From positions 3,355 to 67,354 of the forward strand of contig JAAZKV010000007.1 of assembly GCA_012799645.1 (NCBI GenBank): a stretch of 64,000 nt of DNA, given 5' to 3'. The stretch comes from Candidatus Iainarchaeum sp. GTDB lineage: Archaea > Iainarchaeota > Iainarchaeia > Iainarchaeales > JAAZKV01. The notes under the pieces were generated by a model. The model saw nothing but the letters and a program-made list of their open reading frames with translations, searched no databases and had not been told where the DNA came from. Of the stretch, positions 1 to 64,000 are shown piece by piece. How positions within the stretch are numbered: position 1 is the stretch's first letter; each line of letters opens with the position of its first letter. The translations under genes and the position numbers were made by a program.

Positions 1-484
1 AAAACACACAATCAACCAACATACAAACGATTAATGAAAATTGCGAAAAGTGTTAAAAAACCATATTTCCAAAAATAACAAAATAATTACCAATAAAATC
101 AAAAATCATCAATTAATTGAGCTTTTCACTAAAAAAAGTGTTATGTAGATGAAGTTTTTAATAAAAAGTATTAAAAATAACTAAAACCATTTAAATCAGC
201 GATTAAATTCAAAATAACCATAGTTATTCATAACACAATTTTTGTTTTTTAAAAAATTTTGTTATAAAAAATATTAAAAAATTAAAAAAAGAGAAATTAC
301 ATAACAAAAATGAATTTCTTATAACTCCCTGTCCAACATTTTTACAAAATTCGCATAAATTTCTTACAAAATTTTTACAAAATTCTTCAAATTTCTTGTA
401 AATTTTTCATAAATTTTCAACAAAATTCGCACACATTTTTCACAAATTCTTTGTGGATTTTTATATATTTCAAAATTTTTTGTC

Positions 485-510
485 AAAAAAAGTGGGGGAG
501 GATTCCCCCA
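485..510 (-). terminator. Hairpin plus T-run terminator downstream of rubrerythrin
   Basis: Perfect 7-bp GC-rich inverted repeat tggggga (493-499) / tccccca (504-510) with a 4-nt loop. On the minus strand it is followed directly by a T7 run (A-run 485-491 on plus). It lies about 30 nt after the rbr stop. Confidence 0.5.
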
Positions 511-538
511 CAACAAGAAGTCCTTGTTTTTACTTGAT

Positions 539-1123
539 TTAGTATTCTTCGTTTCCCATATAAAAGTATTCTTTTTCGTGATCGCATGAAGGGCATTTTT
601 CTGGGGGATTTGTTCCAATATGAACATATCCGCATTTTCTACAATACCAAATCACTGGTTTTTCTTTTTTCAATAGTGTCCCGTCTTCTATTACTTTTAG
701 TAATTTTTCGTATCTTTCTTTGTGATGCTTTTCAGCAACCCCTATTGCAGATAGTTTTTTTGCCACATCAGGCAACCCATCTTTCACTGCTTGTTTTGCA
801 AAATCAGGGTACATTGTAGTATTTTCGTACGCTTCCCCTTCAATTGCCCATTTTAGGTTTTCTTTTGTAGTAGCAAACATTGCTGCTCCTTCAGCTTCAA
901 CCATAACAGCTTCGGGGGTTTTTCCCATTTTTGCTTGTAATTGGTTTATCATTTTTGATAATTGTTTTGCGTGTTCTCTTTCTTGTTCAGCGGTTTCTAA
1001 AAACACTGCTTCTAACTCATAATACCCATCCTTTCTTGCTTGTTTTGCGTACATAGTGTATCTATTTCTTGCTTGACTTTCACCAATGAACGCTTTTATC
1101 AAATTCTTTACTGTTTCTTCCAT
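539..1123 (-). CDS. rbr: Rubrerythrin (four-helix diiron domain plus C-terminal rubredoxin-like CxxC..CxxC)
   Basis: N-terminus NLIKAFIGESQARNRYTMYA, ExxH-type motif EQEREHAKQ, C-terminal CRKCGYV...CPSCDH. ATG at 1123 follows a gaggggg SD-like run. The ORF-track GTG at 1141 is probably too early. Confidence 0.9.
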   Translation of the reverse strand: MEETVKNLIKAFIGESQARNRYTMYAKQARKDGYYELEAVFLETAEQEREHAKQLSKMINQLQAKMGKTPEAVMVEAEGAAMFATTKENLKWAIEGEAYENTTMYPDFAKQAVKDGLPDVAKKLSAIGVAEKHHKERYEKLLKVIEDGTLLKKEKPVIWYCRKCGYVHIGTNPPEKCPSCDHEKEYFYMGNEEY

Positions 1124-1321
1124 AACAAAATTCCCCCTCACCTTTTCTTTTTAATTAATTCAATAATTTTACATAAAAAAGAAATAAAACTAATAAAAAG
1201 GGAACTGGTAAAAATTAAAAAAAAACGCACAAAAACACGAACTAATAACCCACATTTTTGGTTTTTTGATTTTTTAGTTTTTTTGATTTATTAATTTTTT
1301 TAAATTTTTGATTTATTGGAT

Positions 1322-2101
1322 TTATTGATTATTAGCTTTTTTTATTATTTCAAGTAGTTCCATTATTTTTTTGGATTTTTGGGGTGATTGAGAGGAAACA
1401 AAGCGTTTGAATCTTTCCATTTGGGTAGGATCAAGTGCTGTTTCAAAAAACACTGGACTTCCTTTTCTGTTCCCAACATTCACTACATGATCATCTACGC
1501 GTATTCCACTCTCTGCATAAATCTTTTTAATCAACCCATTTTTGACATTATAAACAAAATCAATATGGGATAATTCTCCTTGTGTTAAAAAAACCGCGTC
1601 AGGCAAATCATAAAAATCATAAAACGCTCTTTGTTGTTGTTTGTAAGCAGGAGTGAGCCCTCTAACAATTTCTGATACCACCCCATACTCTGTAAAAACC
1701 TCTCCTTTAACTTTCCTTTTCATTAAACTAACTCCAACAGGTTTTACTGATACTTTTGGATACAAAATATTGAAAATTTTCATCCAAGCATACCTACTAG
1801 AAGCGTGTTCTTTTGTTGGATTATTTTTGGGCACACGAAAAAATCTTCTCTTGCCTCCAAACCTAACAATAAAAGTGCGTGATTCTTGAGTAGTAAAATT
1901 TCTAAAAGCCCTACCAATAATACGCGCTCGTGGAAAAAAAGAAGATGGTTTTTTGAACAACACCCTAAACTTTCCCTTACCCTGCACTCCCTTTCTTTGC
2001 GCAATTTTATTCCGGGCATTTATGTTTTGCGCAATTGTGTTTTGGGACACTTTATTTTGTGTTGTTTTATTTTTCCTCACTCTATTCCTTACCCTATTCA
2101 T
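1322..2101 (-). CDS. Hypothetical protein with an Arg/Lys/Asn/Gln-rich N-terminal region
   Basis: 259-aa ORF. The C-terminal 150 aa are not low-complexity. No family recognised. Confidence 0.45.
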   Translation of the reverse strand: MNRVRNRVRKNKTTQNKVSQNTIAQNINARNKIAQRKGVQGKGKFRVLFKKPSSFFPRARIIGRAFRNFTTQESRTFIVRFGGKRRFFRVPKNNPTKEHASSRYAWMKIFNILYPKVSVKPVGVSLMKRKVKGEVFTEYGVVSEIVRGLTPAYKQQQRAFYDFYDLPDAVFLTQGELSHIDFVYNVKNGLIKKIYAESGIRVDDHVVNVGNRKGSPVFFETALDPTQMERFKRFVSSQSPQKSKKIMELLEIIKKANNQ

Positions 2102-2236
2102 AATTTAGTATAAATTTCTTAGCATTTAATTATTTTGTTTAATCCAAAAAAACCACTTAGGAGCTTTTATAAACTTATTTCTAAAAACATTATTTAGATA
2201 AAAAAACAAATAAAAAAACAAATAAAAAAAAACTAG

Positions 2237-2309
2237 GCCTTGGTAGCTCAGTAGGTAGAGCGCCCGACTGTTAATCGGAAGGTCGAAAGTTCAAGTCTTT
2301 CCCAAGGCG
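2237..2309 (+). tRNA. tRNA-Asn (anticodon GUU)
   Basis: Acceptor stem gccttgg/ccaaggc, D arm gctc-agtaggta-gagc, anticodon loop ctGTTaa, T arm with gttcaag loop, discriminator g. 73 nt, no encoded CCA. Confidence 0.9.
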
Positions 2310-2646
2310 TTTAAAAAATCTTTTTTCTAAAAAATACAATTATTTGCAAATCACAATTTTTTTAAAAATTATAAAAAACAAAAACTTCGGAAAAATTTTT
2401 TAATTAAATTTTTAATTCCAACACCATTTAAAAAAAATTAATTCTAAAAAATGGTTCAAAAAATCTTAAAAAAAGTATTAAAAAAAATAATTGAACAAAA
2501 TGAATTAAAAAAAAAACCAGTTAAAAAATTTAAAAAAATAATTTAAATAAAAAAAATAGTTTAAATAAAAAAAAACTAATTTAAAATAAAAAAATAATGG
2601 CCCCCACAAAAGGGATCATTACTAAAAAAAAGTTTTTTCATTTCTC

Positions 2647-3399
2647 TTAATTTATTTCTGTTGTTGAAGCAACTATTTTTCCATCAATTTTTACAGAAAC
2701 AACTCCTGGTTTTTCTCCAAGTTTTATTGTTCCTTCAAAATTACGTGGAGTTATTACTTCTGCACAAACCATTTTTGGTGCTACTGATTCCATTTCAATA
2801 ACAACTTGTGTTGGGTTTGATTCTAACACCCTTTTGTTCACTAATTCGAATGAATCACATGATCTTGGTGCTAATAGTACCATTGTGAAAGTTAATTCAT
2901 TTGTATCTGAATTAAATTCCACAGTTATTTCGTGATTCGCATCTTCTGCTACTGTTTGTTTGTATGATGGAACCCAATTATCTATTACTATTGGATAGAA
3001 ATTGTATTCTGCATCAACTAGTGTTAATTCGTAACAACCAATACATCTTAGTCGTTCGAAAAAGTCACCGTCAACTGCTAATCCGTATGTTTTTCCAACG
3101 AAATTAACAGCGGTTCTTGCAGCGTTTATATCTGATTCTTCTGTGAATTCCCAATTCCTCACACAAGCACCGATTTCTTCGTTATAAGAAAATCCTGCTC
3201 CAACTAAACAACCTTCTTCAGTTCTATCCCCACCAACCGCGTTAGTATCTTCTGGATCATCAGATCCTGTTGAAAGTGGTTTATCATTACCAACACTAAC
3301 AACTGGTTGATTTTGATCAACTACAAGAGGTTTGTTTGCATCTTCACCATTTTGTGGAGTTTGAATACACCCACTAAATAGTAAACCAAACATTAGCAA
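2647..3399 (-). CDS. Secreted or lipoprotein-like Cys-rich hypothetical protein; the N-terminus appears split by a 1-nt frame discontinuity (see findings)
   Basis: Lipobox-like LLFSGC near the N-terminus, multiple Cys pairs, no TM segment afterwards. An SD plus ATG at 3428 is in another frame. Confidence 0.6.
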   Translation of the reverse strand: MLMFGLLFSGCIQTPQNGEDANKPLVVDQNQPVVSVGNDKPLSTGSDDPEDTNAVGGDRTEEGCLVGAGFSYNEEIGACVRNWEFTEESDINAARTAVNFVGKTYGLAVDGDFFERLRCIGCYELTLVDAEYNFYPIVIDNWVPSYKQTVAEDANHEITVEFNSDTNELTFTMVLLAPRSCDSFELVNKRVLESNPTQVVIEMESVAPKMVCAEVITPRNFEGTIKLGEKPGVVSVKIDGKIVASTTEIN

Positions 3400-3647
3400 T
3401 AATGCTATCCCAATTTAACTAATTTCATTAAATCACCTACACTTAATTTATGAGTATCTATATAAATAACTTTGGAATTTAATAACTTTGGCAAATAGTT
3501 AGGGAAAAAACTAATACAAACAAACCCAAACAAATTTACAACAATTCAAAACAATTTATAATAATCCAAAAACAAACCAAAAATAAATCAAAAATAAATA
3601 AAATTTAATCAAAACTTGAACAATTTTGAATTATTTTGAATAATTTT

Positions 3648-3686
3648 GAAATAAATTTTGGAAATAAATTTTGGAAATAAATTTTA
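3648..3686. repeat. Tandem repeat, 3 x 13 bp (gaaataaattttg)
   Basis: Three adjacent copies read directly, preceded by related aattttgaa(t) units from about 3619. Intergenic, upstream of the S51-like gene. Confidence 0.8.
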
Positions 3687-3733
3687 AATGCGTTTAAAGT
3701 GTGTTTTATATTAACTTTGAATCATAGTAAATT

Positions 3734-4357
3734 ATGAAGTTTTATTTATCCTCTCTAAAAATTGGTGACAAACCAAAAGATTTGCTAAAATTGGTTGGAA
3801 AAAACAAAAAAGCCGCATACATTTCTAACGCGCTTGATTACACCACTGATCTTGATAGGAGAAGATTTATGGAAAACAAGGATATGGGAGAATTAAGAAA
3901 CACTGGTTTTGAAGTTGAAAAAATAGAACTACGACAATTTTTTTACAAAGAAAAAGAATTAGAAGAAAAACTAAAAAACTTTGGACTAATTTGGGTAAGA
4001 GGAGGAAACGAGTTTGTTTTAAGACAAGCAATGAGATTATCAGGACTTGAAAATATTTTAAAAAAATTCCAAAAAGAAAAAACAAACATTGTGTACGGAG
4101 GATACGGAGCAGGAATAACAATAATAGGCCCGACCCTTAAAGGGATTGAATTAATAGAGGATATTGAACAAAAACCCTACCCTGTTCTAAGATACACTAT
4201 ATGGGAAGGGATAGGATTAATTGATTATCAAATAGTCCCCCATCACGATAAAGAAAACCCAGGGGTTAGTGGAATGAACGAACTAATTGAATACTATGAA
4301 GAAAATGAAATCAAATACAAAACACTAAAAGATGGAGAAGTAATCATAATAAAATAA
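3734..4357 (+). CDS. Peptidase S51 (PepE / type-1 glutamine-amidotransferase-like) family protein with an atypical nucleophile position
   Basis: WVRGGNEFVL matches the GGGNTF motif and IVPHH matches the INPHF His. GYGAG sits where GWSAG is expected. Confidence 0.55.
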   Translation: MKFYLSSLKIGDKPKDLLKLVGKNKKAAYISNALDYTTDLDRRRFMENKDMGELRNTGFEVEKIELRQFFYKEKELEEKLKNFGLIWVRGGNEFVLRQAMRLSGLENILKKFQKEKTNIVYGGYGAGITIIGPTLKGIELIEDIEQKPYPVLRYTIWEGIGLIDYQIVPHHDKENPGVSGMNELIEYYEENEIKYKTLKDGEVIIIK

Positions 4358-4634
4358 CAACAAAATAAATTATAATAAAATAAACTATGATAAACAACAA
4401 CAAAATAAACTACGACAAAATAAAAAAACAACAAAATGATAAATGATTTATAAACAAATTAAAAGAAACAAAGAAAAAAAATAAAATAAAAAAATAAACT
4501 AATAAAATAAAAAAATAGACTAAAAAAATAAAATGAAAAAGTAAAATGAAAAATAAAAAAATAATTAAATAGAAATTAAAAAAATTGAGTTGTAAAATCA
4601 AATATTGGGTTGGGTTGTAAAATTAATTAGAAAA

Positions 4635-5678
4635 TTAAATTAACTTTATTAGTTTGTATTCTTTTTTTCCTAACCCTATTTTTTCTGCATAGTCAAGTGT
4701 GTAATCTCCGTTGAATACTTTTTTTCTTTCTTGTTTTCGGAGTAAATCAAATGATGCTTTATCCACTGCGACAGGATCTGTTCCTACTAGTATTCCAACA
4801 TCTTTTGCGATTGGTTTCATTTTTTTTCCATCACAATCACAATTTTTTGTTATATTGAAAAGAAAATTAAAATAAATAATTTTTTTCCCTTTTTGTGCAG
4901 CGTAAGCGTATTCCACTAGTTTTTCTGAAAAATTATTGGGCATGGTTGAAACCCAATTTGGGGATATTGCTTTGAATGGACAAACAGCAATACACATTGC
5001 ACACCCAATACATTTATCATAATTGATGCGTGGAACAATAGTATCAATTATTAGAGCATTTTTTGGACAGTGTTTTGTACAAGTGTAACATTTTTTGCAT
5101 TTTAAAGAATTTAGAATTGGTTTTGAGTTGCTGTGCATTGCGAGTTTTCCACTTCTCGCAGCACACCCCATTGATAATTGTTTTATTGCTCCTCCATACC
5201 CTGCCAAAATATGCCCTTTAAAGTGAGCGATTACAATCATTTGTTTTGCATCAACAATTGTTTTTCCAATATTGCATTTTTTGAAATGTTTAGGATTCAC
5301 TTCACTAATGTTAATTTCTTTATATTTTTCTCCGTGATCCCCATCAGCGATTTTTATTGGGAGTTGATTAAATCCGTGTTCTTTAGCAATTTTTTTGTGA
5401 GTATTGCTGAAAGTTCTTTCTCCTTTGTACAAAACATTTGTATCAGTGAAAAAAGGTTTAGATTTTTTTGATTTTAAATAATCAATTATTCCGACAAAAT
5501 TTTTTGGGTGAATAAACGTTTCGTTTCCTTTTTCACCAAAATGAACTTTGAGGGGAATATTTTTTTCTAATTTTATTTTTTCATTCTTGACAATTTTTTT
5601 TAGCAATTCTTTAGCTGAAGAAGAAATGTTTTCTGTTTCATTATACGAATTAATTTTTTTAAAATAAACATTACTCAT
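4635..5678 (-). CDS. DUF362 domain protein with two 4Fe-4S ferredoxin motifs
   Basis: CKKCYTCTKHCP and CIGCAMCIAVCP inside a DUF362-like frame (HFKGH, NCDCDG). ATG at 5678 follows gtgat. Confidence 0.75.
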   Translation of the reverse strand: MSNVYFKKINSYNETENISSSAKELLKKIVKNEKIKLEKNIPLKVHFGEKGNETFIHPKNFVGIIDYLKSKKSKPFFTDTNVLYKGERTFSNTHKKIAKEHGFNQLPIKIADGDHGEKYKEINISEVNPKHFKKCNIGKTIVDAKQMIVIAHFKGHILAGYGGAIKQLSMGCAARSGKLAMHSNSKPILNSLKCKKCYTCTKHCPKNALIIDTIVPRINYDKCIGCAMCIAVCPFKAISPNWVSTMPNNFSEKLVEYAYAAQKGKKIIYFNFLFNITKNCDCDGKKMKPIAKDVGILVGTDPVAVDKASFDLLRKQERKKVFNGDYTLDYAEKIGLGKKEYKLIKLI

Positions 5679-5690
5679 AATCATCACAAA

Positions 5691-7040
5691 TCATACAATG
5701 CTTTTTTCTATTGGGTGTGTTTTATAGTATCCATAACTTATGATAAAAATTATTATAGTGGTTATTGGATAACTTAACCAAACCCCAAATAATCCCATAT
5801 TGAAAATAAAAATTAGTATTAGTGATACAATTATTTGTGTAAAAATATTTGCGAATGAAAGAATCATTGCGATAGTGGTTTTTCCCGCTCCGCGATACGC
5901 TGTTAATATTACTACATTTGCTCCAAATAATCCAAACAATAATACAAACATTACTATTGAAGTGATTGCTTCATTCATTACTGCTAAATTGTTCTCTATA
6001 AAAAAAGAGGTTAGTTCTTTAACAAAAATAAGAATAAGTATTTCTAAAATTGTTAGGAAGGTGAATGAAAAAATCATTCCTTTTTTTATTATCTCGTGCA
6101 CTTTTTTTGTTTTTTTTGCACCAAGTGTTTGTCCAACAAGGGTTAGTGTGGCTAGAGAAATTCCAAAAGAAGGTATTGTTGCTAAACTTGTCACTCTCAT
6201 TCCTATTCCGTATGCAGCGATCGCGTTTGTTCCAAACCAAGCAATAATAAAAGTGAGTAGCACGAACCCTATTGATCTTGACAAAAATTCAAGAGTGGTT
6301 GGCACCCCAATTTTTATGAATTCAAATAATGCTTTTTTGTTGGGGTAAAGATTTTTTTTCCTAATATGCACAAGTTCTTTGTTTAGTGTTAACCAAATTA
6401 GTGCAATTAAAAGTGATGCTCCTTGAGTGAGTACTGTTGCTATTGCTGCTCCTTTCACTCCCATTGCTGGCACTCCATATCCTCCAAAAATAAATAATGG
6501 ATCTAAAATAAAATTTAGTACAAGTCCAATGAAAGCAATTATTAATGGTAATTTTACCTCTCCAAGTGATCTTAGAATACTAGTGAATCCTTGGTAAACA
6601 TATCCAAAAACAATTCCTATAAAAATTATTTTTGTATAACTTGAAGCAAGAATTGATACATTACTTTCCGCTCCAATTAGTGTTACTAACAAATCCGAAA
6701 TAAGATACCCAATTATTCCTGTGCAAAGCCCAATTATTGTTAACCAAATTAGTGTTTGTCCTGCATAATACTCAACTTTTTTGTGTTTCTTTTTTCCAAA
6801 GTATTGAGCTATAATAATTGCTCCTGAACTACTAATTCCGAACATTATTGAATTAACCACAAAAATTATTGGAAAACTTACCGAAATACCAGCAATGCTT
6901 TCTGTTCCTAGTTTTGCAACCCAAAACATATCCACTACTTGGTAAAGAGTTGCAATAACATTAATCAACACTAAGGGGATTGAGAGTTGAATTAGTGCCT
7001 TATACACAGGAACATTTGTTAAATCTTTTTTTTTGAACAT
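5691..7040 (-). CDS. MATE family efflux transporter
   Basis: About 12 TM segments. N-terminus YKALIQLSIPLVLINVIATLYQVVDMFWVAKLG is typical of MATE. The stop lies 13 nt upstream of the DUF362 gene start (4 nt from the ORF-track start). Confidence 0.85.
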   Translation of the reverse strand: MFKKKDLTNVPVYKALIQLSIPLVLINVIATLYQVVDMFWVAKLGTESIAGISVSFPIIFVVNSIMFGISSSGAIIIAQYFGKKKHKKVEYYAGQTLIWLTIIGLCTGIIGYLISDLLVTLIGAESNVSILASSYTKIIFIGIVFGYVYQGFTSILRSLGEVKLPLIIAFIGLVLNFILDPLFIFGGYGVPAMGVKGAAIATVLTQGASLLIALIWLTLNKELVHIRKKNLYPNKKALFEFIKIGVPTTLEFLSRSIGFVLLTFIIAWFGTNAIAAYGIGMRVTSLATIPSFGISLATLTLVGQTLGAKKTKKVHEIIKKGMIFSFTFLTILEILILIFVKELTSFFIENNLAVMNEAITSIVMFVLLFGLFGANVVILTAYRGAGKTTIAMILSFANIFTQIIVSLILIFIFNMGLFGVWLSYPITTIIIFIISYGYYKTHPIEKSIV

Positions 7041-7100
7041 TACAACCAATTAAAAAAAAATAAGATAGATTATTATAGTTATTTTTTTGTTCAATTTTTT

Positions 7101-7967
7101 TTATTTTTTCATATAGTGTTTTTTTTGTTTTTCATTAAGTTTTTCTATAGCATATCTAAGCATTGTTCTTGGCATTTTTTTGTAATTCTTGTCCAAAAAT
7201 TCACAAAGTTGTTTTTCGCTTGCTCTTTTTCCCATTTCTCTAAGCATCCACCCCACTGCTTTTTGGATCAAATCCTCTTCATCATTGAGCAATATTTTTG
7301 AGATTTTTAGAGTGTGAGTGGTTCTTTTTTGTTTGATAAAAGAAAAAGTTCCAAGGATTGCTGCTCTTCTTTCCCACAAGAGTTTTGATTTTGAGAGAGT
7401 GTAAAGTATTTTTGCACTCTTATCGTGCTCTATTAAATAATCCCCTAAAATATTTGGAGTGCTTAAATCAATTAAATCCCAATTATTTATGTTTGATTTT
7501 TTTAAATTTTTTAAATAAAATTCATAAATTTCTTTTTGGACCTTTTTGTTTTTTTCTTTTTTTGCATTTTCGTATTTTTTTATTAAAATAAAAAGTGCGA
7601 TCAATCGGTGCTCGTGAATTTTACTATCCAATAGTTTTTGTAATTCACTAAGCTCTAAATAATATTTTTTTGAAACACTTTTTAGAATTGGAACAGTGAT
7701 TCCTAAAAAAATATCTCCCTCGCCATACTCTCCCACCCCTGTTTTGAAAAATCTTTGAAGAACTTTTGCTTTTTTTGGATTTTTCAAAGTGTTCAGTTCT
7801 TTGATTAATTCATTTGCTGATTGATGATGAGGTTGGAGTAATGGTTGAGTTAAAGTTTGATGAGTGAATTGGCTTAACTTTTGGTTAATTGGTTGATTTG
7901 AATTATTATTAGTGGTTTGATTTGAAGTTTGATTTGGGGTTTGTTTAGTGGTTTGTGTAGTTTTCAT
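7101..7967 (-). CDS. DNA alkylation repair protein (AlkC/AlkD-like HEAT repeat) with a Q/T/N-rich N-terminal extension
   Basis: RFFKTGVGEYGEGDIFLGI, WDLIDLS, LWERRAAI, VGWMLREMGKR motifs. Confidence 0.75.
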   Translation of the reverse strand: MKTTQTTKQTPNQTSNQTTNNNSNQPINQKLSQFTHQTLTQPLLQPHHQSANELIKELNTLKNPKKAKVLQRFFKTGVGEYGEGDIFLGITVPILKSVSKKYYLELSELQKLLDSKIHEHRLIALFILIKKYENAKKEKNKKVQKEIYEFYLKNLKKSNINNWDLIDLSTPNILGDYLIEHDKSAKILYTLSKSKLLWERRAAILGTFSFIKQKRTTHTLKISKILLNDEEDLIQKAVGWMLREMGKRASEKQLCEFLDKNYKKMPRTMLRYAIEKLNEKQKKHYMKK

Positions 7968-8026
7968 AGTTTAATTAAAAAAGAAAAGTTATTATAAATA
8001 ATTTTGTGCAATAAGTAGTTTCGTTC

Positions 8027-8094
8027 AATAATTAGTTTTGTGGAATAATTGGTTTTGTCCAATAATTAGTTTTGTGGAATAATTGGTTTTGTCC
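8027..8094. repeat. Tandem repeat, 2 x 34 bp (each made of two 17-bp half units), with degenerate copies flanking from about 8000 to 8135
   Basis: aataattagttttgtggaataattggttttgtcc occurs twice back to back. It lies in the spacer between the aspS stop and the alkylation-repair gene start. Confidence 0.85.
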
Positions 8095-8157
8095 AATAAC
8101 TAATTTTGTTCAATAATTAATTTTGCTAATTTTGTAATTTGGTTATTTGTAATTTGG

Positions 8158-9933
8158 TTATTTTTTTTCTTCCACAACAATGTCCAACTTTATGTGTAGT
8201 TCTTCTAGTTGTTTGTCAGTTACTTCGCTTGGCGAATTGTCCATTAGTGAGATCGCTGCTTTGTTTTTAGGGAATGCTATCACTTCTCTTAAACTTTCTG
8301 CTCCAGTGATTAGCATTATTAATCTGTCAAGACCGAATCCTAGTCCTCCGTGTATTGGCGCTCCATAATTGAATGCTTCTAGGAAGAAACCAAATTTTTG
8401 TTTTGCTTCTTCTTCACTTAATCCAATTGTTTTGAATACTTTTGATTGGATTTTTGGATCGTGTATTCTAATACTTCCCCCAGCAAGTTCATACCCGTTT
8501 AGAACTAAATCGTAAGCATTTGCTTTCATTTTTAGTGGTTCAGTTTCAAATAACTCAAGATGTTCAGGTTTTGGCGAAGTGAAAGGGTGATGCACTGCAG
8601 ATATTTTTCCTTCAGTTTCATCCCACTCAAACATTGGAAAATCATTCACCCACAAAAAATTGAATTGATTTTTTTTAATCAACCCTAGTTTTTTTCCTAA
8701 ATGAACTCTCAAATAACCAAGCCCATCGTTAACCACTTTTTCTTTTCCTGCACAAATCAAAATCAAGTCCCCTTCTTCCGCACTTGTTTTTTCAACAACT
8801 TTTTGCAATTGTTCTTCTGTGAAAAATTTAGCAATTGTTCCGTCAAGTTTTCCCCCAACCATTTTTAGATTAGCTAACCCGTTCGCTTTATAGATTTTTA
8901 CAAAATCCTCAAACTCTGAAATTTCTTTTCTACTAAAATCCGCTTTTCCTTTCACATTAATTGCTTTAATTATTCCTTTATTTAGCACAACATTATTGAA
9001 CGCATTGAATTCACTTTTCCCCATTTCTTCTGTTAAATCAACTAACAACATTTCAAACCTAGTATCAGGCCTATCAACACCATAAATTTTTATCGCATCA
9101 GTATAATCCAGTACAGGAAAAGGAGTTACTAAATCAATTCCTAAAAATTCTTTCCAAATTTTTTTCACTAACCCTTCAGTTAGTTCCATTAAATCTTTTT
9201 GTTCTAAAAAACTCATCTCGATATCAATTTGAGAAAACTCTGGTTGTCTATCAGCACGAAGATCTTCATCACGAAAACACTTTGTTATTTGGAAATACTT
9301 GTCAAAACCACCAATCATCAACAATTGTTTGAACAATTGTGGACTTTGTGGTAATGCATAAAATTTTCCAGGATTAACTCTACTAGGAACCAAATAATCT
9401 CTCGCCCCTTCAGGAGTGCTTTTCGCCAAAATAGGAGTCTCTATTTCGACAAACCCATTTCCATCCAAATAATCCCTAACAAGTTTTACAACCTTGTGAC
9501 GCATAATAATATTTTTTTGTAACTCTGGTTTTCTTAAAGCAAGATACCTATACTTTAACATCATATCATCATTTGTTTCTGTTCTTCCTGTCAAATCAAT
9601 CGGAAGCGGAAGCGATTCTGACACAATCTCAACAACACTTGAATCAACTTCAATTGCTCCAGTGAAAAGATCTTTTTTTTCTGTCCCACTTGGCCTATTT
9701 TTCACTATTCCTTTTATTTTCAGTATAAATTCTTTTCTAATTTTTTTTGCTAATGAAGCAAGCTCTTCACTTTTTTTGTGATCAATAACAACCTGTGTAA
9801 TCCCATACCTGTCTCTTAAATCAACAAAAGTAACATTCCCGTGATCTCTAACCGTATCAGCCCAACCAATTAAAGTAATTTCTTTCCCAACAAAACTAGT
9901 ATCCAATTCCCCACAAGTGTTTGTTCTATGCAT
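8158..9933 (-). CDS. aspS: Aspartyl-tRNA synthetase, long bacterial-type with an insertion (GAD-like) domain
   Basis: QSPQLFKQLLMIGGFDKYFQITKCFRDEDLRADRQPEFSQID (motif 2 region), GGLGFGLDRL (motif 3), about 590 aa. MHRTNTCGEL aligns with the usual N-terminus. Confidence 0.9.
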   Translation of the reverse strand: MHRTNTCGELDTSFVGKEITLIGWADTVRDHGNVTFVDLRDRYGITQVVIDHKKSEELASLAKKIRKEFILKIKGIVKNRPSGTEKKDLFTGAIEVDSSVVEIVSESLPLPIDLTGRTETNDDMMLKYRYLALRKPELQKNIIMRHKVVKLVRDYLDGNGFVEIETPILAKSTPEGARDYLVPSRVNPGKFYALPQSPQLFKQLLMIGGFDKYFQITKCFRDEDLRADRQPEFSQIDIEMSFLEQKDLMELTEGLVKKIWKEFLGIDLVTPFPVLDYTDAIKIYGVDRPDTRFEMLLVDLTEEMGKSEFNAFNNVVLNKGIIKAINVKGKADFSRKEISEFEDFVKIYKANGLANLKMVGGKLDGTIAKFFTEEQLQKVVEKTSAEEGDLILICAGKEKVVNDGLGYLRVHLGKKLGLIKKNQFNFLWVNDFPMFEWDETEGKISAVHHPFTSPKPEHLELFETEPLKMKANAYDLVLNGYELAGGSIRIHDPKIQSKVFKTIGLSEEEAKQKFGFFLEAFNYGAPIHGGLGFGLDRLIMLITGAESLREVIAFPKNKAAISLMDNSPSEVTDKQLEELHIKLDIVVEEKK

Positions 9934-10135
9934 ACTCATCAACCAAAAATCAACTAATAATAAACAAATTTGGTCAAAAAAGGTTTATAAAATTGTGCAT
10001 AAATCAAAAAAAACAAAACCATTTTTATTAAAACAAAAACACTTTTATCAAAAATAAAACAAATCCCAACCATTCACAAAAAAAAACTTATTTTGTGGTT
10101 TTACAAAGAAATAAAAACACAAATCAACAATATTT

Positions 10136-11596
10136 TTGTTGTTATTTGTTGGTGGCGAGAAATTGTTTGAACTAGATAAAACAGATTTATTAATTATAAT
10201 ACAGACACTCGCAAACATGATGATACTGCTCGGAGTAGCACTATTACTCCCATCACTCATAGCACATTACTCAAACGAAACAATATTTTTCCAAACCTTT
10301 GTTACAACAGCACTCATCACAATAATAATTGGAATTTTGGCCAAAAAATTGATTAAACCAAAAAAAGCACTAATGAAACACGCAATAATTTCTATCGCAC
10401 TAGGGTGGTTCTTGTTTGGAGCAATATCCGCAATTCCTTTTCTTTTTTTAGGACTAAACCCAATTGATGCATTTTTTGAAAGCATATCAGGATTAACAGG
10501 AACAGGAATAACCATAATCCCAAACCTTGAAGTGTTACCTTCATCAATTTTATTTTGGAGAGGACTAATTCAGTGGTTGGGCGGGTTTGGAATTGTAGTA
10601 ATGGCATTATTAATTTATGAAAAACCAGAAACTGCAATGAATTTGTTTTCAGCAGAGGGAAGAAATGAAGATTTTTTTCCAAACATAAAAAAAATAGCAA
10701 GAATGATTGTAGCAATTTATTTTCTTTACACTTTCATTGGAATAATTCTTTATTTAATTTCAGGAATGAATTTGTTTGACGCAACAATACACTCATTCAC
10801 ATCAATTGCTACTGGTGGATTCTCTACAAAAAATAATGGTATTGGTTTTTTTGGTTTTGGAGCAGCAATAGTAACAATTATTCTCACCGTACTCGGAGGA
10901 ATTAGTTTTGAATCCCACTATTCATTACTCACAGGGAAGTTTAAAAAATTCATTAAAAATCCTGAACTAAAATTTTTTTTCTTAATTGTAATAATTGCAA
11001 CAATTTTGATTTTCATTAACACTTATTTTTCAAACGAAAATACTTATTTTGAATCATTCTTTTATGTAATTTCTTCACTAACAAGCACTGGAACAATATT
11101 TGGACTTGATCTTTCAACACTCCCCGCACTAACAATTTTTATTATAATTATTCTAATGGCTATTGGCGCATCATACGGCTCAACTTCTGGAGGATTAAAA
11201 CTTTGGAGAATATTAATACTTTACCAAGTAGTAAAAAGAGAAATCCACAGAGCATTTTTGCCACAAAAAGCAGTGACTCCAATAATGCTTGGAGGAAAAA
11301 TTGTTTCTGAAGAAAAAGCACTAAAAGCACTATCATACATTTCACTATACCTCGCGTTCATTCTTGCAGGAAGCATTATATTTATGTACGCAGGGTTTGG
11401 ATTAATTGACTCAATATTCACAGTAGTGTCAGCAATTGGAAATAATGGACTTTTAACAATAAGTCAAAAATCAATTTTACTAATGGAACCACCACTTAAA
11501 ATACTTTTGACACTAATTATGATTGTTGGAAGAATGGAAATAGTCCCATTTTTAGTATTATTAAAAAGCACAGGAATTGGATCAAAAATTAGGTGA
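10136..11596 (+). CDS. trkH: TrkH/KtrB family potassium transporter
   Basis: Multi-TM protein with repeated pore-loop signatures (LTGTGIT, IATGGFS, TSTGT, IGNNG). The start is uncertain. TTG at 10163 after ggtggc is an alternative. Confidence 0.85.
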   Translation: MLLFVGGEKLFELDKTDLLIIIQTLANMMILLGVALLLPSLIAHYSNETIFFQTFVTTALITIIIGILAKKLIKPKKALMKHAIISIALGWFLFGAISAIPFLFLGLNPIDAFFESISGLTGTGITIIPNLEVLPSSILFWRGLIQWLGGFGIVVMALLIYEKPETAMNLFSAEGRNEDFFPNIKKIARMIVAIYFLYTFIGIILYLISGMNLFDATIHSFTSIATGGFSTKNNGIGFFGFGAAIVTIILTVLGGISFESHYSLLTGKFKKFIKNPELKFFFLIVIIATILIFINTYFSNENTYFESFFYVISSLTSTGTIFGLDLSTLPALTIFIIIILMAIGASYGSTSGGLKLWRILILYQVVKREIHRAFLPQKAVTPIMLGGKIVSEEKALKALSYISLYLAFILAGSIIFMYAGFGLIDSIFTVVSAIGNNGLLTISQKSILLMEPPLKILLTLIMIVGRMEIVPFLVLLKSTGIGSKIR

Positions 11597-11600
11597 TGAA

Positions 11601-12329
11601 ATGAGAATAGTGATTGTTGGAAATTCAATATTAGCTGTTGAATTAACTAAACTAATTTTAAAAAAAAATGAGGACAAAATTACTCTTGTTGTTAAAAAGA
11701 AAGAAGAAGCTATGAAATTAACTTCGGAATTAAATATTAGTGTAATAAATTCTGATCCAACAAACCCTGATCATTTAGATGAACTTGAAATTGATAAATG
11801 TGATGTATTCATTGCCGCAACTGATCTTGAAAAAGAAAATGTTTTGACAGCAATTTATGCAAAAAATGCGGGTGCGAAAAAAATCTATGTAAGCATAGAA
11901 AATGAAGAAAGTGAATCAATTCTAAAAAAACTAGGATTCATTCCACTAAGAGCAGAAGAATTTGCAGCACAATCAATTGAACTAATGATAAGCAGACCAA
12001 GAGTGAGCGCAATAGTGAATATTCACGAAGGCGAATTTGATATAATTGAAATAGAAGCAAACAGAACCGAATTAATTGGAAAAAAAATGGGGGATGCAAA
12101 AGGAGAACACTATACCACAATCGCTACATATGATGGAAAATTTTCTTTCAACAAAAACGAAAAAATCAAAGAAAATGACATACTATTAGTAGTAATAAAA
12201 GCAGGTAATGAAAAAATAGCTGAAAAAGAAATAACAAAAAAAACAGGAATGATTGAAAAATTCACAAAAAAACTAATGAAAAACAAAACTAAACAAAAAA
12301 AAGAAAAAACAATTAAAGTAGAAAATTAA
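11601..12329 (+). CDS. trkA: TrkA/RCK-type K+ transport regulatory subunit (N and C lobes), with a degenerate dinucleotide-binding motif
   Basis: MRIVIVGNSILA...CDVFIAATD, then an RCK_C-like GEFDIIEIEA...GKKMGD. aggtga lies 4 nt upstream of the ATG at 11601. Confidence 0.7.
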   Translation: MRIVIVGNSILAVELTKLILKKNEDKITLVVKKKEEAMKLTSELNISVINSDPTNPDHLDELEIDKCDVFIAATDLEKENVLTAIYAKNAGAKKIYVSIENEESESILKKLGFIPLRAEEFAAQSIELMISRPRVSAIVNIHEGEFDIIEIEANRTELIGKKMGDAKGEHYTTIATYDGKFSFNKNEKIKENDILLVVIKAGNEKIAEKEITKKTGMIEKFTKKLMKNKTKQKKEKTIKVEN

Positions 12330-12489
12330 AAAAGAAAAAAATGAACCAAACTAAAATTAATTAGAAAAAAATAATTCAAAATTATTAAAAATTAATCAAA
12401 AAATTAATCAAAAATTAACTAAATAGTATTTTAAAGAGAAATGATATTAATGATTTTATTGGTTTTAACTTAATACGAGGGTGGTAATT

Positions 12490-12873
12490 ATGCCTGCTAA
12501 AAAAATTGATTCAATGTTGATTAAAGAAAAAATTCCTGTAAAAATTTTGACACTTATTTTGGATGAGGGCGATGATGTAATGACTTGCATAAAACTAGGA
12601 ATGCAACAAAACAATATTCGCGAAGCAAAAGTAGAGGATATTGAAGGATTTTTACTAAAAGGCGCAATAAATTGTATGGAAGGTCACAAATACAAAAGAA
12701 TAGAAGTTGAAAACATTGAATTATTAAGAGCGTCAGGAAATTTCAAGTTCGGTGGAGAAGATTTGTGGGGAAATTTAAACATATTCACTGCTGGGAGAAA
12801 ACCAATAAGTGGAACACTACACAAAGGAATTGCAAAAGATGGATTAACAATAAAACTAAAATTTGTTCCATAA
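12490..12873 (+). CDS. PPC/DUF296-like small protein
   Basis: About 125 aa with an alternating beta pattern (ELLRASGNF...GNLNIFTAG...SGTLHKG) reminiscent of PPC domains. Remembered-pattern match only. Confidence 0.4.
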   Translation: MPAKKIDSMLIKEKIPVKILTLILDEGDDVMTCIKLGMQQNNIREAKVEDIEGFLLKGAINCMEGHKYKRIEVENIELLRASGNFKFGGEDLWGNLNIFTAGRKPISGTLHKGIAKDGLTIKLKFVP

Positions 12874-12985
12874 AACAATTTTGGTTTTTGTTTCCATTTT
12901 ATAAACTATTTTCAAAACCTATTTTTATTTTATATTAATTTTATTCCCAAAATTTATTTTTAATTATTATTTTTATTTTCTGTTT

Positions 12986-13183
12986 TTATTTTCTGTTTTT
13001 TAAATAATTTTCAATACTTCTATCATAAGTTTTTTCTGTTTTGTTGTCAAAATAACACCCAGGCAATTCTCCTCTTTTTCTATGGTATGCTACGCAATCA
13101 CAACAAATCCCTTTCTTTTCACAAGGGTAAGAACAATTACAATTAACCAAGTTTTTTTCTTTTTTACACTCCAACAAAAACAC
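12986..13183 (-). CDS. Small Cys-rich protein (CNCSYxxCxxKGxCCDCxxYHRxxGELPxCYF pattern)
   Basis: 65-aa ORF with 8 Cys in a pattern I recall from a widespread uncharacterised small-protein family. GTG start. Confidence 0.45.
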
Positions 13184-13217
13184 CTCTTTGTAGCATATTA
13201 GTATAGTTAAGTATTAG

Positions 13218-13373
13218 TGCACGGGAGCAGGTTTGAACTGCTGAACGCACTAAGCGACCAGATAACTACTGCCGTAAAGCCACCTCTTTTTTTGGCGACT
13301 TGTATTTTCTTTTCTAGTGAGAAAAGAAAAGGCAGCTTGAGTCTGGCGGGTTTGACCACTTCCCTACCCGTGC
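13218..13373 (-). tRNA. tRNA-Leu (anticodon CAA) with a 72-nt intron at the canonical 37/38 position (intron 13264-13335)
   Basis: Acceptor gcacggg/cccgtgc plus discriminator a, 3-bp D stem, anticodon stem ccaga/tctgg, loop cuCAAg^a, long variable arm, T arm agcag-ttcaaac-ctgct. The mature length is 84 nt. Confidence 0.8.
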
Positions 13374-13466
13374 TTTTTTCAATAAAAGAATTTGGTTTGA
13401 GAAGTTATTAAAGCCTTTCTTATTAGTTTTTTGAAAGAAATTTTATCCACCAAAAATTAGTGTTTT

Positions 13467-14165
13467 TTATTTGAATACTAACACATCATCGTATTTTATT
13501 ATTGGGTTTCCTTTTGTTTTTACAAAAATTGATCCTTCTTCGCCTCTTATTAATCCATTTACTTTTGTTGAACCTATTTTTATTTCTGAAATAACTAATT
13601 CTTTTTTTTGTTCAAGTTTTGAAACCATTCTTGATTTTATCACTCCACTCTCAACCATTCCTGATATCATCATATTCGCTCCGAAATCATAAGTACCATT
13701 AACTCTGAATGTGTTTTCACTGCCCTCGGTTTTTATGTAAAGTTTGTTTTCTTTTTTAGCCAAAGATTTTTTTTCAGGAACTATTGGAGCTTTTTTTGTT
13801 TCCTTTTTTATTTCTTTTGTTGTTTCTTTTATTGTTTCTTCTCTTTTTGGATCATCAATAATATCTAACCCTAAAGAATTTTTTTCACTAATTGGTTTTT
13901 CTTTTCTCACCTCTCCAATAAACTCTAATTCGTCATCATCAAGAGGTTTGTTGTTTTTTAATTTGTCAACCAAAGAATCAGTGTCTTTTAGTTTTTGTTT
14001 TCTTTCTTCAGGAGATAATGCGTGTATTGGAATACAAACACTTTTCTCTTTTTTTTGTTCTGCTTCGTTTTCTTTTTTTTCTTTTTCTCGTAATTTATTA
14101 ACAAAATCAAATAATTTCATAATACTAAATTGGAAAGAAAGTAATAAAAACCGTGTTTTATTCAT
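13467..14165 (-). CDS. Hypothetical K/E-rich protein with a C-terminal beta-barrel-like region
   Basis: ORF flanked by two tRNA genes. The probable start is MKLFDF at 14120. The C-terminal about 90 aa resemble an EF-Tu domain-2-type barrel by pattern only. Confidence 0.4.
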   Translation of the reverse strand: MNKTRFLLLSFQFSIMKLFDFVNKLREKEKKENEAEQKKEKSVCIPIHALSPEERKQKLKDTDSLVDKLKNNKPLDDDELEFIGEVRKEKPISEKNSLGLDIIDDPKREETIKETTKEIKKETKKAPIVPEKKSLAKKENKLYIKTEGSENTFRVNGTYDFGANMMISGMVESGVIKSRMVSKLEQKKELVISEIKIGSTKVNGLIRGEEGSIFVKTKGNPIIKYDDVLVFK

Positions 14166-14267
14166 TTTTTTGTTTTTTTATTTTTGTTCCCAACAATCCT
14201 TCCTGCTTTTCATCCAACCAAAACAGTTTTCATTAAATTTTTGAATTATTTTTTTAACAAAAATAAG

Positions 14268-14351
14268 CGCGAGGGACGAGATTTGAACTCGTGTTCCCTT
14301 TCAGGAAACGGATTAGCAATCCGCCGCATTAGACCGCTCTGCCACCCTCGC
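14268..14351 (-). tRNA. tRNA-Ser (anticodon GCU)
   Basis: Acceptor gcgaggg/ccctcgc plus g, anticodon loop ttGCTaa, 15-nt variable arm, T arm acgag-ttcaaat-ctcgt. 84 nt. Confidence 0.9.
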
Positions 14352-14627
14352 AACTTTTAGAAAAATTTTGATTGATGGTTTGTTAGTTGCTTTGCAACTA
14401 ATAAAACACTAAAATCCTTAATAATTAACACTCAACTCACTCATTTATTTGTTGAGTTGTGTCAATTTGACCAACAATATTGGTAATTAATTTCTCTATG
14501 ATTAGTATTAAAAGGATAAAGTTTTTGAAAACAAACGTGATGGTTTTTTTGGAAAAAACAAAAGAAAAACAAAGTAAGGTTTATATTCAATTAATTCATT
14601 CTATAAGTGCCTTTACTTAGTGATACG

Positions 14628-16145
14628 ATGTTTGACAAACAAACCCTAGGATTGCCTAATTTAAAATACTCTATTTACGAAGGAGCATTCTCAACAGTGC
14701 TCTTATCTTCAGCAGTTTCATTCATTGTTCCCTTCGCAGTATATTTGGGGGCTAGTGCTCTTGAAGTAGGGTTTATTACTGCGTTCCCCGCACTCCTAGC
14801 AGCGTGGGCACAATTATTTTCAATGTGGCTTTTAAAAAAATTTAAAACAAAAAAATGGTTAATTATAGGACTCGTAATTATTCAAGCATCCTTATTTATT
14901 CCAATCGCACTAATCCCTTTTATTTTTCAAACAAACCAAGTACTATGGTTAATCCTATTTTACACTTTGAGTTTGCTTATTGGAGCACTCGCTACCCCAT
15001 TGTGGAACAGTTGGATGAAAGAAATTATTCCTTCAAAAATTATTGGAAGTTATTTTGGTTTCAGAAACTCTGTTGTTGGAGGAGTGTCATTAATTTTCTT
15101 TTTAATTTTTGGATTCTCTCTAAAACTTTTTGAAATAGAATTAGCATTTATTTTTTTAGGAATTTTTTTAACCGCATCACTTAGTAGATTTATTGCGGCA
15201 ATAATTTTTACCAAAATAACTGAAAAGAAAAACAATGTTTTTTTTGAAAAAGAACAAAACTTTTTAGAGTTCGCAAAAGAACTAAAAAATAGTAATTTTG
15301 GAACATTTGTTTTATACGGATCACTAATGTCTTTCTCTATTGCTCTAACAGGACCATTCGTATCCTACCACTTACTAAACAACATTGGATTAAAAAATGA
15401 TTACATAATGTATACACTAATTATTTCTTCAACCCTAGTAGCAACACTAATCTCAATGCCTTATTGGGGAAAACTAATTGATAGATATGGAATGATAAAA
15501 GTACTAAAAGCGAGTTCGTTCCTTGTTGCACTATTCCCATTATTATATATTCTTGTAAGAATTCCGGAAGGATTAATTTTTGTTCAATTCCTTGACGGAC
15601 TCATATTCGCGGGATTTAATTTAGCCCTAGCTAATTTTGTATATAATGTATCAACTCAAGAAAAAATAATAAAATATGTGAGTTATCAATCAGTTTTTTT
15701 TGGAACCGGAACATTTTTGGGAGCGACCATAAGTGGAATAATTCAAAGCACTAACATAAATTTTTGGATTTTAACAAACGCATTTTTTGTGATGTGTTTA
15801 ATTTCATTTATACTAAGATACACTTTTTACAAAACCCTAATCAACAAAGTTAGTGAAGTTAAACAAGTGGAAAAAATCGCAAGCAAAAAAATTGTTTTCT
15901 CTGTAATTACTTTCACTCCAGTGTTTGAAGCAATTAATGAAACATTTATGCCTTTTGAAAATGGATTAAAAAAAATAGAGCTTAGTTTTGAAGAAAGAGT
16001 AAAATTGTTTGGAAAATTCATTGACTCAAGTGCAAAAAAACTAGATCATGGATTTGCAGAAACCTATGCTGAAATAAAAAAAGGCAACAAAAAAGAAAAA
16101 ATGATTAGCGGAATTAAAAGAAAATTTAAAAAAAAGAAAATTTGA
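14628..16145 (+). CDS. MFS transporter with a charged C-terminal extension
   Basis: About 12 TM helices in two 6-TM halves. ATG at 14628 follows agtgat. Confidence 0.7.
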   Translation: MFDKQTLGLPNLKYSIYEGAFSTVLLSSAVSFIVPFAVYLGASALEVGFITAFPALLAAWAQLFSMWLLKKFKTKKWLIIGLVIIQASLFIPIALIPFIFQTNQVLWLILFYTLSLLIGALATPLWNSWMKEIIPSKIIGSYFGFRNSVVGGVSLIFFLIFGFSLKLFEIELAFIFLGIFLTASLSRFIAAIIFTKITEKKNNVFFEKEQNFLEFAKELKNSNFGTFVLYGSLMSFSIALTGPFVSYHLLNNIGLKNDYIMYTLIISSTLVATLISMPYWGKLIDRYGMIKVLKASSFLVALFPLLYILVRIPEGLIFVQFLDGLIFAGFNLALANFVYNVSTQEKIIKYVSYQSVFFGTGTFLGATISGIIQSTNINFWILTNAFFVMCLISFILRYTFYKTLINKVSEVKQVEKIASKKIVFSVITFTPVFEAINETFMPFENGLKKIELSFEERVKLFGKFIDSSAKKLDHGFAETYAEIKKGNKKEKMISGIKRKFKKKKI

Positions 16146-16251
16146 AAAAATAATTAAAAAAATTAAAAAAAAATAAAAAAACAAATAATTAAAAAAATTA
16201 ATTTAAAAAAAATAAAATGGATCACGCCAATTAATTACATTATCAATCAAA

Positions 16252-17322
16252 TCACAACAACAATTTTCCTTTTTCCATTATTTTTTTATCATCAAAATAA
16301 ACAGTTGGTTTTGTTACAACATTATCAAAATGGCCATTGCAGTAATTATTTCCACCCAAATGTTTGTTGTTTCCTATTGCGAAATGTATTGTACCGAGTG
16401 TTTTTTCATCACAAATCATTGCTCCAACAATACTTGCTTTCCTATTTGTTCCAATCGCAAATTCAGCAATTGTTCTAACCTTGTTTTTATAATCACTAAT
16501 TTTTTTTAATTTATTTACTTTTTCAACATAAATCAAATTATCATTAATTTTTTTAGAATTTGTTTTAACGAGTAATCCATTTTTGAAAATAAATTTTATT
16601 GGTTTTTTTGGAACAATTGTTTTTCCACTAATTTTTGCGCTTGATACAAAAATTACTCCATTAGCGGAATCTTCAATAGGGGCAACATAAACTTCTCCCA
16701 CTGGATAATTTGTTGAATACGCTCTCCAATTAGCATCATTACAAATAACTTCGCGAGAAGAATCAAAAGATAGTTCCAAATTAGATCCTATTGGACAAGT
16801 GATTTTTATTTTCTTAGTTACTTTCATCAAATTTTTTATTTTTTCATTTAACTCTTTAACCTCTTTTTCATTATGATCAAACGCGGTTAAAAAATTATTC
16901 ACTTTTTTTGGGTTTAATGAACCTAGTCCTCCAAGAGAAACCATTCTAAACCCGTTTTTTTTCATTAAATTTCTCATAAGCACTTGTTTACCATTAACAA
17001 CAATGTGTCCTCTATTTCCTGAACCAACTGAAATAAATATTTCATTTTTTGAGAGTGAAAGAATAGCGTTAATTGTTTTTTTTGGAGCTGGCGCAATATT
17101 TGTTCGTGGCGGATCAACAATTAAAGAAACCCCGCACCCCATTTTTTTTAGTTCTAAATAAATTGTTTTCGCGATTCTTGGCGCAATTGTTTTTCCAGAA
17201 TCAGTCCAAATTAAAATATTTGAAGAAGGAGTTATTTCGTACAATCTGAAAACTTTTTTCAAAGCAGGTAATGAAATTATTTTTACTTTCTCTAGTTTTT
17301 TTATTTCATCAATTTGAATCAT
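16252..17322 (-). CDS. Aminopeptidase, M29 (AmpS/PepS, aminopeptidase T) family
   Basis: YPVGEVYVAPIEDSANGVIFV and EFAIGTNRKA...CDEKTLGTIHFAIGNN motifs. Confidence 0.7.
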   Translation of the reverse strand: MIQIDEIKKLEKVKIISLPALKKVFRLYEITPSSNILIWTDSGKTIAPRIAKTIYLELKKMGCGVSLIVDPPRTNIAPAPKKTINAILSLSKNEIFISVGSGNRGHIVVNGKQVLMRNLMKKNGFRMVSLGGLGSLNPKKVNNFLTAFDHNEKEVKELNEKIKNLMKVTKKIKITCPIGSNLELSFDSSREVICNDANWRAYSTNYPVGEVYVAPIEDSANGVIFVSSAKISGKTIVPKKPIKFIFKNGLLVKTNSKKINDNLIYVEKVNKLKKISDYKNKVRTIAEFAIGTNRKASIVGAMICDEKTLGTIHFAIGNNKHLGGNNYCNGHFDNVVTKPTVYFDDKKIMEKGKLLL

Positions 17323-17416
17323 CACTACTCAATCCCCCACTTAATTAAAATTTATTTAAACTTTATTCAAAATTTAAACTTTATTCAAAATTTAAAATCT
17401 ATTAAAAATTTAAACT

Positions 17417-18541
17417 TTATTTAAACTCTGGTAAATATTTTGGTTTTTTTAATCCATCAACATCAAACACTAGTGGAGCATCTTCTATTGCATATCTTCC
17501 ATAAAACAAATCCTCAATTGAACGATCTTTCAAATACTCTTTCACACTCAAATAACCCTTTAAGTACACATTGTCTTTTGTGAATGCTCCTTTTTCTTCT
17601 TGAGAATGAATTCCTCTTTTTGCTCTAAAAGTCAAATTATATGCATCTTCTTTTGAAAAATACTGAGTCAAACTAATGAAAGTATCATAAAAATTCTTTT
17701 TTAAAGCTAAATTAATTGCAACTACTCTTCCAGCATAATTTTTTAGTTGAAGATCAGTATTGATTTTCTTTTTCTCTTCCACATAAACAGCTAACCCTTC
17801 TTCGGTTTTTAGTGTTTCTTTTGATAATCCTTTTGCAAAAATCAAATATGGTTGACGCACCCCATTTTCGTAACGATAAATATGGGATTCAATTTCGTGC
17901 GCAATTAATCTTTTCAAAGATTCTTTTGTAAAAACATAATCTTGGTTAATGAAAATATTTTTTGTCCTAATATTAACTGAAAAACTAGAACTTGAATGTG
18001 GTCGCATAGTGATTTTGTATTTTAGTTTTTTCTTTTTTAAAAAACTATTAATCACTTGTTTTGCTCTATTCATTGAAATTGTTTTTGATTTGAATTTGGT
18101 TTCTTTTTGAACTAACTCTTCAGCTAATTTCAAGGCACTTTTATCTATTGAACCATAATAACTTTCTGAATTTGTTGAAAAATTTGCTGTTCCCACACTT
18201 CTCACAAGTTCTAATCTATCAAACAAATCTAATAGTTTTCTTTCATAAATTAAACCCAAACTATCTCTTCCAACTTCTGATAAGAGTTCTTTTAATTCAT
18301 TTTTATAAACATTAAATGTTGGCGATACAGAGAAATAATTAAACAACGGATTTCTTGGTGCGTAAATAAATTTTGGATTATACTCTTCTTTTTTTTCTAG
18401 TTCTGCAAAAAATCTTTTTTTTTCTTCAGAAAAATTTTGTGGAAAAGTATATGATAAGATGTTCGAGCTAAGTGAAGAGGATAGTTGGCAAACTTTTTGA
18501 TCAAGCAAAATATAATCCGTGAAATAAATAAAAACCACCAA
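17417..18541 (-). CDS. DUF1704 / MATCAP-like zinc metallopeptidase (QEGLA-motif family)
   Basis: HEIESH (HExxH) followed 34 aa later by TEEGLAVYVE (EEGLA third-ligand motif). No ATG is available, so the start is GTG, TTG or ATT near 18541-18508. Confidence 0.65.
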   Translation of the reverse strand: MVVFIYFTDYILLDQKVCQLSSSLSSNILSYTFPQNFSEEKKRFFAELEKKEEYNPKFIYAPRNPLFNYFSVSPTFNVYKNELKELLSEVGRDSLGLIYERKLLDLFDRLELVRSVGTANFSTNSESYYGSIDKSALKLAEELVQKETKFKSKTISMNRAKQVINSFLKKKKLKYKITMRPHSSSSFSVNIRTKNIFINQDYVFTKESLKRLIAHEIESHIYRYENGVRQPYLIFAKGLSKETLKTEEGLAVYVEEKKKINTDLQLKNYAGRVVAINLALKKNFYDTFISLTQYFSKEDAYNLTFRAKRGIHSQEEKGAFTKDNVYLKGYLSVKEYLKDRSIEDLFYGRYAIEDAPLVFDVDGLKKPKYLPEFK

Positions 18542-18663
18542 AAAAATTTATTTACAATAATACCAATTCACAACAATATTAATTCACAACAATATTAATT
18601 CACAATAATATTAGAATGAAAACTAATATTTATACTAAACTAAAAAGAAATTAGTGTGCGTTT

Positions 18664-19608
18664 TTACTTTTTCGTTTCTTCATTTTGTACTTTTTTTCCT
18701 TTCACTGATAAATATCTAACCCACTCGTGCACTATCGTGTTTCCCAAATACTTCATAAATGGCCCTGGCATAAAATTCACTTCTATCACAACCCATTTGT
18801 TTTTGTGTTGCATTAAATCCACTGCACAAATATCCATCCCTAATTCTTTTGCAGCATTTTGTGCTATTGAAATCATTTCAGGAGTGGGATTGATTAGTTG
18901 AGCGGATCCCCCTCTTGAAATATTTGCTCTCCAATCCCCTTTCTTTGAAGTTCTTTTAACTGTTAGTACAAGGTTTCCAATTACATAACACCTAATATCA
19001 AAGTTTTTTCCTTTAATGAATTTTTGTGTGCAAATAAATTCTTCAAACAAATTAACCGCATCAAGAATACTCTCCATTTGATCATTGTTGTTTATCAAAA
19101 CAACTCCTTTTCCTGCAAACCCAGAAATTAATTTCATTACAAAAGGAAAACCTGTTTCTGATACAGCCATTTGTGCTCTTTTTGATGATATAAAAAAAGT
19201 GCTTGTCACTCCGGGCAACCCTTTATTTGATAATATTTGCGAAGTAAAAAATTTGTGATTTGTCATATGAAATGATTTTAGTGAAACAGGAGAGTAAGAA
19301 TCGCTTGACTCTATTATTTTAAGCACTGATTCTGCTAAGAAAAAATCTTTTGAAGAAACTCTTGGATAAATAACATCAAAACACAACAAGTTTTTTCCTT
19401 TATAAAAAAGACCCGCGCCTTGTTCTGATGTTTGAATTTGAATTTTGTTTATTGGGACAACCAACACATTAGAGAATTTTTTTTGAGCTTCAGAAATTAG
19501 TGATTTTATTGTGGATAATTTTGCTCCTTTTGAAGAAATTATTACAAGTGATGGGCCAACTATTTTTGGTTCTTTTTGGGTTTTGGTTTTTGTTAATTGT
19601 TTTTTCAT
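18664..19608 (-). CDS. RimK/LysX-family ATP-grasp alpha-L-amino-acid ligase
   Basis: FPFVMKL..GFAGKGVVL, DIRCYVIG, GDWRANISRGGSA, ICAVDL....VVIEVNFMPG. All core RimK signatures are present. Confidence 0.8.
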   Translation of the reverse strand: MKKQLTKTKTQKEPKIVGPSLVIISSKGAKLSTIKSLISEAQKKFSNVLVVPINKIQIQTSEQGAGLFYKGKNLLCFDVIYPRVSSKDFFLAESVLKIIESSDSYSPVSLKSFHMTNHKFFTSQILSNKGLPGVTSTFFISSKRAQMAVSETGFPFVMKLISGFAGKGVVLINNNDQMESILDAVNLFEEFICTQKFIKGKNFDIRCYVIGNLVLTVKRTSKKGDWRANISRGGSAQLINPTPEMISIAQNAAKELGMDICAVDLMQHKNKWVVIEVNFMPGPFMKYLGNTIVHEWVRYLSVKGKKVQNEETKK

Positions 19609-20519
19609 TTAAAAAACCTCCCAAAAATAGTTTTTGAAAAAATACTTCTAATATCCTTTAATTCTGAAAAAATACTTTTTCTTTTTATCTCATTTTCTTT
19701 ACTTAAATAAAAATCAACAATTCTTGATTCAATATCAGCGGAACAAATTTTGTTAAAATTTTTTAAGTTAATGTTTGGTTCTATTGAGATTACTCTTCCC
19801 TTCACTAAATCAACTTTTGCAATATCAAGACCTATTACTTTTGTCGCATTGAGCACATTTTCTTTATCACTATCAGGTAATTTGTAATACTCTCCTTTAT
19901 CAATTGGAACAACTACTTGGTCTTTTGTTTTTCTTTTCACTGAAAAAACTTCATCTCCAACAACAATACAAGAAATTACTGGCTCATCAATATACTCTCT
20001 TAACATAAATCCTTCAATATCACTCTTTATACTTTTAACAAAAGAATTTAGTTCTTTCCCATTATTTGCTATTATTGCTTGTTGTGCTTTTTTTCCAACA
20101 AAAGATTTTACAAGAAGAGGGTAAGAAATATTTTTTGATACTCTTTCAATGTTTTTCCCAGAACCTGAAGTCAATGTTTTTGGGGTTTTTACATTATTTA
20201 TTGCAAGAGAAACAAAAGTGTATGGTTCATTATCACTCAAATAATATGATCCTTTTTTTGAATTAACATAAAAACCTTGATTTGTTAATTCTTCAAGTAA
20301 TGGTTCTACAAAAGGAGCTAGAGAGGATCGCGCTTGTAAAAACACTGCATCAAAATTATCAATATTTGAACCCACAAGTTTTATTTCGGTCTTATCTTTT
20401 TTACTAACAAGCATAACTTTTGATAAGCGTAAATATTTTGCAGTAATTCCTTTTTCTAAAAATGCTTTGACAAAATTTTCCGCGATTTTTTTCTTTTCAG
20501 CTAAAACAAGTACTCTCAA
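19605..20519 (-). CDS. Divergent RimK-like ATP-grasp paralogue
   Basis: YPLLVKSFVGKKAQ, ISCIVVGDEV, IAKVDL...SIEPN retain the fold and metal-ligand pattern, but the RxNxxxGG loop is absent. The stop overlaps the next gene's start (ATGA). Confidence 0.6.
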   Translation of the reverse strand: MRVLVLAEKKKIAENFVKAFLEKGITAKYLRLSKVMLVSKKDKTEIKLVGSNIDNFDAVFLQARSSLAPFVEPLLEELTNQGFYVNSKKGSYYLSDNEPYTFVSLAINNVKTPKTLTSGSGKNIERVSKNISYPLLVKSFVGKKAQQAIIANNGKELNSFVKSIKSDIEGFMLREYIDEPVISCIVVGDEVFSVKRKTKDQVVVPIDKGEYYKLPDSDKENVLNATKVIGLDIAKVDLVKGRVISIEPNINLKNFNKICSADIESRIVDFYLSKENEIKRKSIFSELKDIRSIFSKTIFGRFFK

Positions 20520-20595
20520 AAAAACACCCTAAAATTCAATCTATTAGAAGAACAAAAACCTTAATAAGCGCTATTTCCTTAAACTTTAGACGAGT

Positions 20596-21006
20596 ATGGA
20601 TAAAAGAAAAAAACTAATAGGGCTTGTTGAAGTTGTAGAAATATTTGGTTCAAAAGGGAGTGTAAAAAAAAGAGCATTATTTGATACTGGAGCAACAAGA
20701 TCTTGTGTTGATGTAAAAGTCGCGGCAAAAGCAGGGATAGGGCCAATTGTTTCAAGTGTTAGAATAAAATCAGCAAGTGCTCCAAAAGGATACACAAGGA
20801 GAGCAATAGCTGAAGCAGTTATTAGGATCAAAGATAAAGAAGTGAAAGCGAGAGTGAATATTGAGGATAGAGAAGGGCTCCCTTACTCTGTACTAATTGG
20901 AAGAGACATAATTCACGAAAACTTTTTGATTGATGTTAGTAAAAGTAATAAAAGCATAAAGTCAATTGATTTAAGAGAGAGGGAAAAAAATGAATATGTT
21001 TATTAA
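20596..21006 (+). CDS. Retropepsin-like aspartic protease (DUF785 / RimK-associated, RimB-like)
   Basis: FDTGATRSCV (D-T-G-A active-site signature) and LIGRDII near the C-terminus. 136 aa. Confidence 0.65.
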   Translation: MDKRKKLIGLVEVVEIFGSKGSVKKRALFDTGATRSCVDVKVAAKAGIGPIVSSVRIKSASAPKGYTRRAIAEAVIRIKDKEVKARVNIEDREGLPYSVLIGRDIIHENFLIDVSKSNKSIKSIDLREREKNEYVY

Positions 21007-21496
21007 TCCAGTAAAAGAAAAAAACAAAAAAACCATTAATATTGAATTTGAAAAACTAAAACACCACGATCTGACAACAATTGAAGAACTACATAATTTG
21101 TTTCCTTTTTGGAAAAGAAACTCTATTTTGAAAAAACTAAAAAAAACTGAAAAAGAAAAAGATATTAGATTCATTGCAAAAATTGATGGAAAAATAGTTG
21201 CGCACGTAAAATACATTTTGGGGAAAAGCTTACACAAACACAGAGTGGAAATGGTTTCTTTAATGGTGGAAGAAAATAATCGAAGAAAAGGAATAGCAAA
21301 AAAACTTGTAAATTACTCTCTAAAAAACCTTCCTGAAGAAAAAACACTTGTAATACTAGCAGTTGATAAAAAAAACAAACCAGCAATTAATTTGTACAAA
21401 AAACTAGGATTCAAAGAACACGGATTACTAAAAAAAGCATCAATAGTTGATGGAAAATATGTGGATAATTTATTAATGAACAAAAAAATTAAATAA
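20990..21496 (+). CDS. GNAT family N-acetyltransferase
   Basis: Motif A RRKGIAKKLV, NKPAINLYKKLGF. Overlaps the upstream protease gene by 17 nt. Confidence 0.8.
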   Translation: MNMFINPVKEKNKKTINIEFEKLKHHDLTTIEELHNLFPFWKRNSILKKLKKTEKEKDIRFIAKIDGKIVAHVKYILGKSLHKHRVEMVSLMVEENNRRKGIAKKLVNYSLKNLPEEKTLVILAVDKKNKPAINLYKKLGFKEHGLLKKASIVDGKYVDNLLMNKKIK

Positions 21497-21607
21497 AAAA
21501 AATAATAAAAAAAATCAATAAAAAATTGATAAAAAAAATCAAATTCGTAATACTTAACTAAAAAATTGATAAAAAAATTTATATACTAAAAAGAAGGTAA
21601 TTATACT

Positions 21608-22144
21608 ATGTTTTATAACTTTTTAAAACCAAGAAAAGCGTTTGAAGAAGCTCTCGCAAACGAAAATCTTAGTGATGCGTGGATTATTGCTTTATTAACA
21701 GGAGTAATGTTTGGGATCAGTGCTTGGCTTTTTTCTGGAGAAACATACCCTGCAATTGGAATGACCATTTTAATGATTTTACAATGGGTAATTTTAGCAG
21801 GAATAATTTATGTTTTTGAATTTATGATGAAAAATAAAAAGAAAAGAATAGCCGAAAGAAGTTTTGGAGAAATCATTTCTGCAACAGGAAAACTATGGGA
21901 ACTTGTGTTAATACTTTCAATATTATTAATTGCAAGCATTGTAATAAAACACGAATTAATTTCAATAACAATTTGGATATTATTAACAATCATTGGAATA
22001 CTCTTTTTGTACAATTTATTCATTTTATTAAAAGTTGTTTTAGACGCAAAAAACTTACGAACTTTTGTTAGTTTAATTTTAGTACTAATTATACACACCT
22101 TATTAACCCAATTTGTTTTGATGATAATGGGAATAATTTTGTGA
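21608..22144 (+). CDS. Integral membrane protein (Yip1-like topology)
   Basis: 178 aa with 4-5 predicted TM helices and an N-terminal cytosolic segment. Confidence 0.5.
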   Translation: MFYNFLKPRKAFEEALANENLSDAWIIALLTGVMFGISAWLFSGETYPAIGMTILMILQWVILAGIIYVFEFMMKNKKKRIAERSFGEIISATGKLWELVLILSILLIASIVIKHELISITIWILLTIIGILFLYNLFILLKVVLDAKNLRTFVSLILVLIIHTLLTQFVLMIMGIIL

Positions 22145-22267
22145 AATACCAAAAAATTCATCCTATTTAGAAAAACCATTATTCACACAAAGTTAAACAA
22201 AAAAAACTAAATCCAAACCATCTTTATTCAAAAACAAATTTTTGTTACGAATTTTGCCAAAAAAGAA

Positions 22268-22279
22268 CCTTTATAAAGG
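22268..22279 (+). promoter_or_regulatory. Palindromic TATA element cctttataaagg
   Basis: Centred about 27 nt upstream of the ATG at 22301. The same 12-mer recurs at 31000-31011. Confidence 0.45.
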
Positions 22280-22300
22280 TAAAGGGGAGGAAAATTAGTT

Positions 22301-22522
22301 ATGAAAAAGACATGCAGTGATTGTAAAACTCGTTTCGAGGTAAAACTTGAAGATATTGAAGAAGGAGACCACGTGAATTGCCCAGAATGCAACTTGGAAT
22401 ACACTTTAATTTATGATTCTAATGGTAAAGAAAAACTAGTAGAAACAAAAGTTCTTGAAATGGAAGATGATGAAGACGAAGACGATAATGAATACAGCGA
22501 TTACGATTCTTACAATGATTAA
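22301..22522 (+). CDS. LysW-like zinc-ribbon protein with an extended acidic C-terminal tail
   Basis: CSDC...19 aa...CPEC; EVKLEDIEEGDHVNCPECNLEYTLI parallels the LysW pattern. The tail is LEMEDDEDEDDNEYSDYDSYND. Confidence 0.55.
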   Translation: MKKTCSDCKTRFEVKLEDIEEGDHVNCPECNLEYTLIYDSNGKEKLVETKVLEMEDDEDEDDNEYSDYDSYND

Positions 22523-22670
22523 TTCAAAAATATTAATTAACTATCCACCCATCTAAAAACCCAAAACTAATTTTTTTTTGAACAAAAGCAACAATTAAAA
22601 ACCACCACAAACTAAATATACTTATTAATCTAAAAGCACCAAAATTAAAAAAAAAACATTTTTTGGAGTA

Positions 22671-23276
22671 ATGAATATGAGTAGAAGAGGAACAAAACCA
22701 AAACCTTCAATAGGACAACAATTAACTTTCAATTTCAGAAAACCTTTATCAGAAAGAATTGCAGAGTCAAAAACGAAAACTATTGAAAAATTGAAAAAAA
22801 GAAAAAGAACAATTGAAAATATGAAAAGAAAAATGAATGAACGTAACGCAGAGAGAAAAGCAACACTCAATAAAATAAAAATATTACAAGCATCAGCACA
22901 AAAAGGATTAAATAAAATAAGAGCAATCGAGATTAGAGAAGCTGCAAAAAAAGGAAAATACTTACCCCTACCAAAATTTAATCCAAATAATTCAAAAATG
23001 AAACCAAAATTAATTGCTTTTGCGAGAAAAATTGATCTTGAAAGAATAAAAATAATCGGAGCAGAGAGATTCAGACAAGATTGGGTTACAATTGATGCTA
23101 GAAGAAGAACAATTGCGAATGCACAAAATAAAAAAGCAAGAAATTTTTCAACAACATCAACAGCATATGTATGGGATATTTACAGAATAGGACAAGATAT
23201 GATAGCAAGTGGAAACAAAATGCAACAATCACTAGGAACACAACTAGTAGCAGAAGTGAATAATTTATTTAATTAA
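22671..23276 (+). CDS. Hypothetical basic protein
   Basis: 201-aa ORF, K/R-rich, coiled-coil-like N half. No family recognised. Confidence 0.45.
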   Translation: MNMSRRGTKPKPSIGQQLTFNFRKPLSERIAESKTKTIEKLKKRKRTIENMKRKMNERNAERKATLNKIKILQASAQKGLNKIRAIEIREAAKKGKYLPLPKFNPNNSKMKPKLIAFARKIDLERIKIIGAERFRQDWVTIDARRRTIANAQNKKARNFSTTSTAYVWDIYRIGQDMIASGNKMQQSLGTQLVAEVNNLFN

Positions 23277-23387
23277 AAAAATAAAATTATAAATATTATT
23301 TGAAAATAAATTAATTAAAAATAATTAATTAAAAATAATTAATTAAAAACAATATTTCAAATTTAAAAAAAATAAAAGTGAAAATAA

Positions 23388-24815
23388 ATGGCTCTGAAAT
23401 TTTTTAATTCTCTTGGAAACAAAATGGAAGAATTTGTTCCACTAAAAAAAGGAGAAGTGACACTATACACTTGTGGACCAACAATATACAATTATGCACA
23501 CATTGGAAATTTTAGAGCATATGTATGGGAAGATCTTTTACGAAGATACTTAGAGTATAAAGGATACAAAGTAACCCATGTAATGAATTACACTGATGTG
23601 GATGATAAGACAATTAAAGGAAGCATACAAGAAAAAGTACCATTATTTGAATTCACAGAAAAATACAGAATTGCATTCCACGAAGACATAAACACACTGA
23701 ACATAAAACCCGCAACAATTTATTGTGCCGCAACAAAACACATAAAAGAAATGGTAGAACTAATCCAAAAATTAATGGACAAAGGAATCGCTTACAAAGG
23801 AGAAGATGGATCAATTTATTATTCAATAAAAAAATTTCCAGAATACGGAAAACTATCAGGACTCAATATTAAAAAATTAAAATCAGGAGCAAGAATAAAA
23901 CAAGATGAGTATGAAAAAGAAGGAGTTGGAGATTTTGCTTTGTGGAAAGCGTGGGATGAAAACGATGGACCGGTGTATTGGGAAACCCAACTAGGAAAAG
24001 GAAGACCAGGATGGCACATTGAGTGCTCTGCAATGAGTACAAAATATTTAGGAGAAACAATTGACATACACACAGGAGGAATAGATAACAAATTCCCTCA
24101 CCACGAAAATGAAATTGCACAAATAGAACCAGTGACAGGAAAACAATTCGTAAAATATTGGTTACACTGCGCACACTTAATGGTTGAAGGAGAAAAAATG
24201 TCAAAATCAAAAGGAAACTTTTACACTTTAAGAGATTTAACAGAAAAAGAAAAAATGAAACCAATGGCGATAAGATACACTTTACTAAATTCACAATATG
24301 GACAACCAATAAATTTTACTCGCGAATCAGTAAAAGATAGTGAAAAAACACTTGAAGGGTTACAAAACTTTATTGAAAGAGTAAGGGATATTAAAAACAC
24401 TGAAATTAAAAACACTGAAGAAAACCCAAGAGTTAGTGAAATAATTGAAGAAAGCAAAACCGGGTTTGAAAATGCGATGAATGATAATTTGAATACACCC
24501 GAAGCAACAAAACACATATTTGAGTTTGTTAGAAAAATAAACAAATTAATTGATGAAAACCAACTTGGGCAAAACAATTCAAAAGAAATAATAAATTATT
24601 TAAAAAAAATAAACGAAGTTTTAGGAGTGCTTGATTTTACTGAAAAATTCTTTGAAATTAGTGAAGAGCAACAAAAACTAATTGAAGAAAGAACAAATGC
24701 AAAAAAAGAAAAAAATTGGGCAAAAGCTGACGAAATAAGAAACACACTTTTAGAACAAGGAATAATCCTAATAGATAATAAAGATGGAACAACTACTCCA
24801 AAACCAAAAAATTAA
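23388..24815 (+). CDS. cysS: Cysteinyl-tRNA synthetase
   Basis: HIGN (HIGH) at the N-terminus, KMSKSKGN, WHIECS zinc-site motif. Confidence 0.93.
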   Translation: MALKFFNSLGNKMEEFVPLKKGEVTLYTCGPTIYNYAHIGNFRAYVWEDLLRRYLEYKGYKVTHVMNYTDVDDKTIKGSIQEKVPLFEFTEKYRIAFHEDINTLNIKPATIYCAATKHIKEMVELIQKLMDKGIAYKGEDGSIYYSIKKFPEYGKLSGLNIKKLKSGARIKQDEYEKEGVGDFALWKAWDENDGPVYWETQLGKGRPGWHIECSAMSTKYLGETIDIHTGGIDNKFPHHENEIAQIEPVTGKQFVKYWLHCAHLMVEGEKMSKSKGNFYTLRDLTEKEKMKPMAIRYTLLNSQYGQPINFTRESVKDSEKTLEGLQNFIERVRDIKNTEIKNTEENPRVSEIIEESKTGFENAMNDNLNTPEATKHIFEFVRKINKLIDENQLGQNNSKEIINYLKKINEVLGVLDFTEKFFEISEEQQKLIEERTNAKKEKNWAKADEIRNTLLEQGIILIDNKDGTTTPKPKN

Positions 24816-24946
24816 CTATAACTTCTCCAAAAATCACTCTCAAAAAAACAACAAAAAAGGAAAACATATATAAACTCCTGAATCATTAATAGGTTGATAA
24901 AAAACAGCTTGCCAAAAATACAAAAATAAGAAATCAAGTGATTATA

Positions 24947-25666
24947 ATGAAAAAAATTAACTCCAAAAAAGAAAAAAAACAAAAAAACAAAAAAAAAGAA
25001 CACACTGTTGATCCTTTTTTATTTGGTTTTTTGACCAAGAACATAAACAATTATAGAAACTATTTATTAGATCGTGCTTCTCAATACCCAAAAATTATAC
25101 AATTAACAGTTAAAAAAACACATTTATTTTCTTACAAATACCCAAAATTAATTTTATTTATTATTTGTATAATCGCTGCTTATTTTTTGGTGAGCAATGC
25201 TTCATTTGTAAATCTAATACAACATTTAAATGGATTGAGTTATATTGGAATGTTCATTACAGGTTTATTATTTTCTTTCGGTTTCACTAGTCCGTTCGCG
25301 GTAGCAATACTACTTGCAATGAAACCTGATAATATTTTATTATTCGCAATAATTGGAGGAATTGGCGCAACAATTTCTGATGTGTTAATATATAAATTTG
25401 TAAAATTTTCTTTTGAAAACGAATTCTTAGAACTAAAAAAAGAAAGGCCTGTGCTTTATGTTAAAGAAAATTTGGATAAATATTTACACCCAACTCTGAA
25501 AACATATTTAACCTTTGCTTTTGGGGGACTTCTTTTATCAACACCAATGCCTGATGAGGCAGGAATTTTGGTTCTTTCAGGATTAATGGAAATAAAATTA
25601 AAAGTGCTAATAGTAATTAGTTTAATTTTCAAAACAGCCGGAATTTTGGCTATTCTGTTATTGTAA
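24947..25666 (+). CDS. Membrane protein, hypothetical
   Basis: K-rich N-terminus followed by about 5 TM helices. ATG at 24947 follows gtgat. Confidence 0.5.
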   Translation: MKKINSKKEKKQKNKKKEHTVDPFLFGFLTKNINNYRNYLLDRASQYPKIIQLTVKKTHLFSYKYPKLILFIICIIAAYFLVSNASFVNLIQHLNGLSYIGMFITGLLFSFGFTSPFAVAILLAMKPDNILLFAIIGGIGATISDVLIYKFVKFSFENEFLELKKERPVLYVKENLDKYLHPTLKTYLTFAFGGLLLSTPMPDEAGILVLSGLMEIKLKVLIVISLIFKTAGILAILLL

Positions 25667-25682
25667 AAAAATTGTAGGAATG

Positions 25683-25805
25683 TTAGAAATTATTTTACTA
25701 TAATTTATTTTATTATTAATTTGTTAGAATTTTTTGTTAGAATTTATTTTATTACAATTTTATTAATCAGAATTTATTTTATTAGAAATTATTTTACTAT
25801 AATTT
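25683..25805. repeat. 24-bp perfect direct repeat pair (ttagaaattattttactataattt) 99 bp apart, with gttagaattt sub-repeats between
   Basis: Copies at 25683-25706 and 25782-25805, read directly. They lie in a spacer between convergent genes. Confidence 0.75.
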
Positions 25806-25858
25806 GTTAGAATTTGTTTTGCAAAAATTTGTTTTGTAAAAATTTATTTCACCAAAAT

Positions 25859-27145
25859 TTATTTTGACCATTTTTTGATTGCTTCTGATAATTCTTTACT
25901 ATTTTTTGCCGCTTCTTTCACATCAATTCCGTTCATTTCTGCTTCGATCGCGTCCCTCATTGCTTTTGCTCCTGCAAAAGTTCCGCTTGGGTGTCCGTGA
26001 ATTCCTCCGCCTGCTTGAATCACTATGTCTCTTCCCATTGAGTGAATTAGTGGTGATACACTTTGTGGGTGAATTGCTCCTGAACAAACAGCCATTACTG
26101 GAGCTAACCCCATCCAATCTTCTTGTAATTTGTGTTTGAATATTTTTTCTGAAATAAGAGTATCCTCAATTTTTTCTCCAAGAAGCATAATTTCTGTTGT
26201 TTCTTTATTACCAATTCCACCAACTTGTAATTCATCCACTCCAATTAATCTACAAATTTTTGAAACAACAAGCATACTTATTCCGTGATTGTTGGCTTTT
26301 GTAAAAACACCATGCCCTGCTTTGTGTGCGTGAATCACTATATTCAAGTCAAGTTCTCTTAATGCTTGAAGACCTGACCAACCAATAGTGAATGCATCAA
26401 CTAAAACAAATCTTCCCCCGTGAGAAATAACCATTTTTGCTCTTGACACCATTTGATTATAAGAACCAGTGATATTTGGCAAATACTCTTTCACTTCCCC
26501 TGTTTCTCTCTCCACTCTTCTTTTAACATCAAGCACTGCTCTTATTCTTTCATCAAAATCATTTCCTTCTAGTGAAGTTAAATTTTCATCATCTCCAACA
26601 AGATCAGCGCCCCCCCTCCAAGCTTCTTCTGCGAGTTTGGCATACTCTTTAATTGTTAATCCAACTTTTGGTTTTATTACACAACTCAAAAGTGGACGAT
26701 GAGGAATCCTCATTAACCTTCTAATCCCCGGAACACCATAATGCGGACCATAATAGTGTTTTACAAAAGAATCCGGAAACTCTATATCAAGTAATTTTAT
26801 TGTTTTAATTTCTCGCATACTAAAAATATTCCCAGCAATTGAAGACAACACTTGTGGAATATTTCTTGCTTCAAAAAGATTTTCAGGAAAAGCGATTTTT
26901 ACAATATTGTTTTTTTTACTAATCTCAAATATTTTTGGAGAAAATTTTTTGAAAGTAGTTTCATCAATATTTTTTAGTTCAGTCCAAGTACCAAGTCCTG
27001 CTTCAGAAGCAACTTTTCTTGCCACTGTTTCTAAAGTAACTCCCTTTGCTGGTTCAATAGAATAAACACAAATAAGATCAGTGTTTTCTGGTTTGTATTT
27101 CAAATTCAAATACGTTTCAAGTCTTTCAACAACCAAAAAAACCAA
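25859..27145 (-). CDS. RuBisCO large-subunit homologue, form III-like, with non-canonical active-site residues (possible RuBisCO-like protein)
   Basis: GLGTWT, IAGNIF, IKPKVGL, GDDENLTS, HGISM, GGGIHGHP motifs. TTG start after gagggg. See findings for substitutions. Confidence 0.8.
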   Translation of the reverse strand: MVFLVVERLETYLNLKYKPENTDLICVYSIEPAKGVTLETVARKVASEAGLGTWTELKNIDETTFKKFSPKIFEISKKNNIVKIAFPENLFEARNIPQVLSSIAGNIFSMREIKTIKLLDIEFPDSFVKHYYGPHYGVPGIRRLMRIPHRPLLSCVIKPKVGLTIKEYAKLAEEAWRGGADLVGDDENLTSLEGNDFDERIRAVLDVKRRVERETGEVKEYLPNITGSYNQMVSRAKMVISHGGRFVLVDAFTIGWSGLQALRELDLNIVIHAHKAGHGVFTKANNHGISMLVVSKICRLIGVDELQVGGIGNKETTEIMLLGEKIEDTLISEKIFKHKLQEDWMGLAPVMAVCSGAIHPQSVSPLIHSMGRDIVIQAGGGIHGHPSGTFAGAKAMRDAIEAEMNGIDVKEAAKNSKELSEAIKKWSK

Positions 27146-27305
27146 CCCCTCACAATCACCAAACTTTATTACTAACTCACTCTTACTAATACATTTTCAC
27201 TAATTTATTTTTATATTCATTTTCATTAACTTATTTTCATCAATTCATTTTCACTAATTTATTACTAATTTATTTTATTATTAATTTTCACACTATTTTT
27301 TTATT

Positions 27306-27512
27306 TCATTGTTTTTTTAAAACCAATCTTATATCTTCGTCAGTTATTGTTTTTCTTCCAGCGTGTTTTGAGTAAAGTGAAGCTTCTTGAGCAACTTTCA
27401 TACCCACATCCTCTAAATGCTCTGCGAGTACTTTAGCAGCAGAACTACTAACCCTAATCCCACTAGATTTTCTAATAATCCTATCAACAGCCGCCAAAGG
27501 CAATTCAGACAT
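27306..27512 (-). CDS. Archaeal histone (HMf family)
   Basis: MSELPLAAVDRIIRK...RVSSSAAKVLAEHLE...AGRKTITDEDIRL, 68 aa. gaggtg SD upstream of the ATG at 27512. Confidence 0.85.
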   Translation of the reverse strand: MSELPLAAVDRIIRKSSGIRVSSSAAKVLAEHLEDVGMKVAQEASLYSKHAGRKTITDEDIRLVLKKQ

Positions 27513-27694
27513 AAAAAAAACACCTCTTTTAATAAACACCCATTTTTTAGAAAAATAAAACATTAGAAGAATAAAAAGGTATGCTTTTGAGCCAAAAATC
27601 GGCTTAATTGCGGAAAAAAAAGAAAAATAACTCCTTTTTAGACAAATTAACCAAAATTATTAGAATTAATTCCTCGGCATTGTTCTTAGAGAAG

Positions 27695-27702
27695 CTTTAA
27701 AA
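27695..27702 (+). promoter_or_regulatory. TATA box (ctttaaaa) for hef, at leaderless-type spacing
   Basis: Centred about 27 nt upstream of the ATG at 27726. No SD in between. Confidence 0.4.
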
Positions 27703-27725
27703 CCCATACAAACCCTTACTAATTT

Positions 27726-30170
27726 ATGCCATACTTAACTCACGAATTAATCAAACCTAATTCAATTGAAGCGAGACTTTATCAAGAAATACTATTTGCG
27801 AGAGTGTTAGAAAAAGGAAACACTCTTGTAGTTGCACCCACCGCACTTGGTAAAACAATTATTGCAGTAATGCTTTCAGCACACAAATTAAAAGAAACTA
27901 ATTTGGAAAAAAAAGTTTTGTTCCTCGCACCAACCAAACCACTAGCAGTGCAACACAAAAATAGTTTTAAAAAATTTTTACAAATTGATGAAAACAAAAT
28001 TGTTACAATCACAGGAACAACAAAACCAAAAGAAAGAAAAAAAATTTATGAAGAAGCACTAATAATCAATGCTACTCCTCAAACAATTGAAAATGATTTA
28101 CTTAATGGATTACTTGATCTAAAAAAATTTGCTCTAGTTATTTTTGATGAGGCACACCGAGCAGTTGGAGATTATGCTTATGTTTTTGTAAGCAACCAAT
28201 TTGCAAAAAAAAATCCCGAATGCTTAATACTTGCTCTCACTGCATCACCAGGAAGCGAAAAAGAACACATCCAAGATGTTTGCAAAAATTTGAACATAAA
28301 AAATATTGAAATAAAAGATTCCACTGATAGTGATGTGAAACCATACATTAATGAAATTGATGTTACTTGGGTAAAAGTAGAGCTGCCCCAAACTTTTGTT
28401 GAAATAAAAAACTTGCTTGAAGAATACCAAAAAAAACAAATCAAAGTGCTAAAATCAATAGGATTTGCGGTTACGGAAAACAAAAAATTTTATAACAAAA
28501 TCAGATTATTAGAATTACAAAAAAGAATCCGCGCCCAATTAATGTCACACTCCAACACCCAACCAAGTTTATACATTGCAGCAAGCAAATGTGCAAGTAT
28601 GCTAAAAATTTCTCACGCAGAAGAACTAATAGAAACACAAGGAATTGGAGCACTAAAAAATTATTTTGACAAATTAGAAGAAGAAGCAGCGAAAGGAAAA
28701 AGCAAAGCCGCAAAAAGCATAGCAAATGATGAAGGAATAAAAGAAGCAATTATTTTAACACACAAATTATTTAACCAAAAAGTACAACACCCAAAATATG
28801 AAGAACTAAAAAAAATAATTCTACGCCAACTAAAAGAAAAACCCAAAAGCAAAATAATTGTGTTCAATCATTACAGAGATTCAATAAGTGAAGTAGTGGA
28901 TTTTTTGAGTAGTGAAAAAGAAATTAGGGCAAAAAAATTTATTGGACAAGCAACAAAAGGAAAAGAAAAAGGAATGAGTCAAAAACTCCAACAAGAAGTG
29001 CTCCAAGAATTGCGTGAAAACAAACACAATGTACTAGTTGCTTCAAGTGTTGCAGAAGAAGGACTTGATATTCCAAGCGTAGAACTAGTAGTGTTCTTCG
29101 AACCTGTTCCCAGCGAAATAAGAACAATTCAAAGAAGAGGAAGAACAGGAAGATTCTCACGAGGAAAAACAATAATATTAATGACAAAAGGAACAAGAGA
29201 TGAAGCATTCTATTGGACAGGAAGAAACAAAGAAAAAAAAATGAAAAAAACACTGAAAGAAATGAAAGAAACACAAATGCTACTCACAAGTGAAATAGAT
29301 CAAGAAATAAAAAAACAAACAAAAATAACTCACAACCAAAAATTTGATAAAGAACAAACCCTGTTAAAAACATTTACAGAAAAAACCGAAGAAAACAAAA
29401 ACGAAATAATTATTTTTGCTGACACAAGAGAAGGAGCATCAAGTGTAACAAAAAAACTATTTGATATGCCAAACACCAAAATTATTTCAAAACAACTAGA
29501 AATCGGAGACTACATTTTAAGCAAAGATGTTTGTGTAGAAAGAAAAACAATAGAAGATTTTGTGAACTCAATGATTGATGGAAGATTGTTTACACAATTA
29601 GTTAATTTAAGAGAAAGTTATCCAAAACCACTAATTCTAGTAGAAGGAAATTTTGAAGAAATATTCAATCTAAGAAACATTCACAAAAACTCAATCATAG
29701 GAGCACTCACATCAATTGCTCTGGATTACCAAACCCCAATCATTAACACAAAAAACTCAAACGAAACCGCCGAGTATTTATACGTTATTGCAAAAAGAGA
29801 ACAAATAGGAAAAGACAAAGAAATAGGAATCAGGTTTGGTAGAAAAGGACTCACTACAAGCGAAAAACAAAAATTCATTGTAGAAGGATTCCCACTAGTC
29901 GGACCACAATTAGCAAAAAACTTGTTAGAAAAATTCGGTTCAATAAAAGCAATAATTGATGCTAACGAAAAAGAACTAACCACAGTAGAAGGAGTGGGAA
30001 AAAAGAAAGCAAGAGAAATCCAAAAAATAATACACGCAAAATACAAAAATAACGAAAATGAAAAAGAAAACACGAACAAAACAATAAAAGAAACAATTGA
30101 AAAAAATGAAACAACAAATAATAAACCAATAGATGAAAATGAACCAATAGATGAAGAGGAACAAGAATAA
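27726..30170 (+). CDS. hef: Hef: SF2 helicase fused to an ERCC4/XPF nuclease and (HhH)2, with an acidic low-complexity tail
   Basis: APTALGKT (Walker A), FDEAHRAVG (DEAH), QRRGRTGR (motif VI), ERCC4 core GDYIL...VERKTIEDF, C-terminal HhH (VEGVGKKKAREI). Confidence 0.85.
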   Translation: MPYLTHELIKPNSIEARLYQEILFARVLEKGNTLVVAPTALGKTIIAVMLSAHKLKETNLEKKVLFLAPTKPLAVQHKNSFKKFLQIDENKIVTITGTTKPKERKKIYEEALIINATPQTIENDLLNGLLDLKKFALVIFDEAHRAVGDYAYVFVSNQFAKKNPECLILALTASPGSEKEHIQDVCKNLNIKNIEIKDSTDSDVKPYINEIDVTWVKVELPQTFVEIKNLLEEYQKKQIKVLKSIGFAVTENKKFYNKIRLLELQKRIRAQLMSHSNTQPSLYIAASKCASMLKISHAEELIETQGIGALKNYFDKLEEEAAKGKSKAAKSIANDEGIKEAIILTHKLFNQKVQHPKYEELKKIILRQLKEKPKSKIIVFNHYRDSISEVVDFLSSEKEIRAKKFIGQATKGKEKGMSQKLQQEVLQELRENKHNVLVASSVAEEGLDIPSVELVVFFEPVPSEIRTIQRRGRTGRFSRGKTIILMTKGTRDEAFYWTGRNKEKKMKKTLKEMKETQMLLTSEIDQEIKKQTKITHNQKFDKEQTLLKTFTEKTEENKNEIIIFADTREGASSVTKKLFDMPNTKIISKQLEIGDYILSKDVCVERKTIEDFVNSMIDGRLFTQLVNLRESYPKPLILVEGNFEEIFNLRNIHKNSIIGALTSIALDYQTPIINTKNSNETAEYLYVIAKREQIGKDKEIGIRFGRKGLTTSEKQKFIVEGFPLVGPQLAKNLLEKFGSIKAIIDANEKELTTVEGVGKKKAREIQKIIHAKYKNNENEKENTNKTIKETIEKNETTNNKPIDENEPIDEEEQE

Positions 30171-30467
30171 ATAAAAAATAAAATAAAAGAAATGAAAAAT
30201 AAAAAAATAATGAAAAATAAAAAAACAGAAATAAATAAAAAAAACAAATAAGTAAATAAAAAATAAAGGAAATAAATAAAAAAAGTGAAAAAATGACAAA
30301 AAATAGTAAAAGAAACTCTGAGTGAAAAATGCAGCCCCCTCTAAAAAGCTTTAAAAACCTGCCTTAAATTAATTATCTTATAGATTTGAATAATTATAAT
30401 TAAATAATTATAATTGAACAAATTATAATTGGATAATTAAATTAATTATATTTTATTGGTGAAAAAA

Positions 30468-30875
30468 ATGGTACAATGGCATACAAAATCAAGAAAAAAA
30501 ACTAGCGGTGGAAAAAGAACAACCGTTAGAAGATGTGATAAGAAAAAAGCATGGATGGGTGGACTTCCAGCTAACACTAAAACAAGCGAAACCTCAGAAC
30601 AAGAAATAAAAACAAAACAAGGAAGAGGAAGCAAATTAAAGAAAAGAACAATTCAAACAAAATACGTAAATGTAGTGGACAAAAAAACAGGAAAAGTACA
30701 AAAACTAGAAATCATTGCAGTAAAAGAAAATAATGCTAATAGATTATTTGCTAGATCAAATATAACAACAAAAGGAGCAATAATCAGAGTAAAATCAGGA
30801 AATACAGAAAAACTAGCAAAAGTAACAAACAGACCAGGACAAGACGGAAACGTAAACGCAGAACTAACAGAGTAA
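30468..30875 (+). CDS. rps8e: 30S ribosomal protein S8e
   Basis: MVQWHTKSRKKTSGGKR N-terminus and a C-terminal NRPGQDG-type motif. ggtga lies 5 nt upstream of the ATG. Confidence 0.85.
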   Translation: MVQWHTKSRKKTSGGKRTTVRRCDKKKAWMGGLPANTKTSETSEQEIKTKQGRGSKLKKRTIQTKYVNVVDKKTGKVQKLEIIAVKENNANRLFARSNITTKGAIIRVKSGNTEKLAKVTNRPGQDGNVNAELTE

Positions 30876-30998
30876 ATCAATAAAAAAAAACTCTAACAAA
30901 AAAACACAAAAATAACACAAAAAAAAATCACTAACAAAAAAACACTAAAAAAATGATTAAAACACTTCAAAACCACTAATTTGAACAATTAAAATTAA

Positions 30999-31011
30999 CC
31001 CTTTATAAAGG
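30999..31011 (+). promoter_or_regulatory. Palindromic TATA element ccctttataaagg
   Basis: First of three TATA-like palindromes (also gatttataaatc 31029-31040 and cttatatattcg 31053-31064) upstream of tfb. Confidence 0.4.
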
Positions 31012-31120
31012 CAACTTTTTTGAGTAAGATTTATAAATCTAACCCAAAGGGTCTTATATATTCGACTGGTTCTAGCAGAATTTTTCGGATCGGTTTTTTT
31101 ATTAAAAGAAAGGTGATTTA

Positions 31121-32026
<906 letters not shown>

Positions 32027-32075
32027 AAACAAAACAAAAAGATAAAACACAAAAATAAAAAAAACAATTAAATTG

Positions 32076-32111
32076 TTGTGTGGATTTAATTCCACACAAT
32101 AAACTTTTTTT
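32076..32111 (+). terminator. Hairpin plus T-run downstream of tfb
   Basis: Perfect 9-bp inverted repeat ttgtgtgga (32076-32084) / tccacacaa (32091-32099) with a 6-nt loop, followed by a T-run at about 32105-32111. Confidence 0.45.
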
Positions 32112-32345
32112 AAAAAAATTTAAAAAAAAAACAAAAACCCATACCAAAAAAAACTTTTACCAACAAATTAATCAAAAAATTATAAAAAAAATAAAAAAAT
32201 TAACAAAAAAAATAAAAAATTATAAAAAAATAAAAAAATTAAAAATATTAACAAAAAAAAACAAAAAAAATTATTAAAAAAAATTTTGATACTATAAATA
32301 GGTATTTATATTAAAACAATTATACAATTTAGTGGGAACATTTTG

Positions 32346-33743
32346 ATGGAAAAAGTTTCTGAAAATAAAACTAATTTTAGTATTAAGGATTGTGTAAACC
32401 AAGAGTATGATATAATCATAATTGGTGCGGGGCCTGCGGGAATGTTCGCAGCACTTGAAGCAAGCACTAACACTAAATTGAAAATACTTTTAATTGACAA
32501 AGGAAAACTAATCGGAGAGCGAACAAAACAAGAAGTGATGAATGGGTTTGGAGGAGCGGGGACTTTTTCTGACGGAAAACTACACTTCACTCCTGTGTTG
32601 AGTCACGAAAAAATGTTTCATTTGTACAATGAAAAAGAATACACTAATTTAATTAAAGAAGTTGAAAAAACTTTTTTAGATTTTGGAGTAAAACCGGATT
32701 ATTATCCAAAAAATATTGAAAAAACAAATTTACTAGTGGAACATTCACAAAAAAACAATATCAAACTTTATGTTAGAAAAACAATTCATGTGGGTTCTGA
32801 CATATTACCAAATATAATGAAAAATTTTCAAGACAAACTAGAAAAAAACAATGTTGGCCTTTTAGCAGAAACAGAGGTTAGTGATATTATTGTTGAAAAT
32901 AACGAAGCAAAAGGAATTATTTTAAAAGATGGAGAAAAAATATTTTCTAAAAATATTATTTGTGCTCCTGGAAGATACAATGCTAAGTGGATGCAAGATC
33001 TCGCAAAAAAACATGGACTTAAAGAAATTTATGACAAAATTGAAGTGGGGGTTAGAGTAGAGTTTCCATCAAGTGTTCTAAAAAAACACGCTGATTTAAT
33101 GTACGAAACTGTGTTCAAAATGTACACCCCAACCTATGATGATGTTATTCGAACATTTTGTCCTTGTCCAAATGGACATGTCGCAATAGAACAATACGAG
33201 GATTTTGTTTGTGTAAATGGACACTCAAATTCAAATCACGATTCTGAAAACTCAAATTTTGCTTTTGTAACAGAAATCGCACTAACCGAACCGCTAGAAA
33301 ATACACGGGCTTACGCAAATTTTATTGCACAAGGAGTAACACTCATTGGTGGAGGAAAACCAATAATTCAAAGACTTAAAGATCTAAAAAAAGGAAGAAG
33401 AAGTACTCCTGAAAGAATTATGCACTCCCACATTGAACCAAGTTTAAAAGAAGCAGTGCCTGGAGATATTGGGATGAGTATGCCGTATAGGATTACTAAA
33501 AACATTATTGAAGGAATAGAAATGCTTGATAAGGTACTACCAGGGCTAAATGGGGACTCAACTTTCTTATATGCTCCCGAAGTAAAATTCCGTTCAAACA
33601 AAATACTAACAAACAAAAATCTAGAAACCAATATAAAAAACCTTTATGTTGCAGGAGACGCTGCTGGAATATCAGGGAATATTGTTGGCGCTGGAGTCAC
33701 TGGGATAATTGCAGGAAAAGCAATAAAAGAAAAAAATAAATAA
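32346..33743 (+). CDS. FAD-dependent oxidoreductase (COG2509-like)
   Basis: DIIIIGAGPAGMFAAL dinucleotide-binding motif, GGAGTFSDGKL, C-terminal YVAGDAAG. Confidence 0.7.
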   Translation: MEKVSENKTNFSIKDCVNQEYDIIIIGAGPAGMFAALEASTNTKLKILLIDKGKLIGERTKQEVMNGFGGAGTFSDGKLHFTPVLSHEKMFHLYNEKEYTNLIKEVEKTFLDFGVKPDYYPKNIEKTNLLVEHSQKNNIKLYVRKTIHVGSDILPNIMKNFQDKLEKNNVGLLAETEVSDIIVENNEAKGIILKDGEKIFSKNIICAPGRYNAKWMQDLAKKHGLKEIYDKIEVGVRVEFPSSVLKKHADLMYETVFKMYTPTYDDVIRTFCPCPNGHVAIEQYEDFVCVNGHSNSNHDSENSNFAFVTEIALTEPLENTRAYANFIAQGVTLIGGGKPIIQRLKDLKKGRRSTPERIMHSHIEPSLKEAVPGDIGMSMPYRITKNIIEGIEMLDKVLPGLNGDSTFLYAPEVKFRSNKILTNKNLETNIKNLYVAGDAAGISGNIVGAGVTGIIAGKAIKEKNK

Positions 33744-33781
33744 AAAGCATATTTTTATTCTTTTTGATTACTCGTTATTGT

Positions 33782-34078
33782 ATGGTTTCAGAATTATCAA
33801 GCGCAATTGCTACAGCAAAAAGAAATTGTTACTTGTGTCACGCTCACAGAAGATTTAGAGAAACAGAGCCACAACGAGAACTAGCGAGAACATCAGCAAG
33901 AAATGCTTACGAATTATTAAAAATAGCTTTTGAAGAATTAAGAGCAAAAGATGCTCCAACAAAACAATTAGACATAGTAAGAGAAGCAAAAGCACTCACT
34001 CTTGAAGGATTAGATGTTTGCAAAAATTGTGATAAAGAAAGACCAAGATTGAAAGAAACAATAATTGATCTAAAATAA
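33782..34078 (+). CDS. Hypothetical helical protein with two distant CxxC pairs
   Basis: 98-aa ORF from the ATG at 33782, with CYLC near the N-terminus and CKNC near the C-terminus. Confidence 0.4.
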   Translation: MVSELSSAIATAKRNCYLCHAHRRFRETEPQRELARTSARNAYELLKIAFEELRAKDAPTKQLDIVREAKALTLEGLDVCKNCDKERPRLKETIIDLK

Positions 34079-34359
34079 ACTATTGAACAAAATAAATTAC
34101 AAAACAAATTACAAAACAAACTACAAAACAAACTACAAAACAAACTAAATTAATAAACAAAACAAAAAGCAACAAAAAATTAATCAAAACAAAATTAATA
34201 AAAAGCACAAAAATAAAATTAATAAAAAAATAAAAAAACAATATTAATAAAAAAATGAAACTAATTTTAACCCATCATAGTTTTAACACCACCCTAATTT
34301 TTACCACTTCAATTTTAACCCACCCTAACTCTTTTAATACAACAAAATAAATATTATTT

Positions 34360-35046
34360 ATGCACCAAAAAAGAAGAATAGTGTCAAAGAATGCAAAAAA
34401 AGTTTCACAAACCATACCAAAAATTGTAACAAAAGCAACTAGAACCAGATCACTAGCATACACTCCAAAATTTAAAAAATTTGTAAGACAAAACAACCAA
34501 GTGCTTTCCAAAGTAAAAAAACTCATCACAATAAATTTTGATAAATTAAGAACAGGGCAAAAAATTACAACTGCGAATGAAAATATAGCCCTTGTTAAAT
34601 ATGCTTCAGGAAAACACAAAGGCGCAGCTAATTTAATGACACTAAAAGCAAGAGCTGGAAAAAGATTATTTTTTATTAAAATAACTAAAGGACAGGATAG
34701 AAACTTGGCCAAAAGGTATGCTAATGCCGAAATGATTCTGCAAAAACTTGGAAGAAAAATAAACGGATTTACTGTTAGAATAATAAAACCAGAATTTATT
34801 TATAGCGAAGGAATAACAAACAGATCATTATCAAATCCCGGGAGAACATTTTTTGTTAGTGATTTTGTTGATCAAAGCAAAGTAATCCAACCAATTAACT
34901 ATCATGGAAAAGAAAGAGAAAAAATACACGAAACACTTGAAAAAGTGTGTAATTTTATGAAACAAGAAGGAGTAATCTTAGATAACCCCCAATTCAATTC
35001 TTTTTATGAACAAAAAACAAAAACAATATATTTGTATGATATTTAA
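34360..35046 (+). CDS. Hypothetical protein, basic N-terminus, possible minimal kinase-like fold
   Basis: 228-aa ORF. See findings. No confident family. Confidence 0.45.
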   Translation: MHQKRRIVSKNAKKVSQTIPKIVTKATRTRSLAYTPKFKKFVRQNNQVLSKVKKLITINFDKLRTGQKITTANENIALVKYASGKHKGAANLMTLKARAGKRLFFIKITKGQDRNLAKRYANAEMILQKLGRKINGFTVRIIKPEFIYSEGITNRSLSNPGRTFFVSDFVDQSKVIQPINYHGKEREKIHETLEKVCNFMKQEGVILDNPQFNSFYEQKTKTIYLYDI

Positions 35047-35126
35047 AAATTTTGTACCTTTAATAATTTTATATCTTTAATAATTTTATACCTTTAATAA
35101 GTTATAATATTAAATTTGGTGAAAAT

Positions 35127-35792
35127 ATGATTATAGCAGGAATTGATGAAGCGGGAAGAGGGCCTTGTTTTGGTCCAATGGTTGTTAGTATTGTTGTAAT
35201 TGATACGAAAAATGAGAGTGAGTTAAAAAGTATTGGAGTGAAAGATTCTAAAGAAATTTTGCCAAAAAAAAGAGAATCCTTGCTTTTAAAGGTAAAAGAA
35301 AAAACACTTGAACACCAAACAATAATTCTTGAAGTTAAAGAAATTAATTCGTTAATGGTAAAATATTCTCTTAACGAAATTGAGGCAATGAAAATTGCTG
35401 AGTTAATAAATAATTTAGATGAAGAAGTTGAAAAAGTATTTGTGGATAGTCCTGATTCTATTCCAAAAAAATTTGAAGAAAGGATTAGAAAATACTTAAA
35501 CAAAGATAAACAAAAAATAAAAATTATTTCTGAAAACAAAGCTGATTCAAAATATGTTGTTGTTGGAGCGGCTAGTATTATTGCGAAAGTTACTCGGGAT
35601 AAAGAAATTGAAAAAATTTGTGAAAAATTTGGAGATATTGGTTCGGGATATCCTTCTGATCCTTATACAAAAAAATTCTTAGCAGAGTATGTGGAAAAAA
35701 ATGGAAAACTCCCCCCATTTTCTAGAATTTTTTGGAAAACTTGTGAAGTGGCTCTTGAACAAAAAGGAACAACACAACAAAAACTATTCTAA
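35127..35792 (+). CDS. rnhB: Ribonuclease HII
   Basis: IIAGIDEAGRGPCFGPMVV, DSKEILPKKRE, VDSPD, ADSKYVVVGAASIIAK, GSGYPSD. Confidence 0.9.
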   Translation: MIIAGIDEAGRGPCFGPMVVSIVVIDTKNESELKSIGVKDSKEILPKKRESLLLKVKEKTLEHQTIILEVKEINSLMVKYSLNEIEAMKIAELINNLDEEVEKVFVDSPDSIPKKFEERIRKYLNKDKQKIKIISENKADSKYVVVGAASIIAKVTRDKEIEKICEKFGDIGSGYPSDPYTKKFLAEYVEKNGKLPPFSRIFWKTCEVALEQKGTTQQKLF

Positions 35793-35893
35793 CAAAAAAA
35801 ATTAATTAAAAAAAACTAATTAAAAAAAATAAAAAATTAATTAAAAAAAATAAAAAATATAAAAATAAAACAAACCTATTTTTCATTTTCAAA

Positions 35894-36460
35894 TTATTCC
35901 TCGTCTTCTTTTTCTTCAAGCACTTTATTGATTGCGTGTCCAATTGGGGATTTTGTATCTTTTGCGGTTTGAGCAATGGTTGGTTTTTTGTCTTTGTTAA
36001 ATTCTTTTCCAAAATATTCAATAAATTTTGTTGTAGTGGTTAATACAAAAGTTCTACCTTTTGGTTCTCTTTTAACAAACCCTGCTTCTAATAAAATCTT
36101 TAAATGATCATAAGCTTTGTTATTTCTATACGCTACAACAAGAGATTGGTTTATTGGTTGTTTGTAAGCAATTAAAGCCAAAGTTTTCATAACCCCTCTA
36201 GAGAACATAGAATCTTGAGCAAAATGCTTTACTTTATCTTCATACTCTTCTTTAACCCGCATTTGATAACCTATTGGAGACTCCACTATTTCTAAAGCGG
36301 TTTTTCTTGTTTTATAAAAATAAATTAATTCATCAAGAAGAGCTTTTGTTTGCAATCTTGAATCAATTTCGGCAATCGCTTTAAGTTCTTCCAAAGGTAA
36401 AGGTTTGGGTGACATAAAAAGAGCCGCTTCCAAAATTTTTTCCTTCTCAAGTCTATCCAT
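35894..36460 (-). CDS. scpB: Segregation and condensation protein B (ScpB)
   Basis: ILEAALFMSPKPL, tandem winged-helix pattern, GRTFVLTTTTKFIEYFG. The ATG at 36460 follows agtgat. Confidence 0.8.
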   Translation of the reverse strand: MDRLEKEKILEAALFMSPKPLPLEELKAIAEIDSRLQTKALLDELIYFYKTRKTALEIVESPIGYQMRVKEEYEDKVKHFAQDSMFSRGVMKTLALIAYKQPINQSLVVAYRNNKAYDHLKILLEAGFVKREPKGRTFVLTTTTKFIEYFGKEFNKDKKPTIAQTAKDTKSPIGHAINKVLEEKEDEE

Positions 36461-36730
36461 CAAAATCACTAAATAAAACTTCTTCACTAACTACAACACA
36501 AACTACATCCAATAATATACTTACTACAATACTCACTAACATACTTACTAAAATGCTTACTAACTACACACCACTAATTCAACATTTTTACTTCCAATTA
36601 AATAAAGATTTAATCAAATATAAACCATTCGGTAGGATACGATTAAAAGAATTTTAAAAGAATTTTTAGAAAAAAAATGTGACAAAAGGGTTTTAAATGT
36701 CAAAAAACACTATTGTATTGGTGATAAAAT

Positions 36731-36898
36731 ATGGGATATGAACACATAAACTCTAAAGGAACTAAGTATTATTTACACTCAAGAGGTAGATTGTTTTTCT
36801 TTTCAAAAAACCCAGAGGACAGTATTGATTTACCAAGTGGTTATATTGTTGTTGAAAACCAAAAAACAGGGTTACCAATGATAAAAAAACAAGAATAA
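36731..36898 (+). CDS. Small conserved-looking protein (55 aa), not in the ORF track
   Basis: MGYEHINSKGTKYYLHSRGRLFFFSKNPEDSIDLPSGYIVVENQKTGLPMIKKQE. ggtga lies 6 nt upstream. The GxxYYLHS...FFFSK...P.GY.VVEN..TGLP pattern resembles a widespread small-protein family as I remember it. Confidence 0.45.
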   Translation: MGYEHINSKGTKYYLHSRGRLFFFSKNPEDSIDLPSGYIVVENQKTGLPMIKKQE

Positions 36899-37181
36899 AT
36901 AAAAAATTAAAAATAATTAAAAGTGTATTTATTGTTAGTACAAATTATTAATTAATACAAATCATTAATTAATACAAATTTTAAACTATTACGAATTAGT
37001 AGGTGATTGTATTCCACTAAAAGGACCACTTGCAATTACTGATGCACGAAGAAAAGCACAATTCAACCCTGAAATAACTAGAAAAGCTAGAAAAAGACAA
37101 AAACGATCAGATATTATTAGTAGAAGGGCAATAGAAAAAAGAGGAATTAATTTAAAAATTTTCAAAACAAGTTATCGCGGA

Positions 37182-37877
37182 ATGCAAAAACTAGAAAGTA
37201 TGGCGAAAAGATTGGGTTGGACAAAACAACAACTAAGAATAAAACAAGCAATTTTACTTGATAGAATCGCTGCAAGAAACGCTGACCATATCCTTGAAGG
37301 ACTACGAAGAAATGGAACACTTCCTGATATTGCAAAAGCAGAAGGCATAGAATTTAATTCCAGAACAGAAATAAGATTATGGGAAAAAATGTTTGGGGAC
37401 TTTTATGTTAATTTTTCAAAAAACCCAAAAGTTCCAAATGCTAAAGAAATAATCAAAGCACGGGTGTGGATTGAAAAATACATTACAGTTCCAAAAATAA
37501 TTCATGCAGAAAGGGGAAGAAAGTGGAAAAAAATACACAACATTGTGAATAATTTAATTGAAAAAAATATTAACCCTGAACAAAATTTAATTGCTGAAAC
37601 AAAGAAAATCCTAAACAAAAAAATAACTAATGAAGGGACAAGAAAAAACATTATAACCAAATATCGCGCGCTTGATATAATTATGGCTTCATCAATTTAC
37701 GCGGATGTAATAAAAGCAAAAACAGAACACACTGCTTCAAATGAATATGAAAGAGAAAGAATATGGAATCACGCATATAGTGAAGGAATGAGTATGATAT
37801 ATCCACTAATTGAAAATAATCCTGAACTTGTGGAAAGGATTAGAACTTTTAACTCCATAAAACCAACCAAAAAATAA
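37182..37877 (+). CDS. Hypothetical protein; the reading frame stays open upstream to 36969, with a possible ATT start at 37011
   Basis: 231-aa ORF from the first ATG. aggtga at 37001-37006 sits 4 nt before the in-frame ATT at 37011. Confidence 0.45.
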   Translation: MQKLESMAKRLGWTKQQLRIKQAILLDRIAARNADHILEGLRRNGTLPDIAKAEGIEFNSRTEIRLWEKMFGDFYVNFSKNPKVPNAKEIIKARVWIEKYITVPKIIHAERGRKWKKIHNIVNNLIEKNINPEQNLIAETKKILNKKITNEGTRKNIITKYRALDIIMASSIYADVIKAKTEHTASNEYERERIWNHAYSEGMSMIYPLIENNPELVERIRTFNSIKPTKK

Positions 37878-38012
37878 ACAATAACCACAAATCAATTACA
37901 AATCAATTACAAATCAATCACAAATCAATTATAAATTAAACACAAATTAAAATCAAATTAAATGCTTTTTTAAACTTTTTTCGCCAATAATCTCTCAAAG
38001 TGGTGGTAAAAT

Positions 38013-39452
38013 ATGGTTGCTAAAATAAAAAAAGAAAAGAAGAAAAATGAAGAAAAAAATGAAAAAAGCAAAATAGAAAAAGAACTATTTTTAGAAAAAA
38101 AGAACGCGTGGGAATTACTTGAAAATGAAAAAAAAGAAGCCTTTGCTTTAGCAAAAGAATACAAAAAATTTATTGATGAAAACAAAACTGAAAGAGAAAT
38201 TGTGCGCACAGTAGAATCAATGGCTAAAAAAAATGGGTATGTGAATTTAAAAGATGCAACCCCAACCACAAAAAAAATTTATGCAACTAATCACGAAAAA
38301 AATATTTTACTAGTGGATTTAAGTGGAGGGAATTTAAAACAAGGAGCAAGAATTATAGGATCACACATTGATATTCTAAGACTTGATTTTAAATTAAACC
38401 CAATATATGAATCAGAATCATTCGCACTAATCAACACCCACTATTATGGCGGAATAAAAAAATACCATTGGTTAAACACCCCACTATCAATTCACGGAGT
38501 AGTATTTGACAAAAATGGAAAAAAAATAGAAATAGTTTATGGAGAGGAAGAAGAGGAAGCAGTTTTTGTTATAAGTGACTTATTACCACATCTAGAAGGA
38601 AGAGAAGGATATGACAAACCAGCACGAAACATAATACAAGGAGAAGAAATGGATGCTCTTGCTGGAAGTATTCCAATAAATGATAAAAAAGTTAAAGAAA
38701 AAATAAAAGCAACATTCCTAAAAATAATGAACGAAAAATATGGAATTACTGAAAGAGATTTTGTATCAGCAGAACTTGCACTCTACCCATCAATGAAAGC
38801 AAGAGATGTTGGAATTGACGGAGGACTAATGGGAGCACCAGGACACGATGACAGGGTTTGTTCATACTTAGCAGTGAAAACAATTCTTGAATCCTCAAAC
38901 AAAAAAACAAAACCAGCAATAGTGCTTTTAGTAGATAAAGAAGAAATTGGAAGCGTAGGAAACACTTCAATGGATTCTCTATTCTTTGAAAATACTCTTG
39001 AAAAAATAATAAAATTAAGAAAAGAAAATACTACTGCAAGAGAGGTACTAGAAAATTCAAAAGCAATAAGTGCTGATGTGACATCAGGAAGTGATCCAAA
39101 ATATATGGATAAAATGGATCCAATGAATGCAAACAAACTTGGATATGGAGTAGCAATGGAAAAATACACTGGGAGTGGAGGAAAATACCACGGAAGTGAT
39201 GCTAACGCTGAATACGTTTCTTGGATACGAACAATGCTAGAAGAAAACAACATTCCTTGGCAATACGGAGAACTAGGAAAAGTTGATCAAGGAGGAGGAG
39301 GAACAATAGCATACATTTTGGCAAAATACAATATGAACATAGTGGATATGGGAACACCCGTACTCGCAATGCACTCACCATTTGAAATAATAAGCAAAAT
39401 AGATTTACTTTGCACAAAAAAAGCATACGCAGCATTCTTTGAAAAAAAATAA
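38013..39452 (+). CDS. M18 family aminopeptidase
   Basis: GSHIDILRLDFKLNP, HYYGGIKKYHW, GHDDRVC, DKEEIGS, GGGGTIA...MHSPFE. Confidence 0.8.
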   Translation: MVAKIKKEKKKNEEKNEKSKIEKELFLEKKNAWELLENEKKEAFALAKEYKKFIDENKTEREIVRTVESMAKKNGYVNLKDATPTTKKIYATNHEKNILLVDLSGGNLKQGARIIGSHIDILRLDFKLNPIYESESFALINTHYYGGIKKYHWLNTPLSIHGVVFDKNGKKIEIVYGEEEEEAVFVISDLLPHLEGREGYDKPARNIIQGEEMDALAGSIPINDKKVKEKIKATFLKIMNEKYGITERDFVSAELALYPSMKARDVGIDGGLMGAPGHDDRVCSYLAVKTILESSNKKTKPAIVLLVDKEEIGSVGNTSMDSLFFENTLEKIIKLRKENTTAREVLENSKAISADVTSGSDPKYMDKMDPMNANKLGYGVAMEKYTGSGGKYHGSDANAEYVSWIRTMLEENNIPWQYGELGKVDQGGGGTIAYILAKYNMNIVDMGTPVLAMHSPFEIISKIDLLCTKKAYAAFFEKK

Positions 39453-39526
39453 TTAAAAAAAACAAAACAATTCAAAGAAATATGGCGTATTCTTAATTTT
39501 TTAAAAAAAAAGAAGGTTTTTTGAAA

Positions 39527-40558
39527 ATGTGGAAAAAAGTTGATTGCATAATACTTAGAAATTTTCACCACTATTTTAAAGATCCGACAATAAACAAATA
39601 TTTAGAAACAGAAATTAGCGAAGATTATGAAGGATACTTACTAATTTTTGAAAACAAAAAACCAATATGGGTATCACACCCATTTAATTACTCACAAATC
39701 AAAAAAAAATTAAACAAAAAAGCAATAACAAAAAAATATCAAACAAAAAAAGACATTGAAACAATACTAAAAACCAATTGTGGAAAAAAAATAGGGTACA
39801 ATGGAAAATTCATTAGTGTGAAGAGTTTAACTAATTTGAAAAAATTACTCAAAGGAAAAAAATTTATTGATGTTACACAAGAACTAGAAAATGCACGGGA
39901 AATAAAAACCAAAAATGAAATAAAAAAAATACAAACAGCCACAATTGTTACAAAAAAAATTTTACAAACAATAAAAAAAACACTAAAAAAAGGAATGAGT
40001 GAAAAAGAGGTTGAAAATAAAATAAAACAATTAATTAAAGAAAAAAACAAAAAAGAAAACAAAAATTATTCACTCGCTTTTTCAATTGTTGCTTTTGGGA
40101 AAAACACTTCAAATATTCACTACCAAACAAAAAATACTAAATTAACAAACGGACCAGTGCTTTTTGATTTTGGAATAAAATACGAAGGGTATTGCTCGGA
40201 CATTTCTGATTCACTTTGGTTTGGAGAAAAAAAAGGAAAAAATTACGAATTTTATGAAAAAGAAAAACAAAAAGTAATTAACTCAATAAACGAAATAGAA
40301 AAAATCCTACAACCCAATATAAAAGCAAAAGAACTCTATCACACAGCAACTAAACACTTAGGATCAATCCCCCACGCAATTGGACACGGAATTGGGATTG
40401 AAGTGCATGATTATCCAAGCGGAATTGGAAAAAAAAGTAATTATTTACTAAAAGAAAATATGATACTAGCAATAGAACCGGCAATTTATAATAAAAAATT
40501 TGGAATAAGAATTGAAAACAATTATTTAATCACAAAAAATGGATTTAAAAAATTGTGA
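39527..40558 (+). CDS. M24 family metallopeptidase (Xaa-Pro peptidase/prolidase-like)
   Basis: FDFGIKYEGYCSDISD, HAIGHGIGIEVHDYP, LAIEPAIY, IRIENNYLIT. Confidence 0.8.
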   Translation: MWKKVDCIILRNFHHYFKDPTINKYLETEISEDYEGYLLIFENKKPIWVSHPFNYSQIKKKLNKKAITKKYQTKKDIETILKTNCGKKIGYNGKFISVKSLTNLKKLLKGKKFIDVTQELENAREIKTKNEIKKIQTATIVTKKILQTIKKTLKKGMSEKEVENKIKQLIKEKNKKENKNYSLAFSIVAFGKNTSNIHYQTKNTKLTNGPVLFDFGIKYEGYCSDISDSLWFGEKKGKNYEFYEKEKQKVINSINEIEKILQPNIKAKELYHTATKHLGSIPHAIGHGIGIEVHDYPSGIGKKSNYLLKENMILAIEPAIYNKKFGIRIENNYLITKNGFKKL

Positions 40559-40568
40559 TGGTGAAAAA

Positions 40569-41318
40569 ATGAGATTTAAAGAAGCACGCACAAAAATCCA
40601 CACCGCTCTAACAAACAAAAATATGTGCGTAATTGTTGGAGAATGCAGTGTGGAATACAATGGAAGAGCACACTCAAATCTCCCGCTAGGAAAACGAATG
40701 ATTTTAATTAAAGCTGACGGAAGCTTATCAGTTCATGAAAATAGATTGATTAGACCAACAAATTATATGATGAATACAAAAATTAGTTGTGAAATAAAAA
40801 CTGATAAAAAAATATTAGAATTACAAGCAAAAAGAAATAAACCAAAAGAAACCATTACAATAGAATTTACAAAAATAATTGATGTGAATAATTATGATTT
40901 GCCAGAAAGTAATGATATTAGACTTGTTGGATCTGAAAAAGAACTAAATGAAGCACTAATGGAGGATCTTTCATTCCTTGAAACAGGACTCAAACCAATA
41001 AACCAACAACAATACTTCAGAACAGGAATTTGTGATATCATTGCAGAAGATGCAAAAGGGAGACTTGTTGTAATTGAATTAAAAAGAAGACAAGCTGATT
41101 ACTCAGCAGTCACCCAACTAAAAAGATATGCTGAAACAGTACAAAAAATGAAAGGAATAAAAACAAGAGGGATACTTTTGGCACCAAGCATAAGAAAAAG
41201 TGCGCTTGAATTATTGAAAAAATACGGACTCGAATATTTTAGTTACGATTTTGAAATAAAAGAAAAAAGCAAAATTAAAGGAATAAACAAAACCCAAATG
41301 AAAATAAATGAATACTAA
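40569..41318 (+). CDS. nucS: Endonuclease NucS/EndoMS
   Basis: IKADGSLSVHEN..IRPTNYM in the N domain. RecB-like C domain with ICDIIAEDAKGRLVVIELKRRQAD...QLKRY. ggtga lies 4 nt upstream of the ATG at 40569. Confidence 0.85.
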   Translation: MRFKEARTKIHTALTNKNMCVIVGECSVEYNGRAHSNLPLGKRMILIKADGSLSVHENRLIRPTNYMMNTKISCEIKTDKKILELQAKRNKPKETITIEFTKIIDVNNYDLPESNDIRLVGSEKELNEALMEDLSFLETGLKPINQQQYFRTGICDIIAEDAKGRLVVIELKRRQADYSAVTQLKRYAETVQKMKGIKTRGILLAPSIRKSALELLKKYGLEYFSYDFEIKEKSKIKGINKTQMKINEY

Positions 41319-41417
41319 ACACCATTACTCACTATCAATTACCAATTATTTATTACTATTGTCCTTATTCATTACCATTACTCATTATTCACTATTCATT
41401 ATTCATTACCATTATCC

Positions 41418-42485
41418 TTATTCATTATCATTATCCATTATTTCCAGCACATCAAGTTTTTCACAATAACAAGGAACACCCAAAATTTCTGAAACACTTG
41501 GTTTTGTTCTATTATCATCCCCTGAAATAAACTCCTTAACATAAGTACCGTGAGAAGTTTTTAACACAAGAGAAAAGTGAAAATCATCAACCAATTTTGC
41601 TTCAATTAAAGTAACTTTCTTTTCCCTATCCATCATTGTTCTTCTCTTTTCCACACGAACAGGAGTGGTTTGAATTACACTAAATTCTTTACCCAAAACA
41701 AATTGTCCAATATTTTGTGATGTTATTTTTTGTTCGGCTTTTACTAGTGCTTGATAAATTTTATTGTGAGGGGTGTCTTTTAGAGGGGATACTTCTTTTG
41801 ATGTAACAAATTTTAAAGAATTAACACTCACTTTTCCTTTTAGTTTTTGATTAATTTCATCTTCAAGATTTTTAAGAAAAATTGTTTTTTTTTCTGGAGA
41901 AATTATTTGCATAATAAAAGGACGACCCTTTCCAAGCATTAACACATCCATATCCTCTCTTCCTGCTCCGTGCAAAATAATGTCTTTTGCCAAAAAATAT
42001 TTTTTAAAATAATCTCCAATTAATTGTTCAACACTATCTTCTGAAAAATGTCCCGTATCTTTACAATACCAACACCCGTACCCTCCACACTTATTACAAA
42101 AATACTCTGTTTGAGCAATGCTTCGTAAGTATTTAGAATATCGCCCATAAACAAAAACAGGATTAATTCTTAAGAAAATAGTTTTTTTTGGAAAGTGAAT
42201 CAAAAACACTGATTCGGGATCACTAAAGTTTATTTTTAAATTATTTTTTTTAGCAAATTCTAGATTTATTTTGTGTTGCAAGGATTTTTTTAATAAATCT
42301 CTTTGAACAGAATCAATTTCTTTTCCCCAAGAAATACCAATTTTGAAAGAACTAATTTCTTTTTCACCGAACAATTCTTGGAGTTTTGAGAACACATCAT
42401 TGAAAACTTTTTCTTCATTAGAAAAATCAGTAAAATCAAAAGAAATTTGATAATGATATTCTTTGTGCTTTTCTTTAATGTGCAT
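41418..42485 (-). CDS. pus10: tRNA pseudouridine synthase Pus10
   Basis: CNKCGGYGCWYCKDTG zinc motif, GAGREDMDVLMLGKGRPF catalytic region, GTYVKEFISGD. The ATG at 42485 follows aggag. Confidence 0.8.
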   Translation of the reverse strand: MHIKEKHKEYHYQISFDFTDFSNEEKVFNDVFSKLQELFGEKEISSFKIGISWGKEIDSVQRDLLKKSLQHKINLEFAKKNNLKINFSDPESVFLIHFPKKTIFLRINPVFVYGRYSKYLRSIAQTEYFCNKCGGYGCWYCKDTGHFSEDSVEQLIGDYFKKYFLAKDIILHGAGREDMDVLMLGKGRPFIMQIISPEKKTIFLKNLEDEINQKLKGKVSVNSLKFVTSKEVSPLKDTPHNKIYQALVKAEQKITSQNIGQFVLGKEFSVIQTTPVRVEKRRTMMDREKKVTLIEAKLVDDFHFSLVLKTSHGTYVKEFISGDDNRTKPSVSEILGVPCYCEKLDVLEIMDNDNE

Positions 42486-42725
42486 TAATCTCCTAACCAT
42501 AAACAATCATAAAAAATAACTAAAAAGAATAGAATAAAAATATAAACCTTGCAAAAAAATAATGGATTTTTTGTTTTTAGTGTTTTTATTAAAATAAAAA
42601 ATATATTAAAATAAAAAATATATTAAAATAAAAAAAGAAAAGGGAGAGCACTTCCCCCCAAATTTTTTACAAAAAAAGGTGATTATTTTCACTTTACTTT
42701 TTTTATAATTTTGATTAATTTTTAT

Positions 42726-43100
42726 TTATTCTTTAGCAAGTGTCCAAACTTGTTTTAGTCCTAGAACTAAAGCTGCTGGAGCCACTAAAGCAACTATATT
42801 CATAACAATCGCTACTAGTAATGATCCAACCGGTAGAATAACAGTATCCAATACTAATAAACCACCAGCAGTATTACCAACTAACGCAACTGCCATTGTC
42901 GCAATCAAAAAGTCAGTTATGTGCTTATCTTTTACATTCAGAATTCCAACAATCAATCCCAGAATAACTAAAATTAGCATTAAAATTGCTGAAAGATTAG
43001 CATCAATAACTCCTGGCATTAGTACTCCCACTATAGCCAAAAGCACAGCTAATATTATTCCAATCAAGAAAGCAAAACTACCTGTTGTTTTTGAAACCAT
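42726..43100 (-). CDS. Small membrane protein, hypothetical
   Basis: About 4 TM helices. ggaggt SD before the ATG at 43100. Confidence 0.5.
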   Translation of the reverse strand: MVSKTTGSFAFLIGIILAVLLAIVGVLMPGVIDANLSAILMLILVILGLIVGILNVKDKHITDFLIATMAVALVGNTAGGLLVLDTVILPVGSLLVAIVMNIVALVAPAALVLGLKQVWTLAKE

Positions 43101-43271
43101 ATAGTAACCTCCTCTGCTAAAAGAAGGCCCATCCACCTATTTAAAACCTACCCAAAGAGAAAAAGTAGATAAAAAAAAATTATTATTTTTTATTTATTTT
43201 AAATAATTTAGTTAAATTTAGTTTATTAATTATCTTAATTATTTTAATTAGTTTAATTACTTTTATTTATT

Positions 43272-43352
43272 ATTTAGTTTAATTTATTTAAATTTATTTT
43301 AATTTAGTTTAATTTATTTAAATTTATTTTAATTTAGTTTAATTTATTTTAA
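43272..43352. repeat. Tandem repeat, about 2.7 x 30 bp (atttagtttaatttatttaaatttatttta)
   Basis: Copies at 43272-43301, 43302-43331 and a partial third that runs into the eno stop codon region. Confidence 0.85.
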
Positions 43353-44630
43353 AAGTGGAAATGCTTTTTTTCCCGCAAATTTTAATTTATTTTCTTCCCA
43401 AATTTTTAAAATTCTGTTATATTTTGCCATTCTCTCCCCTCTACAAGGTGCTCCGGATTTTATTTGTCCACAACCAAGCCCCACTGAAAGATCTGCAATA
43501 AAATAATCATTAGTTTCTCCTGATCTATGAGAAACTTGCACTCCCCAATTTGCATCAAATGCGATTCTTGCTGATTCTAGTGCTTCAGTAAGTGTTCCCA
43601 CTTGATTCACTTTTAGTAATAAAGCATTTGCTCTCTTTTTTTGAATAGCTTCAACAATGTAATTTTTTTGTGTAACAGTTAAATCATCAGCCAAAATTTG
43701 TACTCTTTTACCGTATGTGGAGTAAAAATTTTCCCAAGAATAAAAATCATTTTCATCAAACGGATCTTCTATTGAAGCAATTGGATAATATTTTAGTAAT
43801 TCTTCATACACATTCATAAATGTTAAACCTGATAATTTGCGTCCTTGAATATGGTACAATGTTTTTCCCACTCCGTCCTTAAATGCAAATGAACTCGCAG
43901 CCACATCAAGTCCAATATAAATTGAACCAGCATACCCGCAAGAATCTATTGCTTTTGTTATTTCATCAAGTGGTTCTTCTATTTTATTCATTTGAGGAGC
44001 GAATCCCCCCTCATCTCCAACATTAATTGCGCTCTTCCCATACTTGTTTTGTAAATTCTTTTTTAGTTCGTGAAACACTTCCACCCCTGCATAAAAAGCT
44101 TCATCAAAATTCTTGAAATTTATTGGCAAAATTTGATACTCTTGAAAAGCTATTTCATTCCCCGCGTGCTTTCCACCATTAATAATATTCAAAGCAGGAA
44201 CTGGCAACATTGCTTCTCTAGAAATTAGTTCTGACATATACTGCCAAACCTCTTTCTTTTTTGATAATGCCCCTGCCCTCGCTGTTGCAAGAGAAACCGC
44301 TAAAAGCGCATTTGCTCCCAAATTTTCTTTTTGTGGAGAGGAATCAAGTTCCAATAAAATTCCGTCAATTAATTTTTGTTCCCTACAATCTTTCCCAATT
44401 AATTTTGGAGCAATTATTTCATTAATATTTTTAACAACTTTAGTTACTCCAAGACCATTAAATGCTTTTCCCCCATCTCTCAATTCTCTTGCTTCTCTTG
44501 AACCAGTACTAGCACCACTTGGAACCGCTGACTTGAACACCCCAAACGCTGTTTTTACTTCACATTCAACGGTAGGGTTTCCTCTAGAATCAAAAATAGA
44601 TCTGGCCCTAATTGCTCTAATAGAATACAT
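43344..44630 (-). CDS. eno: Enolase
   Basis: SHRSGETND, PSGASTGSREA, GDEGGFAP, LLLKVNQVGTLTE. Confidence 0.95.
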   Translation of the reverse strand: MYSIRAIRARSIFDSRGNPTVECEVKTAFGVFKSAVPSGASTGSREARELRDGGKAFNGLGVTKVVKNINEIIAPKLIGKDCREQKLIDGILLELDSSPQKENLGANALLAVSLATARAGALSKKKEVWQYMSELISREAMLPVPALNIINGGKHAGNEIAFQEYQILPINFKNFDEAFYAGVEVFHELKKNLQNKYGKSAINVGDEGGFAPQMNKIEEPLDEITKAIDSCGYAGSIYIGLDVAASSFAFKDGVGKTLYHIQGRKLSGLTFMNVYEELLKYYPIASIEDPFDENDFYSWENFYSTYGKRVQILADDLTVTQKNYIVEAIQKKRANALLLKVNQVGTLTEALESARIAFDANWGVQVSHRSGETNDYFIADLSVGLGCGQIKSGAPCRGERMAKYNRILKIWEENKLKFAGKKAFPLLK

Positions 44631-44773
44631 AATAGAAAAATCAATGCTTTTCTAGTTAAAAAAGATTATGCTTTATAAAAAAAATCAATTTTTTGACATT
44701 TTTTTGGAAATACCCATTTTTAAAATCAAATAATTTTTTTGAAAGTAAGTAATTTAAAACAAAAGGGGAGGGG

Positions 44774-46783
44774 TTAGATTTTCTTTTTTCCTATTTCTTT
44801 TTGTAATTGTGCAATTTGATCTCTTAAAGCAATTGCAAGTTCAAAGTTTAGTTTTTCCGCAGCCGCCCTCATTTCTATTTCCATTTGTTTTACTACTCTT
44901 TCTTTTTCTTTAGCAGGAATGTGTTTAGTGTCTTTAATTATTATTATTTGTTCTTCAATTGCTTTTGTTATGGTTTTTGGAACAATTTTGTTCTTTTTGT
45001 TAAACGCTAATTGAATTTCTCTTCTTCTATTTGTTTCACTAATTGCTTTCTTCATTGAATCAGTGATTTTATCAGCATAAAGTATTACTTTTGCGGAAGA
45101 GTTACGCGCAGCTCTCCCAATTATTTGGATTAAACTCTTTTGATCCCGCAAAAATCCTTCCTTGTCAGCATCAAAAATTGCTACAAGTCCAAGTTCAGGA
45201 ATATCAATCCCTTCACGCAAAAGATTAATACCCACAAGAACATCAAATTTCCCAACCCTGAATTGTCTTAATATTTCACTCCTATCAAGTGTTTTTATTT
45301 CAGAGTGAAGATACCTTGCTTTTATTCCTTTTGAAGCAAAATAATCAGCGAGTTCTTCGGCCAATTTTTTTGTTAAAGCAGTAACCATTACTCTATTCCC
45401 ATTTTTTATCACAATGTCAATTTCTTTCAAAATATCCTCGATTTGTCCCTTAGTTTTTCTCACAATAACTTCAGGATCAACTAATCCAGTTGGTCTAATT
45501 ATTTGTTCAACAAAATTTTTTGAATGAGTTCGTTCGTATTTATCAGGAGTGGCGCTCACAAAAATTACGTTTTGTTTATCCAAATAATCTTTTTCAAATT
45601 CACTAAATTTTAGCGGACGATTATCTAATGCGCTTGGTAAGCGAAAACCATAATCCACAAGAGTTTGTTTTCTTTGTCTATCCCCATTATACATTCCATT
45701 CAATTGTGGAATTGATTGGTGAGATTCATCAATCACAATCAAAAAATCATCACCAAAATAATCCATTAAAGTGTATGGTTTTTCCCCTTTTGATCTCCCA
45801 TCAAAATGCCTTGAATAATTTTCTATCCCTTTACAAAAACCAATAGTGTTAAGTAATTCAATATCATACATTGTTCTTTGTTTCAATCTATGCGCTTCAA
45901 TTACTCCAAGAGCGAGAAGTCTTTGCGCAAGTTCTTTTTTTATTGACTCAATAGCTTTTTGAGTTGTTCCTTCTGGTAAAACAAAATGGCGCGCAGGGAA
46001 TAAACTAAAATGCGTAATTCTTTGTTTAATTTCATTAGTATTTTTATCAAGCACTCTAATTTTATCCACTCGATTCCCATCAAGTTCTATTCTAATAATA
46101 TCTCTCCAATACCCTGGAACAATATCAATTGTGTTCCCCCTAACCCTATATCTCCCACTCAACAATTCTAAATCATTTCTTTCATATTGTGCATCAAGAA
46201 GTTTTGACATTAATTCATCTCTTGATAACTCCATTCCTTCCTCAATATCAATACACATTCCTTGATAGTTTTTTGGATTGCCCAACCCATAAATACAAGA
46301 AACACTCGCTACAACAATCACATCATTTCTTGATAAAAGAGAAGTTGTTGCAGAAAGCCTCATCCGCTCAATATATTCATTAATTTGCGAATCCTTTTCG
46401 ATGTATTGATCAGTTTGTGGGATATAACTTTCTGGTTGATAATAATCATAAAAAGAAACAAAATATTCTACTCTATTGTTTGGAAAAAATGTTTTAAATT
46501 CATTATAAAGTTGTGCTGCAAGAGTTTTATTATGTGCAAGAACAAGCGTTTTTTTTCCAACATTTTGAATAACATTAGCTATCGTAAAAGTTTTTCCACT
46601 ACCAGTTACTCCCAAAAGTGTTTGTGTTCTTTTCCCACTCTTTATTCCAATAGTAAGTGACTTTATTGCACTAGGCTGAGAACCAGCAGGTTTAAATTTT
46701 GAAACAAGTTCAAACTTTTGAACATTATTTGAATTTTGAACATTATTTGAATTTTGAACATTATTTTTGTTTTGTTTTTGCAT
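44774..46783 (-). CDS. uvrB: Excinuclease ABC subunit B
   Basis: GVTGSGKTFT, DESH, the YYQPE region, C-terminal UVR domain. The N-terminus carries an NNVQNS repeat. Confidence 0.95.
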   Translation of the reverse strand: MQKQNKNNVQNSNNVQNSNNVQKFELVSKFKPAGSQPSAIKSLTIGIKSGKRTQTLLGVTGSGKTFTIANVIQNVGKKTLVLAHNKTLAAQLYNEFKTFFPNNRVEYFVSFYDYYQPESYIPQTDQYIEKDSQINEYIERMRLSATTSLLSRNDVIVVASVSCIYGLGNPKNYQGMCIDIEEGMELSRDELMSKLLDAQYERNDLELLSGRYRVRGNTIDIVPGYWRDIIRIELDGNRVDKIRVLDKNTNEIKQRITHFSLFPARHFVLPEGTTQKAIESIKKELAQRLLALGVIEAHRLKQRTMYDIELLNTIGFCKGIENYSRHFDGRSKGEKPYTLMDYFGDDFLIVIDESHQSIPQLNGMYNGDRQRKQTLVDYGFRLPSALDNRPLKFSEFEKDYLDKQNVIFVSATPDKYERTHSKNFVEQIIRPTGLVDPEVIVRKTKGQIEDILKEIDIVIKNGNRVMVTALTKKLAEELADYFASKGIKARYLHSEIKTLDRSEILRQFRVGKFDVLVGINLLREGIDIPELGLVAIFDADKEGFLRDQKSLIQIIGRAARNSSAKVILYADKITDSMKKAISETNRRREIQLAFNKKNKIVPKTITKAIEEQIIIIKDTKHIPAKEKERVVKQMEIEMRAAAEKLNFELAIALRDQIAQLQKEIGKKKI
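46721..46774. repeat. In-frame 18-bp tandem repeat (aacattatttgaattttg, about 3 copies) inside the uvrB 5' end
   Basis: Read directly. It encodes NNVQNS NNVQNS NNVQ on the minus strand. Confidence 0.8.
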
Positions 46784-46841
46784 AAATAACACACTAATTA
46801 CAGAGGTTTAAATTACTTTTGCGAACAAATAACCAAACCCA

Positions 46842-48377
46842 TTATTTTTCAAACATTTCTTTTCTTTTCAACACTTCCCTATAAGCATTAGCAAATCTGT
46901 GTGCTTCGTCACGAATTAATTGAAGTAATTGAAGGCCTTTATTTTTTTTGTCCAACAATAAGGGTTCTTTTTTTGTTGCTGTATAAATTTTTTCAAATTG
47001 TTCTGCAATAGAAATAATTGGAATACTTAATTTTAATTCTTTTAGTACTTCATTTGTTACTTTTAGTTGGGCCAACCCCCCATCAATTACTATTAAGTCA
47101 GGCATTTTCATAGTTTTTGTTAAAGATCCAGAATATCTTCTCTTCACCACTTCTTTCATTGCGATAAGATCATCATTATTTGTTTCTGTTTTAATCTTGA
47201 ATTTTCTATAATTTTTTTTATTAGGAAAACCATTTTCAAAGGAAACCATTGAACCGACAGTGTTTGATCCACTAAAATGGGATATATCAAAACATTCAAT
47301 ATTGTGAGGAACACTCTTTAAATTCAGTATTTTTTGTAATTCAATTATTCTTTCACTACCAGCAAAAAATGTTGCAGCAATATTTTTTGATACAAAATCT
47401 AAAAGTTCTTTTTTTTCTCCCCCTTTTGGAACAATTAATTTTATTTTTTTATTCGCTTTTTTTGATAAATACTCTTCCATACTTTTACTAATTTTGATTG
47501 GTAAAATTATTTCATTAGGAATATTGGATTCATCATAAAACCGAACAAGAAATTCTTCTAAACCATCCTCAGTAGCTGGAAAAACAAATTCTTGTTTTTC
47601 TTCAACAACCCCATTTCTAAGATTAAATAATAATAAATGGTACTCTCCGTTTGAGATTTCGTAATTTATTATGTGTGCATCAATGTTTCTCGCAAGTTCC
47701 ATTTTTTGTTTTTCTTTTAAAGTTTTTAGTGCTTCAATTTGATTCCTTAAAGTAATTGCATACTCAAAATTGTTTTTATCAGAGTGAATTTTCATATTTT
47801 TTTCTAATTCACTTATTAAATTATCAACTTTTCCTTTCAATATTTTTTTTACTTGTTCAACTTTCTCATTGTATTCTTTTTTACTATATTCATTTTTATT
47901 AACTAATTTTTTTATTTTTGGAGAAGGTTTTTGTGTTAATACTTTGAGATTTCTACTAATAATATTCATTATTATTTTTCTTACACCCCCACTAACAAAA
48001 GGCCCATAGTAATTTCCTTTTTTTTCTCGGACTCTTGCAACTTCAAAATATGGAATATCTCCTTCAACCAATCTAATGTATGCGTATCTTCTTGAATCCT
48101 TTAAATCCAAATTGAAATGAGGATAATATTTTTTTATTAAATTGTTTTCAAGCAAAAGTGCTTCCACTTCATTTTTCACTACAATAAAATCTATTTTTTT
48201 TATTTTTGTTATAAGAATAGTTGTTTTTGGATCGTGATCTTTTTTTTGAAAATAACTAGACACTCGTTTTTTTAAATTCTTGGCTTTTCCAACATAAATA
48301 ACAACACCATTTTTATCCAAAAACAAGTAACACCCAGGAGAGGATGGCAAATAACTAATTTCATCAGGATTGATCAT
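46842..48377 (-). CDS. uvrC: Excinuclease ABC subunit C, short form without a C-terminal (HhH)2
   Basis: GIY-YIG N-terminus (GCYLFLDKNGVVIYVGKAKNLKKRVSSYF), UVR domain (FEYAITLRNQIEAL), ends shortly after IRDEAHRFA. Confidence 0.9.
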   Translation of the reverse strand: MINPDEISYLPSSPGCYLFLDKNGVVIYVGKAKNLKKRVSSYFQKKDHDPKTTILITKIKKIDFIVVKNEVEALLLENNLIKKYYPHFNLDLKDSRRYAYIRLVEGDIPYFEVARVREKKGNYYGPFVSGGVRKIIMNIISRNLKVLTQKPSPKIKKLVNKNEYSKKEYNEKVEQVKKILKGKVDNLISELEKNMKIHSDKNNFEYAITLRNQIEALKTLKEKQKMELARNIDAHIINYEISNGEYHLLLFNLRNGVVEEKQEFVFPATEDGLEEFLVRFYDESNIPNEIILPIKISKSMEEYLSKKANKKIKLIVPKGGEKKELLDFVSKNIAATFFAGSERIIELQKILNLKSVPHNIECFDISHFSGSNTVGSMVSFENGFPNKKNYRKFKIKTETNNDDLIAMKEVVKRRYSGSLTKTMKMPDLIVIDGGLAQLKVTNEVLKELKLSIPIISIAEQFEKIYTATKKEPLLLDKKNKGLQLLQLIRDEAHRFANAYREVLKRKEMFEK

Positions 48378-48547
48378 AAATATAATTATTTATTTTAATT
48401 AATTATTTCAATTACTTATTTCAATTACTTATTCCAATTATTCATTTATATTATTCATTTACATTATTCATTTACATTATTCATTCCAATTACTCATTTA
48501 CATTACCCATTCATATTATTTATTTTTATTTTTTTTAATTTATTTTT

Positions 48548-51343
48548 TTAAAATTTTTTCAGAAATTTTCCAGTGTAACTTTTTTTGTTTTCCGTTATTT
48601 CTTCAGGCGTTCCAGCAACAATTACTTCCCCACCTTCTTCCCCTCCTTCGGGCCCAAGGTCAATTATGTGATCTGCTGATTTTATTACATCCAAATTGTG
48701 TTCAATTACTACAACAGTGTTTCCTTTATCCACTAGCACTTGTAAAACATCAAGAAGTTTTTTAATATCATGAAAGTGTAATCCTGTTGTTGGTTCATCA
48801 AGCAAATATAGTGTTTTTCCTGTTCCTCTTTTTGCTAATTCTTTTGTTAGTTTTATTCTTTGTGCTTCTCCGCCGGATAGCGTGGTTGAGCTTTGTCCAA
48901 GTTTTATATACCCTAATCCCACAGAGTTTAGTGTCCCTAATTTTTGTCTTATTCCTGGAATTGAGCCAAAGTGTTTTGTTGCTTCTTCCACTGTCATATT
49001 CAATACTTCTGCAATGTTTTTACCATTATAAGTTACTGTGAGTGTTTCTTCATTGTATCTTTTTCCTTTACATTCTTCACACTCAACATAAACATCAGGT
49101 AAAAAATTCATTTCTATTTTTATTGTCCCGTCCCCGCAACACTTTTCACATCTCCCCCCTGGTAAATTAAAAGAAAACCTTCCTTGGTCATAACCCCTCA
49201 TTTTTGCTTCTTTTGTTTGAGCAAAAAGAGCCCGTATCTCATCAAACACTTTTATGTAAGTCGCAGGATTTGATCTAGGAGTTCTTCCAATTGGAGATTG
49301 ATCAATTATAATCACTTTATCTATTTCTCCATTAATTATTATTTCATCGTGTTTTCCAGGAGTAATTGTTGATGCACCCAATCCAAGTTTTTTCATTAAT
49401 CCTTTTTGAATAATTTCTTCCATTAATGTTGATTTTCCTGAACCACTAACTCCAGTCAAACAAGTAAATACTCTAAGTGGAATAGTAACATCAATATTTT
49501 TTAAATTATTTTCTTTACACCCTTTAAAAATAATGCTTCCTTCATTTGTTCTTCTTTTTTTAGGAGTAGGAATGCTAAGTTTTCCTGATAAGTATTGTCC
49601 AGTAATTGAATCAGGGTTTTTTTCTATTTCTTTTGGTGTTCCAACAGCCACTACTTTTCCACCATTAGTTCCTGCCCCTGGACCAATATCAACAACATAA
49701 TCAGCATTTCTAATTGTATCCTCATCATGTTCAACAACAAGAAGAGTATTCCCCAAATCTCTTAATTTGTGAAGAGTTTCAACCAATTTGTTATTATCTC
49801 TTTGGTGCAATCCAATTGAAGGTTCATCAAGAATATACAACACGCCCATTAAGTTTGATCCTATTTGGGTTGCAAGTCTTATTCTTTGTGCTTCCCCACC
49901 AGAAAGAGTTCCTGATTGGCGAGAAATAGTTAAATAACCCAAACCAACATCATTTAGAAATTTTAATCTTGAAATGATTTCCTTCAAAACAAGACGGGAT
50001 ATTTCTTTTTCTTTTTCAGAAATATTAACATTGTTAAAAAAATCCAGTGCCTTCACCACTGATAAATCAGTTATATCAGTTATTGATTTTTCCGCAACCC
50101 TAACAGAAAGAACTTTATCTTTCAATCTTTTCCCCTTACACTTTGGACACTCTCTTGTTTTCATAAATTTTTGTAAATCATTTTTTCTATATTCACTTTC
50201 TGTTTGCAAATACAATCTATCCGATTGTGGAATTAATCCTTCCCACCCATTTTTATAAACCATACTTGCCCCACTACTCCATTTAGCATTTATTGGAGTG
50301 GGATCACCATACAATAAAATATCCAATTGTTTTTTTGAAAATTTTTCTATTGGAGTAAACAAATCAAATCCGTGCACTTTTCCAACCACTGCGAGTTGTT
50401 GACCTCTCCAAGACAAATCTAATTTTCCATAAATATCAATAGCCCCATCAATAATGCTTAATGATTTATCAGGAATAATTAAATCCGGATCAAATTCTAT
50501 TTTCACTCCAAGCCCTTTACATTCCTCACACGCTCCAAAAGGAGAATTGAATGAAAACATTCTTGGTTGAAGTTCTTCAAAACTCATTCCACAAACAGGA
50601 CACATTAATGCACTAGAATATAATTTTTCTCTTTCTCGCGCATCAATCACAAGCACTCTCCCATCGGCTCTTTTTAGTGCAACTTCCACTGCTTCAACTA
50701 ATCTCTTTTTATCTTTTAAATTTACTTTATCAACCACAATTTCAATATCATGCATTTGGTATTTTGGGAGAGAAATTTTTTCGGTTGTTGAAATAATTTT
50801 TTTATCCACTCTTACTTTTGAAAACCCTTCTTTTCCCAAATCAACAATGTATTGTTCATATGTTCCTTTTTTTTGTCTAATAATTGGAGCAAGAATTGTT
50901 ACTTCCCCACTCGCGTATTGTTGTTTTATTCTTTTAGCGATTTGTTCAGGAGTTTGTGATTCAATTTTTACATTATGGGTTGGACAATAAGGAACACCAA
51001 TTCTAGCAAACAATAATCTTAAATAATCATAAATTTCAGTTACTGTCCCAACAGTTGAACGAGGATTATTTGAAGATGATTTTTGTTCAATAGAAATTGC
51101 TGGAGAAAGCCCATCAATTGAATCAACATCAGGTTTATTCATTACCCCAATAAATTGCCTAGCATAAGCACTCAAAGACTCAACATACCTTCTTTGTCCT
51201 TCTGCATAAATAGTGTCAAAAGCAAGAGTGCTTTTACCCGAACCAGAAATACCAGTGAGAACAACAAATTTATCTCTTGGAATAATTAAATTAATGTTTT
51301 TCAAATTATGCTGTCTTGCACCACGAATAACAATATCTTTCAT
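48548..51343 (-). CDS. uvrA: Excinuclease ABC subunit A
   Basis: MKDIVIRGARQHNLKNI, two Walker A motifs (GISGSGKST, GVSGSGKST), LSGGE signatures, zinc modules CPVCG, CEECKG, CEKCCGDG. Confidence 0.95.
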   Translation of the reverse strand: MKDIVIRGARQHNLKNINLIIPRDKFVVLTGISGSGKSTLAFDTIYAEGQRRYVESLSAYARQFIGVMNKPDVDSIDGLSPAISIEQKSSSNNPRSTVGTVTEIYDYLRLLFARIGVPYCPTHNVKIESQTPEQIAKRIKQQYASGEVTILAPIIRQKKGTYEQYIVDLGKEGFSKVRVDKKIISTTEKISLPKYQMHDIEIVVDKVNLKDKKRLVEAVEVALKRADGRVLVIDAREREKLYSSALMCPVCGMSFEELQPRMFSFNSPFGACEECKGLGVKIEFDPDLIIPDKSLSIIDGAIDIYGKLDLSWRGQQLAVVGKVHGFDLFTPIEKFSKKQLDILLYGDPTPINAKWSSGASMVYKNGWEGLIPQSDRLYLQTESEYRKNDLQKFMKTRECPKCKGKRLKDKVLSVRVAEKSITDITDLSVVKALDFFNNVNISEKEKEISRLVLKEIISRLKFLNDVGLGYLTISRQSGTLSGGEAQRIRLATQIGSNLMGVLYILDEPSIGLHQRDNNKLVETLHKLRDLGNTLLVVEHDEDTIRNADYVVDIGPGAGTNGGKVVAVGTPKEIEKNPDSITGQYLSGKLSIPTPKKRRTNEGSIIFKGCKENNLKNIDVTIPLRVFTCLTGVSGSGKSTLMEEIIQKGLMKKLGLGASTITPGKHDEIIINGEIDKVIIIDQSPIGRTPRSNPATYIKVFDEIRALFAQTKEAKMRGYDQGRFSFNLPGGRCEKCCGDGTIKIEMNFLPDVYVECEECKGKRYNEETLTVTYNGKNIAEVLNMTVEEATKHFGSIPGIRQKLGTLNSVGLGYIKLGQSSTTLSGGEAQRIKLTKELAKRGTGKTLYLLDEPTTGLHFHDIKKLLDVLQVLVDKGNTVVVIEHNLDVIKSADHIIDLGPEGGEEGGEVIVAGTPEEITENKKSYTGKFLKKF

Positions 51344-51508
51344 AAAAAACACATTTATCAAATAGTTAATAAATTATTTGAAAAAGGATCAAGCACGCCA
51401 ATTATAATATTATTATAATATTAAAATTAAAAAATCAATTATTCAAACACTTTTATTCCAACACTTTTATGTTAACACTTTAACACGAACACTTTAACAC
51501 CAATACTT

Positions 51509-52459
51509 TTATGCTAACACTTTTTGTTTCATTAAAGAATCAATTTTTTCTTTTTGCTCTTCACTTAACTCCCCAATTTCTGGGTAAAAAAAGGATTGAG
51601 TTATTCCTTTTCCTGATAAATAGTATTTTATTAATTGTATTCTTGAACGCATTGGAAAATATTCTCTAATAAATGACAAAAATGAAGAATTCTTTTTTAT
51701 TGTTGAAATATAATCAAGTGAATCAATTTCTTTTATTGATTCCAAAAAAAACTTTGGGTAAATATTTGCTAAAAAAGGAACTATTCCTGAACAATTAAGA
51801 TTCATTGAATCGTAAAACAATTCATCAGGTTCTTGATATATTTTCACTACTTGTGAATAGTTTGATAATGATTTAAAGTAGTCTATATTTCGTGAAGCAT
51901 CAATAAATCCAACAATTCTTTCCCACCCAGCAATTTTGTCAAAAGCAACCATTGGAACATTTCGTTTGAACAAAAAAGGATTGTTGTAAATAAAAATATT
52001 TGATTTTGTTCTGTTAAATAATTCTTCAAAAAAATCCATAAAAAATATTTCATTTGTTAATCCAGAGAAAGGAACATTAATTACACAAAAATCCGCGTGT
52101 TTTTCTGCAAATAATACTTGTTCAATTATTTGTTCGCTTGATTCCCCAAAACAACCAACAATAATAGTTGCTTTTTTTGAAAATTCTCTTTCAACATAAT
52201 TAATTATTTGTTTTTTTTCTTCAAATGATATAAAATCATATTCAGAAAAACTACTAAACAAAAAAAAGTTCCTAACTCCTCTATTTAGTAACCAAGAGAT
52301 GTGTGTTTTTAGTGAAATAAAATCAATCGAAAGATCTTCATTAAGTGGAGTAACTAGCGGAACAATTAGTCCTTTTATATTTCCAACCGAAAGTGATTTT
52401 TGTTTTGATTTTTGATTTGGTTTTTGTTTTCTTTCCAACCACACAAAAATCCCCCCCAA
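51509..52459 (-). CDS. DapA/NAL (class I aldolase) family protein lacking the expected Schiff-base lysine
   Basis: GLIVPLVTPLNED, IYNNP (YNxP), IVGFIDAS where IxGIK[ED][AS][ST] is expected. The start codon is uncertain (TTG 52459 or GTG 52444). Confidence 0.65.
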   Translation of the reverse strand: MGGIFVWLERKQKPNQKSKQKSLSVGNIKGLIVPLVTPLNEDLSIDFISLKTHISWLLNRGVRNFFLFSSFSEYDFISFEEKKQIINYVEREFSKKATIIVGCFGESSEQIIEQVLFAEKHADFCVINVPFSGLTNEIFFMDFFEELFNRTKSNIFIYNNPFLFKRNVPMVAFDKIAGWERIVGFIDASRNIDYFKSLSNYSQVVKIYQEPDELFYDSMNLNCSGIVPFLANIYPKFFLESIKEIDSLDYISTIKKNSSFLSFIREYFPMRSRIQLIKYYLSGKGITQSFFYPEIGELSEEQKEKIDSLMKQKVLA

Positions 52460-52470
52460 CTCGCCAACAT

Positions 52471-53151
52471 TTATTGACCTTTTTGATTTTTTTTATCAAG
52501 ACCTTTTTTTATAATACTCCCTAAATTATCTCCAACAAGTGCTTTTTTCATTATTTCAAAAACATATCTATCAAGCGGACCCAAATCAACAACAGGGAAT
52601 GATTCTATTAATTGTTTTACTGAATCAAACTCTAAGGAAAAATATGCTAATCCAGAAATTCGTTCAACACTTTTTCCTCTATCACAAACATTTTCTTCAA
52701 ATATTGCAAAATTTATTTTTGAAAATCTTGTAGTGTAATAACCATCAACCCAAATATCATCCCCTAAAAGAACAGCATCACTTGGCAAAATATTTTTTTC
52801 TTTTAATATTTTTTGGATAAAAACTTGTTTGAAATACGAATCATTAAATTCTGGATCCGCTTCTAATTTTTGTCTATGAAGTGTTTCATCATCTTTTGTT
52901 TTTTGTGAAATGTACTCTTCATCAGCGCACCCAAAATTTTTTTTGTCAAACATTGTTTTTAAAAAACTCTTATCAAATTTTTCGTGAGCAATTTTGTTGT
53001 GATAACCAGAAATCACGTAAAGCAATATTTTGTTTTTTTCACAAAAATTTATTAATTCTTCAAAAAAAGTTTTAACTCTCCTTTCATTTGCGACGTAATC
53101 ACCAAAAGAAAATAGCACCCCTTCTGCTTCGATAAAAACTATTTTTTTCAT
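52471..53151 (-). CDS. HAD-like fold protein with a degenerate motif I
   Basis: MKKIVFIEAEGVLF (ExE in place of DxD), VISGY (motif II-like), LLGDDIWVD (motif IV-like). Confidence 0.45.
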   Translation of the reverse strand: MKKIVFIEAEGVLFSFGDYVANERRVKTFFEELINFCEKNKILLYVISGYHNKIAHEKFDKSFLKTMFDKKNFGCADEEYISQKTKDDETLHRQKLEADPEFNDSYFKQVFIQKILKEKNILPSDAVLLGDDIWVDGYYTTRFSKINFAIFEENVCDRGKSVERISGLAYFSLEFDSVKQLIESFPVVDLGPLDRYVFEIMKKALVGDNLGSIIKKGLDKKNQKGQ

Positions 53152-53232
53152 TACAATTACCCAAAATATTTGTTCTTCTTATAAAAGAAACTATAAAGTT
53201 AGGTTTTTATAGTTGATTAACGATATCAAATT

Positions 53233-53388
53233 ATGGGTTCTAAACGATCAGCAGGATTATTCTTAATCGGACTTGGATTAGGAATGGCTTTTCCTCCACT
53301 TCCAAACGAATTGAATATGATAAGAAACATTTTTTGGCTAATTTTAGTGTTATTAGGTATTTTTTTAATTATCAAAGAAGGGGACTAA
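53233..53388 (+). CDS. Possible small membrane protein (51 aa), not in the ORF track
   Basis: MGSKRSAGLFLIGLGLGMAFPP...IFWLILVLLGIFLII has two hydrophobic helices. TATA-like palindrome ctataaag..tttatag lies upstream. Confidence 0.3.
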   Translation: MGSKRSAGLFLIGLGLGMAFPPLPNELNMIRNIFWLILVLLGIFLIIKEGD

Positions 53389-53646
53389 AAAAACAAATTA
53401 AAATAACTAATAAACAAAAACAAAACAATAAACAAAAACAAAACAATAAATAAAAACAACTAACAAATAAAAACAAAACAATAAATGAAGATAAGTTAAG
53501 TTAAATCAAAACAAATTAGAACATATTATTAGAACACATTAGTGGAATATATCCTTAGAACAGATTAGATAAAATAATTAGTAAAAAAACTCATAAAAAT
53601 AGCTTATTTTAAATACTCTTATTCCTTATTTTTAGTACTGGTTTTA

Positions 53647-54801
53647 ATGATTAAAAAAATAAAAATTGGGGAAAAAGAAATTATTCTTGTTGGTACTGCA
53701 CACATTTCTAAAGAATCAATTAATCTTGTTGAAAAAACTATTGACGAAGAACAACCTGACATTATTGGAATTGAACTTGATAAAGAAAGATTGGCTCAAT
53801 TATTATCAGGAAAAAAGTGGCAAGAAACAAACATAATTGAAGTAGTGAAAACCGGCAAAACATATTTGTTTTTGTTAAATTTGCTTTTATCAAATATTCA
53901 AAAACAATTAGGAAACCAAGTGGGTGTTACTCCGGGAGCAGAAATGCTTGCTGCAATAAAAAAAGCTCAAGAAACAAAAAAACCTATTTACTTACTTGAT
54001 CGGGATGTTAGAGTAACACTAAAACGCACTTTTAGTGAAATGAGATTTTTAGAAAAACTAAAACTAGGAGGATCTTTGATTGGGGGATTTATGGGTTTTG
54101 GTGAAAGAGTAGATGCCAAAAAAATTGAAGAACTAAAACAACAAGATTTGATTAATCACTTAATGAAAGAGCTTGGAAGAGAATTTCCATCAATGAAAAA
54201 AGTGTTAGTGGATGAGAGGGATTTGTATATTGCTGAAATGATAAAACACAGCCCTGGCAAAAAAATTGTGGCGATTGTAGGAGCAGGACACTTAGAAGGA
54301 ATAGAAAAACACATTATGAGTAAAAAAAATTATGACATAAATAAATTAAACTCTATACCAAAACAAAAAAATTATTTAAAATATGTTTCTTTAATTGTTC
54401 CAATACTTTTCTTCGCAATACTAATTTATGGATTTTTTACTCAAGGAATAGAAACTTCAATCAATATTTTATTTTATTGGATAATTGCAACAGGAATTTT
54501 GTCAGGTATCGGAGCACTCATAGCACGCGCTCACCCATTCACTATCCTAACTTCAATAGTGGTTGCTCCACTCACCACTCTTCACCCTGCACTCGCTGCT
54601 GGTTGGTTCGCTGCAATAGTAGAAACAAAATACCATCCACCATTAGTAAAAGATTTTGAAGAACTATCAACTGTTGAATCAATTAGTGGATTTTACAAAA
54701 ACAGAATAACCCACATACTTTTAGTAGCTGCACTTGTAAATATAGGCGCAACAATAGGAGTACTTATCGCACTCCCGCTAATAATTTCTTTATTTGCATA
54801 A
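53647..54801 (+). CDS. TraB/GumN family protein
   Basis: ILVGTAHISKESINLV, PDIIGIELD, VDERDLYIAE, VGAGHLEGI, plus C-terminal TM helices. Confidence 0.8.
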   Translation: MIKKIKIGEKEIILVGTAHISKESINLVEKTIDEEQPDIIGIELDKERLAQLLSGKKWQETNIIEVVKTGKTYLFLLNLLLSNIQKQLGNQVGVTPGAEMLAAIKKAQETKKPIYLLDRDVRVTLKRTFSEMRFLEKLKLGGSLIGGFMGFGERVDAKKIEELKQQDLINHLMKELGREFPSMKKVLVDERDLYIAEMIKHSPGKKIVAIVGAGHLEGIEKHIMSKKNYDINKLNSIPKQKNYLKYVSLIVPILFFAILIYGFFTQGIETSINILFYWIIATGILSGIGALIARAHPFTILTSIVVAPLTTLHPALAAGWFAAIVETKYHPPLVKDFEELSTVESISGFYKNRITHILLVAALVNIGATIGVLIALPLIISLFA

Positions 54802-54841
54802 ACAAACAAAAAAAGTAATGAAATGTTGGTTTTGTTTTTAT

Positions 54842-55279
54842 TTATTCAAGTCTTGTTCCTTCAACAACAGAATCATCAATTGAAACAATTTTGTATTTTC
54901 CTTCAATTGTTTTTGCTGCAAGAATCATCCCTTGACTAACACTCCCCGCTAAAGGCCTTGGAGATAAATTGAATACAAAAACTGTTTTTTTATTTAATAA
55001 CTCTTCTTTTGTGTAGTATTGTTTTAACCCTGCAAGAATTGTACGCTTACCCATTTCTCCAAAATTAACACTGAATTTGTACAATTTATCTTTTCCAACA
55101 ACATCCTCTACCACTTCAATTTTTCCTACTCTAAGTTCAACTTTCATCCAATCATTAAAAGTAACAATGTTGTTTTGATCAACATTTTGAACAGCAACAT
55201 TTTGAACAACATCACTTTGTTTTTTTTGTTCATTATTTTTTTCTTCTATTTTATTTTCTATTTTTGTTTCATCACTCAT
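54842..55279 (-). CDS. tRNA-binding domain protein (Trbp111/CsaA/MetRS-C-like)
   Basis: VELRVGKIEVVEDV...KDKLYKFSVNFGE..RTILAGL, GMILAA. Confidence 0.8.
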   Translation of the reverse strand: MSDETKIENKIEEKNNEQKKQSDVVQNVAVQNVDQNNIVTFNDWMKVELRVGKIEVVEDVVGKDKLYKFSVNFGEMGKRTILAGLKQYYTKEELLNKKTVFVFNLSPRPLAGSVSQGMILAAKTIEGKYKIVSIDDSVVEGTRLE

Positions 55280-55340
55280 AAAATCACTAAAATATTTGTG
55301 AAAAAGAAGATTAAAATAAGTATTGAATCACTACTTTTTT

Positions 55341-56216
55341 ATGAAGAATAGTAAAAAATCAATTAAAGAGTTGAAAAAAATTCTTTTTTTGGACATTGAT
55401 GGAGTACTAACTTCTACTCCAAAATACATTCCAAACACCTCTCCAATTCTTACTCTTAAATCAATTAAAGCGATTAGTGAAGCTCAAGAATCTGGATTCA
55501 CCACTGTTTTTATTACTGCAAGATCAGTTAGAGAATTGAGATTAAAAAATGGTTTTGAGGACACTCTTAAGAAAAATAATTTATTAAAAAAAAGTTTAAT
55601 TTATGGTTCATTAGGACTGGATCAAGCCACTTACACTAATGAATTTAAAATAAAAAATGGTTCAATTGTTTATAAAAACGGTTCAGCTGTTCTTGTTAAA
55701 AAACCCTCAATGAAAAGAGAAACTTTTGCAAACCTTGATCAATTTCTTTTATACAAAATGCTTCTTGGTAGAGAAATAAAACAACAACTAAAATATGCGG
55801 GATTTGATATTAAGAAAGCAAATTATGAAGAAATAATTAATGATGCTAGAATTGGTTTTGAACTTAAAAAAAATGATTCTAGAATTAGGAAAAAACTTGT
55901 TGAACGATCTCAAAAAATTTGTGACGAACAATTTGAAACTTTTAAGAAAACAAAAAAATTCGGTTCTCCTGTAAAATTAGTTGCATTTGATATTGAAACA
56001 GGGATATCAATAAACCCAATCATACTTGGAAAACACTTTGGAGTATTAAGAGCATTAAACGAACTAGGAGTTAAACCAAATGAAAAAATAATTGCTTACG
56101 CGATGGGTGACTCCAATAGTGATGCAAAAATGAGTATTAGAAAAGATATTAAATTTATTAAAATAAAAAACAACAAACACTTTTTGGAAGAAGTTGAAAA
56201 AATAATAAAAAAATAG
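55341..56216 (+). CDS. HAD superfamily hydrolase (Cof/IIB-like)
   Basis: LFLDIDGVLT (motif I), ITARS (motif II), GDSNSDAKM (motif IV). Confidence 0.6.
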   Translation: MKNSKKSIKELKKILFLDIDGVLTSTPKYIPNTSPILTLKSIKAISEAQESGFTTVFITARSVRELRLKNGFEDTLKKNNLLKKSLIYGSLGLDQATYTNEFKIKNGSIVYKNGSAVLVKKPSMKRETFANLDQFLLYKMLLGREIKQQLKYAGFDIKKANYEEIINDARIGFELKKNDSRIRKKLVERSQKICDEQFETFKKTKKFGSPVKLVAFDIETGISINPIILGKHFGVLRALNELGVKPNEKIIAYAMGDSNSDAKMSIRKDIKFIKIKNNKHFLEEVEKIIKK

Positions 56217-56356
56217 TGAAAAAAAATAATTCATTCTTGTTAAAAAAAATTATTTAGAAAAAATGAACAACCCATCTTGCATTAATCTTTCTTTTCACCA
56301 TCTTTTATTTTATTTATTTTTCTCTTAATTCATATTATATTTATTTTTCTCTTAAT

Positions 56357-56983
56357 TTATCTTTCTTTTTTTTGTTTAATGTAAGGCAATAGTGTTCCTT
56401 TTTTTTCTGCTTCTTTAATTAAGTTTTTTGCATAAAACATTCTTTGAATAGAACCAATTAGTGAAATTAGTGCAATAAAATACAAAAAGTATTCTAAATA
56501 ATTATAGCCAAGTGCGGCTAAAAATAATCCAAAAAGTAGAACAATTAATTTGTCTGCGTGTTCCCCTATAGCTGGCCAATCCCTATTATCAGTTACAATA
56601 ATTAATCCCACTCTCGGTTTTGCGTAACTTGATATCATTGAGGTGCCCAATGCGAGAACACTTGCTAGTGGATAAAAAAACACAAAAGATCCGAGCATTA
56701 TAAAATCCACAAACTTGTCTATCATTGTTTCAAAATAATTTCCCCAATTGCTTGTTTTGTTTAATTTTTTTGCTACTGTTCCATCAATCAAATCCATTGT
56801 TGGTGCGAGTATAAAAAAAACTAGGGCAAGTAACCAATTTTGTTCATAAACAAAATAAGCTCCAATTAAAGCAAAAATTAGTCCAAGAACAGAAACCCAA
56901 TTTGGATTAACTTTTAATAATACAAAGGGACATGCTAAAGGTTCTTGTAACCACTTAATATTTTTTCTTAATTTTGATATCAT
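56357..56983 (-). CDS. CDP-alcohol phosphatidyltransferase
   Basis: DLIDGTVAKKLNKTSNWGNYFETMIDKFVD fits D-G-x2-A-[RK]-x8-G-x3-D-x3-D. Multiple TM helices. Confidence 0.85.
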   Translation of the reverse strand: MISKLRKNIKWLQEPLACPFVLLKVNPNWVSVLGLIFALIGAYFVYEQNWLLALVFFILAPTMDLIDGTVAKKLNKTSNWGNYFETMIDKFVDFIMLGSFVFFYPLASVLALGTSMISSYAKPRVGLIIVTDNRDWPAIGEHADKLIVLLFGLFLAALGYNYLEYFLYFIALISLIGSIQRMFYAKNLIKEAEKKGTLLPYIKQKKER

Positions 56984-56992
56984 AACAAAAAA

Positions 56993-57094
56993 CCCTCAAT
57001 TATAAAAAAACCTCTTAATTAAAAAAAACCTCTTAATTAAAAAAAACCTCTTAATTATAAAAAACATTCTAATTAAAAAAAACTTCTTAATTAA
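56993..57094. repeat. Tandem repeat, about 6 x 18 bp (cctcttaattaaaaaaaa and variants)
   Basis: Unit starts at 56993, 57011, 57029, 57047, 57065 and 57083, exactly 18 nt apart. Fills the whole spacer between two genes. Confidence 0.85.
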
Positions 57095-57677
57095 TTATTC
57101 TCGCTGGTTTCACTCTTTTGAGAGAACTATTATATGCTTTAACCAATCTTCTTTTAGCACTAAGTGGTCCAACAAAATTTTGAACAGTCCATTCTCTATG
57201 ATTGTGAAGATATGGTATTGATAATAATGAATCAAACACTTTTGGATTTGATCTAACATCAATCTTAACCGGAAAAGGATTGGCTACAATTCCTGTGCGT
57301 TGGGATAACAAATTGCAAAAACGCTTTTTTTCTGAATTAGGCAAATTTCCAACGAAAATAAAATCCAAATCAGAAGGAGGGGAAGCTTTCTTAACCGCAC
57401 CCCCAAAAAGAATCACTCCTTCAAAAGAAGGGTTTTTTTTTCTGAACTCACTAACCAAACCATTAAATGTGTTAAACACTTTTGTTCTAGATTTATAGGT
57501 TCGTAAAACACTCCTAGCAACCGCTCTTTCTGAAACACTCTTGCCTTTTAAAAAACGCCTTAAAGCTCCGAATCTTTTTTCTTTTGGCATATTACTTACA
57601 TTAGAAGCGAACATTAACGCTTTACGCTCCGCTCCCTTTTTTGGAAACATCTTTCTATTCTTTCTAACGGCAACCAT
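57087..57677 (-). CDS. Nucleotidyltransferase-fold (MNT-like) protein with a basic N-terminal region
   Basis: GVILFGGAVKKASPPSDLDFIFVG fits the G[SG]x9-12[DE]xD minimal NTase signature. Confidence 0.5.
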   Translation of the reverse strand: MVAVRKNRKMFPKKGAERKALMFASNVSNMPKEKRFGALRRFLKGKSVSERAVARSVLRTYKSRTKVFNTFNGLVSEFRKKNPSFEGVILFGGAVKKASPPSDLDFIFVGNLPNSEKKRFCNLLSQRTGIVANPFPVKIDVRSNPKVFDSLLSIPYLHNHREWTVQNFVGPLSAKRRLVKAYNSSLKRVKPARIIN

Positions 57678-57825
57678 TCTATGCCACCAACCAACTAAAC
57701 ACTAAAACGCTTTAGACACAGACAAATAACTAATAGTTATTTGTATTTTTAAACTAATTCTTGACAATCCACAAATATTATTTAACAAAAAACAATAATT
57801 CATTTATTTTAAAAATAAAAAAAAA

Positions 57826-58245
57826 TTACGAATTATTATACGCACCCACTTCTTTTAACATTTCTTCAGTAGTAAAAATTTTTACTCTTTTTTGTTTTTT
57901 GAATTCTTTATCATTACTCCAAATAACTGTATCTTTGTACAAAGCACAAGCAAAATACAACAAATCTTTTTTATCACTAATCAAAGTTTTTGCAGCAGGA
58001 AGATAAGGAAGCAATTCTTTATCATCAATAATTTTTATATTTTTTAATAGTATTGCAAATAAATAATTAAAATCATCTTCAGAACCTTTACTTTTTTTCA
58101 CAATCTCGCGTTTATATTTTATTATTTCTGAAAAAAGAAAAGCAGGAGCAAAGACAGTGATTGCGGAATTGGTTAAAATTTTTCTTGTACTCCCACCTTT
58201 AATGAGTGCAGCAATTAATATGTTTGCATCAACAGTTACTTTCAT
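57826..58245 (-). CDS. PIN-domain toxin (VapC-like)
   Basis: MKVTVDANILIAAL, SEII, DKKDLLYFACAL...VIWSNDKEF give the acidic-residue pattern of PIN. Confidence 0.7.
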   Translation of the reverse strand: MKVTVDANILIAALIKGGSTRKILTNSAITVFAPAFLFSEIIKYKREIVKKSKGSEDDFNYLFAILLKNIKIIDDKELLPYLPAAKTLISDKKDLLYFACALYKDTVIWSNDKEFKKQKRVKIFTTEEMLKEVGAYNNS

Positions 58246-58471
58246 TTAAAAGCGCCTCAGTGTGCTTTGCCATAGAGTCATTAATTTTGTTCAAAATTGG
58301 TTTAAGGTCCTTTTCAGATAAATTAAGTTTGTTCGCTAATTTTTCAGCTTCTTCAAAATCATCTAACTTTTGTTCAATTAAATTCCTAATCACATTAGAC
58401 CACTTTATCCCCGTATGTTTATCCATCCTTGCTTTAGTTTCAGCAGGAATTGAAAGAGTCACATTCACCAT
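58229..58471 (-). CDS. Ribbon-helix-helix-type antitoxin (VapB-like)
   Basis: N-terminal beta strand VNVTLSIP followed by two helices. Overlaps the PIN gene by 17 nt. Confidence 0.55.
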   Translation of the reverse strand: MVNVTLSIPAETKARMDKHTGIKWSNVIRNLIEQKLDDFEEAEKLANKLNLSEKDLKPILNKINDSMAKHTEALLNESNC

Positions 58472-58832
58472 AACAACACCACATAATAATTATGTGCACA
58501 CACATATTTAATACTTTTGTTTAATATTGTTTTGTGTCTCAATTTATTGTAGCCCCACAAAGTTATTTAAATATTAAATTATTTAAATATTAAATTATTA
58601 ATTTAAAATCCATAAAATCAGCTCGCACTAATAAAAAAGTTTAGCTTCTTTTATAACCAAATTTTTTTTCACAATCTTTCTTGATTCATCGCATCACTAA
58701 ACCTTGTTTTTTTATTTTTTCAATAAATTCTGGATCCCAAACCAAATTCAAATTTAGTAACACAAAACCCAAACATATTCACAAATAAATTCGCGCATAT
58801 GAACACGCTTGTTCACTAACTTTAAAAACAAC

Positions 58833-58900
58833 GCCTCAGAGTTGGATTAAATCGTCATCACCAATTGCTTGGTTCAGAAGGGATTTACTTCATCACAGGC
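58833..58900 (-). ncRNA. Candidate C/D-box sRNA (2'-O-methylation guide)
   Basis: Minus strand reads gcc-u-GUGAUGA-12 nt-CUGA-12 nt-GUGAUGA-15 nt-CUGA-ggc. This gives C, D', C' and D boxes in order with a 3-bp terminal stem, in a locally GC-richer patch of an otherwise non-coding 440-bp region. Confidence 0.5.
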
Positions 58901-58953
58901 TAATAGAATTGTGTTTGTTTAAGTTTTTAAATAAAGCGAGTGCTAATATTATT

Positions 58954-59838
58954 ATGAATAACATTGTTGCTGTTGTTTTTGCCTACAATGAAGCAAAGCA
59001 CTTACCTAGAACTTTACAAATATTAAATAAACAAAAAAACGAAGGAAGAATAAATAAAATAGTTGTTGTTAATGATGGAAGCACTGATGGAACAAAAAGA
59101 ATTGCATTACAAAATGGAGCTATTGTTGTGTCACACCCACAAAATTTAGGAAAACGTGCTAGTTTTATTACAGGAGCAAATAAAGCCAGAACACTCGGAG
59201 CAGACATAATGCTAAACTTTGATGCGGATTTGGTTCATTTACCAACAAAAACCCTAACAGAAATGGTTAATGGAATTAGAAACGGAAAAGACATGATGAT
59301 CGCTCAACAAATGGAAAAAAATTTCATTGGAGAAAAAACAAAAGATAATAAAATTAAAGAAAGGAATTTTAGGAAAACACTTATGCAAAGATCAAATGCT
59401 CAAAGGGCAATAAAAATGAGTGCATTAGCCCCACTATTTAATGGAAACAAAAAATGGTTACGTTTCCTTAGTGCTCCAGTAAAAGGAAGAATTGCAGCAC
59501 TAGAAGTATTGATACAAACGAATCCTGAAATGGTTAAAAAAATCAATGCACAAAAAAACAAATGGGAACTTGAAGCAGCACTTGATATTTTGATTAGAAA
59601 ACAAAAATTCACTGAAGGAAAAGTATACACTGAAGCTGCTTTTAAAAAAGAAAAGAAACGCCACAAAATTGGTGTTCTAGAAGATGCTCAAACAATTGCT
59701 GCTAATAAAATGAAAAGGACACAAGAAGCACGAAATAGATTAGCAAGAATGAAAAGAAACAAAAGAATGAGAGAAAGAATCAAACAACAAAAAGTAGTAC
59801 AAACAAAAATCAAACAACAAAACTTGAGAAGAAAATAA
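58954..59838 (+). CDS. Family 2 glycosyltransferase with a long K/R-rich C-terminal region
   Basis: VAVVFAYNEAKHL, VVVNDGSTDGT, FDADL (DxD). Confidence 0.7.
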   Translation: MNNIVAVVFAYNEAKHLPRTLQILNKQKNEGRINKIVVVNDGSTDGTKRIALQNGAIVVSHPQNLGKRASFITGANKARTLGADIMLNFDADLVHLPTKTLTEMVNGIRNGKDMMIAQQMEKNFIGEKTKDNKIKERNFRKTLMQRSNAQRAIKMSALAPLFNGNKKWLRFLSAPVKGRIAALEVLIQTNPEMVKKINAQKNKWELEAALDILIRKQKFTEGKVYTEAAFKKEKKRHKIGVLEDAQTIAANKMKRTQEARNRLARMKRNKRMRERIKQQKVVQTKIKQQNLRRK

Positions 59839-60055
59839 CTTCAAAATTTATTTCATTTTTATTTTGTTTTATTTTTATTTTAATTTAGTTCATTTTATTT
59901 TCTTTGTTTGGTTTTATTTTAATTTATTTTTAGTTTTAATTTATTTTTATTTTAATTTATTCCATTCAATTTTATTTCATTTTACCCAATTTCATTTTGT
60001 TTTATTTTGCTTTTCTTCATTTCATTTTATTTTATTTCATTTTGTTTTATTTCAT

Positions 60056-61570
60056 TTATTTTTTCATCATTTCATTAATAGTGTTTTTTAGTTCGTTTAT
60101 TTTTACTCTTATTTGTTTTAGTGAATCTCTTTCTCTTATTGTAACAGAGTTGTCTTTTAGTGAATCGTGATCAATTGTTATACAAAATGGTACTCCTATT
60201 GCGTCAAGTCGAGAGTATCTTTTTCCAATGCTTCCTGATTCATCATAATAACACTTAAAATCATCAAGCACTTCTAACACTTCTTTTGCTTTTTCTGGCA
60301 ACCCATCTTTTTTTAGTAATGGAAATACTCCTATTTGGATTGGAGCAATGTGGTTTGGGAGAGAAAGTACTGTTCGTTGCGCATCAACTTCTCTTCTAAA
60401 AAAAGCAAGATCAAGAATTGCGTAAAATGGTCTATCTACTCCGAACGCGATTTCAATAACATCAGGAGTAAACACTCCCCCATTTTCTGTTCTCACTGTT
60501 AGTTCTTGTTTAGAGTATTTTGAGTGTTGTGAAAGATCATAATTTGTTCTATCACTTACTCCAACCATTTCCACCCACCCGAAAGAATTCAACTCAACTT
60601 CAAGATCCCAAGTATCATCACTATAAAATGCTTTTTCATCACTATGGTGTTGTCTGAACCTTATTTTTTCAACAGGAATTCCAAGAGCGGTAATTATTTG
60701 AAAACTTAACCATAAGTTCCAAGCATAAGCTTTGTTTTTTAAAAATTTTTTGTCCAAAGCTTTTGTGAGTGAAATCATTTCCCACTTTTTTTTGGATTTT
60801 TGCATTTCTTCAGTCCATAAAGGAAGTTCATCATTTTGTACATCACTAAACCACTCAAAATTTGTTTTCATTTCTTTACTCAAAAACATTTGTGATTCCG
60901 CTTGAGTGAATTCTCTTTGTCTCAACAAGTGTTGTCTTGGAGAAATTTCATTTCTAAACGCTTTTCCTATTTGGAAAACAGTGAAAGGCAATTTTCCTCT
61001 AAAAAAATTAACATAATGTTTAAAAGGTAAATAAGTTGTTGTAGCAGTTTCTGGTCTATTATACGCAACAGTATCAGAACCAATAATTGTTTTCAACATC
61101 AAACTTTGTCTTTTAATTTCAAGAACAAATCTTCCTTTACAAGAAGGGCACAAAATTTCGTTTTCTTTTATTGCACTAACTAATTCCGCATCCTTGAAGT
61201 GATCCGCTGCTACCCCTATTGATTCTTCAATTAATTTATCCGCTCTAAAAGAACCCTTACATTTTGAACAACTAATTATTGGATCATTAAATCCTTTCAA
61301 GTGTCCGCTCGCTTCCCAAATAATTTCAGGACAAATCAACGGATATTCCACTTCAAAAAAACCATTTTTTGTGAAAACCTTTCTAATCACATTTTCTAAA
61401 TTATTTTTCATTGCTTTTCCATTCAATCCATAAGAATAAAATCCTGCAATCGGGCCGTAAAGTTCTGGTTCAGGACCATAGACAAAATCTTTTTCGCTCA
61501 AATATTTTGCGAGATCAAGTTGGAAATTTTTTTTCAAAACAAGCTCTTTGCCATCTTTTTTTTCAACCAT
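60056..61570 (-). CDS. glyS: Glycyl-tRNA synthetase (alpha2 archaeal/eukaryotic type)
   Basis: YGPIAGFYSYGLNG, FRNEISPRQHLLRQREFTQAE, IAFGVDRP, C-terminal anticodon-binding domain. Confidence 0.9.
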   Translation of the reverse strand: MVEKKDGKELVLKKNFQLDLAKYLSEKDFVYGPEPELYGPIAGFYSYGLNGKAMKNNLENVIRKVFTKNGFFEVEYPLICPEIIWEASGHLKGFNDPIISCSKCKGSFRADKLIEESIGVAADHFKDAELVSAIKENEILCPSCKGRFVLEIKRQSLMLKTIIGSDTVAYNRPETATTTYLPFKHYVNFFRGKLPFTVFQIGKAFRNEISPRQHLLRQREFTQAESQMFLSKEMKTNFEWFSDVQNDELPLWTEEMQKSKKKWEMISLTKALDKKFLKNKAYAWNLWLSFQIITALGIPVEKIRFRQHHSDEKAFYSDDTWDLEVELNSFGWVEMVGVSDRTNYDLSQHSKYSKQELTVRTENGGVFTPDVIEIAFGVDRPFYAILDLAFFRREVDAQRTVLSLPNHIAPIQIGVFPLLKKDGLPEKAKEVLEVLDDFKCYYDESGSIGKRYSRLDAIGVPFCITIDHDSLKDNSVTIRERDSLKQIRVKINELKNTINEMMKK

Positions 61571-61824
61571 AAAAATCAATCACAAAAAAATTAATTTTAT
61601 ACACACAACACTAATAACAAAAACAAAATTAATAACAAAAACAACAATAAGATTGAATTAGGAAAGGAATAAAAACCAAAGTATTAGTGTTCCAAAAATT
61701 ATTTCACCCAATTTATTTATTCCACTCATTCCATTTATTTTCTTTACCATATTTACTTTATTTACCCTATTTATTTTATTCACCCTGTTTATTTTATTCA
61801 CTCTATTTATTTTATTTATTCTGT

Positions 61825-62538
61825 TTATCTTTCTTTTATTAAATAATTTCTTGCGAGCTGGGTTTGTAAATGGTTCAAAACGTTTGCTTTTTTTCTTGCA
61901 AGAACATTTGTTCTTCCTTTTTTTATTTCTTTTCTAAACTCTTCTTCGTTTTTCGCATTAATTTCTGTCAAACCATTCCCTATTTCTTCAGGAGTGTGAG
62001 CATCACTCACCCCCAAAGCAGAAATTTTTTTTTCTTTACTAATTTTTTCAAAAAATTTTTCAGAATTTTTATTCAAACCTGAATAATATGCTCGTGCGTT
62101 ATAAATTTCCATCATATCAAATTTTTTCCACTCATTTTTGAATTCTTTAAAATTTTTTCTCGGCCAATCAAAAGGGTGTGGGCAAGAAAGTAATGCATCT
62201 TGTTCTTTCACACTATCCACTATTTCGAAAAAAGTTGATGGTAAAATTGGTTCGTTCAAAAAATAAACAACTACTTCTCCTACACAGTTTTGTTTACCAA
62301 AAATATTTTTGTTTTGTCCTAAAACTTTTATTTCTTCTCCTGGAATCAAAAAAACTTTGTGTTCTTTTGCTAATTTTTTTATATTATTATCAGGTGTTTT
62401 TGTTTTGTATGCTCCCATATTGTTGTGGTCAGTGAGAGAAAACCCCCAATTGTTTTTTTTACAAACTTTAACTATTGTTTTTGGTTTGGTTAATGCATCA
62501 ACACTGAACCTTGAATGTAAGTGCAAATCAAACAACAT
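61825..62538 (-). CDS. PHP domain metal-dependent phosphoesterase
   Basis: MLFDLHLHSRFSVDA, LTDHN, GVSDAH. Confidence 0.7.
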   Translation of the reverse strand: MLFDLHLHSRFSVDALTKPKTIVKVCKKNNWGFSLTDHNNMGAYKTKTPDNNIKKLAKEHKVFLIPGEEIKVLGQNKNIFGKQNCVGEVVVYFLNEPILPSTFFEIVDSVKEQDALLSCPHPFDWPRKNFKEFKNEWKKFDMMEIYNARAYYSGLNKNSEKFFEKISKEKKISALGVSDAHTPEEIGNGLTEINAKNEEEFRKEIKKGRTNVLARKKANVLNHLQTQLARNYLIKER

Positions 62539-62588
62539 TTTAACAACTCTTAAATTGTACAAATTTACAAATTTATGGTTAGAAAAAG

Positions 62589-62598
62589 CATTTAAAGA
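62589..62598 (+). promoter_or_regulatory. TATA box (catttaaaga) for the cysteine desulfurase gene, at leaderless-type spacing
   Basis: Centred about 26 nt upstream of the ATG at 62620. Confidence 0.4.
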
Positions 62599-62619
62599 GC
62601 TTTTCTTCTTAATTTAGTT

Positions 62620-63840
62620 ATGGATTTGGCTAGCACTAGAAAGGATTTTCCAATATTAAATAAAAAAATTGAAGGAAAAATTGTCACTTATTTTGATAAT
62701 GCTGCAACTTCACTAAAACCAATTCAGGTAGTGGATGCTGAAAAAAAATATTACGAAACTGAATGCGCTAATGTTCATAGAGGACTTCACTTGTTGAGTG
62801 AAAGTGCTTCAAGAGTGTACGAACAAAGTCACGAGGTTGTTGCAAAATTTGTTGGAGCAAAAAAAGAAGAGGTTTGTTTTGTAAAAAACACTACTGAAGG
62901 ACTAAATTTAGTGATGTACTCTTTACTCAACTCTAATTATTTCAAAAAAGGAGACAAAATTGTTATCTCTGCTCTTGAACATCACAGCAATATTGTTCCT
63001 TGGCAATATTTGTCAAAAAAAATTGGGACAAAACTAGAGTTTGTTGAACTCACTGATAATTTTGAAATTGATATGAATGATTTTGAAAAAAAAGTGGAAG
63101 GAGCAAAACTTGTTTCTTTTAGTGGAGCAAGCAATACAGTGGCAACAATCCCTGATATTAGAGCAATTGAAAAAAAAGCTCACAAAGAAGGAGCATTATT
63201 TTGTGTGGATGGGGCACAAATGGTTCCTCACAAAAAAATTAATTTTAGAGAAATGAATGCTGATTTTTTTGCTTTTTCTGGACACAAAATGCTTGCTCCA
63301 ACAGGAACAGGAGCACTTGTAGCAAAAAAAGAATTATTGCAAAAACTAGAACCTTTCCTTTTTGGAGGAGATATGATAATGGAAGTGAAACGAGAGTCAT
63401 CTTCTTGGAATGAACTTCCTTACAAATACGAGGCAGGAACCCCTAATATTGCGGGAGCGTATGGAATGATTGAAGCAATTAAATACTTGGAAAAAATAGG
63501 GTTGAATAATATTGAAAAACACGAACAAGTATTGACAAAACAAACACTTGATCTCCTACACGAAATGAAAGAAATTGAAGTATTTTGTCCAAAAGATGTA
63601 AAAAAACAAGGAGGAATAGTGTTATTTGGGTCAAAAAAAATGAGTTCGCACGATATTGCTATGGCTTTAAGCGAAAACGAAGGGGTTTGTATACGATCAG
63701 GAATGCATTGTGCAGAACCATTAGTGTCTTCTTTAAACAAAGATGGACTCGCAAGAGCAAGTTTTTACTTTTATAACACTAGTGAAGAAGTTGAAAAATT
63801 TGTTAAAGCACTAAAAGAAGTAATTAGCATTTTTGGATAA
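62620..63840 (+). CDS. sufS: Cysteine desulfurase, SufS-like (class V aminotransferase)
   Basis: YFDNAATS, NVHRG, EHHSN, FSGHKMLAPTGTG (PLP lysine), RSGMHCAEP (catalytic Cys). Confidence 0.9.
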   Translation: MDLASTRKDFPILNKKIEGKIVTYFDNAATSLKPIQVVDAEKKYYETECANVHRGLHLLSESASRVYEQSHEVVAKFVGAKKEEVCFVKNTTEGLNLVMYSLLNSNYFKKGDKIVISALEHHSNIVPWQYLSKKIGTKLEFVELTDNFEIDMNDFEKKVEGAKLVSFSGASNTVATIPDIRAIEKKAHKEGALFCVDGAQMVPHKKINFREMNADFFAFSGHKMLAPTGTGALVAKKELLQKLEPFLFGGDMIMEVKRESSSWNELPYKYEAGTPNIAGAYGMIEAIKYLEKIGLNNIEKHEQVLTKQTLDLLHEMKEIEVFCPKDVKKQGGIVLFGSKKMSSHDIAMALSENEGVCIRSGMHCAEPLVSSLNKDGLARASFYFYNTSEEVEKFVKALKEVISIFG

Positions 63841-64000
63841 AAATGAATAAAAAAAACTATTAAAAAATAAAACAAAATTATTAAAAAAAAACAAAATTGT
63901 GAAAAAAACAAAAAACTTATTAAAAAAACAAAAAAAAACTATTAAAAAAAAACAAAATTGTGAAAAAAAAACAAAAAAATTTATTAAAATAAAAAAATTA

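What the first reader, a model, noticed from the sequence alone, without database searches (positions are those of the whole stretch)
17417..20519. DUF1704 (MATCAP-family) metallopeptidase directly downstream of paired ATP-grasp ligases: a ligase/carboxypeptidase pairing analogous to tubulin tyrosination and detyrosination
The 374-aa protein carries HEIESH and, 34 residues later, TEEGLAVYVE. This is the gluzincin arrangement and the QEGLA-type motif that define DUF1704, the family that includes the eukaryotic tubulin detyrosinase MATCAP. It sits 122 bp downstream of, and co-directional with, two RimK-like ATP-grasp genes. ATP-grasp ligases (TTL/TTLL in eukaryotes, RimK in bacteria) add C-terminal Glu or Tyr, and a DUF1704 enzyme would be the natural eraser. 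Seeing both in one apparent archaeal operon suggests that the writer/eraser logic predates tubulin.
Basis: partly seen in the sequence, partly recalled or inferred. Interest (0 to 1): 0.65.

Follow-up and report, generated by a model that had tools for sequence, protein, structure and literature searches.

The report
Archaeal glutamate-ligase cluster with MATCAP-type trimming peptidase
A tiny archaeon keeps a relative of the human tubulin-trimming enzyme MATCAP next to a RimK-type amino-acid ligase, and the same pairing (often fused into one protein) recurs across many bacteria and archaea, which suggests that this peptidase family works by removing residues that such ligases add.

Summary
Window 18541..17417 (-) encodes a true MATCAP/DUF1704 peptidase: Pfam E=4e-47, and human MATCAP is the only strong structural match. 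It lies 122 bp downstream of two overlapping RimK-like genes.

Corrections:
- The metal motif is HExxxH, as in MATCAP.
- The upstream ATP-grasp copy has lost its catalytic motifs in all orthologues; only the 314-aa copy looks like an active RimK.
- The locus is larger than reported. It also holds an M29-like aminopeptidase downstream and, divergently, a RimB-like retropepsin (the known RimK eraser), a GNAT, a membrane protein and a 73-aa zinc-ribbon protein with an acidic tail.

The ligase/peptidase link is not chance. Of 108 species-level genomes with a MATCAP homologue, 20 fuse it to an ATP-grasp domain and 17 have an ATP-grasp gene adjacent. These involve four different ATP-grasp families in separate MATCAP clades.

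Best reading: a RimK/RimB-type acidic-residue ligation and trimming module, with MATCAP as the C-terminal exopeptidase. The substrate is unknown (protein tail or free poly-glutamate). The tubulin analogy is reasonable as logic but untested as ancestry.

I rate it a new variant of a known kind, with moderate-to-high interest.

The parts
19605..20519 (-). Paralog A: a RimK-like ATP-grasp protein (304 aa) that is catalytically degenerate. Likely a non-catalytic partner of paralog B.
   Evidence: PF08443 E=2.5e-13; TIGR00768 scores 63 bits against a cutoff of 143. Alignment of 8 orthologues shows loss of the Gly-rich loop, the W-R-x-N-x-S-R-G-G motif and the Mg-binding Asn (compare RimK alignment). 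It overlaps gene B by 4 bp.
18664..19608 (-). Paralog B: a RimK-family alpha-L-glutamate-type ligase (314 aa) with catalytic motifs intact.
   Evidence: TIGR00768 rimK_fam E=1.1e-43, 149.6 bits, above the 143.4 cutoff. Best PDB hits are E. coli and Pseudomonas RimK (E=2e-31), well ahead of ArgX/LysX (1e-13 and weaker). GDWRANISRGG and VIEVNFMPG are conserved.
18542..18663 (-). 122-bp AT-rich spacer between the ligase and MATCAP genes. It holds a T-run and a 16-bp x4 tandem repeat (18546-18613).
   Evidence: Such intergenic tandem repeats occur all over the window, so they are not specific to this locus. In relatives the spacer is 39-132 bp.
17417..18541 (-). MATCAP/DUF1704-family HExxxH metallocarboxypeptidase (374 aa from TTG; 373 aa from the next GTG, as called in public data).
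   Evidence: PF08014 E=4.2e-47. Motif alignment to human MATCAP. AF2 model plus Foldseek. Family-invariant residues H215, E216, H220, R223, N226, Q230, T246, E248, K308 and G310 are all present. An identical 373-aa protein, P0001, is in the public collection.
16252..17325 (-). M29-like aminopeptidase (357 aa), fourth gene of the array.
   Evidence: PF02073 E=3.1e-9, 36.6 bits, above the cutoff of 27. Homologues carry PF02073+PF26233 and are named aminopeptidase. It takes the same position after MATCAP in L129 (4-bp overlap) and L130, and lies further downstream in L053 and L118.
20596..21006 (+). RimB-like retropepsin aspartic peptidase (136 aa), divergent from the ligase genes across a 76-bp spacer.
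   Evidence: PF05618 E=2e-7, 31.4 bits, above the cutoff of 27. Catalytic FDTGATRS is present. It holds the same divergent position in L001, L126, L129, L053, L058 and L118.
20990..21496 (+). GNAT N-acetyltransferase (168 aa). It overlaps the RimB-like gene by 17 bp.
   Evidence: PF00583 E=4.7e-16; weak RimI similarity. Conserved next to the RimB-like gene in L001, L126, L129 and L118.
21608..22144 (+). Multi-pass membrane protein (178 aa). A syntenic companion; role unknown.
   Evidence: No Pfam hit. Orthologues in L001, L118, L126 and L058. The L126 orthologue has a weak Yip1 hit.
22301..22522 (+). 73-aa zinc-ribbon protein with a disordered acidic C-terminal tail. Candidate acceptor or substrate (inference only).
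   Evidence: Conserved in the same position in L001, L126 and L058, with 8 further close homologues. Tails end in D or E, mostly with a D-[YF]-[DE]-[ST]-[DE] motif. Only weak similarity to CSL/DPH3 (E=3e-3) and LysW (E=1.5 against PDB; NF041070 21 bits against a cutoff of 75).

Best explanation
The locus is an archaeal (Iainarchaeota, DPANN) version of the RimK/RimB type of module, which ligates and trims acidic residues. It is enlarged by two exopeptidases.

Shown:
- Gene B is a RimK-family ATP-grasp ligase with intact catalytic motifs.
- Gene A is a degenerate paralogue, translationally coupled to B.
- The MATCAP-family protein has every catalytic and family-invariant residue of human MATCAP, and the same fold.
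- A RimB-like retropepsin with an intact DTG motif, a GNAT and an M29-like aminopeptidase are conserved members of the cluster.
- MATCAP homologues are fused or adjacent to ATP-grasp ligases in many unrelated lineages.

Inferred:
- B, probably as an A/B hetero-oligomer, uses ATP to add alpha-linked glutamate (or another acidic residue). The acceptor is either the C-terminus of a protein or a free peptide, giving poly-alpha-glutamate as RimK does.
- The RimB-like endopeptidase cuts poly-acidic runs.
- The MATCAP-like enzyme removes ligase-added residues one at a time from the C-terminus, i.e. acts as a deglutamylase, as the eukaryotic TMCP/MATCAP enzymes can.
- The M29-like enzyme degrades released peptides from the N-terminus, and the GNAT may cap N-termini.

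The net effect would be adjustable length or turnover of an acidic peptide tag or polymer. The substrate is not identified. The neighbouring 73-aa zinc-ribbon protein with an acidic tail is only a candidate.
For: Family and fold of the peptidase.

RimK identity of B and degeneracy of A.

The cluster is conserved down to 48% MATCAP identity, with 4-bp overlaps A/B and MATCAP/M29 in L129.

A differently arranged A+B+MATCAP locus, with an AstE/AspA-type deacylase, occurs in another DPANN phylum (Nanohaloarchaeota).

Species-level sample:
- 20 of 108 MATCAP genes are fused to an ATP-grasp domain and 17 of 108 have one adjacent, 16 of those within 100 bp; 0 of 12 control blocks do.
- 28 ATP-grasp ORFs lie within 2 kb of MATCAP, where 3.2 are expected (P about 2e-17).
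- In unbiased clustering of neighbours, the top non-housekeeping families are 7TM-transglutaminase and ATP-grasp ligases.

Triple fusions ATPgrasp_ST/RimB-like/MATCAP.

The linkage involves four ATP-grasp families (RimK, RloC-like ATPgrasp_ST, GshB-like, a 480-aa ATP-grasp_3) in separate MATCAP clades.

Literature:
- RimB is a poly-Glu-specific endopeptidase that removes RimK-added glutamates and stimulates free poly-alpha-Glu synthesis (PMC11957791).
- TMCP1/2 (MATCAP family) remove polyglutamylation (PMC10499314).
- rloB and rloC deletions suppress the loss of RloA peptidases (PMC11957051).
Against: - No biochemical data exist for any prokaryotic MATCAP homologue.
- 71 of 108 MATCAP loci show no ATP-grasp neighbour in the visible block. 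The blocks are short (median shortest flank 1 kb), but L003, L127 and L128, with 8-9 kb flanks, are truly solo. The family therefore also works outside such modules.
- In the window, 122-bp and 91-bp AT-rich spacers with T-runs separate MATCAP from its neighbours, so co-transcription here is not shown.
- Archaea lack bS6, the only proven RimK protein substrate (established knowledge).
- The amino acid that B adds is inferred from family membership only.
- Conserved synteny within Iainarchaeota also includes CysRS and a Na+/H+ exchanger, so synteny alone is weak evidence for the zinc-ribbon, membrane-protein and GNAT genes.
Confidence: 0.55

Rival explanations
1. Small-molecule acidic peptide metabolism. 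The GNAT makes an N-acetyl amino acid, the RimK-type ligase extends it with glutamate, and MATCAP and M29 degrade it. The product would be an N-acetylated di- or oligopeptide used as an osmolyte or counter-ion, comparable to mammalian NAAG (made by the RimK-like enzymes RIMKLA/B, hydrolysed by glutamate carboxypeptidase II) or the bacterial NAGGN trio of GNAT/ATP-grasp enzyme, amidotransferase and M42 peptidase. Those two comparisons rest on my own knowledge.
For: - The GNAT overlaps the RimB-like gene and is conserved in the cluster.
- An aminopeptidase (M29) is translationally coupled to MATCAP in L129. An aminopeptidase cannot act on a protein's C-terminal tag.
- Weak hits of both B and the GNAT to TIGR03103, N-acetylglutaminylglutamine synthetase.
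- Type C loci pair MATCAP with glutathione-synthetase-like ligases and an FGase domain, which look like small-molecule enzymes.
- The Rlo system is tied to osmotic stress (PMC11957051).
Against: - The TIGR03103 hits are far below cutoff (18-20 bits against 569).
- An N-acetylated peptide would resist an aminopeptidase.
- RimB-type enzymes need at least 5 contiguous Glu (PMC11957791), which argues for polymers rather than dipeptides.
- No amidotransferase or exporter is conserved in the cluster.
Confidence: 0.15
2. Carrier-protein logic, as in LysW. The 73-aa zinc-ribbon protein would be an amino-group carrier. The ATP-grasp enzyme would load an amino acid onto its acidic C-terminal tail, and a peptidase (MATCAP or M29) would release the product, as LysX and LysK do in lysine and arginine biosynthesis.
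For: - Zinc ribbon plus acidic tail with an aromatic residue near the C-terminus, conserved beside the cluster.
- Weak LysW-model hits (NF041070 E=2.5e-4; PF21344 E=7e-3).
- LysX and ArgX belong to the RimK family and appear among B's hits.
Against: - The LysW hit is 21 bits against a cutoff of 75. Against PDB, LysW has E=1.5, and CSL/DPH3 zinc fingers score better.
- There is no EDWGE motif.
- B is much closer to RimK (2e-31) than to ArgX/LysX (1e-13 and weaker).
- None of the ten neighbouring genes scanned with Pfam and NCBIfam is a LysZ, LysY or LysJ-type modifying enzyme.
- The carrier candidate is four genes away on the other strand, and homologues were found only in close relatives.
Confidence: 0.1
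3. A tubulin-like single-residue cycle. The ligase adds, and MATCAP removes, a terminal aromatic residue (Tyr or Phe) on a specific protein tail. This would be a direct prokaryotic counterpart of tyrosination and detyrosination.
For: - NCBI names homologues 'tyrosine/phenylalanine carboxypeptidase domain-containing protein'.
- The zinc-ribbon tails carry a conserved Tyr or Phe a few residues from the end.
- The catalytic core is identical to that of human MATCAP.
Against: - The ligase is RimK-type with the RimK signature motifs, and Pfam reported no TTL hit.
- The conserved aromatic residue is genetically encoded and is not C-terminal. The tails end in D or E.
- A poly-Glu-specific RimB-type peptidase is present.
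- MATCAP-family enzymes also remove Glu (PMC10499314).
Confidence: 0.07
4. A graspetide-like RiPP cluster. ATP-grasp enzymes would cross-link Ser/Thr and Asp/Glu side chains in the tail of the small protein, the GNAT would acetylate it, peptidases would mature it, and the nearby MFS transporter (14607-16145) would export it.
For: Two ATP-grasp genes, a GNAT, peptidases, a small protein with a Ser/Asp/Glu-rich tail and an MFS transporter resemble microviridin-type clusters. The comparison rests on my own knowledge.
Against: - The graspetide maturase model TIGR04187 scores 20.9 bits against a cutoff of 350, whereas rimK_fam is above its cutoff.
- One ATP-grasp copy is degenerate.
- Tail sequence and length vary, unlike conserved RiPP cores.
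- The 'leader' would be a folded zinc ribbon.
- The MFS gene is not part of the cluster in L001, L126 or L129.
Confidence: 0.04
5. No functional link. MATCAP would be a general housekeeping carboxypeptidase that happens to lie beside the RimK genes because of frozen synteny in a small genome.
For: - Many MATCAP homologues are solo and sit among translation genes such as PTH2, TyrRS, SRP54 and ArgRS.
- Iainarchaeota synteny also preserves unrelated genes such as CysRS.
Against: - Domain fusions with ATP-grasp and RimB-like modules.
- Adjacency in several phyla with different ATP-grasp families and different gene orders.
- Strong enrichment statistics.
Confidence: 0.05

Closest known systems
RimK/RimB (RimABK) ribosomal protein S6 polyglutamylation system of Pseudomonas (PMC11957791)
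   Same: A RimK-family ATP-grasp ligase with intact signature motifs lies next to a RimB-like retropepsin with an intact DTG motif. This is the ligase plus dedicated-peptidase logic. RimK/RimB fusions are known in that system, and fusions also occur among the relatives found here.
   Different: - The host is archaeal, and archaea lack the bS6 substrate.
- There is no RimA (EAL) gene.
- There is an extra degenerate ATP-grasp paralogue.
- There are two extra peptidases (MATCAP-type and M29-like) and a GNAT.
- No MATCAP-family partner is mentioned in the RimB and Rlo papers read here, and no paper in the searchable library co-mentions MATCAP with RimK or ATP-grasp.
RloABC operon of Pseudomonas aeruginosa (retropepsin RloA, 7TM inactive transglutaminase RloB, ATP-grasp RloC; PMC11957051)
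   Same: In CPR bacteria, relatives of the window's MATCAP are fused to an RloC-type ATP-grasp domain (PF14397) and a RimB/RloA-like domain, and sit beside a 7TM_transglut gene. The genetic logic is the same: a peptidase counteracts the ATP-grasp product.
   Different: - The window has no 7TM-transglutaminase gene (my HMM found none).
- Its ligase is RimK-type rather than RloC-type.
- Its RimB-like protein is a short 136-aa ORF; secretion signals were not tested.
- In most fusions the retropepsin domain has lost its DTG motif.
Eukaryotic tubulin tail cycle: TTL/TTLL ligases versus MATCAP (TMCP1/2), VASH and CCP peptidases (PMC10499314; PDB 7Z5G, 7Z6S)
   Same: The peptidase is a true homologue of MATCAP, with the same HExxxH...TEEGLA...RAKRG core and fold. 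The partner is an ATP-grasp peptide ligase that acts on C-terminal acidic sequences. MATCAP-family enzymes also deglutamylate.
   Different: - There is no tubulin or microtubule context.
- The ligase is RimK-type, not TTL-family.
- Sequence identity to human MATCAP is only about 19% in the structural alignment.
- Tyrosine specificity is unknown.
- Descent of the eukaryotic pair from such a cassette was not tested.
LysW/LysX/LysK amino-group carrier system
   Same: A small zinc-ribbon protein with an acidic C-terminal tail, a RimK-family ligase and a releasing metallopeptidase.
   Different: - The zinc-ribbon protein fails the LysW model (21 bits against 75) and lacks EDWGE.
- The ligase is closer to RimK than to LysX.
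- No LysZ, LysY or LysJ genes lie nearby.
- The releasing enzyme here would be MATCAP or M29 rather than M20.

Membership tests
MATCAP / DUF1704 (Pfam PF08014) | Profile match above the Pfam gathering score over most of the domain | tested here: met
   161.3 bits against a cutoff of 27, covering residues 44-372 and profile positions 3-345 of 365.
MATCAP / DUF1704 (Pfam PF08014) | HExxxH zinc and catalytic motif, plus a downstream Glu in the (T/Q)EEGLA motif | tested here: met
   H215-E216-x3-H220 and T246-E-E248-G-L-A. These are invariant in a 40-sequence alignment and align to HEIGTH and TEEGLA of human MATCAP.
MATCAP / DUF1704 (Pfam PF08014) | Fold of human MATCAP (PDB 7Z5G) | tested here: met
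   AF2 model pLDDT 91.8. Foldseek top hits are 7z5g and 7z6s (E=4e-9 to 1e-8, probability 1.0, TM 0.56-0.64); the next family has E>0.02.
MATCAP / DUF1704 (Pfam PF08014) | Metallocarboxypeptidase activity on C-terminal Tyr or Glu of acidic tails | not testable with these tools
   Needs an enzyme assay. Activity is known only for eukaryotic members (PMC10499314).
NCBIfam TIGR02421 'QEGLA motif protein' (equivalog) | Score above the equivalog cutoff, and a QEGLA motif | tested here: not met
   166.1 bits against a cutoff of 338.65; the motif is TEEGLA. The protein is a family relative, not that equivalog.
RimK family alpha-L-glutamate ligases (TIGR00768 / PF08443) | Score above the subfamily cutoff and intact ATP-grasp catalytic motifs (gene B, 18664-19608) | tested here: met
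   149.6 bits against 143.4. E. coli RimK 4iwx E=2e-31. The Lys/Gly-rich loop, GDWRANISRGG and EVNxxPG are conserved.
RimK family alpha-L-glutamate ligases (TIGR00768 / PF08443) | The same features for gene A (19605-20519) | tested here: not met
   63.4 bits against 143.4. The Gly-rich loop, the R-x-N...RGG motif and the Mg-binding Asn are lost in all 8 orthologues. The fold family is retained (PF08443 50.5 bits, above 21).
RimK family alpha-L-glutamate ligases (TIGR00768 / PF08443) | ATP-dependent addition of alpha-linked L-glutamate | not testable with these tools
   Needs an ATPase and LC-MS assay.
RimABK system | RimB-type retropepsin with catalytic Asp, encoded beside rimK | tested here: met
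   PF05618 31.4 bits against 27; FDTGATRS present; divergent neighbour of the ligase genes.
RimABK system | Substrate is ribosomal protein bS6 (RpsF) ending in Glu-Glu; RimA EAL regulator present | tested here: not met
   None of the ten neighbouring genes scanned has an EAL domain. By established knowledge bS6 is bacterial and absent from archaea. The whole genome was not available.
RloABC-type cluster | A 7TM inactive-transglutaminase gene (PF14402) next to a PF14397 ATP-grasp gene and a retropepsin | tested here: not met
   My 7TM_transglut HMM has no hit anywhere in the 64-kb window. It is met in relatives L004, L009, L021 and others.
LysW/LysX amino-group carrier system | LysW model above cutoff with a C-terminal EDWGE-type motif, a LysX-type ligase and LysZ, LysY, LysJ, LysK genes | tested here: not met
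   NF041070 scores 21 bits against 75; LysW in PDB has E=1.5. Tails end in ...DYDSD-like sequences. TIGR02144 LysX scores 102 bits against 275.6. None of the ten neighbouring genes scanned is a lysine-pathway gene.
Graspetide (microviridin-type) RiPP clusters | Graspetide ATP-grasp maturase model, and a conserved core peptide | tested here: not met
   TIGR04187 scores 20.9 bits against 350. The tail sequence is variable.

The most novel reading that the evidence does not exclude
The MATCAP family arose as the hydrolytic half of prokaryotic cassettes that pair an ATP-grasp ligase with a peptidase, and the eukaryotic tubulin detyrosinase/deglutamylase descends from such a cassette. In this archaeon the cassette would reversibly extend and trim the acidic, aromatic-containing C-terminal tail of a small zinc-ribbon protein, giving a prokaryotic 'tail code' with its own writer (RimK-type B with pseudo-enzyme A), endo-eraser (RimB-like) and exo-eraser (MATCAP-like).
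Probability: 0.15. Interest if true: 0.8.

Novelty: new variant of a known kind. Interest (0 to 1): 0.6.

Why it matters
MATCAP/TMCP enzymes were recognised only in 2022-2023 as tubulin detyrosinases and deglutamylases. Their prokaryotic relatives have no assigned function: NCBI names them by homology only.

Recurrent fusion and adjacency to peptide-forming ATP-grasp ligases, and to the poly-Glu-specific RimB-type peptidase, give these relatives a concrete and testable function. The prediction is that they remove residues added by the ligase.

The finding also adds a missing exopeptidase to the RimK/RimB and RloABC systems, which affect ribosome function, osmotic tolerance, biofilm formation and antibiotic sensitivity in Pseudomonas. 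It shows that RimK-type modules exist in archaea, which lack the only known protein substrate.

Finally, it offers a route to test whether the eukaryotic tubulin-tail machinery reused an older prokaryotic ligase/peptidase partnership.

Tried and rejected
- The search for related loci with the 40-sequence MATCAP alignment failed because no stretch was conserved enough. I replaced it with a hand-built fixed-spacing pattern, H-E-[ILV]-x2-H-x2-R-x2-N-G-x2-Q. It was validated on the loci already held and on the window and then scanned over genome contigs.
'No ATP-grasp seen' is therefore an undercount, and the sample is not exhaustive.
- The 2009 Iyer/Aravind amidoligase paper (PMC3268129) might already mention this association, but it is not held. 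Literature searches for DUF1704, MATCAP+ATP-grasp and MATCAP+RimK returned nothing relevant.
- The LysW identity of the zinc-ribbon protein was considered and rejected as membership. A homologue search for that protein returned only 8 close relatives, so its wider distribution remains unknown.
- A sequence search of the M29-like protein against PDB gave no hit. The family assignment rests on Pfam and on annotated homologues.
- The tandem repeats in the spacers before the MATCAP and M29 genes looked like possible operators. The whole window is full of similar intergenic repeats, so they are not locus-specific.
- The sigma-70 promoter scanner was not used because the host is archaeal.
- Long 'N-terminal extensions' of some MATCAP ORFs in high-GC bacteria are stop-to-stop artefacts with no Pfam domain, except for the FGase fusion in L027.

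Full report
**1. What is at the coordinates**

The window has about 29% G+C. Public homologues are named Candidatus Diapherotrites or Iainarchaeum archaeon, so the host is a DPANN archaeon.

On the minus strand there is a co-directional array:
- 20519..19605, 304 aa, 'A'
- 19608..18664, 314 aa, 'B', overlapping A by 4 bp
- a 122-bp spacer
- 18541..17417, 374 aa
- a 91-bp spacer
- 17325..16252, 357 aa

Pfam assigns A and B to the RimK-like ATP-grasp family, the third protein to PF08014 MATCAP (E=4.2e-47, its only hit), and the fourth to Peptidase_M29.

Across a 76-bp spacer, on the plus strand, lie:
- a RimB-like retropepsin (20596-21006; PF05618, above cutoff)
- a GNAT that overlaps it (20990-21496)
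- a membrane protein (21608-22144)
- a 73-aa zinc-ribbon protein with an acidic tail (22301-22522)
- a 201-aa basic protein, and CysRS

**2. The peptidase is a true MATCAP-family enzyme**

- phmmer against all PDB sequences finds only human MATCAP. The aligned motifs are HEIESH/HEIGTH, TEEGLA/TEEGLA, RAKRG/RAKRG and KDxVYLxG.
- A 40-sequence alignment shows H215, E216, H220, R223, N226, Q230, T246, E248, K308 and G310 as invariant.
- The AF2 model is confident (pLDDT 91.8, pTM 0.89). Its only strong Foldseek matches in PDB are human MATCAP chains (E=4e-9, TM 0.56-0.64).

The motif is HExxxH, as described for MATCAP/TMCP (PMC10499314). The two motifs are 25 residues apart. The NCBIfam QEGLA equivalog cutoff is not reached.

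**3. The 'paired ligases' are one ligase and one degenerate paralogue**

B passes the rimK_fam cutoff. It is far closer to E. coli and Pseudomonas RimK (2e-31) than to ArgX/LysX (1e-13 and weaker). It keeps the ATP-binding Lys and Gly-rich loop, GDWRANISRGG and EVNxxPG.

A has lost the Gly-rich loop, the R-x-N...RGG motif (with a 3-residue deletion) and the Mg-binding Asn. This holds in all eight orthologues, including one from another phylum. Given the conserved 4-bp overlap with B, A is best read as a non-catalytic partner. That reading is an inference.

**4. The cluster is conserved and tightly packed in relatives**

The block [Zn-ribbon][membrane protein][GNAT][RimB-like] <-> [A][B][MATCAP] recurs in Iainarchaeota at 59%, 57% and 48% MATCAP identity (L001, L129 and L126), and in L053, L058, L061, L115 and L118.

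The fourth gene varies:
- M29-like in the window, L129 and L130. In L129 it overlaps MATCAP by 4 bp.
- A second MATCAP in L001, L061 and L115.
- A third ATP-grasp followed by the M29-like gene in L053 and L118.

At least 13 M29-like homologues appear to share contigs with MATCAP homologues, judged by matching longest-contig lengths.

In the Nanohaloarchaeota locus L007, an A-like gene, a B-like gene and MATCAP are again together but arranged differently. An AstE/AspA-type (M14-like) deacylase lies alongside.

More distant DPANN homologues (34-38% identity) are solo.

**5. The ligase/peptidase association extends far beyond this lineage**

An exhaustive HMMER search of 1.84 billion representatives gave 1952 relatives with E<=1e-3. 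About 10 of the best 150 are 775-837-aa fusions. Pfam shows an N-terminal PF14397 ATP-grasp domain (the RloC type), a central RimB-like domain and a C-terminal MATCAP domain.

In the Saccharibacteria contig L004 such a fusion follows a 7TM-transglutaminase (RloB-like) gene. It is followed in turn by three more ATP-grasp genes and a second MATCAP.

I scanned one genome per species with a fixed-spacing back-translated motif. Of 120 blocks returned, 108 hold a true MATCAP ORF and 12 are chance matches, which serve as controls. Using HMMs built in-session, the results were:
- 20 MATCAP genes are fused to an ATP-grasp domain, plus one cut at a block edge.
- 17 have a separate ATP-grasp gene adjacent, 16 of them within 100 bp.
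- 71 show none, but the median shortest visible flank in those blocks is only 1 kb.
- None of the 12 controls has one.
- 28 ATP-grasp ORFs lie within 2 kb of MATCAP (322 kb of DNA). Only 4 lie in the 402 kb further away or in control blocks, and all 4 belong to the same clusters. The Poisson P is about 2e-17.

In unbiased clustering of all neighbouring ORFs, the top families after MATCAP itself are 7TM_transglut (18 loci) and RimK-like ligases (12 loci). Housekeeping translation genes follow, along with a further 480-aa ATP-grasp_3 family (6 loci).

The partner ligase differs by clade:
- RimK-type in Iainarchaeota and Nanohaloarchaeota, and in one cyanobacterium
- RloC-type in CPR bacteria and some MAGs labelled Gammaproteobacteria
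- glutathione-synthetase-like in Alphaproteobacteria and Gemmatimonadota (in L027, an unclassified bacterial MAG, with an FGase-MATCAP fusion)
- ATP-grasp_3 with a radical-SAM gene in Planctomycetia, Omnitrophota and Elusimicrobiota

A rough neighbour-joining tree places these contexts in separate MATCAP clades. The coupling is therefore recurrent, not one inherited arrangement.

**6. How it most likely works**

Literature:
- RimK adds alpha-linked Glu to the C-terminus of bS6 and also makes free poly-alpha-Glu.
- RimB is a retropepsin-like endopeptidase specific for runs of at least 5 Glu. It removes the tail and stimulates polymer synthesis, and RimB-RimK hybrids exist (PMC11957791).
- In P. 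aeruginosa, deleting rloB or rloC suppresses the defects caused by loss of the RloA peptidases (PMC11957051).
- Eukaryotic MATCAP-family enzymes remove C-terminal Tyr and Glu and shorten polyglutamate chains (PMC10499314).

Combining these with the anatomy above, the best-supported model is as follows. B, with A as partner, builds acidic peptide extensions. The RimB-like enzyme cuts them internally. The MATCAP-like enzyme trims them from the C-terminus. The M29-like enzyme and the GNAT deal with N-termini of released or free peptides.

The shown steps are the family, fold and motif assignments and the genomic coupling. The chemistry and the substrate are inferred.

The zinc-ribbon protein is a reasonable acceptor candidate. 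Its fold is conserved and its tail is acidic, mostly with a D-[YF]-[DE]-[ST]-[DE] motif and a terminal D or E. However, its link to the cluster rests on lineage-restricted synteny that also includes unrelated genes. It fails LysW membership.

The presence of an aminopeptidase argues that at least part of the flux is free peptide. That is why the small-molecule/polymer reading is kept as the main rival.

**7. Comparison with known systems, and novelty**

The module works like RimK/RimB and, in its bacterial relatives, like RloABC. It is not a member of either as defined: it has no bS6, no RimA and no 7TM-transglutaminase here.

The peptidase is a member of the MATCAP family, but the ligase is not a TTL. 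The tubulin analogy therefore holds at the level of logic (ATP-grasp writer, MATCAP-type eraser, acidic C-terminal tails). Common descent of the pair is untested.

No paper in the searchable library links MATCAP/DUF1704 to RimK or ATP-grasp enzymes. An older comparative-genomics paper that might mention the link could not be read. I therefore rate the finding as a new variant of a known kind.

**8. Limits**

- My neighbour HMMs were built in-session. Representative ORFs of the neighbour clusters and several ATP-grasp neighbours were checked against Pfam.
- The tree is a quick NJ tree.
- Co-transcription in the window itself is not shown, because both spacers are AT-rich with T-runs.
- There are no functional data for any prokaryotic member.

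Noticed in passing
L004:3474-5876 (also L009, L021, L030, L045, L055, L060, L062, L066, L071, L085, L089, L090, L102, L108, L110, L111, L116): Proteins of about 770-830 aa in CPR/Patescibacteria and in some MAGs labelled Gammaproteobacteria carry three domains: an RloC-type ATP-grasp (PF14397), a RimB-like retropepsin and MATCAP. They almost always follow a 7TM inactive-transglutaminase (RloB-like) gene. In 8 of 10 fusion representatives checked the retropepsin domain has lost its DTG catalytic motif, so MATCAP may be the only active hydrolase.
   Followed up: partly
L004:5906-10678: Downstream of the fusion, a Saccharibacteria contig carries three further ATP-grasp genes and a divergent 575-aa MATCAP paralogue. 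Together they look like a multi-ligase, multi-peptidase operon.
   Followed up: no
L027:5186-7885 with L027:4143-5210; also L020, L059, L104: A deep-branching MATCAP clade (Erythrobacter, Kordiimonas, a Gemmatimonadaceae MAG and an unclassified bacterial MAG, L027) is followed by an overlapping glutathione-synthetase-like ATP-grasp gene. In L027, MATCAP is fused to an N-formylglutamate amidohydrolase (FGase) domain.
   Followed up: partly
L011, L016, L067, L074 (and L079): In Planctomycetia, Omnitrophota and Elusimicrobiota, MATCAP lies next to a 480-aa ATP-grasp_3 protein and a 503-aa protein with no Pfam match. Three of the four loci also have a radical-SAM (spore-photoproduct-lyase-like) gene. 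L079 has the radical-SAM gene only.
   Followed up: no
window:22301-22522: The best PDB matches of the 73-aa zinc-ribbon protein are eukaryotic Kti11/DPH3 CSL zinc fingers (E=0.003). Those are also small and acidic-tailed. The match is below Pfam's cutoff, so its significance is unclear.
   Followed up: partly
window:19605-20519: The upstream RimK-like paralogue has a conserved C-terminal extension (...KTIFGRFFK-like, basic and hydrophobic) that is absent from the active paralogue. It could be a membrane- or partner-binding helix.
   Followed up: no
window:17354-17425, 18546-18613 and many other intergenic sites: Short tandem repeats (12-25 bp units, 3-8 copies) fill a large share of the intergenic spacers throughout the 64-kb window. 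This looks like a genome-wide habit of this AT-rich archaeon rather than a feature of this locus.
   Followed up: partly
L004, L006, L019, L022, L024, L069: A TyrRS/TrpRS-class (PF00579) aminoacyl-tRNA synthetase gene lies near MATCAP in six loci from different phyla. PTH2, SRP54, ArgRS and a DRG-type GTPase also recur as neighbours. This may only reflect the dense housekeeping content of small genomes.
   Followed up: no
window:27723-30167: This is the only other ORF of at least 50 aa in the window with an acidic C-terminal tail (815 aa, ending ...NEPIDEEEQE). It could be another ligase acceptor. It was not characterised.
   Followed up: no
L007:101-1135: In the Nanohaloarchaeota locus, the RimK pair and MATCAP are accompanied by a succinylglutamate-desuccinylase/aspartoacylase-type (M14-like) enzyme with a biotin/lipoyl-like C-terminal domain, and by a P-loop protein. 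This is another hint that the chemistry involves glutamate.
   Followed up: no

Follow-up and report, generated by a model that had tools for sequence, protein, structure and literature searches.

A form III-b RuBisCO homologue without the carbamylated lysine in DPANN archaea: an apparent recent conversion to a RuBisCO-like protein

The stretch of DNA analysed here (the window, 64,000 nucleotides of a contig of Candidatus Iainarchaeum, a DPANN archaeon of anaerobic digesters with a very small genome) carries a gene for a homologue of the RuBisCO large subunit in which glycine occupies the position of the carbamylated lysine, Lys201. We consider it probable that this gene encodes a functional and selectively maintained protein that descends from a DPANN form III-b RuBisCO but no longer carboxylates, which amounts to a young RuBisCO-like protein (RLP); judged from sequence comparisons, the case looks like a recent conversion of a RuBisCO into an RLP. 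Mutants of this lysine (K201/K191) in characterised enzymes are inactive. In established RuBisCO chemistry, its carbamate is a ligand of Mg2+ and also the base for the enolisation of RuBP (PMC8920986). Without the carbamate, both the canonical Mg2+ site and the enolisation base would be gone, and CO2 fixation would be lost. From RuBisCO enzymology, carboxylation is thus not to be expected with Gly at position 201, nor with the Ser, Asn, Thr, Ile, or Val found there in relatives, and carboxylase activity of the studied protein is unlikely.

The open reading frame (25859..27145, reverse strand) is intact and encodes 428 aa when counted from the first in-frame TTG, at 27145. We use the TTG at 27136 as the start, which is conserved in orthologues and is used in database gene calls ('MVVERLE…'); upstream of it stand GAGGGG and then 9 nt. 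It is the sole start in common with an orthologue of 88% identity, which has no earlier upstream TTG. The gene and the features discussed below are listed in Table 1.

Table 1. Positions in the window of the RuBisCO-like gene, its altered active-site codons, and its upstream neighbours
Feature	Position	Strand	Basis or remark
RuBisCO large-subunit homologue, form III-b-derived, without Lys201	25859..27136	-	425 aa, conserved TTG start
Ala in place of Gly381 (proximal phosphate site)	26075..26077	-	alignments
Gln in place of His327 (distal phosphate site)	26225..26227	-	alignments
Lys in place of Arg295 (distal phosphate site)	26321..26323	-	coordinates from residue 275 of P0001
Gly codon at the invariant Phe211 column	26564..26566	-	column comparison
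GGA, for Gly in place of the carbamylated Lys201	26594..26596	-	alignments; same in 7 independent assemblies, GGT in orthologue
beta-1 residues ~171-173, S-C-V (G-T-I in canonical relatives), beside the residue-201 side chain	26678..26686	-	column comparison
TDRTGAAAATR, four copies, spacing 14, 14, and 26 nt, in the spacer upstream of the RuBisCO-like gene	27192..27256	-	
Archaeal histone gene, conserved upstream neighbour in K201-less and canonical relatives	27306..27563	-	
Hef-type helicase/nuclease gene, conserved synteny anchor	27726..30170	+	

The first-pass annotation, made from the sequence by eye, had described the product as a RuBisCO large-subunit homologue that lacks Lys201 and is of archaeal form III descent, and both the absence of Lys201 and the descent were borne out. 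Both domains of the superfamily are present, namely the N-terminal alpha/beta domain (Pfam PF02788, RuBisCO_large_N, 134.2 bits) and the C-terminal TIM-barrel domain (PF00016, RuBisCO_large, 242.2 bits), each scoring far above its cut-off, so that the protein belongs to the RuBisCO large-subunit superfamily. The top NCBIfam model is rubisco_III (TIGR03326), whose score of 497.3 bits is 0.15 bits short of the equivalog cut-off of 497.45. None of the curated RLP models passed: NF007095 gave 239 bits (cut-off 409), TIGR03332 192.5 (513.6), and NF042437 202 (700). The best matches in the PDB, by sequence as well as by fold, are form III enzymes. An AlphaFold2 model has a mean pLDDT of 88.1 and a pTM of 0.88, with loop 6 alone at low confidence, and in a structure search with this model the best matches were all genuine RuBisCOs, the form III enzyme of P. 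horikoshii (2cwx) coming first with a TM-score of 0.89-0.93.

The complete catalytic set of a form III carboxylase is not found in this protein, since residue 201 is Gly, although the Mg ligands D203 and E204 are present. In HMMER alignments against the form III structures 2cwx, 6hun, and 8dht, GGADLVGDDENLTS lies opposite GGIDLLKDDENFTS, with Gly facing the carbamylated lysine; in particular, 'rggadlvgddenlts' is aligned to 'sggidllkddenfts' of 2cwx, and the register is the same with 6hun and 8dht. Three further substitutions are seen in these alignments: R295K, where HAHKAGH stands for HAHRAMH ('ihahkaghgvft' against 'ihahramhaaft' of 2cwx); H327Q, where DELQVGG stands for DQIHTGT ('vdelqvgg' against 'vdqihtgt'); and G381A, where CSGAIHP stands for ASGGLHP ('vcsgaihp' against 'vasgglhp'). 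A MAFFT alignment of 270 sequences gives the same columns and the same four changes (K201G, R295K, H327Q, and G381A), and leaves E60, T65, W66, N123, K175, K177, D203, E204, H294, and H298 unchanged, as well as K334, S379, G380, G403, and G404. Counted from the first TTG, as in P0001, the four substituted residues are G184, K275, Q307, and A357, and the altered residues of the 171-173/F211 pocket are S154, C155, V156, and G194. All four substitutions had been read by eye in the first-pass annotation, the last as S-G-G to S-G-A, together with the intact frame at position 201.

The main observation would fall if the register were wrong, with a lysine in fact at the K201 column, or if the codon had been misread in sequencing or misassembled. 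Both have a negligible probability, and nothing was found in favour of either. The register is the same in three independent alignments, and the by-eye reading was right. The GGA codon, as had been pointed out, is two changes away from AAA or AAG. Genes for precisely this protein lie on 21 contigs, which come from independent samples of biogas plants and digesters (e.g. SRR3184675 and ERR9584948). The seven of these contigs that were compared stem from different samples, one of them a biogas-fermenter metagenome, and have no nucleotide difference across the gene, GGA included. Orthologues with 88-89% identity (P0003, P0004, and G001) also keep Gly, which answers the question whether orthologues share the change from Lys; in P0004, the codon read from the DNA is GGT. 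Orthologues with 60% identity have Ser, encoded by TCC, in the same column, and another clade has Ser encoded by TCT. Since identical genes occur in independent samples and an orthologue uses a synonymous Gly codon, the loss of Lys201 is not an assembly error.

Lys201 is likewise missing from other relatives. Among the 120 nearest clusters at 90% identity, 16 lack it. Its place is taken by Gly in the group of the studied protein; Ser in P0006, P0007, P0010, P0030, P0034, and P0036; Asn in P0041; Thr in P0082; Ile in P0042, P0043, and P0045; and Val in P0044. The remaining 104 clusters all have Lys201, and the 19 catalytic or binding columns are near-invariant in them; three of these canonical clusters bear one other change (e.g. 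H327Q in P0020).

In the tree, the studied protein is nested within a starred (99) clade of DPANN form III-b proteins, here called 'III-y', and is therefore inside form III; because the tree was built without a labelled set of form I, II, and IV references, the placement among forms rests on the model scores and PDB matches given above. The label 'form III-like' used in the first-pass annotation does not hold, since the protein lies outside the form III-like clade named by Wrighton and Jaffe and is one of the DPANN III-b sequences. The NCBI names of the relatives are those of Iainarchaeum/Diapherotrites-type DPANN archaea. The Gly group, including the studied protein, forms a starred K201-less clade with a Ser group and the Ile/Val group. 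Within a canonical subclade of III-y lie the Asn sequence and another clade, in which every member has Ser. The free tree requires three changes for the loss of K201. AU tests did not reject a single origin (p = 0.58); nor did they reject a tree in which the Gly and Ser group of genus g1 arose separately, beside the canonical subclade y2 (p = 0.31). The number of losses may thus be anything from one to three, and long-branch attraction among the fast sequences may have influenced the topology.

The stems leading to the K201-less groups are indeed long: the distance from the III-y node is ~0.84 to the studied protein and ~0.3 to canonical y2 tips. Between K201-less groups, dN/dS is 0.34-0.51. 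Within groups it is much lower, namely 0.097 between the studied gene and P0004 (dS 0.75), 0.114 between the studied gene and G001, and 0.136 inside the Ser clade, and the medians for canonical paralogues are 0.18 (y2), 0.15 (y1), and 0.11 (III-x). Purifying selection on the K201-less genes is thus as strong as on canonical paralogues. The pattern as a whole fits a burst of amino-acid change following the loss of K201, after which constraint would have been restored. The long stems and the high between-group ratios would also suit a decaying relic, that is, a redundant RuBisCO copy drifting to a pseudogene once a form II/III enzyme had been acquired; a canonical paralogue is present in all K201-less genomes, and one assembly contains a frameshifted copy (P0005). 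This explanation is nevertheless improbable, as the frame is intact in all groups, the within-group dN/dS of 0.10-0.14 equals that of canonical paralogues, and ten catalytic sites are invariant in a K201-less clade that extends over two genera with 51-60% identity. In addition, the genomes concerned are small (0.7-1.3 Mb) and streamlined, which makes the persistence of a useless gene unlikely.

The ten invariant sites are among the 19 catalytic or binding sites compared in 14 K201-less proteins, which share only 51-55% identity; against a background of 27% invariant columns, the enrichment is modest (hypergeometric p = 0.014). D203, E204, and K175 are invariant in these proteins, and H294 is present in all but one. 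To find co-varying positions, we took columns that are at least 93% conserved among canonical neighbours and altered in the K201-less set. Residue 173 in the beta-1 strand is changed in all 14 K201-less proteins, together with residues 171-172. Phe211 is changed in 13 of them, and His327 is replaced by Gln or Asn in 13. At Lys334, the Ser-clade, Asn, and Ile/Val groups have Arg or Glu, and the Gly and Ser groups retain the lysine, along with most substrate-binding residues. The other altered columns are Met335Glu, Gly381Ala, Leu382Ile, Ser62Gly, Thr65Ser, and His185Tyr. In plant enzymes, residue 173 touches the carbamate (PMC8920986), and the remodelling is concentrated in the carbamate pocket, at the distal phosphate site, and in loop 6. 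We also searched the K201-less proteins for a substitute charged residue, and the sole gain was a conservative R-to-K change four residues before E60. A relocated carbamylation lysine was rejected as a general solution, R295K being absent in the Ser and Asn groups.

What the proteins do after the loss of the carbamate is suggested by the residues that they keep. Most likely, the K201-less protein has kept the ability to bind a phosphorylated ligand of the pentulose type and, by means of D203/E204, a divalent metal. The reaction that we propose would need no carbamate and would resemble that of an enolase or isomerase, K175 or H294 acting as the acid/base. The retention of D203, E204, K175, and the glycines of the proximal phosphate site is the reason why we favour a metal-dependent enzyme acting on a pentulose-like substrate over a pure binder. 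In its full form, this proposal states that the K201-less proteins of the Iainarchaeota type are active enzymes which, without any carbamate, catalyse a novel reaction of RuBP or of a pentulose (bis)phosphate related to it, and that they record a recent and traceable transition to RLPs that possibly took place up to three times; we put it forward tentatively, as a possibility short of an even chance. If the transition was stepwise, P0020, which keeps K201 and has H327Q, and P0041, with K201N and K334R only, would be among the living intermediates, and the canonical sisters in the same genomic position would provide the comparison.

The main alternative is a pseudoenzyme, in which the RuBisCO fold and the sugar-phosphate pocket persist without catalysis, in a purely ligand-binding, regulatory, or structural role such as the sensing or sequestering of RuBP or R15P. 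The loss of the activator lysine agrees with it, as does the lack of constraint at position 201; because six different residues are found there, this position itself has no specific new role. The alteration of H327 and, in several groups, the replacement of Lys334 by Arg or Glu point in the same direction, and strong purifying selection suits any function, catalytic or otherwise. On the other hand, a binder has no obvious need for the D203, E204, and K175 that are invariant in 14 of 14 proteins, nor for the H294 present in all but one, and the gene is linked to no partner gene. Overall, we regard a pseudoenzyme as unlikely, though far from negligible.

The contents of the genome bear on the enzymatic role from another side. 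The gene sits on contig C22; the assembly totals 779 kb, with a completeness of 89%. Contig C27 of the same genome encodes a canonical form II/III RuBisCO of 507 aa with all key residues, including K201 (NF010002, 642 bits, cut-off 489; match to M. burtonii 5mac, 848 bits), and the presence of this second enzyme strengthens the reading of the K201-less protein as an RLP. The first-pass annotation had stated that no AMP-salvage partners are adjacent to the gene and had proposed a genome search for deoA and e2b2. The adjacent genes are indeed not of this kind, yet the search found an AMP phosphorylase (DeoA) on contig C26 (TIGR03327, 586.6 bits, cut-off 535) and, on the same contig, an IF-2B-family isomerase whose best model is R15P isomerase (e2b2), with a score of 231.7 bits that is below the cut-off of 314.1. 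From its sequence, the latter is a probable R15P isomerase. Of the two RuBisCO homologues, the canonical form II/III enzyme is the more plausible member of the AMP pathway, and CO2 fixation in this organism would be carried out by that enzyme together with the AMP phosphorylase and the probable R15P isomerase.

The same combination recurs elsewhere. In each of the seven genomes in which a K201-less copy occurs, a canonical RuBisCO is encoded as well: among 60 related genomes, the K201-less copy occurs with a form II/III enzyme in G001, G005, G027, G033, and G034, and with canonical III-y in G032. Canonical III-y is the only RuBisCO in five genomes, and genomes of the same genus mostly combine canonical III-y with a more distant canonical type, 'III-x'. 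Sole copies thus number 0 of 7 for the K201-less type and 5 of 14 for the canonical type (one-sided Fisher p ~0.10, calculated by hand, with genomes 77-89% complete); the pattern agrees with a loss permitted by redundancy, and is not significant alone. We also considered a heterodimer of the K201-less protein with a canonical subunit, which is unlikely because the co-resident enzyme is usually of form II/III, with ~33% identity.

It could still be supposed that the studied protein is an RuBP carboxylase activated without a carbamate, by some other chemistry at the metal site. Its score on the form III equivalog model is essentially at the cut-off (497.3 against 497.45 bits), and the Gly and Ser groups have most of the substrate-binding residues and Lys334. 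However, K201 is invariant in all 104 canonical neighbours, and its replacements include Gly, Ile, and Val, which can neither ligate a metal nor serve as a base. H327 is lost as well, and in some groups K334, no compensating charged residue has appeared, and every K201-less genome has a canonical RuBisCO besides. We consider this explanation very improbable, even more so than that of a relic.

The genomic location connects the K201-less genes to genuine form III genes. The conserved order is Hef, histone, RuBisCO homologue, Na/H exchanger or membrane protein, and CysRS, and it is common to the Gly, Ser, and Val variants and to canonical members of the same clade (P0008, G024, and G026); in G007:C51, G008:C4, and G012:C47, at least the histone gene adjoins. 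Since the order of the locus is common to canonical relatives, the K201-less gene corresponds in position to genuine form III genes.

With the form III-b enzymes of archaea (e.g. P. horikoshii 2cwx and T. kodakarensis 1geh/3a12), among which Jaffe et al. (2019) distinguish a 'DPANN form III-b' group, the protein shares the fold, length, and domain order, with 43-44% identity to 2cwx, as well as most active-site residues; it is nested in a III-b subclade and occupies the genomic locus of its canonical relatives. It differs from form III-b in the loss of Lys201, in R295K, H327Q, and G381A, in the remodelled 171-173/F211 pocket, and in the company of a second canonical RuBisCO. According to Jaffe et al. 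(2019), 'most' DPANN III-b sequences retain the critical residues (PMC6389311). In the literature searched, we found no description of K201-less form III-b proteins. Form II/III enzymes (M. burtonii 5mac and those of CPR/DPANN), the class of the C27 enzyme and likely the working carboxylase of the AMP pathway here, are ~33% identical to the studied protein and have a characteristic insertion and the full catalytic set with K201.

The form IV RLPs (the DK-MTP-1-P enolase MtnW/YkrW, the R. rubrum and C. tepidum proteins, and the decarboxylase OiaX) likewise combine the RuBisCO fold with substitutions that abolish carboxylation, and the studied protein, like them, is probably a metal-dependent enzyme acting on phosphorylated sugars. 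There is no shared descent, however, as the RLP models score 192-239 bits against cut-offs of 409-700. The pattern of substitutions is also reversed: RLP-like representatives in a library of 50% clusters retain K201, D203, E204, and H294 and have R295, H298, and H327 replaced, whereas the studied protein has lost K201 and retains H298 and a basic residue at 295. K201 is reportedly retained in the named RLP clades.

Across the superfamily, 35 of the 137 representatives in the same library lack K201. The form III model is the best one for all ten K201-less representatives that were examined (nine distant lineages and P0044), and in the nine distant lineages, which score 270-421 bits on this model, 4-13 sites are changed. 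For example, the form III-like metagenomic proteins P0124, P0127, P0136, P0140, and P0157, with rubisco_III as their best model, have M, E, L, H, and L at position 201, respectively; they are 35-43% identical to the studied protein, differ at 4-7 of the 19 sites, and, at 337-421 bits, stay far under the cut-off. The studied clade is much nearer to working enzymes than these, with 4 sites changed, 497 bits, and canonical sisters at the same locus. As the distant metagenomic proteins also lack K201, the loss of this residue recurs among form III relatives. The present case would then represent a recent loss of carboxylation, of the RLP type, within form III-b, the loss of K201 as such not being unique.

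How carboxylating RuBisCOs and non-carboxylating RLPs are converted into one another is a long-standing question. Known RLPs have diverged anciently, with ~30% identity. The K201-less clade is 51-56% identical to working-type form III enzymes, and, because of this close identity, the common locus, and the sisters whose sites are intact, one can read in which order substitutions followed the loss of the activator lysine, and this order is testable by reversion. There is also a practical consequence. Two K201-less relatives carry the NCBI name 'type III RuBisCO', and the studied protein, with its score at the cut-off of the form III model, is likely to be mis-annotated as a carboxylase. Large RuBisCO surveys filter out RLPs using the position in a tree; such surveys, and metabolic reconstructions of DPANN archaea, may count K201-less proteins as carboxylases. 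If our reading of the sequences is right, very small genomes of the symbiont type would retain two or three genes of the RuBisCO family with different roles.

The neighbouring genes give no functional hint: they encode histone, Hef, CysRS, a Na/H exchanger, membrane proteins, and in some cases an HMGL-like protein, with housekeeping roles, and no sugar-phosphate enzyme is linked to the K201-less gene among the neighbourhoods compared. In the spacer upstream of the gene, the four TDRTGAAAATR repeats (Table 1) may constitute an operator array.

The window genome (G000) contains, besides the window protein, a second RuBisCO, a form II/III enzyme that possesses the characteristic insertion of this form and a Lys-rich N-terminal extension of 45 residues. 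The coordinates of this gene and of the other features considered here are listed in the table below.

Coordinates of the features in the window and in other contigs
Feature	Location	Strand	Remarks
Form II/III RuBisCO	G000 C27:30773-31747; locus L002, ORF 1159..2682	minus	507 aa, canonical
e2b2-like isomerase and AMP phosphorylase	G000 C26:1672-2505 and 4817-6301; loci L005, L004		
RuBisCO-family protein, different from the window protein	G047 C12, locus L046, 6001-7005	minus	
TDRTGAAAATR array, 4 copies	window 27192-27256	minus	spacer separating the histone gene from the RuBisCO homologue
P0001 residue 44	window, about 27014-27016		4 residues N-terminal to E60

On C26, a contig of 9.5 kb in the same genome, the genes for the e2b2-like isomerase and the AMP phosphorylase are separated by about 2.3 kb. 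Because the e2b2-like isomerase scores 231.7, which is below the R15P-isomerase equivalog cut-off of 314.1, its assignment as an R15P isomerase rather than an MtnA-like enzyme is not certain.

The observations on paralogues concern the related genomes G002, G007, G008, G010, G011, G012, G014, G015 and G018 (loci L015-L035 and L047-L055). In most species of the genus there are two canonical form III paralogues, namely a III-x copy with about 40% identity to the window protein and a III-y copy with about 53% identity, the latter adjoining a histone gene in several of the genomes. G014 has a form II/III enzyme in addition to its form III paralogues, and two further related genomes, G017 and G020, combine III-x with form II/III. 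A more distant family member, found in G047, is 31% identical to the window protein; since its scores against the models for form III, OiaX and MtnW-type proteins are about the same, it is probably a true RLP, hosted by an archaeon of the same order.

Two kinds of relatives are possible intermediates, judging from their residues at the catalytic and binding sites. P0020 already has H327Q while retaining K201, and P0041 / G033:C31, which is placed amid canonical sequences, differs at only two of the 19 sites (K201N and K334R). Outside these sites, the column of residue 44 (numbered from the first TTG) is occupied by Arg in 98% of canonical neighbours and by Lys in 12 of the 14 K201-less proteins.

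Upstream of the window gene, the TDRTGAAAATR copies read TAGTGAAAATG, TGATGAAAATA, TAATGAAAATG and TAGTGAAAATG, with spacings of 14, 14 and 26 nt; in the whole window, 8 matches were observed against 2.8 expected. In the 89% orthologue the sequences are TTAGTGAAAAA and TTAGTGGTAAT, and a comparable array (TTTAGTGAGAATT, TTTAATGAGAATT, TTTAGCATGAATT) is located upstream of the 60% orthologue. The array is absent from the locus of P0008, a canonical relative at the same Hef-histone position. These repeats may constitute a regulator-binding array.

In another assembly of the same species, the C-terminal third of the gene copy (P0005) is out of frame: identity is 97% across 78% of the query, and the remainder is unrelated sequence. 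The shift stems from an indel introduced in assembly or from an allele that is itself frameshifted.
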